A DNA stretch of 64,000 bases from Eledone cirrhosa (lineage: Eukaryota). The notes beneath the pieces were generated by a model. It was not told the origin of the DNA, searched no databases, and was given only the letters and a program-made list of their open reading frames with translations. The stretch covers positions 240,250,001-240,314,000 of the forward strand of contig OZ024741.1 in assembly GCA_964016885.1 (NCBI GenBank), read 5' to 3'. The position numbers and the translations under genes are program-made. Numbering within the stretch: the first letter of the stretch is position 1; every line of letters begins with the position of its first letter. Below are positions 1 to 64,000 of the stretch, in pieces.

Positions 1-1708
1 GTTTTGTCCTCTTTTCTACTCATCAACACTTTTGTCTTAGCTAGATTCATTCTCAGTCCTCTTGCTTCTAACTGCTGTTTCCATAGCCAGAATTTATTCT
101 CTAGCTCCTCTACTGATTCTGCTATAAGAACCAGATCGTCAGCGTAGAGAAGTTCCCATGGACAGCCAGTCTTAAACTCCTCTGTTATGGCTTGGAGGAC
201 TATAATGAACAAGAGCGGGCTGAGGACCGAACCCTGATGTACTCCTACTTGTATCTGGAATTCCTCACTAAACTCCATTCCTACCCTGACTTTACTGAGA
301 GTACCTCTGTACAAAGTTTGCACTGTCCTCACAAGCCATTCCTCAACACCTAGCTTCCTTAGGGACCACCAGATGACAGATCGGGGTACCCTATCAAAGG
401 CCTTCTCTAGGTCAACAAAGGCTAAGTATTGTGGCTTATTCTTCTCTAAGAACCTCTCTTGCAATTGTCTCACCAAGAAGAGGGCATCTGTTGTACTCTT
501 CCCAGGCACAAAACCAAACTGCATCTCATCTAGTTTGACCCTTTCTCTAATTAGTTGTGCTAAAATCCTTTCTGCCACTTTCATAACCTGATCTATCAGT
601 TTTATACCCCTATAATTGCTCCTCTCCAAAGCATCCCCTTTACCTTTGTAGCAATTTATGAGAATACTGCTGCACCAGTCTTTGGGTATGACACCACCAT
701 ATATAGCCTGATTGATGATGCGTGCAACCAGTTTAGTGCCTACATCCCCTGATGCCTTCAGCATCTCAGCAACTATTCCCGATGGTCCGGCAGCCTTACC
801 ATTTTTCATTTCCCTAATCGCCTCTTGGACCCTATATTCGTCAATCTCAATAGCTGGTCCCTCTGTCGGATCCACCAAGGGTAATTTCTCTCTCTCCCAT
901 TCGTTCTCCACATTCATCAGTCTCTCATAATGACATTTCCAGGCCTCCTTTTTCTGATCATTCGTGACACTAAGTACACCGGCATCATCCCGGACACATT
1001 TATCTCCAACAACATCCTGATTTGCATTGACACACTGCCTTGCAATGTGGAACACTGCATGCCTCTGATCTTCCCGTCGCAGAACATTGGCAAACCTCCT
1101 ACTCTCTGCCTCCCTGCGTGCTAAGTACACCTGACGTCTAGCTTCTCTCTTAGTGGCTGTATATTCTTCCCTACTCCCACCCTTTTTCCAAGCCTTCCAT
1201 GTTAGTCTTTTGTCTCTAATAGCCTTATCTACTGTGCTGTTCCACCACCAGGTCACTCTCTGTCTGGTTGGAGCTCTGCTCCAGCCACAGGTTTCATCAG
1301 TAGCCTGCAGCAAGTTGTCACGTAAGAAATTCCAGTTATTATCTATGTCATACGTCTCTAAATCGTCTTCTTTTTCGTCATATACATCTTGAAGGGCTTT
1401 CCTAAATTTGTATTTTAGTGAAAGGTCTTTTAGCTTCCAGACCTTTCTTCTCCACACCTTCCTATATGTCTCATTCCATCTCTTGCTTACTGAGATATCA
1501 CTAACAACTAACCTATGCTGTGGGGTACATTCTTCCCCAGGGTATGCCTTGGTATTAGACACTATCTGCCTGTCCTGCTGCCTAACTAGCAGGAAGTCAA
1601 TCTGGCTTATGTGCTCACCAGATTAGTAGGTTATTAGGTGATTGGCAGGTTTCTGGAAGTTTGTGTTGCAAATAGTCAATGTAGCTGCATCACAAAATTC
1701 AAGAAGTC
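1..1708 (-). mobile_element. RTE-clade LINE ORF2 (end of APE endonuclease + RT), 5'-truncated, runs off window start
   Basis: Minus-strand translation gives GVHQGSVLSPLLF...CPWELLYADDLVL (YADD at 135-146) and APE C-terminal motifs SQIDFLL...EECTPQHRLVVSD near 1500-1610; in-frame stop near 1624. Confidence 0.92.
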
Positions 1709-1772
1709 TATATTTACTATATTTATATATAATATGTATCATTTGATATTTAATATACTATTATATCATTTA

Positions 1773-2414
1773 TCTATATACTACTAAAACTCTGTGATTG
1801 ATTGCTTGCTTGTCTGTAATGTAATACAACCAAAAGGGCGCATAATGGGAAAATACTTTGAAAGAAAGTTGACCCTGAAATGGGAATACAAATGGAATAA
1901 AACAAGTTTCGAGTAAATCGGACCATGGGTTCCCGAGATATGGGGTTTTTCCGGGTACATTCATAAACAAAACGAGAGAAAGATACAGAGGAAGAGATAG
2001 TGGTTGTGAGAGAATAGATTGAAAGAGAGACATAGAGAGAGGGAAAGGAGTCAGAGAAGGAGAATGGAAGAGAGCTGGTGGTGTTGTTCTGTATATATAT
2101 ATAAGTGAGTGTGTGAGTATATATATAAGTCTGTGTATATGTGTATGTGTGTCTATGACCAGTGCATATAGATCACAGACACCCACATATATATACACAC
2201 ACACATACATATATATATATATGTATATACACACGCACATTTATATATATATATACATACACACACGTGTATATGTATGGCCCTTTCAGTTTCATTTCAC
2301 ATTATATACATGTCTGTGTATATTTTGATTTTTTTAAAATTATTTTTAAGTGAACATGATTTTTAAAAAAATATTTCGAAGTGAACATAACCCAACGGGT
2401 GACAGGTGGTCTAG
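1773..2414 (+). mobile_element. Non-autonomous Helitron-like unit 1
   Basis: Starts A|TCTATATACTACTAAAAC; ends with GC-rich imperfect hairpin ACCCAACGGGTGACAGGT then GGTCTAG|T; no TSD seen. Confidence 0.65.
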
Positions 2415-2794
2415 TATACTACTAAAACTCTGTGAGTGTGTGCTTGTCTGTAATTTAATACAGCCAAAATGGCGCATAATTAGAAAATACTTTGAAAGAA
2501 AGTTGCCCTGAAATGACAATACAGATGGAATAAAACAAGTTTTGTGTAAATCGGAGCACAGATTCCCGGGTACCTTCATAAACAGAGAGAGAGAGAAACA
2601 TACAGAGAAAGAGAGAGTGGTTGTGAGAGAGTAGATTGAAGAGAGACATAAAGAGAAGGAAAATGGAAGCGCGAGAGCTGGTGGTGTTGTTGAATGAAAT
2701 TATAACACACATATATATGAGCCTTCCAATTTCATTTTACATTATATGCATGTCTGTATTTTAATTATTTAAAAGTTATTTTGAAGTGAACATG

Positions 2795-2832
<38 letters not shown>

Positions 2833-2843
2833 TAACAGATTAA

Positions 2844-2894
2844 AGTTTAAGCAAACAATCGCTGCTTTCACCCTTAACGAGATCTTCTGAAACT
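2844..2894 (-). ncRNA. Variant type-I hammerhead-like motif in a Penelope-like repeat
   Basis: Reverse complement: AGTTT-CAGAAGA-tctcgttaagggt-GAAA-GCA..TGC-TT-AAACT; same family at 36035-36184 and 36545-36680. Confidence 0.45.
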
Positions 2895-3101
2895 AAAAAA
2901 TCAATCTGTGAATGCGGAAGTAAATATTTCGACAAATGTTGCAACTGAAGGAAAACAGGAAGATGATACTTTGGTTCGTGAAGACGTTCCCTGGCAATAA
3001 GCGGAAAAAAGCGAAGATAATACGTCATTATGTGGAGCGATAAGAACAAATATATATATAAGTATAGCTATATATAAATATATATATATGTATATATATA
3101 A

Positions 3102-3171
<70 letters not shown>

Positions 3172-3174
<3 letters not shown>

Positions 3175-3441
3175 GGGCGAAGGGTGCGTGCATGCAATGC
3201 ATGCAGTGCATGCATTATATAATCTTGAGTTGATCAATTGCGTCGGTTGAAGCAAGCAGAATTTTGGCTGGTTACTAAATCGTAGACACATAAAAAGATA
3301 ACACACACACTTGATAACACTACATGTGGCTTTGACCGGGAGGGTCATTTAGAGGGAATTGGAGCAGGTAAGGCTGCACAGCCCCACTTTCCGCCATGGT
3401 GATTAGACTGCATGCTCTGCTTTCCAGGTTACCCTTCGCCA

Positions 3442-3444
<3 letters not shown>
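3172..3444. mobile_element. MITE with hAT-like TIRs inserted in (TA)n
   Basis: TIRs CAGGGGCGAAGGGT / ACCCTTCGCCACTG (13 of 14 match); (TA)n on both sides. Confidence 0.8.
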
Positions 3445-3500
<56 letters not shown>

Positions 3501-4119
3501 TTTATTTATATGGTGGGTAATGATAAATATTATCCAGTTACAAGTATGAAAATAGCTCAATGTAAAATAACAAGTATAATACAGAGCCGAAATACAATGT
3601 AAATGACAATCAATGAGTGTTTAATCTTTCAAACATTTAATCACTGATGATCGTTTCATCCTAGCACGAGGCCGGAATCATCGGAGTTGATAACAAAAGT
3701 TAAACACAAATATAAGATCAAAACTTTGTCACAAGAATATTAGGAGGATACATAATATGGGAGATTAGATAAGCGCAAGCATTAAAATAAAAAATTTATA
3801 TAAGGTAACTGAGGCGGAAAAACATGAAAAATAGGAGCAGATAAATGCAATAAAAAAATTTAAAAAGTTCTAATTTAAAAAAATATATTTTTGAAATATA
3901 TATTTGAAATGTATGCTTTTCTTCTGTCTCCTATTATTAACTTTCTTAGCTATATATGATATACGATTTTCACTGTATTTAATTTATCTGTAACCGCATG
4001 TTTTTTAATTTATTTTTTAATTTTTTAATTTTCACCATCACACCACCACCACATATTTTAAAGTCCTGTCAAATAATTGAGAAGATGAAAACATTTGTTG
4101 TTTCAAAGTAAAAAATATT

Positions 4120-5130
4120 GCAGTGGGATATGGAAAGGGAGAGAGTATCTGTTGGTTAATTGAAAGGGTATTGTGAGAGTGAGAGAGAGTGAAGTATGTA
4201 GTGGGATATATTAGAGTTTATTAGCCTAGTGAGAGAGATGAGAGTTTATTAGCCTATTGAGAGAGGGAGAGTTAAGAGAGTGAAAGAGAGTGAGGTATTT
4301 AGTGGAATATAAAGAGGGGGAGAGAATTTGGTGGTCAAGTGAGAGAGGGGAATTGTGAGAATGAGTGAGGTATGTAGTCGGATATAGAGAGCGGGAGAGA
4401 ATTTACTGGTTTAGTGAGAGAGAATGAGGTATGTAGTGGAGTATAGAGAGGTAGAGAGAATTTGTTGATCTGGTGAAAGACGGGAATTGTGAGAGAGTGT
4501 GAGGTATGTAGTTGGATATAGATAGCAGGAGAGAATGTTGGTTTAGTGAGAGAGGTAGAATTAAGAGAGTGAGGTATTTTTGGAGGGCTAGTGAGAGAAT
4601 TTGGTGGTCTAGTGAGAGAGGGGGAATTGTAAGAGAGTGTGAGGTATGTAGTGGGTTATATAGAGGGGGACAGAGTTCATTGTCCTAGTAAGAGAGGTGG
4701 CATTGTAAGAATGAGAGAGAGTGATGTATAAAGTGGGATATAGAGAGCGGGAGAGTATTTGTTGAGAGCATTTGTTGAGAGTGAGATATGTAGAGAGGCA
4801 GAGAGTTTAGTGTTATAGTAAGAGAGGGGCAGAGAGTTTAGTGTTATAGTAAGAGAGTTTTGCAGTTTAGTGAGAGAAGGGGGATTGTGAGAGTGAGATA
4901 TGTAGTCGGATATATAGAGGGGGAGATAATTTTGTGATTTAGTGAGAGAGAGTGAGGAATGTAGTGGTATATAGAGAGGCAGAGAAAGATATAATGTTTT
5001 AGTGAGAGAGAGGGGTAATATTTTGAGAGAGAGTGACAAAATAATTGTAGGAGGAAGAAAAAATGTTTTAATATTGGTTTTTTTCCTCACTCACTAAACC
5101 AACAAATTCCCTCCCGTTCTCTATATCCCA
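4120..5130 (+). repeat. Degenerate GA-rich minisatellite (about 60-70 bp unit), last unit inverted
   Basis: Recurring GAGTGAGGTATGTAGTGGGATATAGAGAG..GAGAATTT..TAGTGAGAGAG; reverse-complement copy at about 5085-5130. Confidence 0.8.
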
Positions 5131-5185
5131 TAAACAGAGAGAGAATGATACAGAGAAAGAGAGCGTGGTTGTGAGAAAGTAGATT

Positions 5186-5241
<56 letters not shown>

Positions 5242-5399
5242 CGACGGGTCACGGGTGGTCTAGTATATATATACAATACTATAATAATAATATATTATAA
5301 ATAATAAATTTATAGCTTTGAACGTGCCCTCTGCTACCTGTTGAAAAATGTTTGTATCAATTGACAATTGACCTGTTTGCAGAGTCCTTCCCTTCTATT

Positions 5400-5635
5400 G
5401 CAAACTCTCCAAGTACCAGTCGCTCTCCGACAGGTTCGCGGTCGTGCCCTTGGCAGTAGTGACTTCTGGTGTCCTTGGCCCTAAGGCTACCCTCCCTACA
5501 CGCCATCATAGGTGCTGAAATGGCTAGCCGCAGGTGTGAGCCTCGGGAGTTGGAATGGTTCTTCCAGAGCATCTCCCTTACCATCCTCCGGGGAAACGCC
5601 TTCTCCATTCTGTCCGCCAGGGCTGTGACGAGGCC
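5400..5635 (+). mobile_element. 3' fragment of CRE-type (restriction-like endonuclease) non-LTR retrotransposon
   Basis: Translates to PLAVVTSGVLGP...EPRELEWFFQSISLTILRGNAFSILS, matching the P.AVET.G..G / QRISIAIQRGNA C-terminus of CRE elements. Confidence 0.75.
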
Positions 5636-5664
5636 ATTAGACTTCTCGTCTGAGAGGGGAGTCT

Positions 5665-6102
5665 TGTAGTGCTCTCTAAACAAGGAAAGTAGCTAGAGTT
5701 ACTTCCCGTTGAAATTCTAGAACCTTCCTTTTAACTTCTGTTCAAGGGATTATAAAAGAAGAAACTGAAATCCATTTTCCTCTTTTTTTGGCGGCTTTTC
5801 TCAAACTGATCACATCGGGCGCAAGCATGCCAACCCTTTTCCAACCACATCTCATGGTTCAGGATTATACCTCGTTATGCCATGAGGATATTTGTTTACC
5901 ACGTTTGTAAATGCAAGTTATTTTTGATACTCGTTTTGAGAAACTTGTTACGCTTTCACTCATTACTTCTTGTAGTGAGAGATAATTCTCACACGGCATG
6001 ATATTGTATGAAAATTCTCCTATCTCTTATTTCTATTAAATTTAGTAGTTGGGATCCGGTGGTACTTACTGGAGTAAGTAACCCTGGGACCAGCTCACTA
6101 AA
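5665..6102 (+). repeat. 5' LTR
   Basis: TGTAGTG...CACTAAA; direct repeat of 10771-11223, about 4% divergent by eye plus a 15-bp deletion. Confidence 0.92.
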
Positions 6103-6104
6103 AA

Positions 6105-6117
6105 TGGTGACCTCCGA
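6105..6117 (+). promoter_or_regulatory. Primer-binding site, tRNA-Trp-like
   Basis: TGGTGACCTCCGA 2 nt after the LTR; the canonical Trp PBS begins TGGTGACCCCGA. Confidence 0.75.
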
Positions 6118-6576
6118 ATTCGCAGAAAAACAAATTCATTCATTCAACAGCGTATAAAAGTAGTGACAAATATTTTCATACACTATTACAACTTATTGCT
6201 ACACAAATATTGCTACACAAATATTGCTAAACAACTCCACTAAAATGGTAAACCCAACAACTACACAGAAAAAAAAAATTATTCACGACTCCAGGAAATT
6301 CGCTTTATTTCAGTCAGTTCGTGTGGGGCGAACAAAAGAATAGAAAACAAAATTTTTGTCCCTCGTGTCGTCGATTCAACCAAGCTTTCGTTTTGAGGTC
6401 TCCATCTTACTTGCTCGGTGCACCATCTTACTTCAGCTATTCATGGTACCACTACGTGAGCATATAATTTTGAAAATACAGCTAATTTTTTCCTTTGTCG
6501 TTGGCTGGTTCATGAAAGTTAAACCATGTGTGCGGCAGTTGGAAAAAAATTTCGCTCAGCGGCTACTGTGTTCATC

Positions 6577-7340
6577 ATGAGCAATTCTTCGTTACCGACA
6601 TATTCTGGTGCTGCAAAGTTGTGGTTTGCACAACTGGACTCGTATTTTGCTGCCCACGGCGTTCAAGTGGCACAACAAAGATTACACGTGCTCATAAGTG
6701 GAATTCCTGCATCGCTCGCAACCTCAGTTAAAGACATAATCACAGATCCCCCCCACAAGGCACATCTTATGAAACCCCAAAGGCAGAAGTACTCAGACGG
6801 AACAGCCGTTCGTCTGAGAGCAAATTTCGTTCCTTGTTGGAAGAGGAAAACCTGGGAGATAGAACCCCATCTCAGTTTTTACAGCGCATCCGGGAACTGA
6901 GCGACTCAACAGCAGAGGACAACTCTTTCGTGAAACAATTCTTCTTCTCCCGTTTGCCAACAAATGTGCAGACCATACTGGCAAATATGGTCGACACCAG
7001 TCCTCTGGACCAAATTATAGCCTCGGCGGATCGCATAATGGAATTTTTTCGTGTGCCTACTTCGGCAGATTCACCCATCGCTTCTACTTTTAAAACACAG
7101 CCTGCTTCACCTCGTGAGGACTCTATGCTGAGGGCCATTGACGCGTGAACTCGTCAAGTGATTAAACTGTGTCGGGAGCGAGCGCCATCCAGGTGGCATT
7201 CACGGAATCGGTCTCCTTCTCTTCATCGTCGCGCCAAACTCCCCACCAACAACTCGTCTTTGTGTTGGTATCACGTGCGTTTTCGTGAAAAGGCGAAACA
7301 TTGTATTCAGCCCTGCTCTTTCGAGACCTCGGAAAGCTAA
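6577..7340 (+). pseudogene. gag: gag (frameshifted, internal stop)
   Basis: MSNSSLPTYSGAAKLWFAQL...LGDRTPSQFL...CWYHVRFREKAKHCIQPC (C-X2-H-X9-C-X3-C). Confidence 0.88.
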
Positions 7341-10300
7341 AATTGGAGAGTCTGGGCACAGCAGACCTCTCCCTCATTAATTCTCCTTATCGTGCTTTCT
7401 TTATCAGAGACCGAGTTTCAAACAAATCATTTATGGTGGACACAGGATCTAGTTGCAGTATTTGGCCTCTTCGGTTCAGCTCTACCGAACCAAATTTTTC
7501 CGGCATTTCCTTGTATGCAGTAAACCAGTCTCCTATAAAAACTTATGGACAAATATCTTTATCATTGGACCTAGCTTTGCGTTGAGATTTCAAATGGATT
7601 TTCGTCGTTGCGGACCTAACTCATCCTATTCTCGGTGCTGATATTTTACACCCCTATTCACTATTGGTAGATGTCAGGAGACAGAAACTTGTGGATGGTA
7701 CCACATCCTTACCTACGCCTGCTCGTAGGTCTACTGCTACTGTCATAAGTCCCGCGTGTTTTATAGCTGCCTCTGGAAACCAGTTTCATTCACTTCTTGC
7801 CTTGTTTCCCGAGTTAACTGACATTTCATTTAAACAGAATCAAGTAGTCCACTCGACTCGACATTTTATTACAACAACTGCTCAGCCTGTTTTCTCTCGT
7901 CCACGTAGGTTGGCTCCGGACAAGTTAAAGAAAGCCAGGGATGAGTTCTAACACATGCTTCAGCTTGGTCTTATATGACTGTCAACCAGCCCATGGGCCT
8001 CTCCGCTTCATTTGGCTTGTAAGGGTGAAGCGGATTTTAGACCTGTGGGAGATTATAGACGACTTAATGCTACCACAACACCTGATCGTTATCCTTTACC
8101 AAATTTACAGGATTTTTCATCCGTTCTGCATGGATGCAAGATCTTTTCTAAAATAGATCTGGTACGCACTTACCATCAATACCCATGCATCCAGAAGACA
8201 TACCAAAAACAGCTGTGACCACCCCTTTTGGTTTGCGGAATGCCCCTAGTATGTTCCAACGTTTTATCGATGAGGTCACGCGTAGATTGGATTTCGTGTT
8301 TGCTTACGTAGATGATCTCCTGATAGCCAGTGATTCAGCTGAGCACCACAATCAACATCTATCCCAGTTATTTCAACGTCTCCGATCTTACCAAGTCAGA
8401 ATCAACCCAGTTAAATGTGTGTTTGGTACAGATTCACTGGAATTACTTGGACATCTTATAGATTCAGAAGGCATTCGACCTTTGCCATCTAAGGTAGAAG
8501 CGATTCAGCATATCGCACCACCAACATCCTTGAAACAATTACGTCATTTCTTGGGATTAATTAACTTTTATCGTCATTTCATTCCTAACTGTGCGGACAA
8601 GTTGTTCCCCTTGACACAGTTTTTAAAGGCTGCAAAAAAGAAAGATGCTCCTATTTCACTTTCTGCCGTCAAGTCTGAGCTAGCTGAAGTTTCCTTCCTT
8701 GCGAGACTTTCCTTATCTGTTGATGTATCCGATCATGCTGTTAGTGCAGTTTTGCAACATGCGATCGATCACCAGGTTCAACCACTGGCGTTTTTCTCAC
8801 ACCAACTAAAACCAGCAGAGCAACGTTACAGTACTTTTGACAGAGAGCTTCTAGCGATTTATCTTGCTGTGAGACATTTCCACCATCTTCTTGAAGGTCG
8901 GGAATTCACGGTATTCACAGACCATAAACCACTCACATTTGCTCTTCAAACCAAATCCGACAGGTACTCTCCGAGAGCATACAGACATTTGGACCTCATC
9001 TCCCAGTATACCAGTGACATTCATCATATAGCTGGAACTGCCAACATACCTGCGGACGCACTATCTCGACTTTCTGTGTGTTCTCTTGCGTCTCCTGCAC
9101 ATATCGATTTGGTTGCCATAGCAACTGACCAACCTATTTTGGATTCGTTGGACATTTCTTCTACCCAACTTTCCTGCTGTAAGTTTGATTATTTACCTCT
9201 TTCATCTGCTGAAGGAAAAATTATTTGCGATATTTCTACTGGATCACCCAGACCGATTGTTCCAGATTGTCATCAGCGTACCGTTTTTGATGCACTTCAT
9301 TCCTTGTCGCATCCTGGCATAGCTGCCACGGTGAAGCTTATTACGGCTCGATTCTTCTGGCCTAATAAGCGTCGTTTAATCGCCAGTTGGGCACGTTCTT
9401 GTTTGAAGTGCCAGCGCTCTAAGATTTATCTGCATGTCCGCGCTCCTCTTGGGAAATACAGCCCGCCAGACGCACGTTTCCGTCATATTCACATGGATAT
9501 TGTTGGTCCGTGGCCCGTTAGTCGTGGGTTCACGTATATATTGACTTGTATCGATCGTTTCTCTCGGTGGCCTGAAGCCATACTCCTAGTGGACATAACA
9601 GCAGAGTCCGTTGCCCGAGCTTTCATTTCCAAATAGATTGCTTGCATTGGTGTTCCTACTAAAATAACTACGGATCGTGGACGCCAATTTGAAGCTTCCT
9701 TATTTTGTGAAATATCACGACTCTTGGGTGCTCATCACATTCATACGACCAGCTATCACCCAGCCTCTAATGGAATGGTCGAGAGGTTTCATAAACAGTT
9801 GAAAGCTGCACTTCGCGCTACTCCTGATCCGCAACGTTGGACCAAATTTTTGCCAATCGTGCTTTTTGGTTGTCGTTCTGCCATTAAGACAGATTTAGGT
9901 TTTTCTTCTGCTGAACTTCTTTATGGTACTACATTGTATCTTCCTGGACAAATGTTAGCACCAGTGGATTCATCACATCTTGACCCAGCATCATATGTCA
10001 CCAGGATTCGTTCGTATTTCTCGGATCTTCCACCGATGAACCCTCGTGACCAGTCTATTTCTTCTGCTGTCCCATCGGACATCTCTACGTGGATACACAT
10101 TTTCATACGGAATGATTCCGTCAAGGGACCTCTTACGTCACCCTACAATGGACCTTTTCGTGTGCTTTCGCACACACCCAAACATTTCACAGTGGCTGTC
10201 AATGGTCGAAAAGAGACAATATCCAATGACAGAGCAAAGAAGGCTTTCTCTGAAATTCTCATTACACTGCCTGACATACCTCGTACATACACTCCCACAC

Positions 10301-10410
10301 AAACACCTTCACCTCCACCACAAACACCACATAGCACATAACCTTATGTCACACGAGGTGGCAGGACAGTAAAATGGCCACAAAAACTTTCAAAATCAAT
10401 ATACATCTAA
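7301..10410 (+). pseudogene. pol: pol (protease, RT, RNase H, integrase), disrupted
   Basis: FMVDTGSS; DYRRLN, KIDL, YVDD; YSTFDRELLA, TDHKPL, ADALSR; HSLSHPG..C..C, HMDIVGP, NGMVERFH. Confidence 0.93.
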
Positions 10411-10770
10411 CCCCTAGTGGCATTAACAAACTTCTTTTTCAGTTTTCAGATAGAACTAGTGTCAGAAAGCCTGTACATTGGTGATGTATGAACTATTTGA
10501 CTTTGAAAAACTTTAAAAAACTTTGAACTTACCATTGAGCATTAATTTTCTCTGCTCCCTTATATTAACTTTGAATTATCAGTTTGTTACATTCACATTT
10601 TTCTTTGTAAAATTCATTTACTTGTTTTGTGCTCCTTTGCTATTTGCTTGCTCATGTTTTTTTTATTCATTCATTTTCTTGTACTTTTTGTTTTGCTCCT
10701 CAATTCTTACGGGTTCTCGCTACAATGACCTTCGTTTGATTATTAGACTTCTCGTCTGAGAGGGGAGTCT

Positions 10771-11223
10771 TGTAGCGCTCTCTAGACAAGGGAAGTAGCT
10801 AGAGTTACTTCCCGTTGAAATTCTAGAACCTTACTATTAACTTCCGTTCAAGGGATTATAAAAGAAGAAACTGAAATCCATCTTCCTCTTTTTTTGGCGG
10901 CTTTTCTCAAACTGATCACATTGAGCGCAAACATGCCAACCCTTTTCCAACCACATCTCATGGTTCAGGATTATACCTCGTTATGCCACGAGGATATTTG
11001 TTTAACACGTTTGTAACATGGACTACAATAAATGCAAGTTATTTTTGATACTCGTTTTGAGAAACTTGTTACGCTTTCAGTCATTACTTCATGTAGTGAG
11101 AGATAATTCTCACACGGCATGATATTGTATGAAAATTCTCCTATCTCATATTTCTATTAAATTTAGTAGTTGGGATCCGGTGGTAATTACTGGAGTAAGT
11201 AACCCTGGGACTAGCTCACTAAA
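10771..11223 (+). repeat. 3' LTR, preceded by PPT GAGAGGGGAG
   Basis: Direct repeat of the 5' LTR; contains AATAAA near 11027. Confidence 0.92.
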
Positions 11224-11631
11224 GTATGTTATTAAATAACCAACTGGTTGTTACTGTTCAAGTTATTTATCATCACCAGCCACCACCACCAGCTAAATAA
11301 TTAGAATATAATACGCTAGTTTATTTGTCCGTCACAAGAAATGACTGATGAAGGAAGGGGTAATAACGTTGACTTAGGAAGGGGTGGCAGCGTCCAATAT
11401 TCGGTACATCTGTGTGTCTATATGTACAGCGAATTGGCTACACATATTGGCTGTTATGATTGTGTGTTTGTGTAAATTATATTTACATATAATATTTGTG
11501 AGTGTGTGTTTGTTTAGAAAGATACATAGACAATACAATTACAAACACGCACGAATCTACAAGTATATATATATATATATATATAAAATAAAATAAATAA
11601 GTCAAATATTTAAAATTTGGCTTCGTTTATT

Positions 11632-11686
11632 ACTGCTATATATATTTCGGTGACAGCCATCTTTGGCTGTGACCTCTTCAGGCAGT
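11632..11686 (-). ncRNA. Minimal type-I hammerhead ribozyme (intact core)
   Basis: Reverse complement: ACTGC-CTGAAGA-GGTCACAGCCA aaga TGGCTGTCACC-GAAA-TATATATA-GCAGT. Confidence 0.85.
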
Positions 11687-11869
11687 CCGAATTAGTGTGG
11701 TAGAGACGGGTACACATGTTGTTGAGCTGTTTATTTCTCTGAGGAACTGGAATCATGATTCCAGTTCCTCAGAGAAATAACAACCCAACCAGGAACTGGG
11801 CATATCGAAGTATTGACGAAGTTAAACACCTCAACAACATGTATACCCGTCTCTACCACACCGATTCGG

Positions 11870-11924
11870 ACTGCCTGAAGAGGTCACAGCCAAAGATGGC
11901 TGTCACTGAAATATATATAGAAGT
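11870..11924 (+). ncRNA. Minimal type-I hammerhead ribozyme (one stem-I mismatch)
   Basis: ACTGC-CTGAAGA-GGTCACAGCCAAAGATGGCTGTCACT-GAAA-TATATATA-GAAGT. Confidence 0.78.
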
Positions 11925-12061
11925 AATAAACGAAGCCAAATTTTAAATATTTGACTTATTTATTTTATTTTACATTACTCCGGAGTAACCAAACCAACCT
12001 GCGCACTTCGTCGAGTGCTCCAATCTGCATACTGAAGTGTCGGTGAACAACCAACATATAC

Positions 12062-12092
<31 letters not shown>

Positions 12093-12096
<4 letters not shown>

Positions 12097-12730
12097 CCTT
12101 ATTGAGTGCTTAACTGCACATTCCGATTGCATTCGCTAGCTTAGCTGCAGCCAGAGCTTCGATTATGCTGAACTTCCATTTGTGGTATTATCTCCTAGAC
12201 TTAATGATTAATTGATTAATTTAATTAGACAATTCTATTGATTGGTTAATTATTTATCTTTGTTTAATAACGTCTGGTCGAGAGCTTTATCCGGTTTGTG
12301 GAAAGGAATTTATTCCTTTGTTCTAAATTTGAATTTTGACCGCCAAAAACCTCCCTTTGGGAAAACCATGTTACTGCTAAAAATCACAACCGGCACGGCA
12401 GAGAACGGATACCTGTTGAGAAAGTGAAACCTCTGTTCGATCTTTCAAAACCAATAACTTGCATACCCCGCAAGTGGATTTTGTTGATTTCGGATTCACA
12501 GAAACCTAGCGGAGATATTGCATAATATTGACGCGATGGTCGAGGTTTGTCAAATTGGTTGGTCCCTGCGGCTGGCTTACCGGTCGCAATCTTCAATTTG
12601 CAAAGCTGTCTAAACATAATGTTATGACTCTAAGGTAAAATACCGTATTGAGTGCTTAGCTGTACATTCCGATTGCATTCGTTAGCTTAGCAGCAGCCAG
12701 AGCTTCGATTATGATGAACTTCCATTTGTA
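12093..12730. mobile_element. Unclassified non-coding element with about 90-bp terminal direct repeats, in (TA)n
   Basis: 12093-12183 repeats at 12639-12729 (period 546); (TA)n on both sides. Confidence 0.65.
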
Positions 12731-13106
12731 TATATATATATATATATATATATAAACATACACTTAGAAAAAATAATTACATTTACACACATCTACGTGA
12801 TGACTGAGGAAGGAGGGGTGAGAAACTATAGACGCCCAGCGTTCTAAGATTCGTGATAGCTGTGTGTGATATTTTCATTTAAAAAAAAAAAAAAAAAAAA
12901 TGAATTACTTTAGCATCAGCATATAGTGTGTATTATATACGATATATAAAACATATATACTCGAATATAAGCTATTTCAAATATAGATCGACTCCTATTT
13001 TTATGTCAGAGAAATGGGCAAAAATCCAAACCCCGTTTATAAGATGAGGCAGCTAATCATTATGGCGTGGTTTTGAAAATTTAGAGTTTTAATATTTTGA
13101 TGTTTA

Positions 13107-13290
13107 AGGTGGCGAATTGGCAGTCATTAAGATTGAATGCTTGACGGTATTTGTCCCACCTCATTGCGCGCTCTGAGTTCAAATCCCGCCAGGGTCAACT
13201 TTGCCTTTATTCCTTTCGAGATTGATAAAAAAAAGTACCAGTCCAGTACTACAGTCAATTCTTCCTCTATAGAAAACATTGGCTGTGTTC
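13107..13290 (+). mobile_element. tRNA-derived SINE with Nin/Deu-like domain
   Basis: B-box GAGTTCAAATCCC followed by GGTCAACTTTGCCTTT..CCTTTCG...GATAAAA..AAGTACCAG. Confidence 0.75.
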
Positions 13291-13927
13291 AGACCTGGAG
13301 AAAGTTAGGCTCCGCCTAGACACACCATTTGACAATGCATCTACAACTCCACAAGGAGTTTTGGGATCTTTATCCTTTTTATTAAGTGTCGTTTAGAGAT
13401 TGTTTTTGTTTCACAAATCCACTATAAAATGGGGAGTAGTTTTTTCAGTTTCATCTATTATTTAAAAAAATATATTCCTCGGCATATATTCAAGTATATA
13501 CGGTATATTTTTGAGATTTTTAAGTAGCATAAGAGTATTTCACTACAAGTAAAACCTCTCTACCTCTCTAGAGATATTTAAATATTTTCCTGCCATCATT
13601 CAGTCACAAATATTGTGAATAGTTCTAGACAACATAAATTCTGTGATACTTTGCATTATATGTGGTTAGAAAAAGCTATCTCACTTACCGCTTTTCATAG
13701 GCGCCGCTAATTCCCATTGCTGGTTTCTCCTCTTCCACGTGCGTCCAACTCATTAACACCAGGAGCTGCCAAAACTCGGGTCCACACCGTTCCTGGTCAC
13801 CACTAGAGAGAGGCCAATCTGCTGGCCCCTCGGGTCGAGCACCCTTCCGGTCAAGCACTCTTCCGGTCGAGCACTCCTCAGCTTCCGGCCACCGCACACC
13901 ACACCATACCCACACGCCCTCCTGATC

Positions 13928-15280
13928 TCAAGGATCAATTTCCCCCTCGTCCTTCTGCATATGAAAGTCTGCTGTCCAGGTTGGTGGTTTGCGACTTCTT
14001 TGCGATCTCCGCAGTGTTGGGGCGGCACTTTGGGTTTCCTCTTCCTCGGAGTCCATTGACACAGTGATTCTACGGACATCCAGTACATGATGTGGTACTC
14101 CGTCCACGGACACATTGTTCTGGGAATTTACGGCCGTCACCGTTCCCCTTCCCCATTGAGATGTGCAACGTGCATCTGGGGGCTTAACCCAGACTACTTC
14201 ACCCACCTGCACGAATGCATTCTCTCTCCCCACTGGCTGTTGTGGTGGCATGCATGGGTGCCGCCACTCGTATCTGAATACTGCTCTGTGTGGCACCGAT
14301 TCCTCAACCTGTCCCACCAGAGGGGACATGTTGTACCAGAACACTGCCTCCATTGGTGAGATATGGCCCCGCTCCGCCATTGCCTTGATCGTCCGGTGGT
14401 GTCGCTCAACAATTCCATTCCCGCTCAGCCTGTGCACTGCTCTGAAGAAACGGTCAACCTTCCATCCATTGAGCATCTCCCTCAGCGCCTCCGAGCGGAA
14501 CGCTGCGCTGTTGTCCATCAGCAGTTCGTCCACAGGGCCCCGTTCCAAGAACACCTCTCTCAACGTCCGCATGATTTCCTCGGTTGTTCCAGTCTTCATC
14601 TCCCTCCATATCGCCATCCATCCTGGTCCATAGTTGACCAGCGAGAGGTACGTTCCCTGTTGACACCTTCTATCTCCAACGTGACACCCAGCGCTATGCT
14701 GCTGGCATCGCACCATGCGGACCTGCTCTGCGATTTGGGAACATACTAGCGTCCCCGCACTGGGTCGTCGGCTTTCACCCTCCCCACGATCTCCTGCATC
14801 ATGGCCACCATCCTCTCTCCCACTCTGTCACTCCAAGTCACCCCTCCCTCTCGTCTCTTGACATAGCTGCATGCCATCCGGAGCCACCCAGCAATCGGGT
14901 AGTCACCCACCAACTTTCCACACACCGAGAAAAGCTCCCGCCTACTCATACTTGGGCCCAGTTCTGGAACTTCATTTCCCCTCTGGAATACCAAGACGCC
15001 CATCTATTCTCGCCGTAACCTAAGTGCCAGCGCAGCTCCCCCCCCCCAACACTTCTGATGGCTTCACAGCCAGTCTATACCCCTGTAAATGGCTCGTGAC
15101 CTCCGACACTACAGACACGTCCACTAGGATGTCATCAATGTAGGAATTAGTGGCCCTCTTCATCATGTCAGCCTTTCCCAGAATGGTCTTGAGAGCGCCG
15201 ACATGATCTTCGGTGTGGAGCTCAGCCCGAAACCGAGCCTGGTCAGGCAATATGTCCGGCCCTTATACCTGACCAGCTGG
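13928..15280 (-). pseudogene. pol: Partial pol (RT end, RNase H start, integrase) with internal deletion
   Basis: YIDDILV; RNase H GVTLEIEGV fused to integrase QQGTYLS near 14660; MDNSAAF, NGIVERHHRTIK. Confidence 0.9.
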
Positions 15281-17831
15281 TGGATAGCATCGGCGTGGTT
15301 ATGGGCATGGACGCAATTGGCCGTCTAGGAGGCGTCACAGTGAACAACGTCGGTGTGTCATTTGGCGGCGCTGCATTGGTATGCGCTGTGAGTACGCGAC
15401 AGGAGAACCAGAAGGCCCACGAGGAGAAATACCCCGCTTACACTGTGCAGGACAAAGACTTCAAGGCCGTGTTCGATGGGTTGTTGAGTGGTACTGGAAG
15501 GGAGACCCACCAACATTGAAGACCAAAGTGGGCTGCTATCAACACACATTGAAGGGAGACATAAGGAGAGAGAGGTAGAGAGATAGATTGAGGAGGGCAT
15601 ACTGCTTCCCTGGAAAGAGGAGGTGAAGTGCGGAGTATTGCCGTTAATGGCGGTGGCGCAACCCACGAAGAACAAGGTGAGGCCGGTACTGGAATTTCGG
15701 GAGCTGAATGAGCACGTGTCATGCCACACGGGTGGCGAGATCATGGATGTCTGTGGGGAAACCCTGCGTGAGTAGTGATGCATGACGGGGGGTTCTGCAA
15801 TCGTAGATCGAAAGTCGGCATACTTGCAATTGCATATAGATGAGAAGCTCTGGCAGTATCAGCTGGTCAGGTATAAGGGCCGGACATATTGCCTGACCAG
15901 GCTCGGTTTCGGGCTGAGCTCCGCACCGAAGATCATGTCGGCGCTCTCAAGACCATTCTGGGAAAGGCCGACATGATGAAGAGGGCCACTAATTCCTACA
16001 TTGATGACATCCTAGTGAACGAGTCTGTAGTGTCGGCGGCGGGGTCACGAGCCATTTACAGGGGTATGGACTGGCTGCGAAGCCGTCAGAAGCGTTGGAG
16101 GGAGGAGCCGCGCTGGGACTTAGGCTATGGTGAGACAGGATGGGCGTCTTGGTATTCCAGAGGGGAAATGAAGTTCCAGAACTGGGCCCAAGTATGAGTA
16201 GGCGGGAGCTTTTCTCGGTGTGTGGAAAGTTGGTGGGTGACTACCCGATTGCTGGGTGGCTTTGGACGGCATGCAGCTATGTCAAGAGATGAGCGGGAGG
16301 GGTGACTTGGAGTGATAGAGTGGGAGAGAGGATGGTGGCCATGATGCAGGAGATCGTGGGGAGGGTGAAGGCCGACGACCCAGTGTGGGGACGCTGGTAT
16401 GTTCCCAAATCGCAAAGCGGGACCGTATGGTGCGATGCCAGCAGCATAGTGCTGGGTGTCACGTTGTAGATAGATGTTGAGGTCGAGGATGCAGCCTGGC
16501 TTAGGAAGAAGGACGAGTGCAACCACATCAATGTGGCTGAACTGAAGGTGGTGTTGAGAGGGGTGAACCTCACCCTTAGGTGGGGACTGCGCACCATCGA
16601 GATATGCACCGACTCGGGTACTCTACTCGGATGGGTGAGATCAGTGCTCACCAGTGAGAAGAGAGCACGAACGAGAGGGGCGGCGGAGATACTGATAAAG
16701 CACCGCCTGGGAACTTTAGGAGAGCTGGCCACCGAGTTCGACCTGAGGCTGAGCGTAGTTTTCGTGCCCTCAGAGAAAAATAGGGCGGACGTCTTAACCA
16801 GGGTGAAGAAAGCCAGGAGGGAAGCGCCGGAGGAGGTAGAAGAGGAGATAGCTGCCATGTGTCGGCTGACCGAGTCGGATCTGAAAGGGTTGCATGACAT
16901 GCACCACATGGGAGTGGATAGGACCCTGTTCCTAGCCAGGAGAATTGACTCGGACGTTAACAGACACAGTGTTCAAAGGGTGGTTAGAGGCTGCGTCCAA
17001 TGTCAGTCTATTGATACCGCCCCGCATGTGCACGAAACGGGAAGCCTCCTGGTGGATCACGACTGGAAGCGATTGGCGGTGGATGTAACGCACTACCGTC
17101 AGGGAACGTACCTCTCAATGGTCGACTGTGGACCAGGACGGATGGCGATATGGAGGGAGATGAAGACTGGAACGACCGAGGAAATCATGCGGACGTTGGG
17201 AGAGGTGTTCTTGGAACGGGGCCCTGTGGACGAACTGCTGATGGACAACAGCGCAGCGTTCCGCTCGGAGGCGCTGAGGGAGATGCTCAATGGATGGAAG
17301 GTGGACCGTATCTTCAGAGCAGTGCACAGGCTGAGCAGAAATGTAATTGTGGAGCGACACCACCGGACAATCAAGGCAATGGCGGAGCGGGGCCATATCT
17401 CACCAATGGAGGCAGTGTTCTGCTACAACATGTCCCCTCGGGTGGGACAGGTCGAGGAATCGGTGCCACACAGAGCAGTATTCAGATACGAGTGGCGGCA
17501 CCTGTGCACACCACCACAACGGCCAGTGGGGAGAAAGAATGCATTCGTGCAGGTGGGTGAAGAAGTCTGGGTTAAGCCCCCAGATGCACGTTGCACATCT
17601 CAATGGGGAAGGGGAACGGTGACGGCCGTAAATTCCCAGAACAATGTGTCCGTGGACGGAGTACCACGTCATGTCCTGGATGTCCGTAGAATCACTGTGT
17701 CAACAGACTCCGAGGATGAAGAAACCCAAAGTGCCGCCTCAACACTGCGGAGATCGCAAAGAAGTCACAAACCACCAACCTGGACAGCAGACTTTCATAT
17801 GCAGAAGGACGAGGGGGAAATTGATCCTTGA
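15281..17831 (+). pseudogene. pol: Partial pol (protease end, RT, RNase H, integrase)
   Basis: GMDAIGRLGG; SAYLQL, LGFGLSSAP, YIDD; CDASS, TDSGT, NRADVLTR; HDMHHMG..CVQC, DVTHY. Confidence 0.92.
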
Positions 17832-19359
17832 GATCAGGGAGGCATGTGGGTATGGTGTGGTGTGCGGTGGCCGGAAGCTGGGGAGTGCTCGACCGGAACG
17901 GTGCTTGGCCGGAAGGGTGCTCGACCGGAAGGGCCAGCAGATCGGTCTCTCTCTCTAGTGGTGACCAGGAACGGTGTGGACGCGAGTTTGGCAACTCCCG
18001 GGTGTTAATGAGTTGACGCACGTGGAAGAGGAGAAACCAGCAATGGGATTTAGCGGCGCCTATGAAAAGCGGTAAGTGAGATAGCTTTTTCTAACCACAA
18101 AATAAATGTACAAAAACATATCTATTAAAAAAAGATACTACTTTAGTGCTACTTTATTCAATGTGAGCCTTGTATTTGATGTTGCTCTGCTCGACTAGTT
18201 TTGTAATATTCAACTCCGTTGTGAATGATAATCAAAGATCACCTCTACAATGTTGTGTCAGTTATGAATTTTGATAGTTTGAGACACAGCTTAAACCAGA
18301 CTCAACAAGGTAAGATGCAGTAACATACAACTGTGCTTTCTCTCAGGGTAGTGGATATTTTTTAGCAGTGTCATTACTTTCCATTCATTATGCTTCCCAT
18401 CTTTAATTCTTGCTTTTACTTCTACACTTCATCACCGCTGATTCTTGTTATGTATTTGCTTAGATCTAAAATATTTCCCTCAGTGTGGATTTAGTTATAA
18501 TCCCAATAAAGACATCCATACAGCTGAGATGATTGTCTTTCATGCAAGACATTTTATTTAATAAGGCATCTAATTTTATTTTACCCAAAGTTTTTAGGAA
18601 AAGAATGAAATTCATTGTCAAGTAGGTGAATCAAATTGTGTTTTTGTTAAAATAGATTATAATTAGTGAAAGATAGCAAAGCAGCCTAATAAAATAGCAA
18701 ATATATATTATTAACCTCTGGATTTAAAGGGCTACTTTCAAGTAAGTAAACAGCAGAACATAAAAAAAAAACTGCAGAGCATCTAAAAGGAGAACCATAT
18801 TGTCATTTCTAGGCTTACCCACCTTGTTGACACATTACTCAAATGTTTTCTATATTCTGTATCACAAAAGCAATAAAACTCTTCTGTCCCCTTTTGTGTT
18901 GTACTCTTACAAAAAAAAAGTAAAATGTTGAAATCATATCTCTAAATTTGGTTGATGGCATTAAAAAATGCTTATATTGTAAAATCTAGACCTCATGTTT
19001 ACACTGCAGTTGTCTAATCACAAGCCAGCTCATTTAAACCATAGTACTTCATTTTTACTTAAAACATATTACATTTTCTTATATATTATTTCTGCTTTGT
19101 CACAATTGAGACTACCTGTATTACACATGTCAAAGTATTTTGTTACAGCCTTATAAACATTCTAACAGTTCTAACAGTTAGTGGGTTCATTTTGTCTTAG
19201 CATGCATCATTTGTACAAGTGAATCTGAAGAACACAATAAACATCTCTTGTACAAGTGAATCTGAAGAACACTAAACAAAGGTTAATGATATCTACATGA
19301 CTGGTGGCACAGGAAGAAAGTTAATTCCTATTTTATGTATATGTTGAAAGCAAAATCAA

Positions 19360-19826
19360 ATACAGAAATAATTGTTTCTACTTTTGGCACAAGGCCAGCA
19401 ATTATCCCAGTGTATTACTGGTACTTTGTTTTATCGATCCCATAAGGATGAAAGGCAAAGTTAACCTCGGCGGGATTTGAACTCAGACCATAAAGGGCCG
19501 TAACTCTTTGCTGCAGAGCATGGCATCCAACCCTCTACCGATATTGCTAATCCACCGCCCTATTGCAAAGCATGGCGTCTGACCCCCTACCGATACAGAA
19601 ATAATTGTTTCTACTTTAGGCACAATGCCAGAAATTACCCAGTACATTACTGGTACTTTATTTTATCGACCCGGTAAGGATGAAAGGCAAAGTTAACCTC
19701 GGCGGGATTTGATACAGAAATAATTGTTTCTACATTTGGCACAAGGCCAGCAATTACCCAGTATATTACTGGTACTTTATTTTATCGACCCCGTAAGGAT
19801 GAAAGGCAAAGTTAACCTCGGCGGGA
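19360..19826 (-). mobile_element. Nin-domain SINE plus two tandem 3'-half copies
   Basis: Three copies of ATACAGAAATAATTGTTTCTAC..GGCACAAGGCCAGC..CTGGTACTTTATTTTATCGACCCC..AAGGATGAAAGGCAAAGTTAACCTCGGCGGGA. Confidence 0.85.
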
Positions 19827-20839
19827 ATGAAATATATTTAGTGTTGTTACATAACTTAGTATGTGTATATATACCATGTGTATTGTTTGAATAATCACTA
19901 TTATAGGAAATAACAATTCAAACTGTAACCATTCAGCCTATACATTATTCTTTATACATATTCAACATATGGTTGACTTAGGAAGCGTTGAGGAAGTTGA
20001 AAATATAGTTGCCATGATGCAGATAACTATAGTAATAATTAATAGCCATAATTGGTAGTTGAATAAATTGGGTAGAATAACCTTTGAGGTGGGCAAAGCA
20101 AGACATGTGTGGTTCAATTACCCACAGGCATCACTGTTCACTTTTTCTGCCTTCATGCATACTGGATATAATCAACTATTATATTTCTGGCGACTATATT
20201 TTCAAATTTTATACATACATATTTATATATCATCACCGTTTAACGTCCATCTTCCACGCTAGCATGGGTTAGTATGAACATTGAATAATGCTGTTCCTAT
20301 ATAACGTTGAAAATGATCTATTTGCTTTTGATTTGCTTTTTTTTTTTTTTTTTTAAATGGTCTTCAAATTGATTACACACCTCTCTCTTCTTTATAGACT
20401 TCGAGATACACCAGAAAGCCATCCAAAGCAAATATCAGGGGGAGGAACAAAATATAAATATGATAGGATTTCTAAAATTTTCAGCAAAATACATGAATAA
20501 GTGATGAAAAAGCCAATGCTGAAATTTTCTGCATAATGTATGAAGGTTCGTATTGTTAGTATTAACTACTGAAATATCAAGTGTATAAAATTTATTAGAC
20601 ATCGAATTCAATTGAAAATATACAGGTTCAGAGAAGTTATTTTTGCATTTTGTACTGACTTCATATAAAGATATGTGAAAAAAAAAAATGGGAAGCTGAT
20701 AATCAGGAACATAGAAAAGACAGTTTTTGATGTTTAATTTAATTATTAAAATGATTTTATGTTACATAGGAAAATTTCCAACCAATACAATAATAATGAT
20801 GGCTCTGTCTCATCCTGAGAAATGAGAAGCGGCTTCAAC

Positions 20840-20965
20840 ATTAACCTCTGGAGAAATGTGAAAATAAAGCTTTTTCTCAAGGACACAACATGTTGCTTAG
20901 TGTGGGCAGGAATCAAACTCATGACCATAGGATTGTGAAACAAACAGCCTAACCACTAAGCCATG
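20840..20965 (-). mobile_element. Degenerate tRNA-derived SINE head
   Basis: Reverse complement has ATGGCTTAGTGGTTAGG (A-box) and GAGTTTGATTCC (B-box). Confidence 0.55.
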
Positions 20966-21084
20966 TATAAAATGTTTATATAGTCATATGGGGTATATGT
21001 ATGGATCCATAACTGTTAGTGGAATCATAGGTGTACAATAATGATATATAGTGTTTCTTGGACATTTTATACTTGGTCGAGCCT

Positions 21085-21280
21085 GTTTCTCACAAGGTCT
21101 GAACACAGCCAATTTCTTCCAGGAAAGGCAAGAGTGAAAAGATATAGAGGAAGAATCCACCTCAGTACAAAAGGATGAAAGGCAAAGTTGACCTCGGCGA
21201 GATTTGTAATCAGAGCGCAGAGAACTTGAATGAATACCGCATAACAATCTATCTGAATTGACACTGCCAATTCACTGGCT
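21085..21280 (-). mobile_element. Nin-domain SINE
   Basis: AAGGATGAAAGGCAAAGTTGACCTCGGCGAGATTTG. Confidence 0.7.
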
Positions 21281-22429
21281 CTATTTGGGATATATACATT
21301 AGTTAAAAGTTTATTTTGACATACTGTAAGATAGGGTTTATAAGAAAGGAGCTAAGCAGATACATCAGTCTGGAGATTGGAGAACCAAAAGGAACCTGTG
21401 CCTTCCTCTAAAAGAAAACTTTTCTTAAGCCCTTTGAACTTTGAGAGGAGCCTACATCTGGGTCTGAAAGCAGTTTTGTTCCACTTTCTAAAAGTTCTCT
21501 TTGAGGCCCTGCTGTTTGTTGAGAATAAAATTGATAAAAACTATTTAGTATTTAAATAAATATTGTTGTTTCAAAAATTGAGACGAAGTATGAATGTATT
21601 TGAAATTCGTAGGAATACTTTGAAAACTGAAATGTAAGGAACAGCTGTTAAAACAGCCAAATGCCATCACTGACAACAGCATGTAAATTGGGTAAAAATA
21701 CCCTTAAGGACAGAAATCTGGCCATTGGTTGCTAAAGAGAAATGGAAAGAGCCAGCACACTCCTCTCTTAAACTGGCTTTATTTGGCCAGAAGTCTCTCA
21801 CCTCTTTCTCTTCAAACCGGCCATAACTGGCCACTCATACTGATAAGTTCTCAAAATAAATGCCAAAATTTCATAGATTTGATATTATGTGAGATAAAGC
21901 CCTTACCACGAAAATACAATAGTAAATATAGAGTAATGTAAATGCTAAAGGGTTAACTATCTGTTTCATTTACCCACATCACAACTTTCCATTTCTCCTT
22001 AGTGACTACTGGCCACTAATTTCTGTCCTTAGGGATATTTTTACCCAACTTACATGCTGTTGTCATCAACGACATACAGCTGTTCCATGTGTTAGTTTTC
22101 ATTATTCTTATGAATTATTAATATTTGTAAATTAATAAAGGTAGGGAGGTGTTATTCATTTCAGATTGTGTTGAAATTGTCCCAATTTACTTTTCTTTCA
22201 GTTAATACTGTATAACAGTAGATAAAATTCTCCAGGGTAGAGAGGAATTCCTTGCAGATTTTTTTGTTTCTTTTTCTGTGTAGGTCTTACTTCTGTTTCT
22301 TGAATCGAGGTGGTGGCTCTTTGTAAACTTGGATACCTTCAAAACATAAGACATACGCATAAACAGTACATATGGTAAAACTAGAATAAGATGTTGAAAA
22401 AGGTTCAAAGAACTACTGCCACCATTGAC

Positions 22430-22870
22430 AACAAAAGGTTTCTCTCTACAAATGAAAAGCCAGCTGTATGATGCCTGTGTCTGAAGTGGAAGTGAATCAT
22501 GGTAGTAGTAAATGTAGAGGTTATGTGGAGAGGAATGAAGCGGACACTTTGTGATGGATGTGTGGTGTTAATATGCATGGATAGGGTGAGAGAAAAAAAA
22601 AAAACAGGTACAAGAAACAAATGTAGTGTGCAAGAAAAGAAACTGTACTGGTATGGACATGTGAGGCATATTGGTAATGATTGTTGGGTCAAGGAATGCA
22701 GGAGTTCTCAGTGGAAGGAAGTTGCAGTAGAAGGCTGAGGAAGACTTAAGCAGAAGTAGTGACAGCAGATCTTAAAATTCTGAACCTGACAGAGAAAGTG
22801 AAGGTAGAGGAAAGCTTTGCTTTAAAAGACTTGTCCAACCCATGCAAACGTGGAGAAGCAGATGTAAAAT
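22430..22870 (+). mobile_element. RTE LINE 3' end fragment
   Basis: KKLYWYGHVRHIGNDCWVKEC; tail TCCAACCCATGCAAACGTGGA..GATGTAAA, shared with local SINE tails. Confidence 0.75.
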
Positions 22871-24099
22871 ATAATGAAAACTCAGCTATACTGTTTAAAA
22901 TTGTTCATTATCTAGTTGAAGGAACATAGTAGCAATATAGCCAAACATGGTAATTGGTGTGTAATATCTTATCAAATATTGAATATCTAGCAAGTCATCT
23001 TAAAAGACAAAGGAAAAATTAGATAATGCAGTCCTTCGTGCACCATATCTGATTTGGAGCTCAACAATTGGTGACCTATCATTATCATCAATCCTTTAAC
23101 TTCTACCTTCCCTCTTTGAGAGGGTTGGATGGGTCTTCACAGGCTGAGACAGTATTTAAGTGGAATCAGTGACATCTCAGATAAGCTGTGGATCTTACAT
23201 ACATTCCTGCACTCTTCCTAGTGCATTTTATCATGGCACCAACACTAGGGAGATTGTCATGCTTTGACATAGTTGAAGAGTTATCCTGACCCTTTGTTTA
23301 GCAGGTTTTCTATGGCTGGATGCTCTTCAATTACTTTTAATAGTGTGTTTATCTCAATAGATTAGAATATATAAGTGAATGAATTATTTATTAGAACCCC
23401 AAATACCTGTGATTTCTTCATAATCTCGACACTCTGTTTTCATCCAGGCCAAACCATTTTCCTTCCGTGGTTGGTAGTTTAGAATCTTATCATGGTTTTG
23501 ATCAATGTAACCATCACAAAATGTTTCTGTGATTGGCTGATTCCATTTCCAGATAATATAAAATTAATTCAAATAGAATTGTTTCAAATTTTGTCTTTCA
23601 ATTATTTATATTGAAAATTAAATAATATAAAAATGGATAAAAATAATTTTTTTATTTGCCACAGGGTCATCAGATGAAAGGGACATTACAAAGACAGGAT
23701 ACATAAAATGTGCGTGTGATTAGGTTACATAGAAATTGGAAGAATAAGGATGATAATGAATAAAAACAAAACTCTTCCAGGAATAGCCCACATCCTGCAC
23801 AAGACCTTATTGATTTAATAGCACAGTTCAAATAGAACAATCTTCATACACAATGAAATAAAAAAATTCACACAACATACTCTATAAGATTAATAATACT
23901 CAAAATAACAATTCATATTACACAAACTACACATAATAGAGCAATCCCTGAAATAACACAAGAAACAAGTTAGACCCCATAATGAAATAAAACTGATACA
24001 GTTCAATAAGAAGATTCAATACTCCCATACAAATAACACAATGCTTCAACACTTTTGAAACACAAAGATGCACCAGGTGATGCAGTACAGACTCTCATT

Positions 24100-24250
24100 T
24101 GGGGGATGGGAAAGTCGATTAAATCGACCCCAATACTTAACTGGTACTTTATTTTATGAAAGGGAAAGTAGACTTTGGCAGGATTTGAACTCAGAACGTA
24201 AAGAGCCAGGCAAAATACTTCTATCCTAGTGTAAATCCAGCAAATGTTCG
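24100..24250 (-). mobile_element. Nin-domain SINE
   Basis: AAGTCGATTAAATCGACCCC..CTGGTACTTTATTTTAT..GGCAGGATTTGAACTCAGA. Confidence 0.7.
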
Positions 24251-24772
24251 CTGGATTGACATTAGGATAGAAGTATTTTGCCTGCAACATAACAACATAC
24301 CAGCCTAATGACTTCACATAATTGTATTAACATCTGATATCTCATTAGCACCAGTTACTGATGCAACCATTACATATCTACCCACCATGTCATTGAAATA
24401 TGTTTAATGTAATAAGTACAATTATGTAAACATAACATCTGTCTTAACATTTCATATATATATATATATAATCATTTGCACAACTGGTCTGTGATATATC
24501 CTCGCCTATTTCCAGTAGTAAGACTTTTATTGTTTACTGTCCTAGTTGAAAGACAACTGCCATATTGTTTGATAAGCATCTTTCCAGTGGTGTATTCTAA
24601 GCAACTTGGACTCAATATGCAATACCACCCCCCTTATGCATGGAACTTCCATTATCTAGGCAATGGCTGATAAGGAAGATATATCTTTGTTCGTCTGTTT
24701 TATATACTAGGATTTTTTTCAACACACTGACGCATGTGTGTGTATATGCATTCGTTTATATATATATATGAG

Positions 24773-24773
<1 letters not shown>

Positions 24774-24814
<41 letters not shown>

Positions 24815-25110
24815 CCGTTTTACGTCCGTTCTTCCCCGCTAGCATGGGTTAGACGGGTTGTCCTGTTGTGGGCAGTGTCTGGTCGGCTGACCATGCCTTG
24901 CTCATACAGGAACTGATTTGGCTTGATTTCTACAGCTGGATGCCCTTCCTAACACCAACCTCATTTACAGTGAGTGCTGGGTGCTTTTTCGTGGCGCCTA
25001 CACGTCCACTTTACAGTGTGGGCTGGGTGCTCTTTTGCCGTGGCACCTCCACAACCACCTTGCGGTGGGGGGTGTGGGGGCATATTGTCTATATGCTTCA
25101 GCTTGTACCC
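24774..25110 (-). mobile_element. SINE-like element with RTE-derived 3' tail and (GAT)n end
   Basis: (CAT)n-CCGTTTTACGTCCG..GCTAGCATGGGTT and TTTCTACAGCTGGATGCCCTTCCTAACACC; related copies at 23080-23330, 27565-28180, 48490-48760, 61712-61890. Confidence 0.7.
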
Positions 25111-25405
25111 ATGGGAGGTCGGGTACTCTGTATATAAATATAAACGTGCAAACACAGATACTTACAAAAATATACACTCAGACATACATTCACACAAACA
25201 CATACACAGTATAACAAATGGAACAACAGCCGCTATTTTGCTATAGTTTTTTACCACCCCTGCCTTCCTTTTACACACATACATACATGCAGGCAGACAA
25301 AGAAAGAGGAGTAATATGAGGTAGTCAAACTACTCCTCTCTTTTTACAAGTTGTGACAGAATTACAGAAATTTATATATAGATTGTTTTTTGGGTGCAAA
25401 TATTG

Positions 25406-25433
<28 letters not shown>

Positions 25434-25442
<9 letters not shown>

Positions 25443-26402
25443 TTTACATATATATGTACATACACATACATATACGTGTTTTGCAACTGGTCACTTTGTG
25501 TCTCAATGAAAAATTAATAAATTAAATAATCAGAGCTATATATCATAAAACATGTCTATAGAATCACAAGATAAAAGATACTATTTCCTCTCCCAATTAG
25601 CATAATTAACTATATAAAATATCGAACAGACCAGGCTATACGAATGAGGCCTCTATGAAGGAATCTCCGACAAATAACCAAAACTAGCGCTTCGCGTCGG
25701 CCGTAGTGGAATATTTATGGAATATTTCGACAGCGTAATCGCCTAGATATAGTCAACTAAACAGAATTAGGTTTAAAATAAACTAGGAGAAAATAGAATA
25801 CATTTAAATACCTCTACCATGGTGTCGTCCGTGTTTTGAGTTTTCCAATAATTATGTAATAATTATATAAACTCGAGCGCTGGATTCTTCAGGAAGCTCG
25901 CTCATATCTAGACATTAAATTTTCCAAAGCGATCGCGCCAAGAATTCATTTCAAAATGGCTAAAAATCGTGACGTAGTCGCGGTCAAGCTGGAAGGGGTG
26001 TGGTAGTTGCTTACGACTGGTGGCATTTTTGCTAGAAAGCACAGCACAATACAGCCAAATTTGTATCTCAACCTAGTGGGAGATTATTACATATAAAAGT
26101 TTACATATATATGTACATACACATACATATACGTGTTTTGCAACTGGTCACTTTGTGGCTCAATGAAAAATTAATAAATTAAATAATCAGAGCTATATAT
26201 CATAAAACATGTCTATAGAATCACAAGACAAAACATACTATTTCCTCTCCCAATTAGCATAATTAACTATATAAAAAATCGAACAGACCAGGCTATACGA
26301 ATGAGGCCTCTATGAAGGAATATCCGACAAATAACCAAAACTAGCGCTTCGCGTCGGCCCTAGCGGAATATTTATTGAATATGTCGACAGCGTAATCGCC
26401 TA
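25434..26402 (-). mobile_element. 657-bp-period tandem (about 1.5 units) with Helitron-like 3' motif
   Basis: 25434-25745 recurs at 26091-26402; minus strand reads GGCCGACGCGAAGCGCTAG|T ending at 25684 and 26341. Confidence 0.6.
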
Positions 26403-27433
26403 AGTCATACAGGATGAGATATGTAACTCTGTTTGGTATGAGTGCTATGAAATTAAAATCCTCAAAGTCGCTACAGACGCAAAGGGTTACAATTTCTGAT
26501 GGTTTTTACTTAATATATCAAAGACTGTACCCTAAAGTGTAGCCTTCTTCAGGATCAGAAAATACTTCAGGTCTGATCAACTGTTAATTCTCTGTATAAT
26601 ACTATTACCCCTGTCATTAACATATTTCTAATGAAAGACACTGCCTATATTTCTCAAATAATTTTGAAAATAATAACTAATTTTCTCATTATTTAGTTGA
26701 TACTTGGAACATGACATAACAAAGATTCTTACATAAAAGTATAATGGAATGTATTTAAATAAATATAAACACTTTAAAGCAAAGTTTGTATTGACGTTGT
26801 TTGGTGTTATATCAGATGAAAGAATGGTATTTGTAGAACCATGGTTGGTTTCAGGTGGTTTGGTATCAAAAGGGTTAAGATCTTTAATGGAATAGTACTC
26901 ACTCATCTGAGATAGTGCTACTATTACATTCTAGACCATATAAGAAAAGGCAATCAGTCTAACTGAGGGGGAAACATTATTCATTATCTCACTACTATCT
27001 TTAGGTGACAGATACACTGTCTCTTCATTCTACACATTCTGCTGCTATTGCAATAGCATCCGTCTTTAACTAATTTGATGAAAACTAAATTCATCCAAGC
27101 TCCCCTCTTACATACATCTGTCCTCCTCTCACCACACATATTATGATGTGTGCCTTATGCCCCTCCTCATAAAAAATGTGAACCCTGTGAAATGCCCTTG
27201 TTGCTCATGTGTTCCCTTCTGATGTTGACTTAGAAGTGTTCAAACTGTATTTAAACCATATCAATCTTACAAATCTCAAAGAGCCTATGCAGGTCATGCT
27301 TCTACCCCATCATCTTGCCTAAAAATACAAATTGTCTTGACAAATAGTTTCTTATAATAATTCACTGAGTTAGTAGGAAAGGTTTTTACTGCAACATGAA
27401 TATGGAAAATTGAATTTGAAAAACAGTCAAATT

Positions 27434-27541
<108 letters not shown>

Positions 27542-28479
27542 AATGATAATCTCTCTCACTCTCTCTTATCATTTAATGTCCACTTTCTATGCTAGCAAGG
27601 GTTTTATGAGTCTGTACTGAAGCAGGGCCACTGACCTCCAAGACAGGCTGCAGGTTCGCAACTACTTGCTTACATATGGTTACGAGTTCTACCTAGTGCA
27701 TTTTAGTGTTTTATCAGCACCAGAGAAGCTGTCATGTCTCCAACAACTGGAGGGTTCACCCAACCCTTTATTTGGCAAGCTTTCTATGGCTGGATACCCC
27801 TCCTATCACTAACCATTTTAGTGTGTACTGGGTTCTTTAATCATTTAGATCATCAACACGAAGGAGATTGTCATGTCCTTGACATAACTGGAGAGTCCTT
27901 CTAGCCCTTTGTTTAGAAAGTTTTCTATTGCTGGATACCCTTCTAGCACCAACTACTTCACAGCATGTACTGGGTGTGTATATTGTGTAGATGACCAACA
28001 CTAAAGAGGTTCTTGTCATTGACACAACTGAAGGGCTCTCTCAACCCTTGTAGGCATAGTTTCTATAATGGGGTGCCCTTCCTGTTGCCAACCACCCTTA
28101 CAGAGTATACTGGGTGCATTTTTGTGGCACCATCACTAGAAAGGTTGTTGGTCATAGTCCCAACTGAAGAGCTTTCTCTGCTCTGGAGAGGGGCAATAGG
28201 GAAGGGAGATACCTATAAAGCTATAGGTGTATGTGGTGATCAGTAAGAGGAAGGGGTGGGGGAGCGTGTGTGCCGTGGTGTGGGCAGTGATGGAGAGATA
28301 GGTAAGGGGTGGTAGTTTGAGAGGATGCATGTGTGATGGGTGCGGTAGTGGTGAGGACAGCTTCTGAGGAGTGCTAATAGAAGGGAGGGGTAAGACATGG
28401 ATGGGTCAGATCATATTGTATGCTTATATACATATATGTATATATATAATGCCTTTTTAAATCAACACTCTGAGATCAG

Positions 28480-28790
28480 AGAGTCTATCCAGGTAGTGCT
28501 GGTACTTCTTTAAAGTGAGAGATCACGTCTCTGATTCTATGGACATGTGGTCAGAATGTCTAAGGAAAGAATCACTGGACAGATTTTATGGATATAACCA
28601 ACTGGCAGGAGACCTAGGGGTAGACTCCATGCAAGATGACTGGATAACATCCATGAGCTCGGTTAGCCTTGCTTGGGGATCCAGCTAGATCAATTTGAGA
28701 TGGCTACATCTGACAAGACCCACTGGAAAGCATGCTTGAGGATTTTACCTCCATGTCTCTCCTAGGAATAAGTGGGTGAAAAAGATGGTT
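28480..28790 (+). mobile_element. Degenerate LINE 3' fragment (RTE-like)
   Basis: RL.FYGHVVRM...RRPRGR..RW-like translation. Confidence 0.55.
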
Positions 28791-28963
28791 AACATTCTAA
28801 AGTAGGGGTCAATAATGTTTGTTTTCATCATGACCCACTTTTTTGTTTAGCTTTTCCCATTGTCCACACATATAAAAAATTGAAACATCACACTGGTTTA
28901 CGTATTGCTAATCCCTGCTTTGGAATATTGTTAAAAAAATAAGTTACTGTTATCTACAACAAA

Positions 28964-31381
28964 TTAGTCATAGGACTTGTGGTTTGTTTGACAACTTACC
29001 CTTTTATCTTTAGGTAGATATTTTACTGTGGTTGATGCCAACCATTTATCTTGAGGTTCACTTTCAGAAAAATATTCACTCATTGATCTAACTGATTGAG
29101 TGTTTCTGTTGATTATTTCATCTGGATTTCTTGATATAACAACAGGACTTTTACCTTGATAGATCAACTGTCTCATCTCATTGCGACATTGGTATGCCTG
29201 TTTCTCTTCTGTTGTTCTAGCTGAGTTATTTCTCACATTGTTACATCTCACAATACACAGTGTTATAGAAACCACAATAACTATAGATACTATCACAGCT
29301 GACGCTACAATGATAATTAACGATGTGACATTAATTGTATCATTTGATTCTATTTGCTTGGTTGTTAATTTTGAAGATGTCTTGTTACTAACAGTCAGTG
29401 TTAAAGAGACACTAGTTGTTGCTGACAGAACTGGAGTACCACTGTCTTTCACAACAAACTCCAGTTGATATGATCCGGCATCATTTTGGTAAGCTGTACG
29501 AGAGAAAGAAAATGTTCCTGTGTAAATGTTAACTGTAAATAATTGTTTATCATTTCCTTTTAATATTGAATACTTTAAGAAAGCATTGTTTCCACTGTCA
29601 CCATCAGATGCTCTCAAAACTGTGATGTCACTCTTACTCTGCTGATGGTAGTGGACATTTAGGGTGTAGGGGTCAACACTAGGAAAGGTGAAATATGGAG
29701 CATTGTCATTTTGATCTAAAATCTCAACAACAACTTTTGCAGAATTGTTCAATGATGGGGTCCCATTGTCTTTGACAAAAACACTGAATTGATACGACTT
29801 TTGTTGCTCCCGATCCAATGTGTTGCAAGTTAAAATAAACCCATAATTTAAGATTCTAAATGGAAGAGGGTCTTCATTCCTGGGATTGATTATAGAATAA
29901 CTCAGTTGACCTCCATCACCTTCATCAGGGTCAGTAGCACTAATAAAACCAACTGGGAAGTTTTGCTCTTCATTTTCATATGTGAGAAACTGGAACATTG
30001 ATTTGGTAAAGTGTGGTTGTACATCATTTACATCTAACACTTGTATTGAGAGATCTTGATCAATTTTGAGAGGAGGTAATCCTTTATCTTTACAGGAGAC
30101 AGTAAAGTGATAATGTTCCTGTGTCTCTCTGTCTACTGCTTTCTTTAGAACTATTTTATATTCTTTAGATCCCATTGACTGTAGTTTGAATGTATCATGT
30201 TTGATATTACAGCTGACCTCACCATTGTGTCCAACATCATTGTCAGTGACCATCACATAAGCAATGAAACTACCAACTTTGATGTCTTCCAGAATGGTAG
30301 CTGTGTTGTGATTGAGAGGTGAGACAAAATCTATATCAATATTTGGAGGATTGTTGTGTTGGTTGATAACATTTACCAGCACTGTTGCTACTGAAATCTT
30401 GGGAGGATTTCCATTATCTCTGGCTTCTATATATAACTTATATTTTAGGTTATCATTGAAATGAGAACTGTTTGAAAGAAAAATCTGGCCAGTTGCTTCT
30501 CTAATAGTAAATTTGTCCTTGACAGATGACGATGTCATTGGGCTAAAATAGTATGAAACATGACCATTTTCATCTGCATCTATATCCTTAGCAGATAAAT
30601 GAATAACAGGCTTGCCTTTGTCATGTGTCTTTTCTATAGAAATATTGTAAATATTTTGAATGAAAACTGGCTGATTATCATTAACATCAGTGACACTTAC
30701 ATTGACATACAGACTAGATTCTTGTGCTAAGACAGCTTCATCTTTAGCAACAACTTTTAACAAGTAGTTTGCATGTTCTTCTCGATCTAGGGTTTCCTCA
30801 AGAACAATTTCAAGTGTAGATCTTCCATCAGCTCTTTTATAAACAGTTAAAGCAAATGGTACATTAGCTTTCTTGATTAATTGATATTTAATCTGAGAAT
30901 TGATAAAGCCAACATCTTTATCTATAGCATTTGGTATTGAAATCTTGGATCCTTTACTGTCTCTTTCTGAAAACTGAATGTGAACTTGTTTCACAGGGAA
31001 CTCAGGCTGGTGGTCATTGATATCTTCTATTATTATTTTGATTTTTAGGATTTTTATAAAGGTCTTTGCTTGGTGAATAGCAACTTTTATTATTTGAGAA
31101 CACACAGAATTTTGGACACACAATGACTCAGCATCCAATTTTTGTGTAGTGAAAATTTTCCCATTATTTGTCACATTAAACATCTTAGTCATTCTTCGTT
31201 GTAGCTGTATAAATTTGATTAACCTGGCATCTCCAGGGAGAATTCTATCTAGCATCTTTAAATCAAAAGCAATATCTCCTACAAAGGTTCTGGGATTGCT
31301 TTCTTCTTCAGCATGGTAGACAAGATCTACACTAAGACAATATTGTAAGAAGGAAAGTAATATGCACATTTGTTCCCACAT
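28964..31381 (-). CDS. Protocadherin (6 cadherin repeats, TM, cytoplasmic start), large single exon; probable splice donor after 29000
   Basis: 805-aa ORF: signal peptide, EC1 with C-X5-C (CVQNSVC), DINDHQPEF/DVNDNQPVF/DVNDVQPHF/DQNDNAPYF, LDRE motifs, TM LIIIVASAVIVSIVIVVSITLCIV; AGG|GTAAGT donor, phase 0, at 29000/28999. Confidence 0.96.
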   Translation of the reverse strand: MWEQMCILLSFLQYCLSVDLVYHAEEESNPRTFVGDIAFDLKMLDRILPGDARLIKFIQLQRRMTKMFNVTNNGKIFTTQKLDAESLCVQNSVCSQIIKVAIHQAKTFIKILKIKIIIEDINDHQPEFPVKQVHIQFSERDSKGSKISIPNAIDKDVGFINSQIKYQLIKKANVPFALTVYKRADGRSTLEIVLEETLDREEHANYLLKVVAKDEAVLAQESSLYVNVSVTDVNDNQPVFIQNIYNISIEKTHDKGKPVIHLSAKDIDADENGHVSYYFSPMTSSSVKDKFTIREATGQIFLSNSSHFNDNLKYKLYIEARDNGNPPKISVATVLVNVINQHNNPPNIDIDFVSPLNHNTATILEDIKVGSFIAYVMVTDNDVGHNGEVSCNIKHDTFKLQSMGSKEYKIVLKKAVDRETQEHYHFTVSCKDKGLPPLKIDQDLSIQVLDVNDVQPHFTKSMFQFLTYENEEQNFPVGFISATDPDEGDGGQLSYSIINPRNEDPLPFRILNYGFILTCNTLDREQQKSYQFSVFVKDNGTPSLNNSAKVVVEILDQNDNAPYFTFPSVDPYTLNVHYHQQSKSDITVLRASDGDSGNNAFLKYSILKGNDKQLFTVNIYTGTFSFSRTAYQNDAGSYQLEFVVKDSGTPVLSATTSVSLTLTVSNKTSSKLTTKQIESNDTINVTSLIIIVASAVIVSIVIVVSITLCIVRCNNVRNNSARTTEEKQAYQCRNEMRQLIYQGKSPVVISRNPDEIINRNTQSVRSMSEYFSESEPQDKWLASTTVKYLPKDKRVSCQTNHKSYD

Positions 31382-31417
31382 GTCCTCTCTACAAAATTCT
31401 AGTCAACATTCTGATTC

Positions 31418-31440
31418 CTGTAATAAGAAAAAGAAAGCAA
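31418..31440 (-). promoter_or_regulatory. 3' splice acceptor upstream of protocadherin ATG (implies a 5' UTR intron)
   Basis: Minus strand TTGCTTTCTTTTTCTTATTACAG|GAATC, 36 nt before the ATG. Confidence 0.7.
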
Positions 31441-33614
31441 TAATTACTTGTGAAAGAGAATGAACTGAAGAAAGGAATATTTCATGTAATTAAAAACTGT
31501 TTCTTGAAGATTATTTAGATTTAGATCTCTGCAATCTATAGTTAGTGGCAGAATCTGTATAACCTATAGTTGGTGGCAGAATTTGGGCAGCCTGTTGTTA
31601 ATATTTAGATCTGTATAACAGTCATATACTAGAAATAATTATCAACATTCATACATACATGTACACATTTGTACATACACACACACATACATATATATAC
31701 ACACATGCATGTACACACATGAACACATACATGTACACACATAAACACAGATATACATTAAAAATTTGAGAATTTTCTAAAGGTCAGAGTGTTACTATAA
31801 CTAAATTCCAAAGCTGGAGCATTGTTTCTAAGAAACCAATTACTATTTTATTGAAGAAATAGTTTGAAAGAAGCAGCATTGCATGTAGCTGTTCACTTAT
31901 GATGCGTACCTGAAAAAAAAAATACTGTTAAAATAACATTGAGTGATAGTGAACAAACTAACTATATTGACTCAATAGAAAACTATTTTCTACATCCTGA
32001 ACATATGGAAAAGTACAGAGTTATCCAAATATATGTGGACACCAAAGGAGAAAGATAACAACACAAACATTTAATGGTCAGATGCAATATTTGCTGTCCT
32101 GTACCTCAGGTGTGGTTGAGTATGCAATCTAAACTAAAGGCACATAGCTAAATAATATTACCAAATATGACAGGAACTTGAAGAAGGCTCAAGAGTATAA
32201 TGGCTGAAATATTGTGATGATAACACTGAAGCTGGGGACACTAGCTTGAATAAATCTGCATAAATTAGCTAACTTTATACAGCGTAGTCAAATGAGGGAG
32301 GTAGTTTACTTTTCTTGAAGGATTGATGTTGCTCCTCTTTAAAGTTGTCCTCAGCTGGTCTATTAAAGCAGTCCATTGGTTCTCCAGTCAGGCAATGACC
32401 AGTGTGTAGCTGACTATCATATAAACCAGATATGAGTCAGAAATATATGCAACGTGTCTGAACCATCTTAGGCAGAGCTTGTATAGTGTGAATTTTCAGT
32501 CACTCATATAGATATGTATATATATTTCGTTTGGATCAGCAGTTGTGGCCAAATTACAGCCCGTTACCTCCTGGCTTCTAGTTTATCTCATCCCTGCTGC
32601 TCCAAAGCCAACAAGAGGTTCTTTCTGCTGCCTAACCTAACCTGCAAACTGCTGCCTCTCTTCCTCTCATCCCAATGGCAGTGAGCATTCTCCATACCAA
32701 GGAATTCCCTGCAGCCCACCTCAAGTGGAATAGCCATGCTTGCCAAACCTTCTCCTTGCACTCTTGATACTTGACACTCTTTTGCTCAAAGGCATTGTTG
32801 CACTCTTCTTCCCATGGGATTGTGAGTTTAATCAGGATTATCTTTTTTATCCTTTCAGACTAAAGTACTACAGCTGGCCTCCAGGATGTTTGAACAACTT
32901 CGGGGGACTTCAACCTACCTCGCAGGTCAACTCTCATATCTCATGATTGGGTCAAATGTAGTAGGCTACATGTTTTGTGGTAGATGGCTTCTCTCCCTCT
33001 TTCACACATCTGATTGATGGTGTTGGTTTCTTCTGTATTTGGTGTTCTCTGTGTTGTTGGTCTTGTGCCCCAGGACTGAGAAGAACATGATTTTCCACCT
33101 TGGGTCTAGTTTTCCAAATAGTCTCAATTCCTCTCCACATTTTCTATAATCTGTATTTACCCTTACGCACATGCGTTTGCATGTGTTTCTATACACCTAG
33201 CCACTGTCACCTCTACCTTGTCCACTGTAACATGTGTGCACATTCTTCCCTCGAGTTTTCTACAGCTTCATTACAGTTATAAACATGCATCCTTACAGCT
33301 TTGTACATATCAACAACAAACATGCACACACTGACACTCACAGCTTTGGACAGAGAAACAACACACACACACACACATACACTTACACAGAAAATATTTG
33401 CTCTAAATACAAAAGGATATTTTCCATTTCAACACTATATAGACACTTTTGATCAGTTTTCAAAAGATGACCAACTGAACTTCCTGCACCATAAACATTC
33501 CTATCAAAAGTTTTTCAAAAGATGGTGAAATTAATAGACCTGCTTTTTCTCAAATTTGTTTACGTTGCTGCCCCTTCCCACTTTCCTCTATCTTTCTATT
33601 TCTTCTTTAATTTC

Positions 33615-33655
33615 TATTTTCTGATGAAGGATTAGCATCTGAAACATTAAGACTT
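33615..33655 (+). ncRNA. Degenerate minimal hammerhead (PLE remnant)
   Basis: CTGATGA-AGGA ttagca TCT-GAAA-CATTA; stem I is poor. Confidence 0.4.
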
Positions 33656-33801
33656 TCTCTACTATATTAAGCGTGAAACTAATATATATCTTCATTGCCC
33701 TTCATCCGTTGTGGTTTTTCTGTTTACTTTTCACACACGTGCACAGGAAGGGCATCCAGTCAGAGAAACAGCCTAATATGGAATGTATGAGCATGAAGTC
33801 C

Positions 33802-33868
<67 letters not shown>

Positions 33869-34074
33869 AACATACATATATTCCATCCCTTTTACTAGTC
33901 AGTCAACCATAGCATCAATAATTATATTATTTTTTCAAGTCTCGTACTTATTTTATTAATTTCTTATATATATATATATATATCATCATCATCATCATCC
34001 TCGTTTAACGTCCACTTTCCACGCTAGCATGGGTTATGTATGTATATATATCATTACAATTATTATTATAAATT

Positions 34075-34410
34075 AAGCCGGTGGATTGGCAGTATCGGTG
34101 GAGAGTCGGACGCCATGCTTTCCAGAGCTGTATGGGAGCATCCCAAAAGTCAGCTCAAAAGTGACACAGAGGAGACTGAGGTTAGCTGGACATGCTCACC
34201 AACATCCAGAGTTGACACTGCACTCAGTGCTCCTGTTGGAGCCCCTACATGGACACACTGGAAGAGGAAGACCAAGGTTAACGTATGTTGATGCCCTACG
34301 GACAGACACTGGTCTGTTGGAGATGCAGGACATGGCAGCGATAATGAGGGACAGAGACCGCTGGAGAGAACTCATCCATGGATCTCGGGAATTTTACCCG
34401 CTTTAGAATA
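34075..34410 (+). mobile_element. SINE head fused to RTE-like LINE 3' end
   Basis: 34077-34120 matches the SINE head at 35043; then LYGSIPKVS..RRLRLAGH..GRGRPRLTYVD..RDRDRWR. Confidence 0.75.
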
Positions 34411-34560
34411 TACATATATATACACATACACACGCATATATATTACATATATACACACAAATACACACGCGCACACACACATACACAAATATATATACAC
34501 ATATACACACATACATACATATATACATATATACATTTATATATATACATATATATATAC

Positions 34561-34810
34561 AAGTGACACAGAGGAGACTGTGGTTAGCTGGACATGCTCA
34601 CCGACATCCAGAGTTGACACTGCACTCAGTGCTCCTGTTGGAGCCCCTACATGGACACACTGGAAGAGGAAGACCAAGGTTAACGTATGTTGATGCCCTA
34701 AGGACAGACACTGGTCTGTTGGAGACGCAGGACATGGCAGCGATAATGAGGGACAGAGACCGCTGGAGAGAACTCGTCCATGGATCTCGGGAATTTTACC
34801 CGCCTTAGAT
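34561..34810 (+). mobile_element. Second near-identical copy of the same LINE 3' end
   Basis: About 97% identical by eye to 34159-34406. Confidence 0.85.
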
Positions 34811-34864
34811 AGATAGATATCTATGTATATATTTATATATATATATTTATATATATATATACAG

Positions 34865-35020
34865 CAGGCTTGCACAGTTTCTATCTACCAAATTTCACGT
34901 ACAAGGCTTTAATTAATTCAAAACTAGATAAGAAGATACTTGCCCAAGGTGTCAGGCAGTGGGTATGAACCCAAACCACATGGTGGTAAATAGAATCTTA
35001 ACAATGAACCCATACCTGCA
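34865..35020 (-). mobile_element. tRNA/CORE-type octopus SINE
   Basis: TTTCTATCTACCAAATTTCAC..AAGGCTTT..TATAAGAAGATACTTGCCCAAGGTG..GAACCC; related copies at 37490-37642, 51605-51790, 61950-62045. Confidence 0.7.
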
Positions 35021-35041
35021 TCAATATCATTATTCTTTTTA

Positions 35042-35143
35042 TGGCAGTAGATTGGTAGTATCGGTAGAGTCAGACACCATGCTTTGCAGTATAGAGTTAC
35101 TGTCCTTTACAATCTGAGTTCAAATCCTGCCGAGGTTAACGAG

Positions 35144-35174
<31 letters not shown>

Positions 35175-35330
35175 TATTATTATTATTGTTCGAATCCCGC
35201 CGAGATTAACTTTGCCTTTCATCCTTTCGGGGTCGATAAAATAAAGTACCAGTCATGCACTGGGGTAGATTTAATCGACTTTCTCCACCCCCAAATTTGC
35301 TGGCCTTGTTGCCTATGTAAGAAACCATTG
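35042..35330 (+). mobile_element. Nin-domain SINE with internal duplication and (ATT)n
   Basis: GAGTTCAAATCCTGCCGAGGTTAAC, then CTTTGCCTTTCATCCTTTCGGGGTCGATAAAATAAAGTACCAG..AAATTTGCTGGCCTTG. Confidence 0.82.
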
Positions 35331-35368
35331 TTCTTTTTATGTCCATTTATCCCCTTCCCCTGTGTGTT

Positions 35369-35406
<38 letters not shown>

Positions 35407-35707
35407 AATATCATCTAACTCATGCTAGCGTGGAACAATGGATGTAAAACAGTGATGATGATGATGATATATATATGTGTGTGTATGTGTGTGTGTGTGT
35501 GTAATGTATATGTATATATTTTTTTATTCCCTTCTGTAGGGAATGTTGTGGCACTGCTTTGATTTTAGATGGTCATATAGACCCCCCCCCCACCATTTTT
35601 CCAAGTTTGGTACTTATTTTATTGATTTCATTTCAATAGTTGTTTATTTAAAGTAAATTTAAAGTAAATAAATATAGACACTGACCTCCTCCTCATATAT
35701 ATATATA

Positions 35708-35991
35708 GTAAGGAGTTAACAAAATAGGGATGTGCGGATCACACCATGGTCTGTTGGTTGTGAAGCAGATAAAAAGAAGCACTCAACGACCTGTATAAAT
35801 GGTACAAGAAAATCTTTTTTCGGGGAAATTATTAGATTTTTCCAAATTTAAAGGTTTCTTAGGAACTACCTACGTTTATTTTAGGTTTTGACATCTGAAG
35901 AGCTCAGGCTATCATAATTGATAGTCCTCAGTGAAATATGTACAACAGAGTTTTAAATAAACCTGAATCAACTGAATATGGCCTTCAATCT

Positions 35992-35997
<6 letters not shown>
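35708..35997 (+). mobile_element. PLE-like unit in (TA)n with degenerate hammerhead (35895-35945)
   Basis: CTGAAGA-GCTCAGGCTATC ataatt GATAGTCCTCAGT-GAAA. Confidence 0.5.
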
Positions 35998-36034
<37 letters not shown>

Positions 36035-36042
<8 letters not shown>

Positions 36043-36270
36043 TAAAATAACAGATTAAAGTTTAAGCAAAGAATCGCTGCTTTCACCCTTAACGGGATCT
36101 TCTAAAACTCGTTTCAGAAGATCCCGTTAAGGATGGAAGCAGCGATTCTTTGCTTAAACTTTAATCTGTTATTTTAATAAATATTTGCTCTAGGGTTCTT
36201 ATATATTTGATATATATTTATCCTTATCAAGCCCTCTTTGGATTTTAGACTCCACATTTATTATTATTAT
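36035..36270 (+). mobile_element. PLE-like unit with 5' fold-back palindrome (variant hammerhead family)
   Basis: Inverted repeat 36035-36184; tail repeated at 36681-36770. Confidence 0.7.
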
Positions 36271-36506
36271 TATATATATATACACAGATGCATAATTAGG
36301 GCATGGCTCATGCCATGGGCACCACATGAACAAGGGGCACTTTCTATTAAAGTCAGATAAGCTATCATCGGAGAGTGATATGTATGATCTGTCTTTGATT
36401 AGTGACTGGGTCACTAAACTATTTATATAAATTATTAGGTCCTTAGTTAAAAATAGTGCTGAGCAGGGGTGTGATTTCACTGCTTGTCATATGCGCTATT
36501 TTCCCT

Positions 36507-36544
<38 letters not shown>

Positions 36545-36552
<8 letters not shown>

Positions 36553-36767
36553 TAAAATAACAGATTAAAGTTTAAGCAAAGAATCTCTGCTTTCACCCTT
36601 AACGGGATCTTCTGAAGATCCCGTTAAGGGTGAAAGCAGCGATTCTTTGCTTAAACTTTAATCTGTTATTTTAGTAAATATTTGCTCTACGGTTCTTATA
36701 TATTTGATATATATTTATCCTTATCGAGCCCTCTTTGGATTTTAGTCTCCAAATTTATTATTATTAC

Positions 36768-36770
<3 letters not shown>
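36545..36770 (+). mobile_element. Second PLE-like palindromic unit of the same family
   Basis: Near-perfect palindrome 36545-36680 centred on TCTTC-T-GAAGA. Confidence 0.7.
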
Positions 36771-36810
<40 letters not shown>

Positions 36811-37081
36811 ATATATATTGTTTATATATATATTGTTATATATATTGTATACATATATACTGTATAATATATTGTTATATATATTGTATAATATATTGTT
36901 ATATATATTATATAATATATTGTATATATATATATTGTTATATATATTGTATATATATATATATATTGTTATATATATTGTATATATATATATATATTGT
37001 TATATATATTGTATATATATATTGAGTATATATTATTCAAAATATTAATAAATGGATACATTCACATAATCAAAATATATG

Positions 37082-37143
37082 TTTTATTATATAAATTTCG
37101 GAGGTACTGTGTTGTTTTTTCAGTACGTCCTCATCAGATAAAA
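37082..37143 (-). ncRNA. Minimal type-I hammerhead ribozyme
   Basis: Reverse complement: TTTTAT-CTGATGA-GGACGTACTG..CAGTACCTCC-GAAA-TTTATATA-ATAAAA. Confidence 0.8.
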
Positions 37144-37242
37144 TACATAAATTGATGTATGACATACCTCAACTGTGCTGATGGTTCAATTCCAGTCTTG
37201 GCAATCAGCACAGTTGAGGTATGTCATACATCAATTTATCTA

Positions 37243-37304
37243 TTTTATCTGATGAGGACCTACTGAAAAAACAACACAGTACCTCCGAAATATATATAAT
37301 AAAA
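37243..37304 (+). ncRNA. Minimal type-I hammerhead ribozyme
   Basis: TTTTAT-CTGATGA-GGACCTACTG aaaaaacaaca CAGTACCTCC-GAAA-TATATATA-ATAAAA. Confidence 0.82.
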
Positions 37305-37427
37305 CATATATTTTGAATAATATTAATAATTCCAGAAAACTTATTTGTTGAGTGCTTTTAATCTATTGTAAAACTATATTCATTGAATAATCAATGAACC
37401 TTGTTTAACATTTGGTTATATATTGAG

Positions 37428-37459
<32 letters not shown>

Positions 37460-37721
37460 ATATATATATTTACATACATACACACATGCAGCAGGTTTCA
37501 GCAATTTGCGTTTACTAAATTGCATTCACAAGGCACTGGTCAACCTGAAGCTATAGTGGAGGACCCTTGTTGAAGGTGCTGTGCAGCAGGACTGACCCCC
37601 AAACCATGAGTTGCAAAGCAAACTTCTTTACTATACAGCCATGGGTGATATAAGCTTCCATTTCTCTTTACCAACACTGCTCTATATTGATCATGTGTGT
37701 GTATGTATATATGTGTGTGTG

Positions 37722-37781
<60 letters not shown>

Positions 37782-38906
37782 CATGTATATGAGTATAAAA
37801 GTTGGAGGGGATGGCAACAGGACAAAGACACCAGAAAAAACAATGGAAAAATTAAGACCCTTCTCTTCAGTTAACCCCTGAAAATCACTATAGTTTCAAT
37901 CATTTAAGGTTGATGCTATTCAGACACATATATATAGACAAAGGGCTTGATTTGAGTTAAGACTCATTAAAAGAAATTGTGTGCGTCTCAAATACAAATG
38001 ACCATAAGTCAATCACTATAAATAATTGAGAAAATCTGGTAAAGGACCCTTGGGGGAAAAAAGGAAGACTGAAGTGCCTCTGTCCACAATTTCTGTGCCC
38101 AGGGATATTTTATCCAATTTTCCCAAGTATGTATAGTGTCTATTATTATGGTTATTTTCATTGGGACGGGCACATTTCAAATTTCACACAACACACACAC
38201 ACACACCTGGTATAGAGTCACAATGGCAGAGAGAATGGAAGCTTATATTAGAGGATAGTAGCGTGTGCGTGTTTATGTTTTGTAAATTTTCATGATTAAA
38301 AAGCCAAAGCTATATATGACACAAGCTGCTTGACAAAGAATTGCAAATATCTCTGTTTATTGTTAGTTATGTTTACTACAGATTAGTATTGAATTTTCAA
38401 GGCAGTACACTAATTTAACCTTGCTCTGTAATCACTGCTGTATTCAATGTTTGGTGCTGTCCATTGAATAATATATAAACTTATAATCTACTTTCATTGA
38501 AAATCTTTGGAAAAATCTATGCTTTTCACAATATTAGTCACAAATGAAAACATTGAAGATTGGTGAGCAGAAGAAAATATAACAACAGAAAATCTATTTT
38601 AATTTATCATATTTCATTTCAAGAGATAAAAGATAATACATGTTTTTATCCTTGCAGTAACTATTGATTTGTGTGTTTTCAGCCAATCAGTGGCCATCTT
38701 TATTGAATACACCCCTTTGGGCCTGAATAAAGGCTGTACGCCAATGTGAAACTGTACTGCCTAAAGGCACAATAAGAATCTCTCTTTCTCTCTCTCTCTC
38801 TGTCCAAACATTCTGTGCTATAATTATGTTTAAAATCAGATTTTACAAATCAGGACCTATTCATCGCTTCATTTCTTCTATGTTGTCAGAAAATTTTGTC
38901 TCTCTC

Positions 38907-38954
<48 letters not shown>

Positions 38955-39999
38955 GAAAGGCTAAAATGAAATGCACATAGTGAATTAGCAATCTATAAAG
39001 ATTTCCAGACTTCCATCACAACTGATCAATAAACATCCCATGGAGACAATTAAAGGAGAAATCTCTTTAAGTCCTTTAATAATAGCTATTTTACTTGTAG
39101 TCTCTAATACTGTCAATATATTGCAGAGATGAATATACATCAATAGAAATCATATTCAAACATTGAACACCCCAAATCTACCTGTTTATATAGTAAAAGC
39201 TTTTCGTCTCTCTCTCCAATTATTATCGAAAATCTAAGAAATTGCGAAATATTATGGCCATTATCGAGGGACTAATGAAGAAGAAGAAGAAGAAGAAGAA
39301 GAAAATTTAAATCTTTACTTACGAAATTAAATCTTTTTAATGTTAGTTGAGAGAGGTGAGTTGAATATCCTGGTGCAATGTTTCTGTGTGACTACTGCTG
39401 CAGTCATGTGACAATAGCTGGAGTCATGAACCAGTCAAAGAGAATTAGTCAAATTAATAGTGTGATACTGTTTGGCCATAAAAATCAGTAATTTAATTTG
39501 GCAGGTAAAAATTTAAGAAAGCTTTACTTGAATATTTTATCATAAATTCCTCTTGCTGTTGACCATAGCTGATGTCACTGACTTCGGCTGGTCGTGTATC
39601 CAGATAGAACTACTGATTTGTCAAAGACTGACAATAGTTTTATGTAGATTGGTTTACGTGTTGAGCACCAACTTTACTGTTCAGTAAAATACATGTGTAT
39701 GTGTGTGTGTGTGTGTGTGTGTGATATAAGGAAAAGATCTAGGAGGAATAGGATGAGGAGGAAAAGAATAAGCCGTAATGTTACTTCATGATTACACTAT
39801 CTCTTATGGCAATTATCTTTTGATCAACTGAAGGCCAATAGAAATTGCTCTCCTAACTACCTCTAGCCAACCAATGCAGGCCATAGAAAACTGTTCACAA
39901 TCATCTTTTTTATTCCTGTAAACATTATCTTATTTAAATATTTTCTGGAAATGGTATTATCATTCTGATATCTCTGTTGAATGTATTGATCATAGTGGT

Positions 40000-40600
40000 A
40001 GTGTTGATTTGTTAGTGGAGTTAATGATGATAATAATGCTGGAGGTGATGGTGTTGATGATAATGGAGATGGTGGTGATGATGGTGATAGTGTTTTAGTT
40101 AGTGGTGCTAATGGTGATAATGGTGATGGTAGTAGTGGTTGTATGGATGATGATAGTGGTGGTGGTGGTGGTTTTGTTGTTGGTAAGGATGATGAGATAG
40201 TGGTAGTGATGGAAGTGATGGTGATAATGTTGGCAATAGTTGTAATGGTGGTGGTGATGGTTGATAATGATAATGATGATGGTGGTAGTGATAGTGGTTA
40301 CAGTGTTGGTAGAGATGGTGATGGTGATAGCAACAGTGATTCTGATAACATGGATGGACATAATGATAGCAGCGATGGTAGAGATAAAAATATTACTGTA
40401 ACTTGAAATACTAGTATGAAATAGTAAACATCTGAAATAGTAGTAGTATCAACATTATTAGTTGTAGGGAGGATGGTGGTTGTAACATATACAATTGTGT
40501 TTATGATAGTCCTTATGATTCTTGTCATTGGTCACTATGTTGTGATTGCTGTAGTTACTACTGCTACTACTGACAATAATAACAACATACAGCAATAATA
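40000..40600. repeat. Degenerate (GAT/GGT)n trinucleotide tract
   Basis: Low-complexity composition. Confidence 0.9.
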
Positions 40601-41769
40601 ATGGCAACTTCTACTTTTGTAGGGACCTCATATAGGCTACCTTTGCATCAAACAGCTATGTTTCTAATTATTCTACCTTGCTTTGGACTCTCAACTTCTA
40701 ATGGAGTTGCAGGGACACTGACATTACATACAATGTGTCTTGGGTATCTAAACCTGACAGAGTCTATCCTGTTTCAGGTTCGATTAAAATCAATTCCATC
40801 TGGAGAGAGAGAGAGAGTGAGAGAGGAGTGGGGTGGGGGAATCAACCTCAGCTCTGAACTGACATTTATTTATCAACCTCAAAAGAATGAAAAGTAGAAT
40901 TGACTTTGGCAGCATTTGAACATAGAACAGAAAGATACATTTAAACTGAATTATCAATCTATTCATCAAATCCATTTTCTGCCAGTTTCCTGTCCCAAGA
41001 AGATTTATTTTCTCACCTTGTTAATTTTTTTTCTTCTTCAGTGATATTAACTACTTGCACCACAGATGGCATGTATAATGTTTTCCTTACAATACAGGAA
41101 TTATTCAGTTGACTTTATAAACATGGACATATACACAGCACATTTCCAACAACATGCTTTATAAAAACCTTGCTTTTATTAATGTTGTAATTTAAAGCCT
41201 CTTGTTTTGCTATGTACAAATTACTAGCCATTTTCAAAGTGGTGCTTCACAAACCTTTGTTTTATTACTTTGAATTATAGTGCTACTTAAATTGGAAAAG
41301 GCCTACCCTCTGATGGTATATGGAAGATAAGAGAACTATTATAATTTTATTGTTATCTTAGCACATAGTTATTTTCTACATTCTGTAAGGTGGTTGGTAA
41401 ATAGGAAAGGCATCCAGCAACAGAAACCATGCCGAAAAGTGGGTGGAGCGGACTCTTCAGTTGTGCCATCATCATCATTTAATGTCTATTCTTCCATGTT
41501 AGCATGGGTTAGTCAAACTGCCCTGTTGTGAGCAATGTCTTGCTCATATAGGACATGACAATCTCTCAAGTGTTAGTGACATGATAAAATGTATGCTGCA
41601 GCCTGTAAGAGTGTGAGACTAGTGGTTCTGATTAAGTTCTGATTTGGTCAGTACACCCCATCCAAACTTTGCTAGCAAGAAAAATGGACATTAAATAATG
41701 ATGATAACAGCTGAGTCTTTGTTAGGAAGAAGCAACTTAAGTACAATGATAGGCAAAATATGTCTTGGT

Positions 41770-41968
41770 CAGTTGTGTTGCTGCAGTCATTGTTGTTGTT
41801 ACAACCATTGTTGTTGTTGCTGCTGTTATAGCAGTTGTTGCTGTTATAGCTGCTGTTGTTGTTGTAGTAGTTGTTTCTGTTGTAGTCAGCGTTGTTGTTG
41901 TAGTTGTTGCTGTTGTAGTCATTGTCATTGCTGTTGTAGTTGTCATTGTTGTTGCTGCTGTTGCTGTA
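41770..41968. repeat. Degenerate (GTT/GCT)n tract
   Basis: Low-complexity composition. Confidence 0.9.
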
Positions 41969-43266
41969 CCAATCAGTTGGCACATGTCATATTACAGGCT
42001 CCTACATTTGCTGGTTGGCTAAATCTCCTAATGAATACAATGCTACTAGCTGCTCATTTAGCATCACTGAATGTTCTATTGAAACAGATTGGAGTCAATA
42101 TAATCGACTTTATCCTCCCCTCAAATTGTAGGCCTTGTGCCTAAATTAGAAACTATTATGACACTATGGTTTTTTATGTGTTTTTAATGAATCTAACCAT
42201 CACAACCTTTGGAAATTATTACTTTTTAGCACCCCCTTTCAGTTATCAGTTAGGGATTACTTGGTGGGAATCTGGTGTTTTCAGGTTGGGGAATTACAGA
42301 AAATGAATAATTTCTGACAGTTTTGGCAGTCAGATTCATTCAAAAATCATAACAAAAACATAAATTTCACCCCCAAGGTGAGACCATTGTAATGATAAAA
42401 AATTATCAACAGATCTACTACAAACATATCTAATGAAATATTTGTCAGTGTCTTATGAATCCAGTCTGCTAGATATATCACTTGCTAGATAGTCTTGTCT
42501 GGAACTATGTTGTAGATATATCTCACAAGCTATGGCTACATGTGTGCAGAGTCGTCAGGCAGTCAGAGCATCATTTTAGCATGCTGTTACTGTGCCAGTT
42601 GCCCCTTACACCATGCTGCTTTCAATGAGATCACAAAGCATAGCTTAAATGCCACAGGTTTTCCTTCTGAACTCAAACCAGCAGGGTTGGACCAAGGGAG
42701 TCGCAAAAGGCCAGGCAGCATAACAATTTTACCGTTCTCTGGTGGTAAGCCCCTCATCTGGAATGCTACATGTTGTGACTCCTCCAGTGGCAATCTGGTG
42801 TATTTGGTGACTAACCCTGGCAATGCTGCTCTTCAGGCTGAAGTGGGCAAACTGTTGAAATATCGGTCACTCTTCTATAGTTTTGTGGTCAAACCTGCAG
42901 TGGAAATTTCCAGTGTTCTTGGTACCCCAAATCACATTTCTACTGACACCTATCAGGGCAGAGATGGTTAACCATAGAAGCAAGCTCTCTAAGTTGTGTG
43001 GGTATGGTGTGGTGTGCGGTGGTCGGAAGCTGGGGAGTGCTCGACCGGAAGAGTGCTTGACCGGAAAGGTGCTTGGCTGGAAGGGTGCTCGACCGGAAGG
43101 GCCAGCAGATCGTTCTCTTTCTAGTGGTGACCAGGAACGGTGTGGTCGAGAGTTTGGCAGCTCCCGGGTGTTAATGAGTTGGACGCACATGGAAGAGGAG
43201 AAACCAGCCTTGGGATTTAGCGGCACCTCTGAAAAGTGGTAAGTGAGATAGCTTTTTCTAACCACA

Positions 43267-43278
43267 AGCTATTTCGGC
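43267..43278 (+). promoter_or_regulatory. Putative non-canonical PBS complementary to the 5' end of tRNA-Phe
   Basis: AGCTATTTCGGC directly abuts the LTR; its reverse complement GCCGAAATAGCT equals nt 1-12 of metazoan tRNA-Phe(GAA) as recalled from human and Drosophila. Confidence 0.6.
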
Positions 43279-43399
43279 ACTGGAAACTCAGATTTGATTG
43301 AAAAAAAAAAAAAAAAAAAAACTTTCTCGAAAACAAAGCTACTGGAAAAATAGAGAGGAGTCTGTTGTTTTTTTTTTATTACGTACCGCAAGACAAAAA

Positions 43400-44150
43400 A
43401 TGGATATGGCGACGAGACTACGAATGAGCGAAGTGATTAGGGCATTTACCGGTGAAGGCGATGTTGTCGCTTGGCTGCGAAAAGTCCGGCTGGTCGCAAG
43501 CTTACAGAAGATAGAAGATGTGGCTGGCCTCATGGCACTGTACCTCGAGGGGGAGACGTTGGTACTCTTCCTTGAGTTAGATGAACACAGCCAAAGGGAT
43601 GCGCAAAAGATTGAGAAGTGCATGATGGAAGCGTTCGCAGAGGGACCATTAGCCGCTTTTGCTAAGCTGGCAAGAATTAGATGGAACGGCGAACGCGTTG
43701 ACATTTTTGCAGCGGAAATACGGCGATTGGCCATGTTGGCTGGATATCAGGTGGAATGCGAATGCACGGTGCAGTTGGCGTTCATAAATGGATTTCCAGA
43801 CGACATAGCGGTGAAACTGCAGCAAGTTCCAGGTTACAAAGATATGGAGATGTGTTCACTGGTGGAACAAGCCCGTATCATAGCAGAAGATGCCAAGAAG
43901 AGTGTCGCGGCGATAGCAACTACAGAGGCTCAAGACAGCTGGCAGCGAAATGGTGAAAGGGAGGCAACCGCGGCACGTAGTCGCCCGCAAACGTTTAGAG
44001 GTCGCTGTTTTAGGTGACAGGACCCGCACATGGCGAGAGACTGTAGAGAGTCAAGGCCGGAAATAATATGCTACCCGTGTAAGCGACCAGCCCACATCGC
44101 TACTAGCTGCGACCAGGGAAACGATCCAAGGGGAACTACTGCGCCGGTAG
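43400..44150 (+). pseudogene. gag: gag with two CCHC-type knuckles (one interrupted by a stop)
   Basis: FTGEGDVVAWL..LYLEGE..AFINGFP; CFR*QDPHMARDC and CYPCKRPAHIATSC. Confidence 0.88.
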
Positions 44151-46963
44151 TTGCCCCCTTACGAGTAGAGGCGCTGCCCGTGGTGGAAGTCTTCGTGAGG
44201 GGAAAGCCACAGCGATCCCTCGTGGTAACGGGCTGTATGACGACACTGGTGACCGCGGGGGTGGCGCAGAGGTCGAGAGGGAAGAGCAGTCGACGGCAGG
44301 AAAATTGAATGCCGAGGTCGCAGACAGGTGGAGATGGCGGTACGGGGAAGGAAAATAAGGCTTTCTGCCATCGTAGTTGACAACGTGGTGGATGGGATTG
44401 GCATGGTTATGGGCATGGACGCAATTGGCCGTCTAGGAGGCGTCACAGTGAACAACGTCGGTGTGTCGTTTGGCGGCACTGCATCGGTATGCGTTGTGAG
44501 TATGTGACAGGAGAACCAGAAGTCCCACGAGGAGAAATACCCCGCTTACACTGTGCAGGACAAAGACTTCAAGGCCATGTTCGATGGGCAGCGATGGGTT
44601 GTTGAGTGGTACTGGAAGGGAGAACCACCAACACTGAAGACCAAAGTGGGCTGCTATCAACACACATTGAAGGGAGATATTAGGAGCGAGTTCGAGCGAG
44701 AGGTAGAAAGATAGATTGAGGAGGGCATACTGCATTCCTGGAAAGAGGAGGTGAAGTGCGGAGTATTGCCGTTAATGGCGGTGGCGCAACCCACAAAGAA
44801 CAAGGTGAGGCCAGTGCTGGACTTTCGGGAGGTGAACGAGCACGTGTCATGCCACATGGGTTGCGAGGTCACGGATGTCTGTGGGGAAACTCTAAGTGAG
44901 TGGAGAAGCATGGCGGGGGGGTTCAGCAATCGTAGATCTAAAGTCGGCATTACTTGCAATTGCATATAGATGATAAGCTCTGGTAGTATCAGCTGGTCAG
45001 GTATAAGGGCCGGACATATTGCCTGACCAGGCTCGGTTTCGGGCTGAGCTCCGCACCGAAGATCATGACGGCGCTCTCAAGACCATTCTGGGAAAGGCCG
45101 ACAAGATGAATAGGGCCACTAACTCCTACATTGACGACATCCTGGTGGATGAGTCTGTAGTGTCGGCGGCGGGGTCACGAGCAATTTACAGGGGTATGGA
45201 CTGGCTGCGAAGCCGTCAGAAGCGTTGGAGGGAGGAGCCGCGTTGGGACTTAGGCTATGGTGAGACAGGACGGGCATCTTGGTATTCCAGAGGGGAAATG
45301 AAGTTCCAGAACTGGGCTCAAGTATGAATAGGCAGGAGCTTTTCTCGGTGTGTGGAAAGTTGGTGGGTCACTACCCGATCGCTGGGTGGCTCCGGATGGC
45401 ATGCAGCTATGTCAAGAGATGAGCGGGTGGGGTGACTTGGAGTGACAGAGTGGGAGAGAGGATGGTGGCCATGATGCAGGAGATTGTGGAGAGGGTGAAA
45501 GCTGACGACCCAGTGCGGGGACGCTGGTATGTTCCCAAAGTGCAGAGCGGGACCGTATGGTGCGATGCCAGCAGCATAGCGCTGGGTGTCACGTTGGAGA
45601 TAGAAGGTGTTGAGGTCGAGGATGCAGCCTGGCTTAGGAAGAAGGACGACTGCAACCACATCGATGTGGCCGAACTGGACGCAGTGTTGAGAGGGGTGAA
45701 CCTCACCCTGATGTGGGGACTGCGCACCATCGATATACGCACCGACTCGGCTACTGTACTCGGATGGGTGAGATTAGTGCTCACCAGTGAGAAGAGAGTG
45801 CAAATGAGAGGGGCGGCGGAGATGCTGATAAAGCGCTACCTGGGAACTTTAGGAGAGCTGGCCACCGAGTTCGACCTGAGGCTGAGCGTAGTTTTCGTGC
45901 CCTCAGAGAAAAATAGGGCGGACATCTTAACCAGGGTGAAGAAATCCTGTATGGAAGCGCCGGAGGGACTAGAAGATGAGATAGCTGCCGTGTGTCGGCT
46001 GACTGAGTTGGATCTGAAAGGGTTGCATGATATGCACCACATGGGAGTGGATAGGACCCTGTTCCTAGCCAGGAGAATCGACTCGGATGTTAACAGACAC
46101 AGTGTTCAAAGGGTGGTTAGAGGCTGCGTCCAATGTCAGTCCATTGATACCGCCCCGCATGTGCACGAAACGGGAGGCCTCCCGGTGGATCGCGACTGGA
46201 AGCGATTGGCGGTGGATGTAACGCACTACCAACAGGGAACGTACCTCTCGATGGTCAACTGTGGACCAGGACGGATGGCGATATGGAGGGAGATGAAGAC
46301 TGGAACGGCCGAGGAAATCATGCGGACGTTGAGAGAGGTGTTCTTGGAGCGGGGCCCTGTGGACGACTGCTGATGGACAACAGCGCAATGTTCTGCTCGG
46401 AGGCATTGAGGGAGATGCTCGATGGATGGAAGGTGGACTGTTTCTCCAGAGCAGTGCACAGGCTTAGCGGGAATGGAATTGTTGAGCAACACCACCGGAC
46501 GATCAAAGCAATGGCAGAGCGGGGCCATATCTCACCAATGGAGGCAGTGTTCTGGTACAACATGTCCCCTCGGGTGGGACAGGTTGAGGAATCGGTGCCA
46601 CACAGAGCAGTATTCAGATACGAGTGGTGGCACCCATGCACGCCACCACAACGGCCAGTGGGGAGAGAGAATGCATTCGTGCAGGTGGGTGAAGAAGTCT
46701 GGGTTAAGCCCCCAGATGCACGTTGCACATCTCAATGGGGAAGGGGAACGGTGACGGCCGTAAATTCCCAGAACAATGTGTCCGTGGACGGAGTACCGCG
46801 TCATGTCCTGGATGACCGTAGAATCACTGTGTCAACGGACTCCGAGGAAGAGGAAACTCAAAGTGCCGCCCCAACACTGCGGAGATCGCAAAGATGTCGC
46901 AAACCACCAACCTGGACAGCAGACTTTCATATGCAGAAGGAGGAGGAGGAAATTGATCCTTGA
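44150..46963 (+). pseudogene. pol: pol (PR-RT-RH-IN), disrupted
   Basis: LVVTG (decayed DTG), VRPVLDFREVN, YIDD, CDASS, TDS, HH..CC, DVTHY, MDNS, NGIVE. Confidence 0.93.
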
Positions 46964-49439
46964 GATCAGGGGGGGGGCATGTGGGTATGGTGTGGTGTGC
47001 GGTGGCCGGAAGCTGGGGAGTGCTCGACCGGAAGAGTGCTTGGCCGGAAGGGTGCTTGGCAGGAAGGGTGCTCGACCGGAAGGGCCAGCAGGTCGCTCTC
47101 TTTCTAGTGGTGACCAGGAACGGTGTGGACGCGGGTTTGGCAGCTCCTGGGTGTTAATGAGTTGGACGCACGTGGAAGAGGAGAAACCAGCCTTGGGATT
47201 TAGCGGCACCTGTAAAAAGCGGTAAGTGAGATAGCTTTTTCTAACCACAAGTTGGATTGGCTATTTCAACGTATCTCCCTTGCTATGCTCTGGGGCAATA
47301 TTTCCTCCAATTTGTCTGCTGGGACCACAAGGCAGGCTAAACAGGGGCTCCCCCACACTAAAGAATGCTCCTCGACTCTGGTCTGGGCCCACATCTCTAG
47401 AATAGCAATGCTTAATTGTACTGTCACCTAATGTTTCCTCTTCATACTTAGCTGTGAAGTGGTTTTATGCATAACCTTTTTAAGATTAGAGGGGATAAAA
47501 TGGTACTTGATGTCTGAAGAGATAGTGTTTATCTAGGACAGAACACATCATAATGTTCTTCATCATTGGTTTTACATTTGGTTCTCCATGCTGGCACACT
47601 TTTTGAAATAAATTTAGATAAGTTTTGTTCACAATATGAATGAAATTAAAAAATAGCAATTTAAATATCAGGCTACTTGTTATCTAGCACATGTTTTATT
47701 GTAAGCAGATTTCTCAGATCTCAATTATATTTCACAACCAAAGTTTCATAGAAAAAGGGTCAGGTTTAACTTAATTTTACGATCTCACAACACAAAGTTT
47801 GGAAACTTCTGTTCTAGGACCAGAGTGATAAAGGATGAATAAGAACATTTATGTAATACATTTAGTATTTTAAAGGTATATATGAACATATGAGAGACGT
47901 TCTCTAAGTCTGATACATGTAACTTATATATTTGAAGAGGGTTGTGAGTAGCACATTAGGTAAAGTAACACATTTCCAAGGTGGATTTTGGTTATCTTTC
48001 TGGCATTGATATAATTTGCTATGCCTCTGTAGTGGAACTATGTCACACCTCTCAATAGCAACATTTTCATATGCAATAAGATCAAACTGACCAATGGGAA
48101 GTTGCGTATGAATACATGGTCAATCTCACTCTCGCTCTCTGGTAAAAAACCTCAGACAACACTCGAGACACTAGACAGACGAACAGACAGAGCTGACCAA
48201 TAGATGATACGGATGCATGAAGAATTATTATAAAATGACTCCTACATTCCTTTCGACAAATAAAATTATATTTATAGAGGATTGTGCGTTAAAGAGATAT
48301 TTATTTATATCCTGGAAGTCAGAAGCATTTACTACCAATGAGAAGCTACCAACTCTTCGATTAAGGTATTTCACTTATATCGCTTATAAACAACAAGATC
48401 CTTCGAAGACTGATAATATGCAATTATAAAAAGATATAGATAAAATTTAACTCCTCATCCTATCTATACCTCCTATGTATATATATCACTATTTTATATC
48501 TATTTTTCATGAGTGCCTGGTTTAAATGGGATGTCATGTTCTGAGGCCAGACATGTCAGAAGATTGTCTTGCTCAAATGTTTCATTTTGGCATGATTTCT
48601 ATGATGATTGGATGCCTTTCCTAATGCCAACCATTTCATAGCATGTACTCAATGTGTCTTATCATGGTACTACCACCTGTCAGGGTGGACTGGGTGCTTC
48701 TTTTGATGGTACAACCTACCATTGCACATTGTTGGCTGAGTTCATTTTATTGTGGTACCAGCATTATCATTTTTTACATAACGGTACTTGTGTCCTGAGC
48801 CAGGCTGGAGAAGGAGGGATAGGTTCAGGCATGAGTGAGGGCCTCCATGTTACTTTCCAAGGGAGCAGGTGAGAGGGAAAGGTGGCCTTAAAAGTGATAT
48901 CTGGTTGTGTATTGTGTGGATGACTATATATATAATGTATATACATGTTTTTGGTTTATCACTGTCACTCAGTGGCAGAACAACAGCAGGCAGGAAAGAG
49001 AGAGAGAAAGTGCAGAAAAATCTCCAGAGTAAACCAGCACAATACATCAATTTCGGATTCTAATTTCCATTGGTCATCAGAAATTGCTTTAATTTTCTAT
49101 TGTTTCTGAAATGTAAAGCCCAAGAAAATATCAATAGCTATGAAATATGTTCAAATTTTGTGAAACCAATATTTATAAAAATGATATATATTATATGATA
49201 AAGCAATCAAATAAAACAATAATTTGGTATCACTGTCAAAGGGAGAGGAATGAATGAATGACATGTGAGATTGCTTGAGTGTTACTGGTAATATGGATGG
49301 ATGGTCCCGTAACTCCAGGGGGAGTTATTAGGGTGCTATATTGACATACAGGGTTTCTAGGGCATTTTTAAAACCTGGTGGAGTCCATCCCTCTCCAGGT
49401 CTGAATATAGCAGATTTCTTCCAGAGAAGGATAAAGAGG

Positions 49440-49615
49440 GAGAGAATGGAACTGAAGGAGAGAGACAGAGGAAACAGTCCCAGTACTAGACTGGTACTTT
49501 TTTTATCGCCATAGAATGGATAAAAGACAGATGAACTCAGAGAGCAGAGAACCGAAATGAATACCACAAAGCATTCTGACATTCTGACGACTCTGTCAAT
49601 TTGCCGACTTGCTGG
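49440..49615 (-). mobile_element. Degenerate Nin-domain SINE
   Basis: CCCAGTACTAGACTGGTACTTTTTTTATCG..GAACTCAGAG..GAATACCACAAAGCATT; further copies at 50030-50235 (+), 52000-52115 (-), 60770-60870 (-). Confidence 0.65.
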
Positions 49616-52600
49616 TAACATACAATCCAGTAAAACCTGTTACATAGTTGGGTTATTGGTGACTAAACAATCAATCCTCCAAGTTAATGTAATGAGGAGG
49701 GTTACTAGAAATCCAGAAGGACAAAAAGCAAGACCTGCGAAAAGGTTGGATGAACCCAACAACTGTGTGCAGGAAGATAGAAATATTTGAGGTAGTGATT
49801 GAGTATGCTGTAAGACCAGTTTGAGAGTGAGTTGGGGGACACATAGTTTTTGTCAGAACATCTGACAGGAGAGTAGATAGGGCCCTTTAGCATTGTGGTT
49901 TGTTTAAAAGAAGGAAAACTCTGACTTCAAAACCTTGCTGTTTTGTGGTTCTATTTGTTTTGGAAGAACTAGTTAAAATATGCTAAAAAAACCCTGTTTT
50001 GTTTAGTCTAGCTATCTTATATTTTAGTATCATAGATTAGCAGAGGCATTAAAACTTTGTACAAATGCGTAGAAATATTTGCTTGGGTTGTTTGTTTTGA
50101 GTTTATATTCCATTAGGTCAACTTTATCTTTCATCCTTCCCAGGTCAATAAAATACCAGTCAGTTAGTGGGGGTCAATATAATTGATGTTCCTCTTCTCC
50201 CAAATTGGTGGCCTTTTGCCAATGTTTGAAAGAATTATTTTATAAAATGTGGATTGCATGCAGTATAAGCTTAATTTACTGTAAACAAACTTATGCATAG
50301 GTAACGTTTGGTAAATGCCATTCTCATGTGATTTCTACTTACATTAGGAATATTTTCAAATCTTTCAGCAGTAGAATGTTTTTTGGTGGTGTGTACATAA
50401 CCTTCTTAGAACATATCTTGACACTATTTCACTTGTTCATTTGGGACAGAAGCATAATTCTGTGGAGTACTGGGTGACCAAACATCCCCCTCCCTTTTAA
50501 GGGTAGTACTGTTTATATGTGTGAGAGGGGATTAAAAAGAAATATGCCAAACAATTGCACTGTTAGTATATCACGGCAGGTAGATTATCCATCAATTTGA
50601 AACAATAACGATAAGGGAAATAAAGCAGCAGCAACAGCTGCAGCTAAAAATGCAAATTTTCTAAATGATATTCTTCCTTCAGCATAAAAACAGCCTTCTG
50701 GAACATAATACTAATTGACAAGGGAAATAAACAAGTTCATCAAAGAACTGCACTCATCAGAAAGAGGCTACCTCTTTATGATATTGACAGTGAAGCTTGT
50801 TTTTCTGATGATGGTCAATTCACTAAAGGTCTTTATTGACATAGTTGTTTTAGGGAAAGGAAATCCTGCTGGTGAAAGTAAACATCATGGTGGTGGGTTT
50901 CACAATGAAAGTATCAATTACAAAAAACATTACACGAGCTTCCTTTTGGCGAATCAGAGCTTCTAATATCTCTCAATTTCTCATGAAAGCAATCATTGTG
51001 TAACTATAATATGCATATATATATATGCGGCTTCCACAAGCCCTACTCTAAAATCCATACACAGTTCTTTTACTTTGATCTTAAACAATTCATGAGCAGC
51101 ATATCAAAGAATTACAAGGTTATTCTTTCAAGTGATTTTGGTGCTTAGTGTTGGGCCTGATCATAATACCTAGAATAGCTTAGAACCATATGAAACTGGG
51201 AAACCAACTAGCTTTGGAAAGACCTAATCCTCATGCACACAGATAAACTCACACACACATGTAATTCATATACTCACACAAATACACACAGTCTTTGATC
51301 ATCCCGTTTATGAAATGATTATGTACTTACAGTGATCTAAACTTATGATGTATCGTATTTGCCCAGACAAAGACTAGGTCAACTGGTCAGAGAATAATTG
51401 GTTATTGAAACAAGATCAATGACCATAAATATATTAGTGGTTAGTATGGTTGTGGTCATGCATTTATTTGAATAGTAATAGTCAGTGAATGGAAGATGGT
51501 ATAGTGGTGGTGAGTGAATGACCTGTCGTTCATATAACGATTTCAACATTTCAATGAAAATAATAAAGATGAGAGGAATTAATGTAGTGTATAGAAATGA
51601 ATAGGCATAATTATGGTTAACAAGTTTGCTTTGCAACTATATAGTTTTGGGTTCAATCCCACTATACAGTGCTTTGAATGAGTGTCTGCTTATATAGCCT
51701 CAGGTTGACCAATACCTTGTGAATGGAATCCAGTAGATGGAACAGTCAAGTAGCCCATTATGTGGTAGTTGGTTGTGTGTCTGTGTGTGTGTATTTATAT
51801 TTATATATATATATATATATATATAAACATTGAAGCACTCAGAGAATTTGTGGTTCATAGAAAATGAAGGGAAACTTAGACACAGAAAAATAACTGTAGA
51901 TATAGTTGGTTGCTATAAATAGCAACTGCTGGCCACTTTTATCTGTTTAGATGGAGTCTTATATTAACCAACTTTATTTAGTTATATTTCTGTGCCTATG
52001 TTTTACTAGCAGTAGACTGGTATTTTATTTATTGGCTTCGAAAGGATAAAAGCAAAATCAATCTTGGTGAGGTTTGAACTAAGAGTGCAGTGAGCTGGAA
52101 CAAATACCAAAGCATTTCCAAGGCTGAATAATTTAATCTTAGATATACTAGCTCTAAAAGATGGTTGAGATGGTCACAGCTGGAACGTCTTTAGTCATAA
52201 TTCTACTGTGGGTAATCTTACAAATTTTTTTTTTTAATCTTCTTACAAAGTTGTTTTTTTTTTTTAGTATTTGAAATTATTAATATTAGTTTGTATTCTG
52301 TCACCAAATACTATATTCTGCTGTTTAGAATTGAGCTTGTGTAGCTTTATTTATAACACAGAGGTTTTATACTCTTGCACACAACACATGTAATTATAGA
52401 AAGGTCTTTATCACTTAAGGGTAATGTAACATAGGCTCTTTAGTGCTCAATCAGCTACCTGAAACAACTTATGGCTCCAAATAGTCAAATAGAATTGTGT
52501 GACAATTCCACACAAGAAAAGGCATTTGGCTCTCCTTCCGTGCTGATGTGTCATCACTTCCCCTCTCACTTCTAGTTTCATAACCTACTACACTGACATA

Positions 52601-52739
52601 TAACAAAGTTTCTATATTCCCATACTCAATATACATATAACATAGACTTTTTATACTCTTATACATGATGCATTAGCTACCTGTACTGCCAATCTACATT
52701 AACTCCAGAGGATGTATATCCTATAATTATCTTTCTAAT

Positions 52740-53425
52740 TCTACAATGTGTTCATAGGGCACTCAATGAATACACTGTAGCGAAGCTGGAGGATGTTGGC
52801 AGAGTGATGAACACTATGGAGGGGACGTAAGAGGATGTAGGAAAATTGAGGAATACTGTGTAGGGGCATAGGAGGACGTAGGCAAATTGGTGAACACTGT
52901 GTAGGAAACATTGGAGGATGTAGGAAAATTGATGAATGCTGTGAAGGGGACATGGGAGGAAAAAGGTAAAGTAATGAATGAGAATAGGGGACATTGGAGG
53001 ACAAAGGTAAAGTGATGAATGCTGTGACCACGTTGGAGGATGTAGGCCAAATAATAGATTTTTACTGCCTCATTGGGAGAGGAAAGTCATAACTCAACAC
53101 AATATGACATTTTACAGGTCATAGACCCCTTAATAATTCTTCTGTGATCATACTCGGGAAATTATGTTACTTAATGTGCTACACGAGGAAATGTAAAGAA
53201 TTAATGAACATTGTGTCTATGCTAAGAGTTGTTGGCCATATAATGAATCGTCTATGTTCATACTGAGGGCTGTAGGAATCTATTATAGCTGCACTGGGAG
53301 ATGCATGTCAATTAATGTGCATTTTATATCCATGCTAGATGTACGCCAATTAATGATTCCTCTGAGATCATGCTGATGTTATACTCTATGGTGAAGGGTA
53401 TAGGCCATTTAACAAACCCTCTACA
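52740..53425 (+). repeat. Old degenerate about 43-45 bp tandem repeats
   Basis: Recurring GGAGGATGTAGG.AAATTGATGAA..CTGTG. Confidence 0.75.
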
Positions 53426-53426
53426 G

Positions 53427-54465
53427 GCATGCTGAGGGACATTTGTCAATCAACAAACCTGTTATGGCCATGCTGAGTGAAGGACATTTGTCTATCAACA
53501 AACCCGTTATGGCCATGCTGAGTGAAGGACATTTGTCTATCAACAAACCCGTTATGGCCACGCTGAGTGAAGGACATTTGTCTATCAACAAACCCGTTAT
53601 GGCCACGCTGAGTGAAGGACATTTGTCTATCAACAAACCCGTTATGGCCACGCTGAGTGAAGGACATTTGTCTATCAACAAACCCGTTATGGCCACGCTG
53701 AGTGAAGGACATTTGTCTATCAACAAACCCGTTATGGCCATGCTGAGTGAAGGACATTTGTCTATCAACAAACCCGTTATGGCCATGCTGAGTGAAGGAC
53801 ATTTGTCTATCAACAAACCCGTTATGGCCACGCTGAGTGAAGGACATTTGTCTATCAACAAACCCGTTATGGCCACGCTGAGTGAAGGACATTTGTCTAT
53901 CAACAAACCCGTTATGGCCATGCTGAGTGAAGGACATTTGTCTATCAACAAACCCGTTATGGCCATGCTGAGTGAAGGACATTTGTCTATCAACAAACCC
54001 GTTATGGCCACGCTGAGTGAAGGACATTTGTCTATCAACAAACCCGTTATGGCCACGCTGAGTGAAGGACATTTGTCTATCAACAAACCCGTTATGGCCA
54101 TGCTGAGTGAAGGACATTTGTCTATCAACAAACCCGTTATGGCCATGCTGAGTGAAGGACATTTGTCTATCAACAAACCCGTTATGGCCATGCTGAGTGA
54201 AGGACATTTGTCTATCAACAAACCCGTTATGGCCATGCTGAGTGAAGGACATTTGTCTATCAACAAACCTGTTATGGCCATGCTGAGTGAAGGACATTTG
54301 TCTATCAACAAACCTGTTATGGCCATGCTGAGTGAAGGACATTTGTCTATCAACAAACCCGTTATGGCCATGCTGAGTGAAGGACATTTGTCTATCAACA
54401 AACCTGTTATGGCCATGCTGAGTGAAGGACATTTGTCTATCAACAAACCCGTTATGGCCATGCTA
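53427..54465. repeat. Homogeneous 45-bp minisatellite, about 23 copies
   Basis: Unit A(T/C)GCTGAGTGAAGGACATTTGTCTATCAACAAACC(C/T)GTTATGGCC. Confidence 0.98.
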
Positions 54466-55149
54466 GAAGATGTAAGTCACTTTATGAATGGTCATACAAA
54501 CTGATTTGGGCCATTTAATGTACCTTCTACGCCATGCTGTATAATGTACATCGTTTAAAAAACATCAATGATCACACCATTGGATGTATACAAACCAATG
54601 AATACTGTACAATGATGTCAGGAAAAATAAACCAATTAATGAGGACCCTAGTGCTAAGCTGAGTGATCTATGCCACTTAAGGACTCTCTAATGCACACTG
54701 TTTGTTTGCATATCACCGAATTATCCTTCTGAAGGTTATAATGAGGTCATAGACCACCCTTCTCATCTTGGACTACATTAGCATATCCTTGTTTTTAAAT
54801 GCTACAGTAGCATTTAAAGAAGGTTTGGCCTTTTTTAGCTGTTAGACCCACCCACAGCGCATATTTTCCATTATTAGCTCATGACTCCATTTGCAGATTT
54901 TCCCATGTTAGCTCATGACTCACCTTGCAAATTTTCCCTCTATTAGTTCATGTTGAATGCATGTGTTTTTTGTGTTGCAGAATGTAAGTGGATACCAACA
55001 TCTTTTTATTTACTTTTTAGCATTGTTTATGTGGACATTTTAGTTTCTTCTAAGTAGCAGATCAATTTTCAGCTGGGTACAATCCAATATCACCTTGTTT
55101 ATGATTTTAGCAACAATAAAAGAGATTCTTATTCTCCTGTAGTTTCCCT

Positions 55150-55520
55150 ATGTGCTTGGACAGAAAGTTGTGAAAAAGATTTTCAGATCAGAAAGGTGTT
55201 TGCTTGGTCAGCAAGTCACAAATTGAAGCAGGTATGGTCATCGCAGACGAGCAGAAGGTTTAAAGAAAGGCTTTCTATTGCAACAGCGGTGTCTGTTCTC
55301 TTGTATGGATAAGAAGTATAGGGCATAACAAAGCAACTGGAAAAGAGAATTGAGGGGTGCTAATCAAGAATGTTGTACATGATAATCTGTTTCATAGAAA
55401 CAGAAGCTCACCAGCAGAGAATTGTATTAGCAGCTTTCACTGAAGTAGCAGAAAAGACAAGACAGAAGAGAATGAAACTTGCAGGTCATTGCATTTGTCA
55501 ACACAAGGGGATAGCAAGAG
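55150..55520 (+). mobile_element. Degenerate RTE-like LINE 3' fragment
   Basis: K..RQKRMKLAGHCI-like translation near 55450-55500. Confidence 0.5.
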
Positions 55521-57323
55521 ATCATGACAATCGACATGGATAAACAGAAAATAAATTTAATATAACGGGAAAAAATGAAATTTCGTTTCTCACTCTTAGT
55601 ACGTATACCCTCCTTTCAATCGATTGAACGTTTGAAAGTATATACTTTCCTTATACATATTAACGGCTGAGCCGGCTACAGTGTTATACGGTGCTGATGA
55701 CAGTTAATAGGATAGAAACTAGTTCATCGTTCCTTTGTCAGTGTTGAACAAAAGGGCAATGATGGTTGCCGAACATTGTACGGCTTAATTCAGGCTGTTT
55801 GTTTACAAACAAACCGAACATTATAATAAATTTTCGATAAACCCATACGTACATATATATATGTGTGTATGTATGTATGTATGTATATACATACTACTGT
55901 ACGTCTGTATACATATATGTATGTACGTATACATACTTAAATTTAATATAACCTTTTCATGAAAGAGTAAAAAATAATTTTTAAAAGGAAACAACTCTTT
56001 TTATATAATCTAAGAGTTATTTCCCCTGGACTATTAACCTGTTTTAACGAGTGATTTCTGCACAAACCTTTGACGCTAATTTTACAATACTGTCAGTACT
56101 TATATATTTAAGATACATGCTACGAATATCTCCATCAGTTAACCAGTACTCGACTGACAAGCACATTTATTTTAGCAATGTTGAGAACATGCTGTGGTGA
56201 AGTTTTTGCTTTAACCCCTTTCAGCCTTCATCTGGTGGGCCTTGTGATTAAATATTTTTCAGTCATGAGCAACTCGTTGCTTATTCTGTTGATTAGAAAC
56301 AATTATAAATTTGATTTGTGTTCATTTTAAACTTGGTCCCACTCCTTGGTTTCCTTTTAGTTTATATAATTTATATATATTATGTCATCTTTTTTTCCAG
56401 GGTATAAGATGGCAGGAATGTTTTAAAGGTATTTTGGCTGCTAAGTCTTTCCTTGTTATATTGAAGTATATTTGGTTGTTGTTTACTCCCTTATCAGCCC
56501 TCATCAAACAACCCTATAATGACAGGCCCTCCAATCATGACCCTTCAGTCCTTTTGAACACCAGTCTTGTGTGTTTTTGAGGGAGATTTGGGTACTATTT
56601 CCAGCATGTTGACTGGTGATGTGGAGCTTTCCCTATTGAACACTGAGACCAGCTGACATGCATTAACAAAACTTTACATAGGGTAAAATATTGTTAGACA
56701 GCAAACTCTCTCTCACTTTCTCCCTTTCCCCTTTTCGCTCTCTTTCTCCCCCCTCTCTTTCCCCTTTTCTTTCTAACACAGGCTACATGATTATCCCTGT
56801 ATGACTGCAGTGGAAGGCAGGAAACTTGATTAGCACTGTATGACTCTTGCTGGGGGAAAATGCTACTTAAGGAATACTCTATGGTGCCAGCTATGAACAT
56901 GGGGGCTACTTAATAGTTCTTGTAAAGCTCCACCAGGGAATATAGACATCCTAATGAAGACTGTACAGCCACATTGATAGACATAAACCAATTCATGAAC
57001 CAGCTATAGATGTATGTAAGTTATTTAGCTCTTAACATCTTATAATGATTTAGGAGAAAATATCTAAAAACAAGTCTGTTAATTCAAATGTTTATAGTAT
57101 AGTGTCTTTACTAGTGAACAAATCATTGTGAAAATGTGCAGTATCGAAATAAAGACTTTAATTTGTAATGTGATACAGGCAATACTGTTTTGTAGCTTTC
57201 AAGAATATCTTGCTAATGTCGTTTCATGTGGTACAGGTCATTAAGAGTTAATAGCTATTCGACAGTCATACTGGTGGGTGTAGACCATTTAATGTACCAT
57301 CTATTATTATAAACATGCTGGAA

Positions 57324-59444
57324 GATGTTTCCCACCGATGGACAATTTTAAGTGCTGGGTGGTTGATAAGCAACTGAACAGAAAATGGTGGGCTATTGGA
57401 AATTTTGGTGGGCAATATAGGATTTTGAGTATTAAGAAGGTATTTCATCATATGCTATCTGAAAAAAATATTCTAAGGAGAACCATTGTACCCCCCCCCC
57501 CCCCCCCCCCCAAAAAAAAGAGAAAATATGAGGCTAAATGGGAATACCTGGATCACATTCCTAAATTAGATGTAAACATCCCTGCAAACAAGGAACATTT
57601 TGGTATTTTCTATAGTTTTGGAAAGGGTCATTAACATTCAAATAATTCTTCAGATGAAATAACTTTTTTTTTCAGAATATGAATGAGATAAGGGAAGATC
57701 AAGAACAACTTTGCCAGTAAAATTAAGGAGTGACCCAAGATAAACTCACTAACACCATCAGCACTGAGAGATCACACATAAAATTGACACAGGTGATGAT
57801 GTCTAAGAACTCTGATGACATGCTGCAGACAAAGGGGCGTGGATGACAATGCCAGACAAAATATGAAAATCCCAAGATGGGACATGTTCACAGCTCAATG
57901 CACATACTCATATAAACAGACAACTACTTTAAGTTGTTGCTTTACATTGATCACCAAGTCATTGCAATACTCTTGTGTTCTCTTATTTGTGGATTATTGA
58001 AAATGGGCTTCAAGTAACAATATAACTTGGTGAACGAAAATTTTGTTAACTATTATTTCTACTATTTTCTCTGTGTATTGTATGATTTTTAAAACACCAA
58101 TGTCACCATTTAAGAAAATTTGTCATCAATATAGCATTGTTTATTTATCATATCTGTTTATTGCTTCTCCTCAGAGCTGTCAATTACCTATGTGTCTTAT
58201 GTGCAACAAAACTTTAAGCAATGAAGCCACGAAGCCTTCACTCTTAAAGTATCATTTATATTCTAAGCATACTAGCGAGAAGGAAAAAACCTTTGTCATA
58301 TTTCTTAAGATTTAAGACCTCATTCGGAAAGTGGAAAATGTTGATCTCGAAATTTTAGAAAGCAACCATGCAGCAAGATAACAGAATGATTGCGTCGTAC
58401 ATTGCATTATGGGTCATAAACGTCAGTAAGTCCCCCAGTATAGGAGAAACATTACTTTGACCTCTTAGTGAAGAAGTTCTCTTGGCTGTAATGCATAAAA
58501 AAGCTGAGACAACTATGAAAACAATTCCACTTAGTAATACAATTTCTCAACGTAAAGCTGAAATGGCCATTGATGTCAAACATCAACTCATCCATAATCT
58601 CTGGAGTTATGAATTTTCTACACAAGTTGATGAACCAACAGTTGTGGGAAGTCAGTGTTTGATGATGATGCATGATTTTCTTTTAATGAAAATATTCAAC
58701 CTTGTGAGATATGTTCACTGACCAATGGTGGCTTGACTGAAAAGGTATGTCTATTTTAGATTTATTGAAACTATTTTTAATGAGCACAACATTGCATTGA
58801 ACAATATTGTTGCTTATGCATCTGATAGAGCACCTAGTATAGGTTTCTTTTCTCTTTAACTTTCACATTTTGTTTTAACAGTTCACTGTGTGGCTCAACA
58901 AAAAATATCAATGGCAGCTTAGTGATGTACTGCAGTTAGTTATTAAAACTGTGAACAAGCTAAAATCGAATTCCTTGTCTGAACGAATTTCCCATCAACT
59001 GTGCCTTGATAATGATGTTGACTATGTGAGGTTTTGTACCATGCTGAAGTAGATGGCTGTCAAAATGCAACTGTGTCTGTTTTATCAAACTGTTTGATAC
59101 AATAATATTTTTTTCAAATCACTCCACTATCCACTTTTCTGATTTGCTTCAAAATGTGATATTTTTCCTTAGTGACTTATCCACTAACCCTAACCATAAA
59201 ACTAAATTACATCCTTTATAATTAAATTTAATAAAATACAGTTTTAACTGCCCAAGTTTGCTGTCATTTCTTTCAGTCGTATGTCAGTGTTTTTTGTTAC
59301 CTCCCTTTGGTATTTTTTTTACTACATCATAAAAAGTAAGTTTATGAACCAATAACAAACTTTTACCAAACGGTTTCAGGTGGATGATGGAAAATTTTTC
59401 TATGTGAAAGTGGACGAGGACGCTAAAAAGGGTGGGAACACCTG
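57324..59444 (+). mobile_element. Fossil hAT (Charlie/Buster-like) DNA transposon; left end uncertain
   Basis: BED finger PMCLMCNKTLSNEATKPSLLKYHLYSKH; IPLSNTISQR; FSTQVDE; VHC; HAEV(R)WLS; right TIR GGGTGGGAACACCTG at 59430-59444; possible left TIR remnant ATGTTTCCCACC. Confidence 0.75.
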
Positions 59445-59617
59445 TTCTACGATCATATTGGTAGACATAATCCCTTTAATGTACTATCTATAAACATGTT
59501 GGAAGATGTAACTTATTTAATGAAGCCTCTACGGTTTTGTTTATGGATATAAACCACTGAATGACCCCTTTATGACCTTGCCAGGGAATATAAGCCACAT
59601 AACGAGTGTATAACAAT

Positions 59618-59885
59618 AAAGGATGAAAGGTAAAGTTTACCTCAGCAGGATTTCAACTCAGAATATAAAGGGCTGTTACTAAATGCAATAAAGCTTTTTG
59701 TCCTATGTTCTAACGACTTTGCCAGTACACGGCCTTGACAAGACACATAATTGTTTCTACATTTGGCACAAGGCCAGCAATTACCCAGTGCATTACTGGT
59801 ACTTTATTTTATCGACCCCGTAAGGATGCAAGGCAAAGTTAACCTCGGTGGGATTCGAACTCAGAATGGCAAGGGCTGTAACTCT
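59618..59885 (-). mobile_element. Two adjacent Nin-domain SINE pieces
   Basis: Same motifs as 19360-19826. Confidence 0.8.
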
Positions 59886-61045
59886 ATGCATCAAAGCAAC
59901 ACTGACTGATTTAGGACAGTTAATGAAACCTCTGTATTCATACCAAGGAGACAACTACAATGTCCACACCAATGCAGGACATTACTTACTAAACAATATA
60001 TGGTCAATTAGACAAAAGCCACTTAGTCAACACAATGTGTAGACTGGATTATGTAGGGCTGTTACTGAATAGCATGATACCGATGAGAAACAGTTAATTT
60101 CGTGTTGCATTTATAGACTTCATTTCATGGGTTCTTTTGCTACTAACTACTTCTGTACAGAGTTGTATACTTCCTAGGGTTGGTTAGGCTGAGGACTAGG
60201 GACCCTGCAGGGAATAGAGGCTCATTAGTTGTTTTTTTCTGCATGTGGTGGTGGGGAGATTGAATAGCCAGTGTTGGGGCCTAGTTATGGGTTAACGCAG
60301 CCTTACTCCTGTACATATATTATATCTGTACTGCTTCTCTGTCAATCCTTCTCAGAGATCACTGGGCATCTTATGTGAACCCATTCCTTTCACCTAGAAT
60401 ACTGCACTTTTTTCATATATCAAGTAAGGGCATTTCCTGTCAGTAACTGACAATACTGTTTATAGAGAAACTGAGAGAAAACAACTACCCAAATCTTCAG
60501 AAATCACCTCTCTTCATAGCATAGAACACTTTTTTTTTGCTAACACTGGTAGTTTTATCAGTTTTTTAATCTTTCAGAGAAATCTATTATATTTTATTCC
60601 AATCTAAAAACTACAGCTGTCATTTGTAATCAAGTATGATGTGGTAGTATGTATCATGTTTTTGCTAAAGGTTTTAGATGCCCATGCAGTCATAAGCAGA
60701 CAAAGACCCCCACTTGGCTCTCCTTCCTTTGATTCAACAGATTTAGGATACGTGAGGTGGAAGTTGTGAGGGTTGCACCAGTACAAAATATGAAAGGCAA
60801 AGTGAACTTTGGCAGGATTTGAACTTAGAGCTGGAACAAATACCCAATACTCTAACATCTCTGCCAAATCAATTGCCTTATTTTAATGTAATTTATGGTA
60901 TTTCAGATTTAAGTTTCCTTAAATATCACTCACTGTTGTTCTAGTGTCTCCTTATTGTATTTATTTACTTTGTCATAACATTTATTACATTTGTAATTTT
61001 CTCCATACCATCACTATTACTGTGACCACTTCTCACTGTCACCAG

Positions 61046-61308
61046 CAGGGCCGGATTTAGATTTGATGAGGCAGGCCCTAAGCTATTTGAGATAATGGGG
61101 CCCTTTATATGTTATAAAAAATGTTATAAAAACTGCAAAACGTTCAATATTAAAGCAGAAAACTGTTTAAAACTATTGCATTATTTTAGTTCTTTTTTAT
61201 CTTATATTTTGGAAATGTACACACCGTTTTTTGCAATTTTTTCGGGGCCCCAAGAAAGTGGGGGCCCTAAGCTATAGCTTGTTTAGCTTATATGTAAATC
61301 CCACTCTG
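61046..61308. mobile_element. hAT-type MITE with 8-bp TSD
   Basis: TIRs CAGGGCCGGATTTA / TAAATCCCACTCTG; TSD GTCACCAG / GTCACCAT; internal GGGGCCC motifs. Confidence 0.85.
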
Positions 61309-61309
61309 G

Positions 61310-61525
61310 TCACCATCACAACCACCATTTACCTTCCTCATCCTTCTTTTCATCTTCTCTACTACTTCTCCTCTTTCTAATCAACATCACCATCAACAAC
61401 ATCACCATCATCACCATCACCATCAACATCATCATCATCAACATAATCACCATCCTCACCATCACCATCAACATCATCACCATCATCGCCATTAACATCA
61501 ATATCATCATCGACATCCTCATCAG
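61310..61525. repeat. Degenerate (CAT/CAC)n tract
   Basis: Low-complexity composition. Confidence 0.9.
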
Positions 61526-62199
61526 CAGATGATTTTGTATTGGTTTATTGTACCCTACAAAAAGTCCTTAAACCACTCTCTAGCATTCTGACTCAAAGAA
61601 CTTGGAATGGAAAGCAACCCTGTTAATTTCAATCGTGCGTGTTCCATCAGCCTGTTAATGAAATTGTGTAAGTGGCTGAGCATTCCACAGACATATGTAT
61701 CTTTAATGTTTCTAGTTAGGTTTCTGCAGCTGGATGCCTTTCTTAACACCAACCACATTTACAGTGTGTGCTGGGTGCTTTTTGACATGACACCTACACA
61801 ACCACTTTATAGTGTGGGCTGGATACGTTTTGCTCACAGTGTAAGGGTGGTGTGGGCAGGAGTAAGTGGGTGGGGGTATAATGGTTAGGAGGTGCCTACT
61901 AGGTCTATGTTTAAGTCTGTGTGCATGGGAAGAACTCAAACATACACCATGGCTATAGTAAATGACACCTGCCCAAGATGCCACATTGAAGGATTAAACC
62001 CAGGACCTAATGATTGTGAAGGGAACTTCTTACCCATTTTGCCATGATGTGTCCATATTCAAAGAAATTACCAGAGGGGAATCAAATCATCAAAACTCCT
62101 TTGTGGTTAAGTTATGTCCCACCGCATGGTAATTATTTCACTCAACTAATGAATTTGGATATGAGATTAACGCCACAACTTCCTCTTTTATGTTTATAC

Positions 62200-62500
62200 A
62201 AGTTATTGCTATTTCCATCATCATTCTCATCATTCTATTGCTATCCTCATCACCACATTACTCTTTTTCTATCACCATCTTAGTTATCATTGTCATTGCT
62301 CTTCATCTTTGTCATCATCATCATCTTTGTCATCATCATTACCATCCTTGACATTGTCACTGTCGTCATTATCATTGCTGTTGTTGTTGTCTTCATCGTT
62401 ATCATTATTGTTGTTACCATCATCATTATTGTCATTATCACTGTCGTCTTTATCATCATCATCATCGTTGTCATCATCTATGTCATCATTGCTATTGTTC
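62200..62500. repeat. Degenerate (CAT/TGT)n tract
   Basis: Low-complexity composition. Confidence 0.9.
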
Positions 62501-63377
62501 TCAAATATTAGTTTGTTTTTCTTCCAAAAAATGTTTACATTCATGTACACCATCAACTCACTTACATTTCTTTATAAGGAAACAGTTTCTTCTTCCTTCC
62601 TGTTCCTTCCCTTCACCCCTCCCCCTCTTTACATACTCCTCCTCCATTATTTACCTATGTCACCCTCTTTCTATGTACAGTTATGTCAGTATATGAGTAA
62701 TATTTGTTAGTGTCATGATTTTTTTTTTCTTCTTTTAGAATTCTAAATATATATATAAAATATCTTCGAAAACAAGAGAAACAAAAATAATAACAATGAT
62801 TTAAAAAAAAATAAGTTAAACAAGAACATTTTGAGGGGAGAATAGAAAAATAATTAACTATTTGACAAAAATACCTGTTTCTCTTCATAACAAAAATGTT
62901 GGAATAAAATATATTACAAAAAAAAAAAATGTAATAAAAACATAAGGGACAGCAAATAAGAGGAAGCCAGAATTTACTTAATTTAATACCAGGCAATTTT
63001 ATTATAATCTTTGAAAGGTTTCTCTACATGGGATCACTCTGCTCATTACTTTAAAGGGTTTCTTAAAATTGAATACTTTTGACATTATACTAATATTTTG
63101 TTTTTCTGTTGAGTTAAATTGCCAATTAGTTAACTGATAGATAGCACCTACATCTTTTATAACATCACAATAGCAACAAATAGAAGATTATCTTTATACA
63201 TGACAATAGCAACAACAACAAGAATATTGTGTTAAGTAAACAGCAATGTTAATGTCATTCATTGTACAATGGCAACAGAGATATGACTTTCAATTAAATG
63301 TGTTCTGCTTATGTTGAGATAAGAAACACAACACAAAACATTAGTTCTTGTTTTCATTTGAGGAACTTTAAGAATCG

Positions 63378-63700
63378 ACTAGATGGAAATATAATATACT
63401 TAAACTGGGTATTCTGGATTGGGAGAATCTAGTAATGTAATATACTTAAAGTGAGTATTCTGGAATAGAAGAATCTAGTAATATAATATACTTAAACTAG
63501 GTATTCTGGAATAGAAGAGTGTAGTAATGTAATATACTTAAAGTGAGAATTCTGGAATAGAAGAATCTAGTAATATAATATACTTAAACTAGGTATTCTG
63601 GAATAGAAGAGTGTAGTAATATAATATACTTAAAGGGAGTATTCTGGAATGGGAGAATCCAGTAATATAATATATTTAGAGTATTTTGGAATGGGAAAAT
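63378..63700. repeat. 46-bp minisatellite, about 7 copies, alternating A/B units
   Basis: TAGTAAT(A/G)TAATATACTTAAA-(CTAGG|GTGAG)-TATTCTGGAATAGAAGA. Confidence 0.92.
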
Positions 63701-63785
63701 CCCTCAGTAGTTTTCTTTAGAATATGATTAATCTGGGTTTATAATGATTTAGTAACCTTTCTGTGTGTGTGTACATATAGACATG

Positions 63786-64000
63786 TCATCATAATCAACC
63801 TTTTACACATGGTTTTTCATGCTTGCTTGGGTTGGATGGGTCTTTTTCAGCTCAGCCACCCACCATTTGTTGCATTCACTCAACATTACTTCCATGAGGT
63901 TTAGCATTTTAATATCCATATCCACTTTCATCACTTCTGCCCAGGTCTTTCTTGGTCTTCTTCTGCAACTCCCTTCCATTGGGATCTTTTGCCTCTTCTT
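63786..64000 (-). mobile_element. RTE LINE 3' end, continues beyond window
   Basis: Tail CATGCTTGCTTGGGTTGGATGG; minus-strand RRPRKTWAEVMKVD. Confidence 0.7.

Follow-up and report, generated by a model that had tools for sequence, protein, structure and literature searches.

Complementarity of a retrotransposon primer site to the 5' end of tRNA-Phe in Eledone cirrhosa suggests a 12-nucleotide register of tRNA-fragment priming

Known priming systems

Three primer types are distinguished in the available part of PMC6317226, namely a whole tRNA, a half tRNA that is released by a cut in the anticodon stem, and a self-primer. In plants, half-tRNA priming is described there as confined to Ty1/Copia elements, and section 3.6 of PMC10886601 adds anticodon-loop priming with further tRNAs in rust-fungal Copia elements. 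These half-tRNA systems (copia, Ty5, Osser/Bryco/Gymco-II/Bianca and rust-fungal Copia) resemble the element analysed in our study in that the primer would be the 5' portion of a host tRNA whose 3'-OH arises by cleavage. As far as the same two sources describe them, however, their site is complementary to the anticodon arm, in whose stem the tRNA is cut, whereas the match found here covers tRNA nt 1-12 and not the anticodon arm, so that the whole primer would be paired and the predicted cut falls in the D-stem. The present lineage, moreover, matches Phe, Met and Lys tRNAs and has the gene order protease, reverse transcriptase (RT), RNase H and integrase.

A very short primer site at the LTR edge is shared with Tf1, and so would be the proposed cut at the edge of the duplex; the comparison covers Tf1, Tf2, Tj1 and the Tf1/sushi group (PMC4600332, as far as available). 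These elements pair with their own transcript, whereas our lineage pairs with the start of a host tRNA and lacks a corresponding LTR complement in the 23 LTRs that we scored. Canonical priming from the 3'-CCA end in Ty3/Gypsy elements and retroviruses, including the tRNA-Phe-primed IAP (PMC7472051, in the part available), likewise uses a host tRNA directly past the 5' LTR and includes switches of the primer. In contrast to it, the site described here lacks TGG, faces the opposite end of the tRNA and is a sense copy of the strand that a normal primer binding site (PBS) would bind.

The first-pass annotation of this DNA had judged the priming mode to be non-standard. The literature that we searched describes priming by tRNA 3' ends, half tRNAs and self-primers only, and a PBS matching tRNA nt 1-12 was not among them; Repbase and most subscription journals lay outside this search and a prior note is possible. 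Papers citing the site or DUF7047 included none on retrotransposon priming, judged by their titles and the beginnings of their abstracts. Priming by a spliced-leader RNA, said to occur in Tor elements of Oikopleura, was considered as well; it is not confirmed in the available parts of PMC4402516 and PMC4122922 and was not used. The lineage points to a fourth primer register beside the types of PMC6317226, combining features of the half-tRNA and the self-primer, and our sequence comparisons suggest a new form of tRNA-fragment priming in a 12-nt 5'-end register.

The element and its primer site

The window, i.e. the whole stretch of 64,000 nucleotides that was analysed (E. cirrhosa assembly GCA_964016885.1, contig OZ024741.1), carries on its plus strand an LTR element of 4.25 kb (42997-47249). 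It has direct LTRs with TG...CA ends, a target site duplication, a polypurine tract, gag and pol, as expected for an LTR retrotransposon. The 5' LTR (42997-43266, TGT...ACA) and the 3' LTR (46980-47249) measure 270 bp each and differ at 14 positions. The end of the 5' LTR had been placed at 43266 in the first-pass annotation, together with a 5-bp duplication AGTTG. The matching 3' LTR and both copies of AGTTG (42992-42996 and 47250-47254) agree with this, and reads and contigs aligned to the LTR stop just past 43266 (10 contigs in one dataset and 208 reads in another), which confirms the LTR end. Sequencing runs from two other organisms gave no coverage of the site. The gag frame (43400-44017), supported by family matches, is closed by a stop within the CCHC zinc-knuckle region. 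A predicted -1 frameshift site, GGGAAAC, lies in the gag/pol overlap (44116-44122), and at its place the pol frames of many relatives open with GKR in the alignment. The pol remnants (44120-46963), identified from translations, protein matches, Pfam and the alignment of relatives, follow in the order protease, RT, DUF7047, RNase H and DDE integrase and are split over several frames. With a stop ending gag and several frames carrying pol, the window copy is dead. Elsewhere in the window we observed a minisatellite with a 45-bp unit in about 23 copies and several open frames (53298-54587), as well as near-perfect inverted repeats with 68-116 nt per arm in AT-rich DNA (36035-36681 and 37067-37319), which are duplicated about 500 bp apart and are possibly MITE- or foldback-like.

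The order of the pol domains, seen in both alignment and Pfam, is that of Ty3/Gypsy elements. In a model of the relative P0148 (pLDDT 92.7) a single RNase H follows straight after the RT thumb, without the retroviral connection domain and second RNase H. Folds matching this model are retroviral, foamy and caulimovirus RTs at 10-23% identity, and among the PDB matches listed the top query TM-score was 0.57 for the caulimovirus RT 8r0s. Sequence matches in the PDB were weak and mixed, with retroviral RTs at E values of about 1e-4, MMTV integrase and Ty3 Gag-Pol, and the RT of the element scores under the Pfam RVT_1 cut-off. By these comparisons the element is Gypsy-like in its gene order, for which the initial label Gypsy was right, and its RT is very divergent (lineage Pfam DUF7047). 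We take the RNase H motifs DAS and HINxxEL and the thumb to resemble those of DIRS-type elements, yet the integrase of the element is of the DDE type and its LTRs are normal. Ty3/Gypsy clades of molluscs and annelids (MolGy1-16 and PolGy1-4; PMC6238403 and PMC8556966, as far as available) share host phyla and gene order with our lineage, which could be one of them; the main texts of these two papers mention PBS or tRNA 0 times.

Directly behind the 5' LTR, with zero gap, lies AGCTATTTCGGC (43267-43278), the exact complement of nt 1-12 of tRNA-Phe(GAA). The absence of a TGG at the expected place, noted in the first-pass annotation, holds, as the first TGG downstream of the 5' LTR is at 43282, and a canonical site with TGG 0-5 nt from the LTR that pairs with a tRNA 3' end was not found. 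The annotation had further assumed that metazoan tRNA-Phe(GAA) starts with the reverse complement of these 12 nt. The host genes bear this out: tRNA-Phe(GAA) genes open with GCCGAAAUAGCUCAG, for which the host genome gives 247 pattern matches, and ARAGORN and Rfam both put the gene start at its initial G. Within the whole element the 12-mer at the PBS is the longest complement to any part of tRNA-Phe, the next best being 8 nt. With about 50 tRNA types to choose from, the probability that any one 12-mer complements a tRNA 5' start by chance is about 3e-6.

Besides, the host genome holds 527 CAAGCTATTTCGGC junctions as compared with 1 for the reversed control. We collected 30 host copies through gag alone and not through the site; the LTR end is seen in 28 of them, of which 21 retain the site unchanged, 6 carry a single mismatch and 1 a deletion. 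Aligning the junctions across copies, as had been recommended at the outset, therefore revealed a retained site. The match had been said to stop exactly at tRNA position 1, and conservation indeed ends at base 12, while base 13 varies in the host; it is other than A in 186 host junctions and splits the window family into subfamilies. Among 30 such non-A junctions, 5 (L359, L360, L364, L365 and L374) have other LTR ends and no U5 AGATAGCT arm, and a gag of the clade lies downstream of the site in L359, L360 and L374. Taken together, three host groups besides the window family, whose LTR ends are unrelated to its own or only distantly similar, retain the identical 12-mer. C-type variants of the site gave 11 matches in the host genome, comprising 1 mutated family copy and 10 sequences without likeness to the element. 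A search for LTR-LTR junctions retaining primer bases gave 3 matches, none of which aligned to the element by blastn, and these were dismissed as chance.

We also observed large tandem tRNA arrays in the host genome (C4:117.36-117.54 Mb, C2:99.02-99.11 Mb, C2:102.03-102.07 Mb and C1:365.60-365.62 Mb). They hold Phe together with Asn in a 1.26-kb period, Lys-like starts, Met(CAU) and Thr(CGU), and the host Met and Lys(UUU) tRNA genes that were inspected contain introns.

Conservation of the site and its variants among relatives

We retrieved relatives by scanning metagenome contigs for an RNase H motif and not for the site, which yielded 77 loci with 28-59% identity. Apart from 34 loci without a gag start and 2 without upstream DNA, 41 loci with 43 gag starts remained. 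The motif AGCT[AG][CT]NNNGGC precedes 37 of these 43 starts, and it matches 44 times on the plus strand versus 3 times on the minus strand. The six misses are L073, where the site lies outside the 220-nt search window, L102, whose contig starts at the site, L125, whose site is one base longer, L134, which is of the Met type, and L145/L147 with CGCTATCTGTGC. In L082, L097, L098 and L101 a second LTR copy sets the boundary, and the site is flush with it in each. The LTRs of the metagenome relatives are unrelated while the site is constant; in 38 clusters defined by LTR end only the terminal ACA is strongly conserved upstream of it. Information content in these clusters is 1.5-2 bits at columns 10-12 and declines to 0.39 at column 13, staying under 0.4 from there on; the plateau is one that arises partly by construction because the junctions were chosen by the motif. 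In the corresponding profile for gag starts, 24 of 25 gag ORFs come from loci already known to bear the motif.

The last LTR base is A in all 38 clusters and cannot pair with C13 of the tRNA; the duplex therefore stops at the LTR edge. Column 13 is T in only 5 of the 38 clusters, so that the site does not pair with the A at position -1 of the pre-tRNA that is found in four host genes.

One search returned 469 related proteins. Cephalopods, crustaceans, a gastropod and a bryozoan are among the named hosts of related proteins in our searches as a whole, with octopod proteins as the closest named matches to the window element. A barnacle relative queried against the host genome gave matches at 44-46% identity, several of them at places of the window family, and none was added to the set of loci. 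The Atlas search returned unnamed clusters and RT clusters only, and no relative of the element was found in viral contigs. Binding of the tRNA 5' end thus appears, from sequence, to be real, clade-wide and well supported, and the site would mark a whole abundant clade with more than 500 junctions in the host genome alone. PBS finders that seek TGG may overlook this clade.

The site occurs in several types. In a table of 38 families, which includes L134 and leaves out L079 (contig end, gag not seen), we counted 13 TTC, 10 CTA, 5 CGC, 2 CCC and 2 AGCTACCTCGGC, with CAC, TAC, the L136 type, the L134 type, L125 and L145 represented by a single family each. Most of the variation falls in columns 6-9, opposite nt 7-4 of the acceptor stem. 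The sites of 31 of the 38 families match nt 1-12 of a tRNA gene found in this analysis; a matching start was absent for seven (CCC twice, AGCTACCTCGGC twice, TAC, L125 and L145) in a tRNA scan that spanned 31 of 64 parts. The L134 site, CGCTACCGAGGC, is the complement of the tRNA-Met(CAU) start in the host genome of the window element and also of a Met row in the available supplement of PMC9023262. It differs from the Phe type by five changes, one of them at the first base, opposite tRNA nt 12, and all of them are as in tRNA-Met. The L136 site is the complement of the tRNA-Lys(UUU) start in the same supplement, with the Lys gene of the window host being one base off. The LTR ends of L134 and L136 are defined by ACA and the distance to gag and not by a second LTR. 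The register is identical for the Phe, Met and Lys switches (nt 1-12), and all tRNAs used have a GCC start and UAGC at nt 8-11.

A scan for tRNA-Phe(GAA) with a D-loop of eukaryote or archaea type returned 128 loci that show 20 distinct starts. These starts include those complementing CTA (L202), CGC (L215) and CAC (L247 and L253), and the chance of covering three of six variants is about 0.002-0.05, depending on the starts counted. Covariation of element and tRNA within one organism was seen in the window host genome only, the matching tRNAs of the other variants coming from separate records that differ from the record of the element. In the 12 records with variant tRNAs we found no element of the clade, with weak matches in the integrase region and motif matches at control level. 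Animal-like tRNA-Phe genes, some of them in tandem, occur in records labelled bacterial (L213, L215, L239, L257, L258 and L312), which is probably eukaryotic contamination.

A tree of 37 RNase H-region segments, calculated by a quick method without L145 and with a weak backbone, requires 13 changes for 10 site types. The ten CTA families form one clade in it and are therefore counted once. Loci with a common contig prefix often have the same variant even when they fall on different branches of this tree, whose support is too weak to tell effects of the host from those of the lineage. A well-supported subclade of L091, L094, L123, L134 and L136 has four site types and contains both switches away from Phe.

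Proposed priming mechanism and alternatives

The 3' end of a primer has to lie beside the LTR end. As the duplex with nt 1-12 ends at the LTR edge, the primer most likely consists of tRNA nt 1-12 and is cut in the D-stem. We put the probability that minus-strand DNA is primed by such a 12-nt 5' piece at roughly 0.8. In the proposed sequence of events the nucleocapsid of Gag would melt the acceptor stem together with the 5' side of the D-stem and hybridize nt 1-12 of the tRNA to the site (predicted -18.7 kcal/mol). The unpaired remainder of the tRNA would then be cut off at the duplex edge between nt 12 and 13, which would provide the 3'-OH, with the Tf1 RNase H as a model. The Tf1 self-primer measures 11 nt. 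Going by the title of a 1996 paper by Levin that PMC4600332 cites, the Tf1 RNase H is reported to cleave an RNA duplex. Extension by the RT from nt 12 into the terminal CA would give a flush end at the 5' LTR, matching the polypurine tract that abuts TG at the other LTR.

Which enzyme would make the cut is, given priming by a 5' piece, an about even choice between the RNase H of the element and a host nuclease. The catalytic RNase H motifs DAS, HINxxEL, TDS and NxAD are conserved in the alignment of relatives, and intact motifs make the RNase H a candidate for primer release. We tentatively propose, at a little under even odds, that an unnamed deep lineage of 4-kb LTR elements, found across invertebrate phyla and characterized by a DUF7047 RT, unwinds a host tRNA starting at its 5' end and cuts it with its own RNase H after nt 12, so that a fully paired 12-nt primer results. 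If this is true, the element itself makes 5' tRNA fragments and cuts tRNA-Phe, -Lys or -Met. Alternatively, a host nuclease could supply the primer: a 5' tRNA fragment, released by cleavage in the D-loop, would anneal to the site and be trimmed to nt 12 without the RNase H of the element. D-loop-cut 5' tRNA fragments are about 14-16 nt long. Such an origin requires no new enzyme activity, and the GCC start and the UAGC common to all tRNAs used would suit a common host processing route; the single register for three tRNA types, set by the LTR edge, suggests a duplex-guided cut instead. Host cleavage is a substantial possibility in our view, clearly short of an even chance.

The remaining explanations do without a 5' tRNA piece as primer. 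The 12-mer might merely tether or package an intact tRNA, the 3'-OH being provided by the CCA end of this tRNA, by another RNA or by a protein. A tRNA opened at its 5' end yields no 3'-OH by itself, and bipartite tRNA binding is known from yeast elements through the extra tRNA contacts of Ty1 and Ty3. We consider this unlikely, as the site fills the bases adjoining the LTR end, where the 3' end of the primer must sit, and as the 3' end of tRNA-Phe (TGG plus 8 nt) has no complementary stretch in either the window element or the 77 related loci. Self-priming as in Tf1, with the transcript end, the U5 arm AGATAGCT or a spliced LTR junction pairing with the site and the tRNA match being incidental, had been offered as an alternative in the first-pass annotation. 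Its U5 pairing is real in the window family as a predicted stem: the arm (43246-43254) would pair with the site over 10 nt including G-U pairs, with -13.0 kcal/mol for 43230-43290, and a donor-like GGTAAGT is present inside the LTR. The arm is, however, absent from other host families with the same site (L359/L360, L364, L365 and L374), and the window copy reaches the at least 10 nt of LTR complement that characterize a Tf1-type PBS only with G-U pairs in U5. From 32 loci tried, 9 without an LTR start were dropped, and in the 23 LTRs scored the longest Watson-Crick complement was 4-7 nt with duplex energies equal to those of shuffles (P at least 0.09), while GT-AG junctions gave 3-7 nt, at shuffle level in 22 of 23 LTRs. 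Moreover, the site is constant across unrelated LTRs and shifts along with the starts of tRNA-Met and tRNA-Lys. Self-priming is thereby largely refuted on the sequence evidence and very improbable. The U5 stem appears specific to the window family, where the predicted hairpin could hide site bases 1-8 and may have a regulatory role.

Finally, the motif could be a protein-binding or structural signal that resembles a tRNA by chance, and the seven families without a matching tRNA start would fit such a signal. Chance would have to produce a tRNA start at about 3e-6 per family, the variable columns 6-9 face the variable acceptor-stem positions 7-4, and the Met type changes each of its five positions as the tRNA does, so that we regard this as hardly credible. 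Three outcomes had been named beforehand as counter-evidence to pairing with the tRNA start, and all three failed to appear: the family retains the site, host tRNA-Phe starts as assumed, and the site tracks the tRNA and not the LTR. Priming by a 12-nt 5' tRNA piece would give very short 5' tRNA fragments a testable role, and it predicts that 5' and not 3' fragments could prime or silence such elements. The natural Phe, Met and Lys variants provide ready specificity controls for an in vitro assay.

Two further features adjoin the primer sites of both strands. In the window family and some others, a donor-like GTAAGT/GTGAGT lies about 20-28 nt before the LTR end, which in the window is the predicted donor GGTAAGT at 43238-43244, and a pyrimidine tract with AG is found just before the gag ATG (43238-43392 in the window). 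An intron predicted from these signals would strip the primer site from the mRNA and separate translated from genomic RNA. A similar arrangement of donor and acceptor is seen in the host loci L359 and L360 and in the tree neighbour L073, with the acceptor side only in L374; of 35 metagenome families, 34 are without the donor, and in most of these the LTR end is followed by an ATG at a distance of up to about 40 nt. At the other end of the element, a short inverted repeat (46954-46968), a predicted hairpin, borders the polypurine tract (46968-46977) on its 5' side. By energy alone, such a hairpin beats shuffles in only 8 of 36 families. Judged by eye from the folds, about 29 of the 36 have a hairpin of 5-8 bp in this position, with letters that differ between families, and it may mark the cut for the plus-strand primer.
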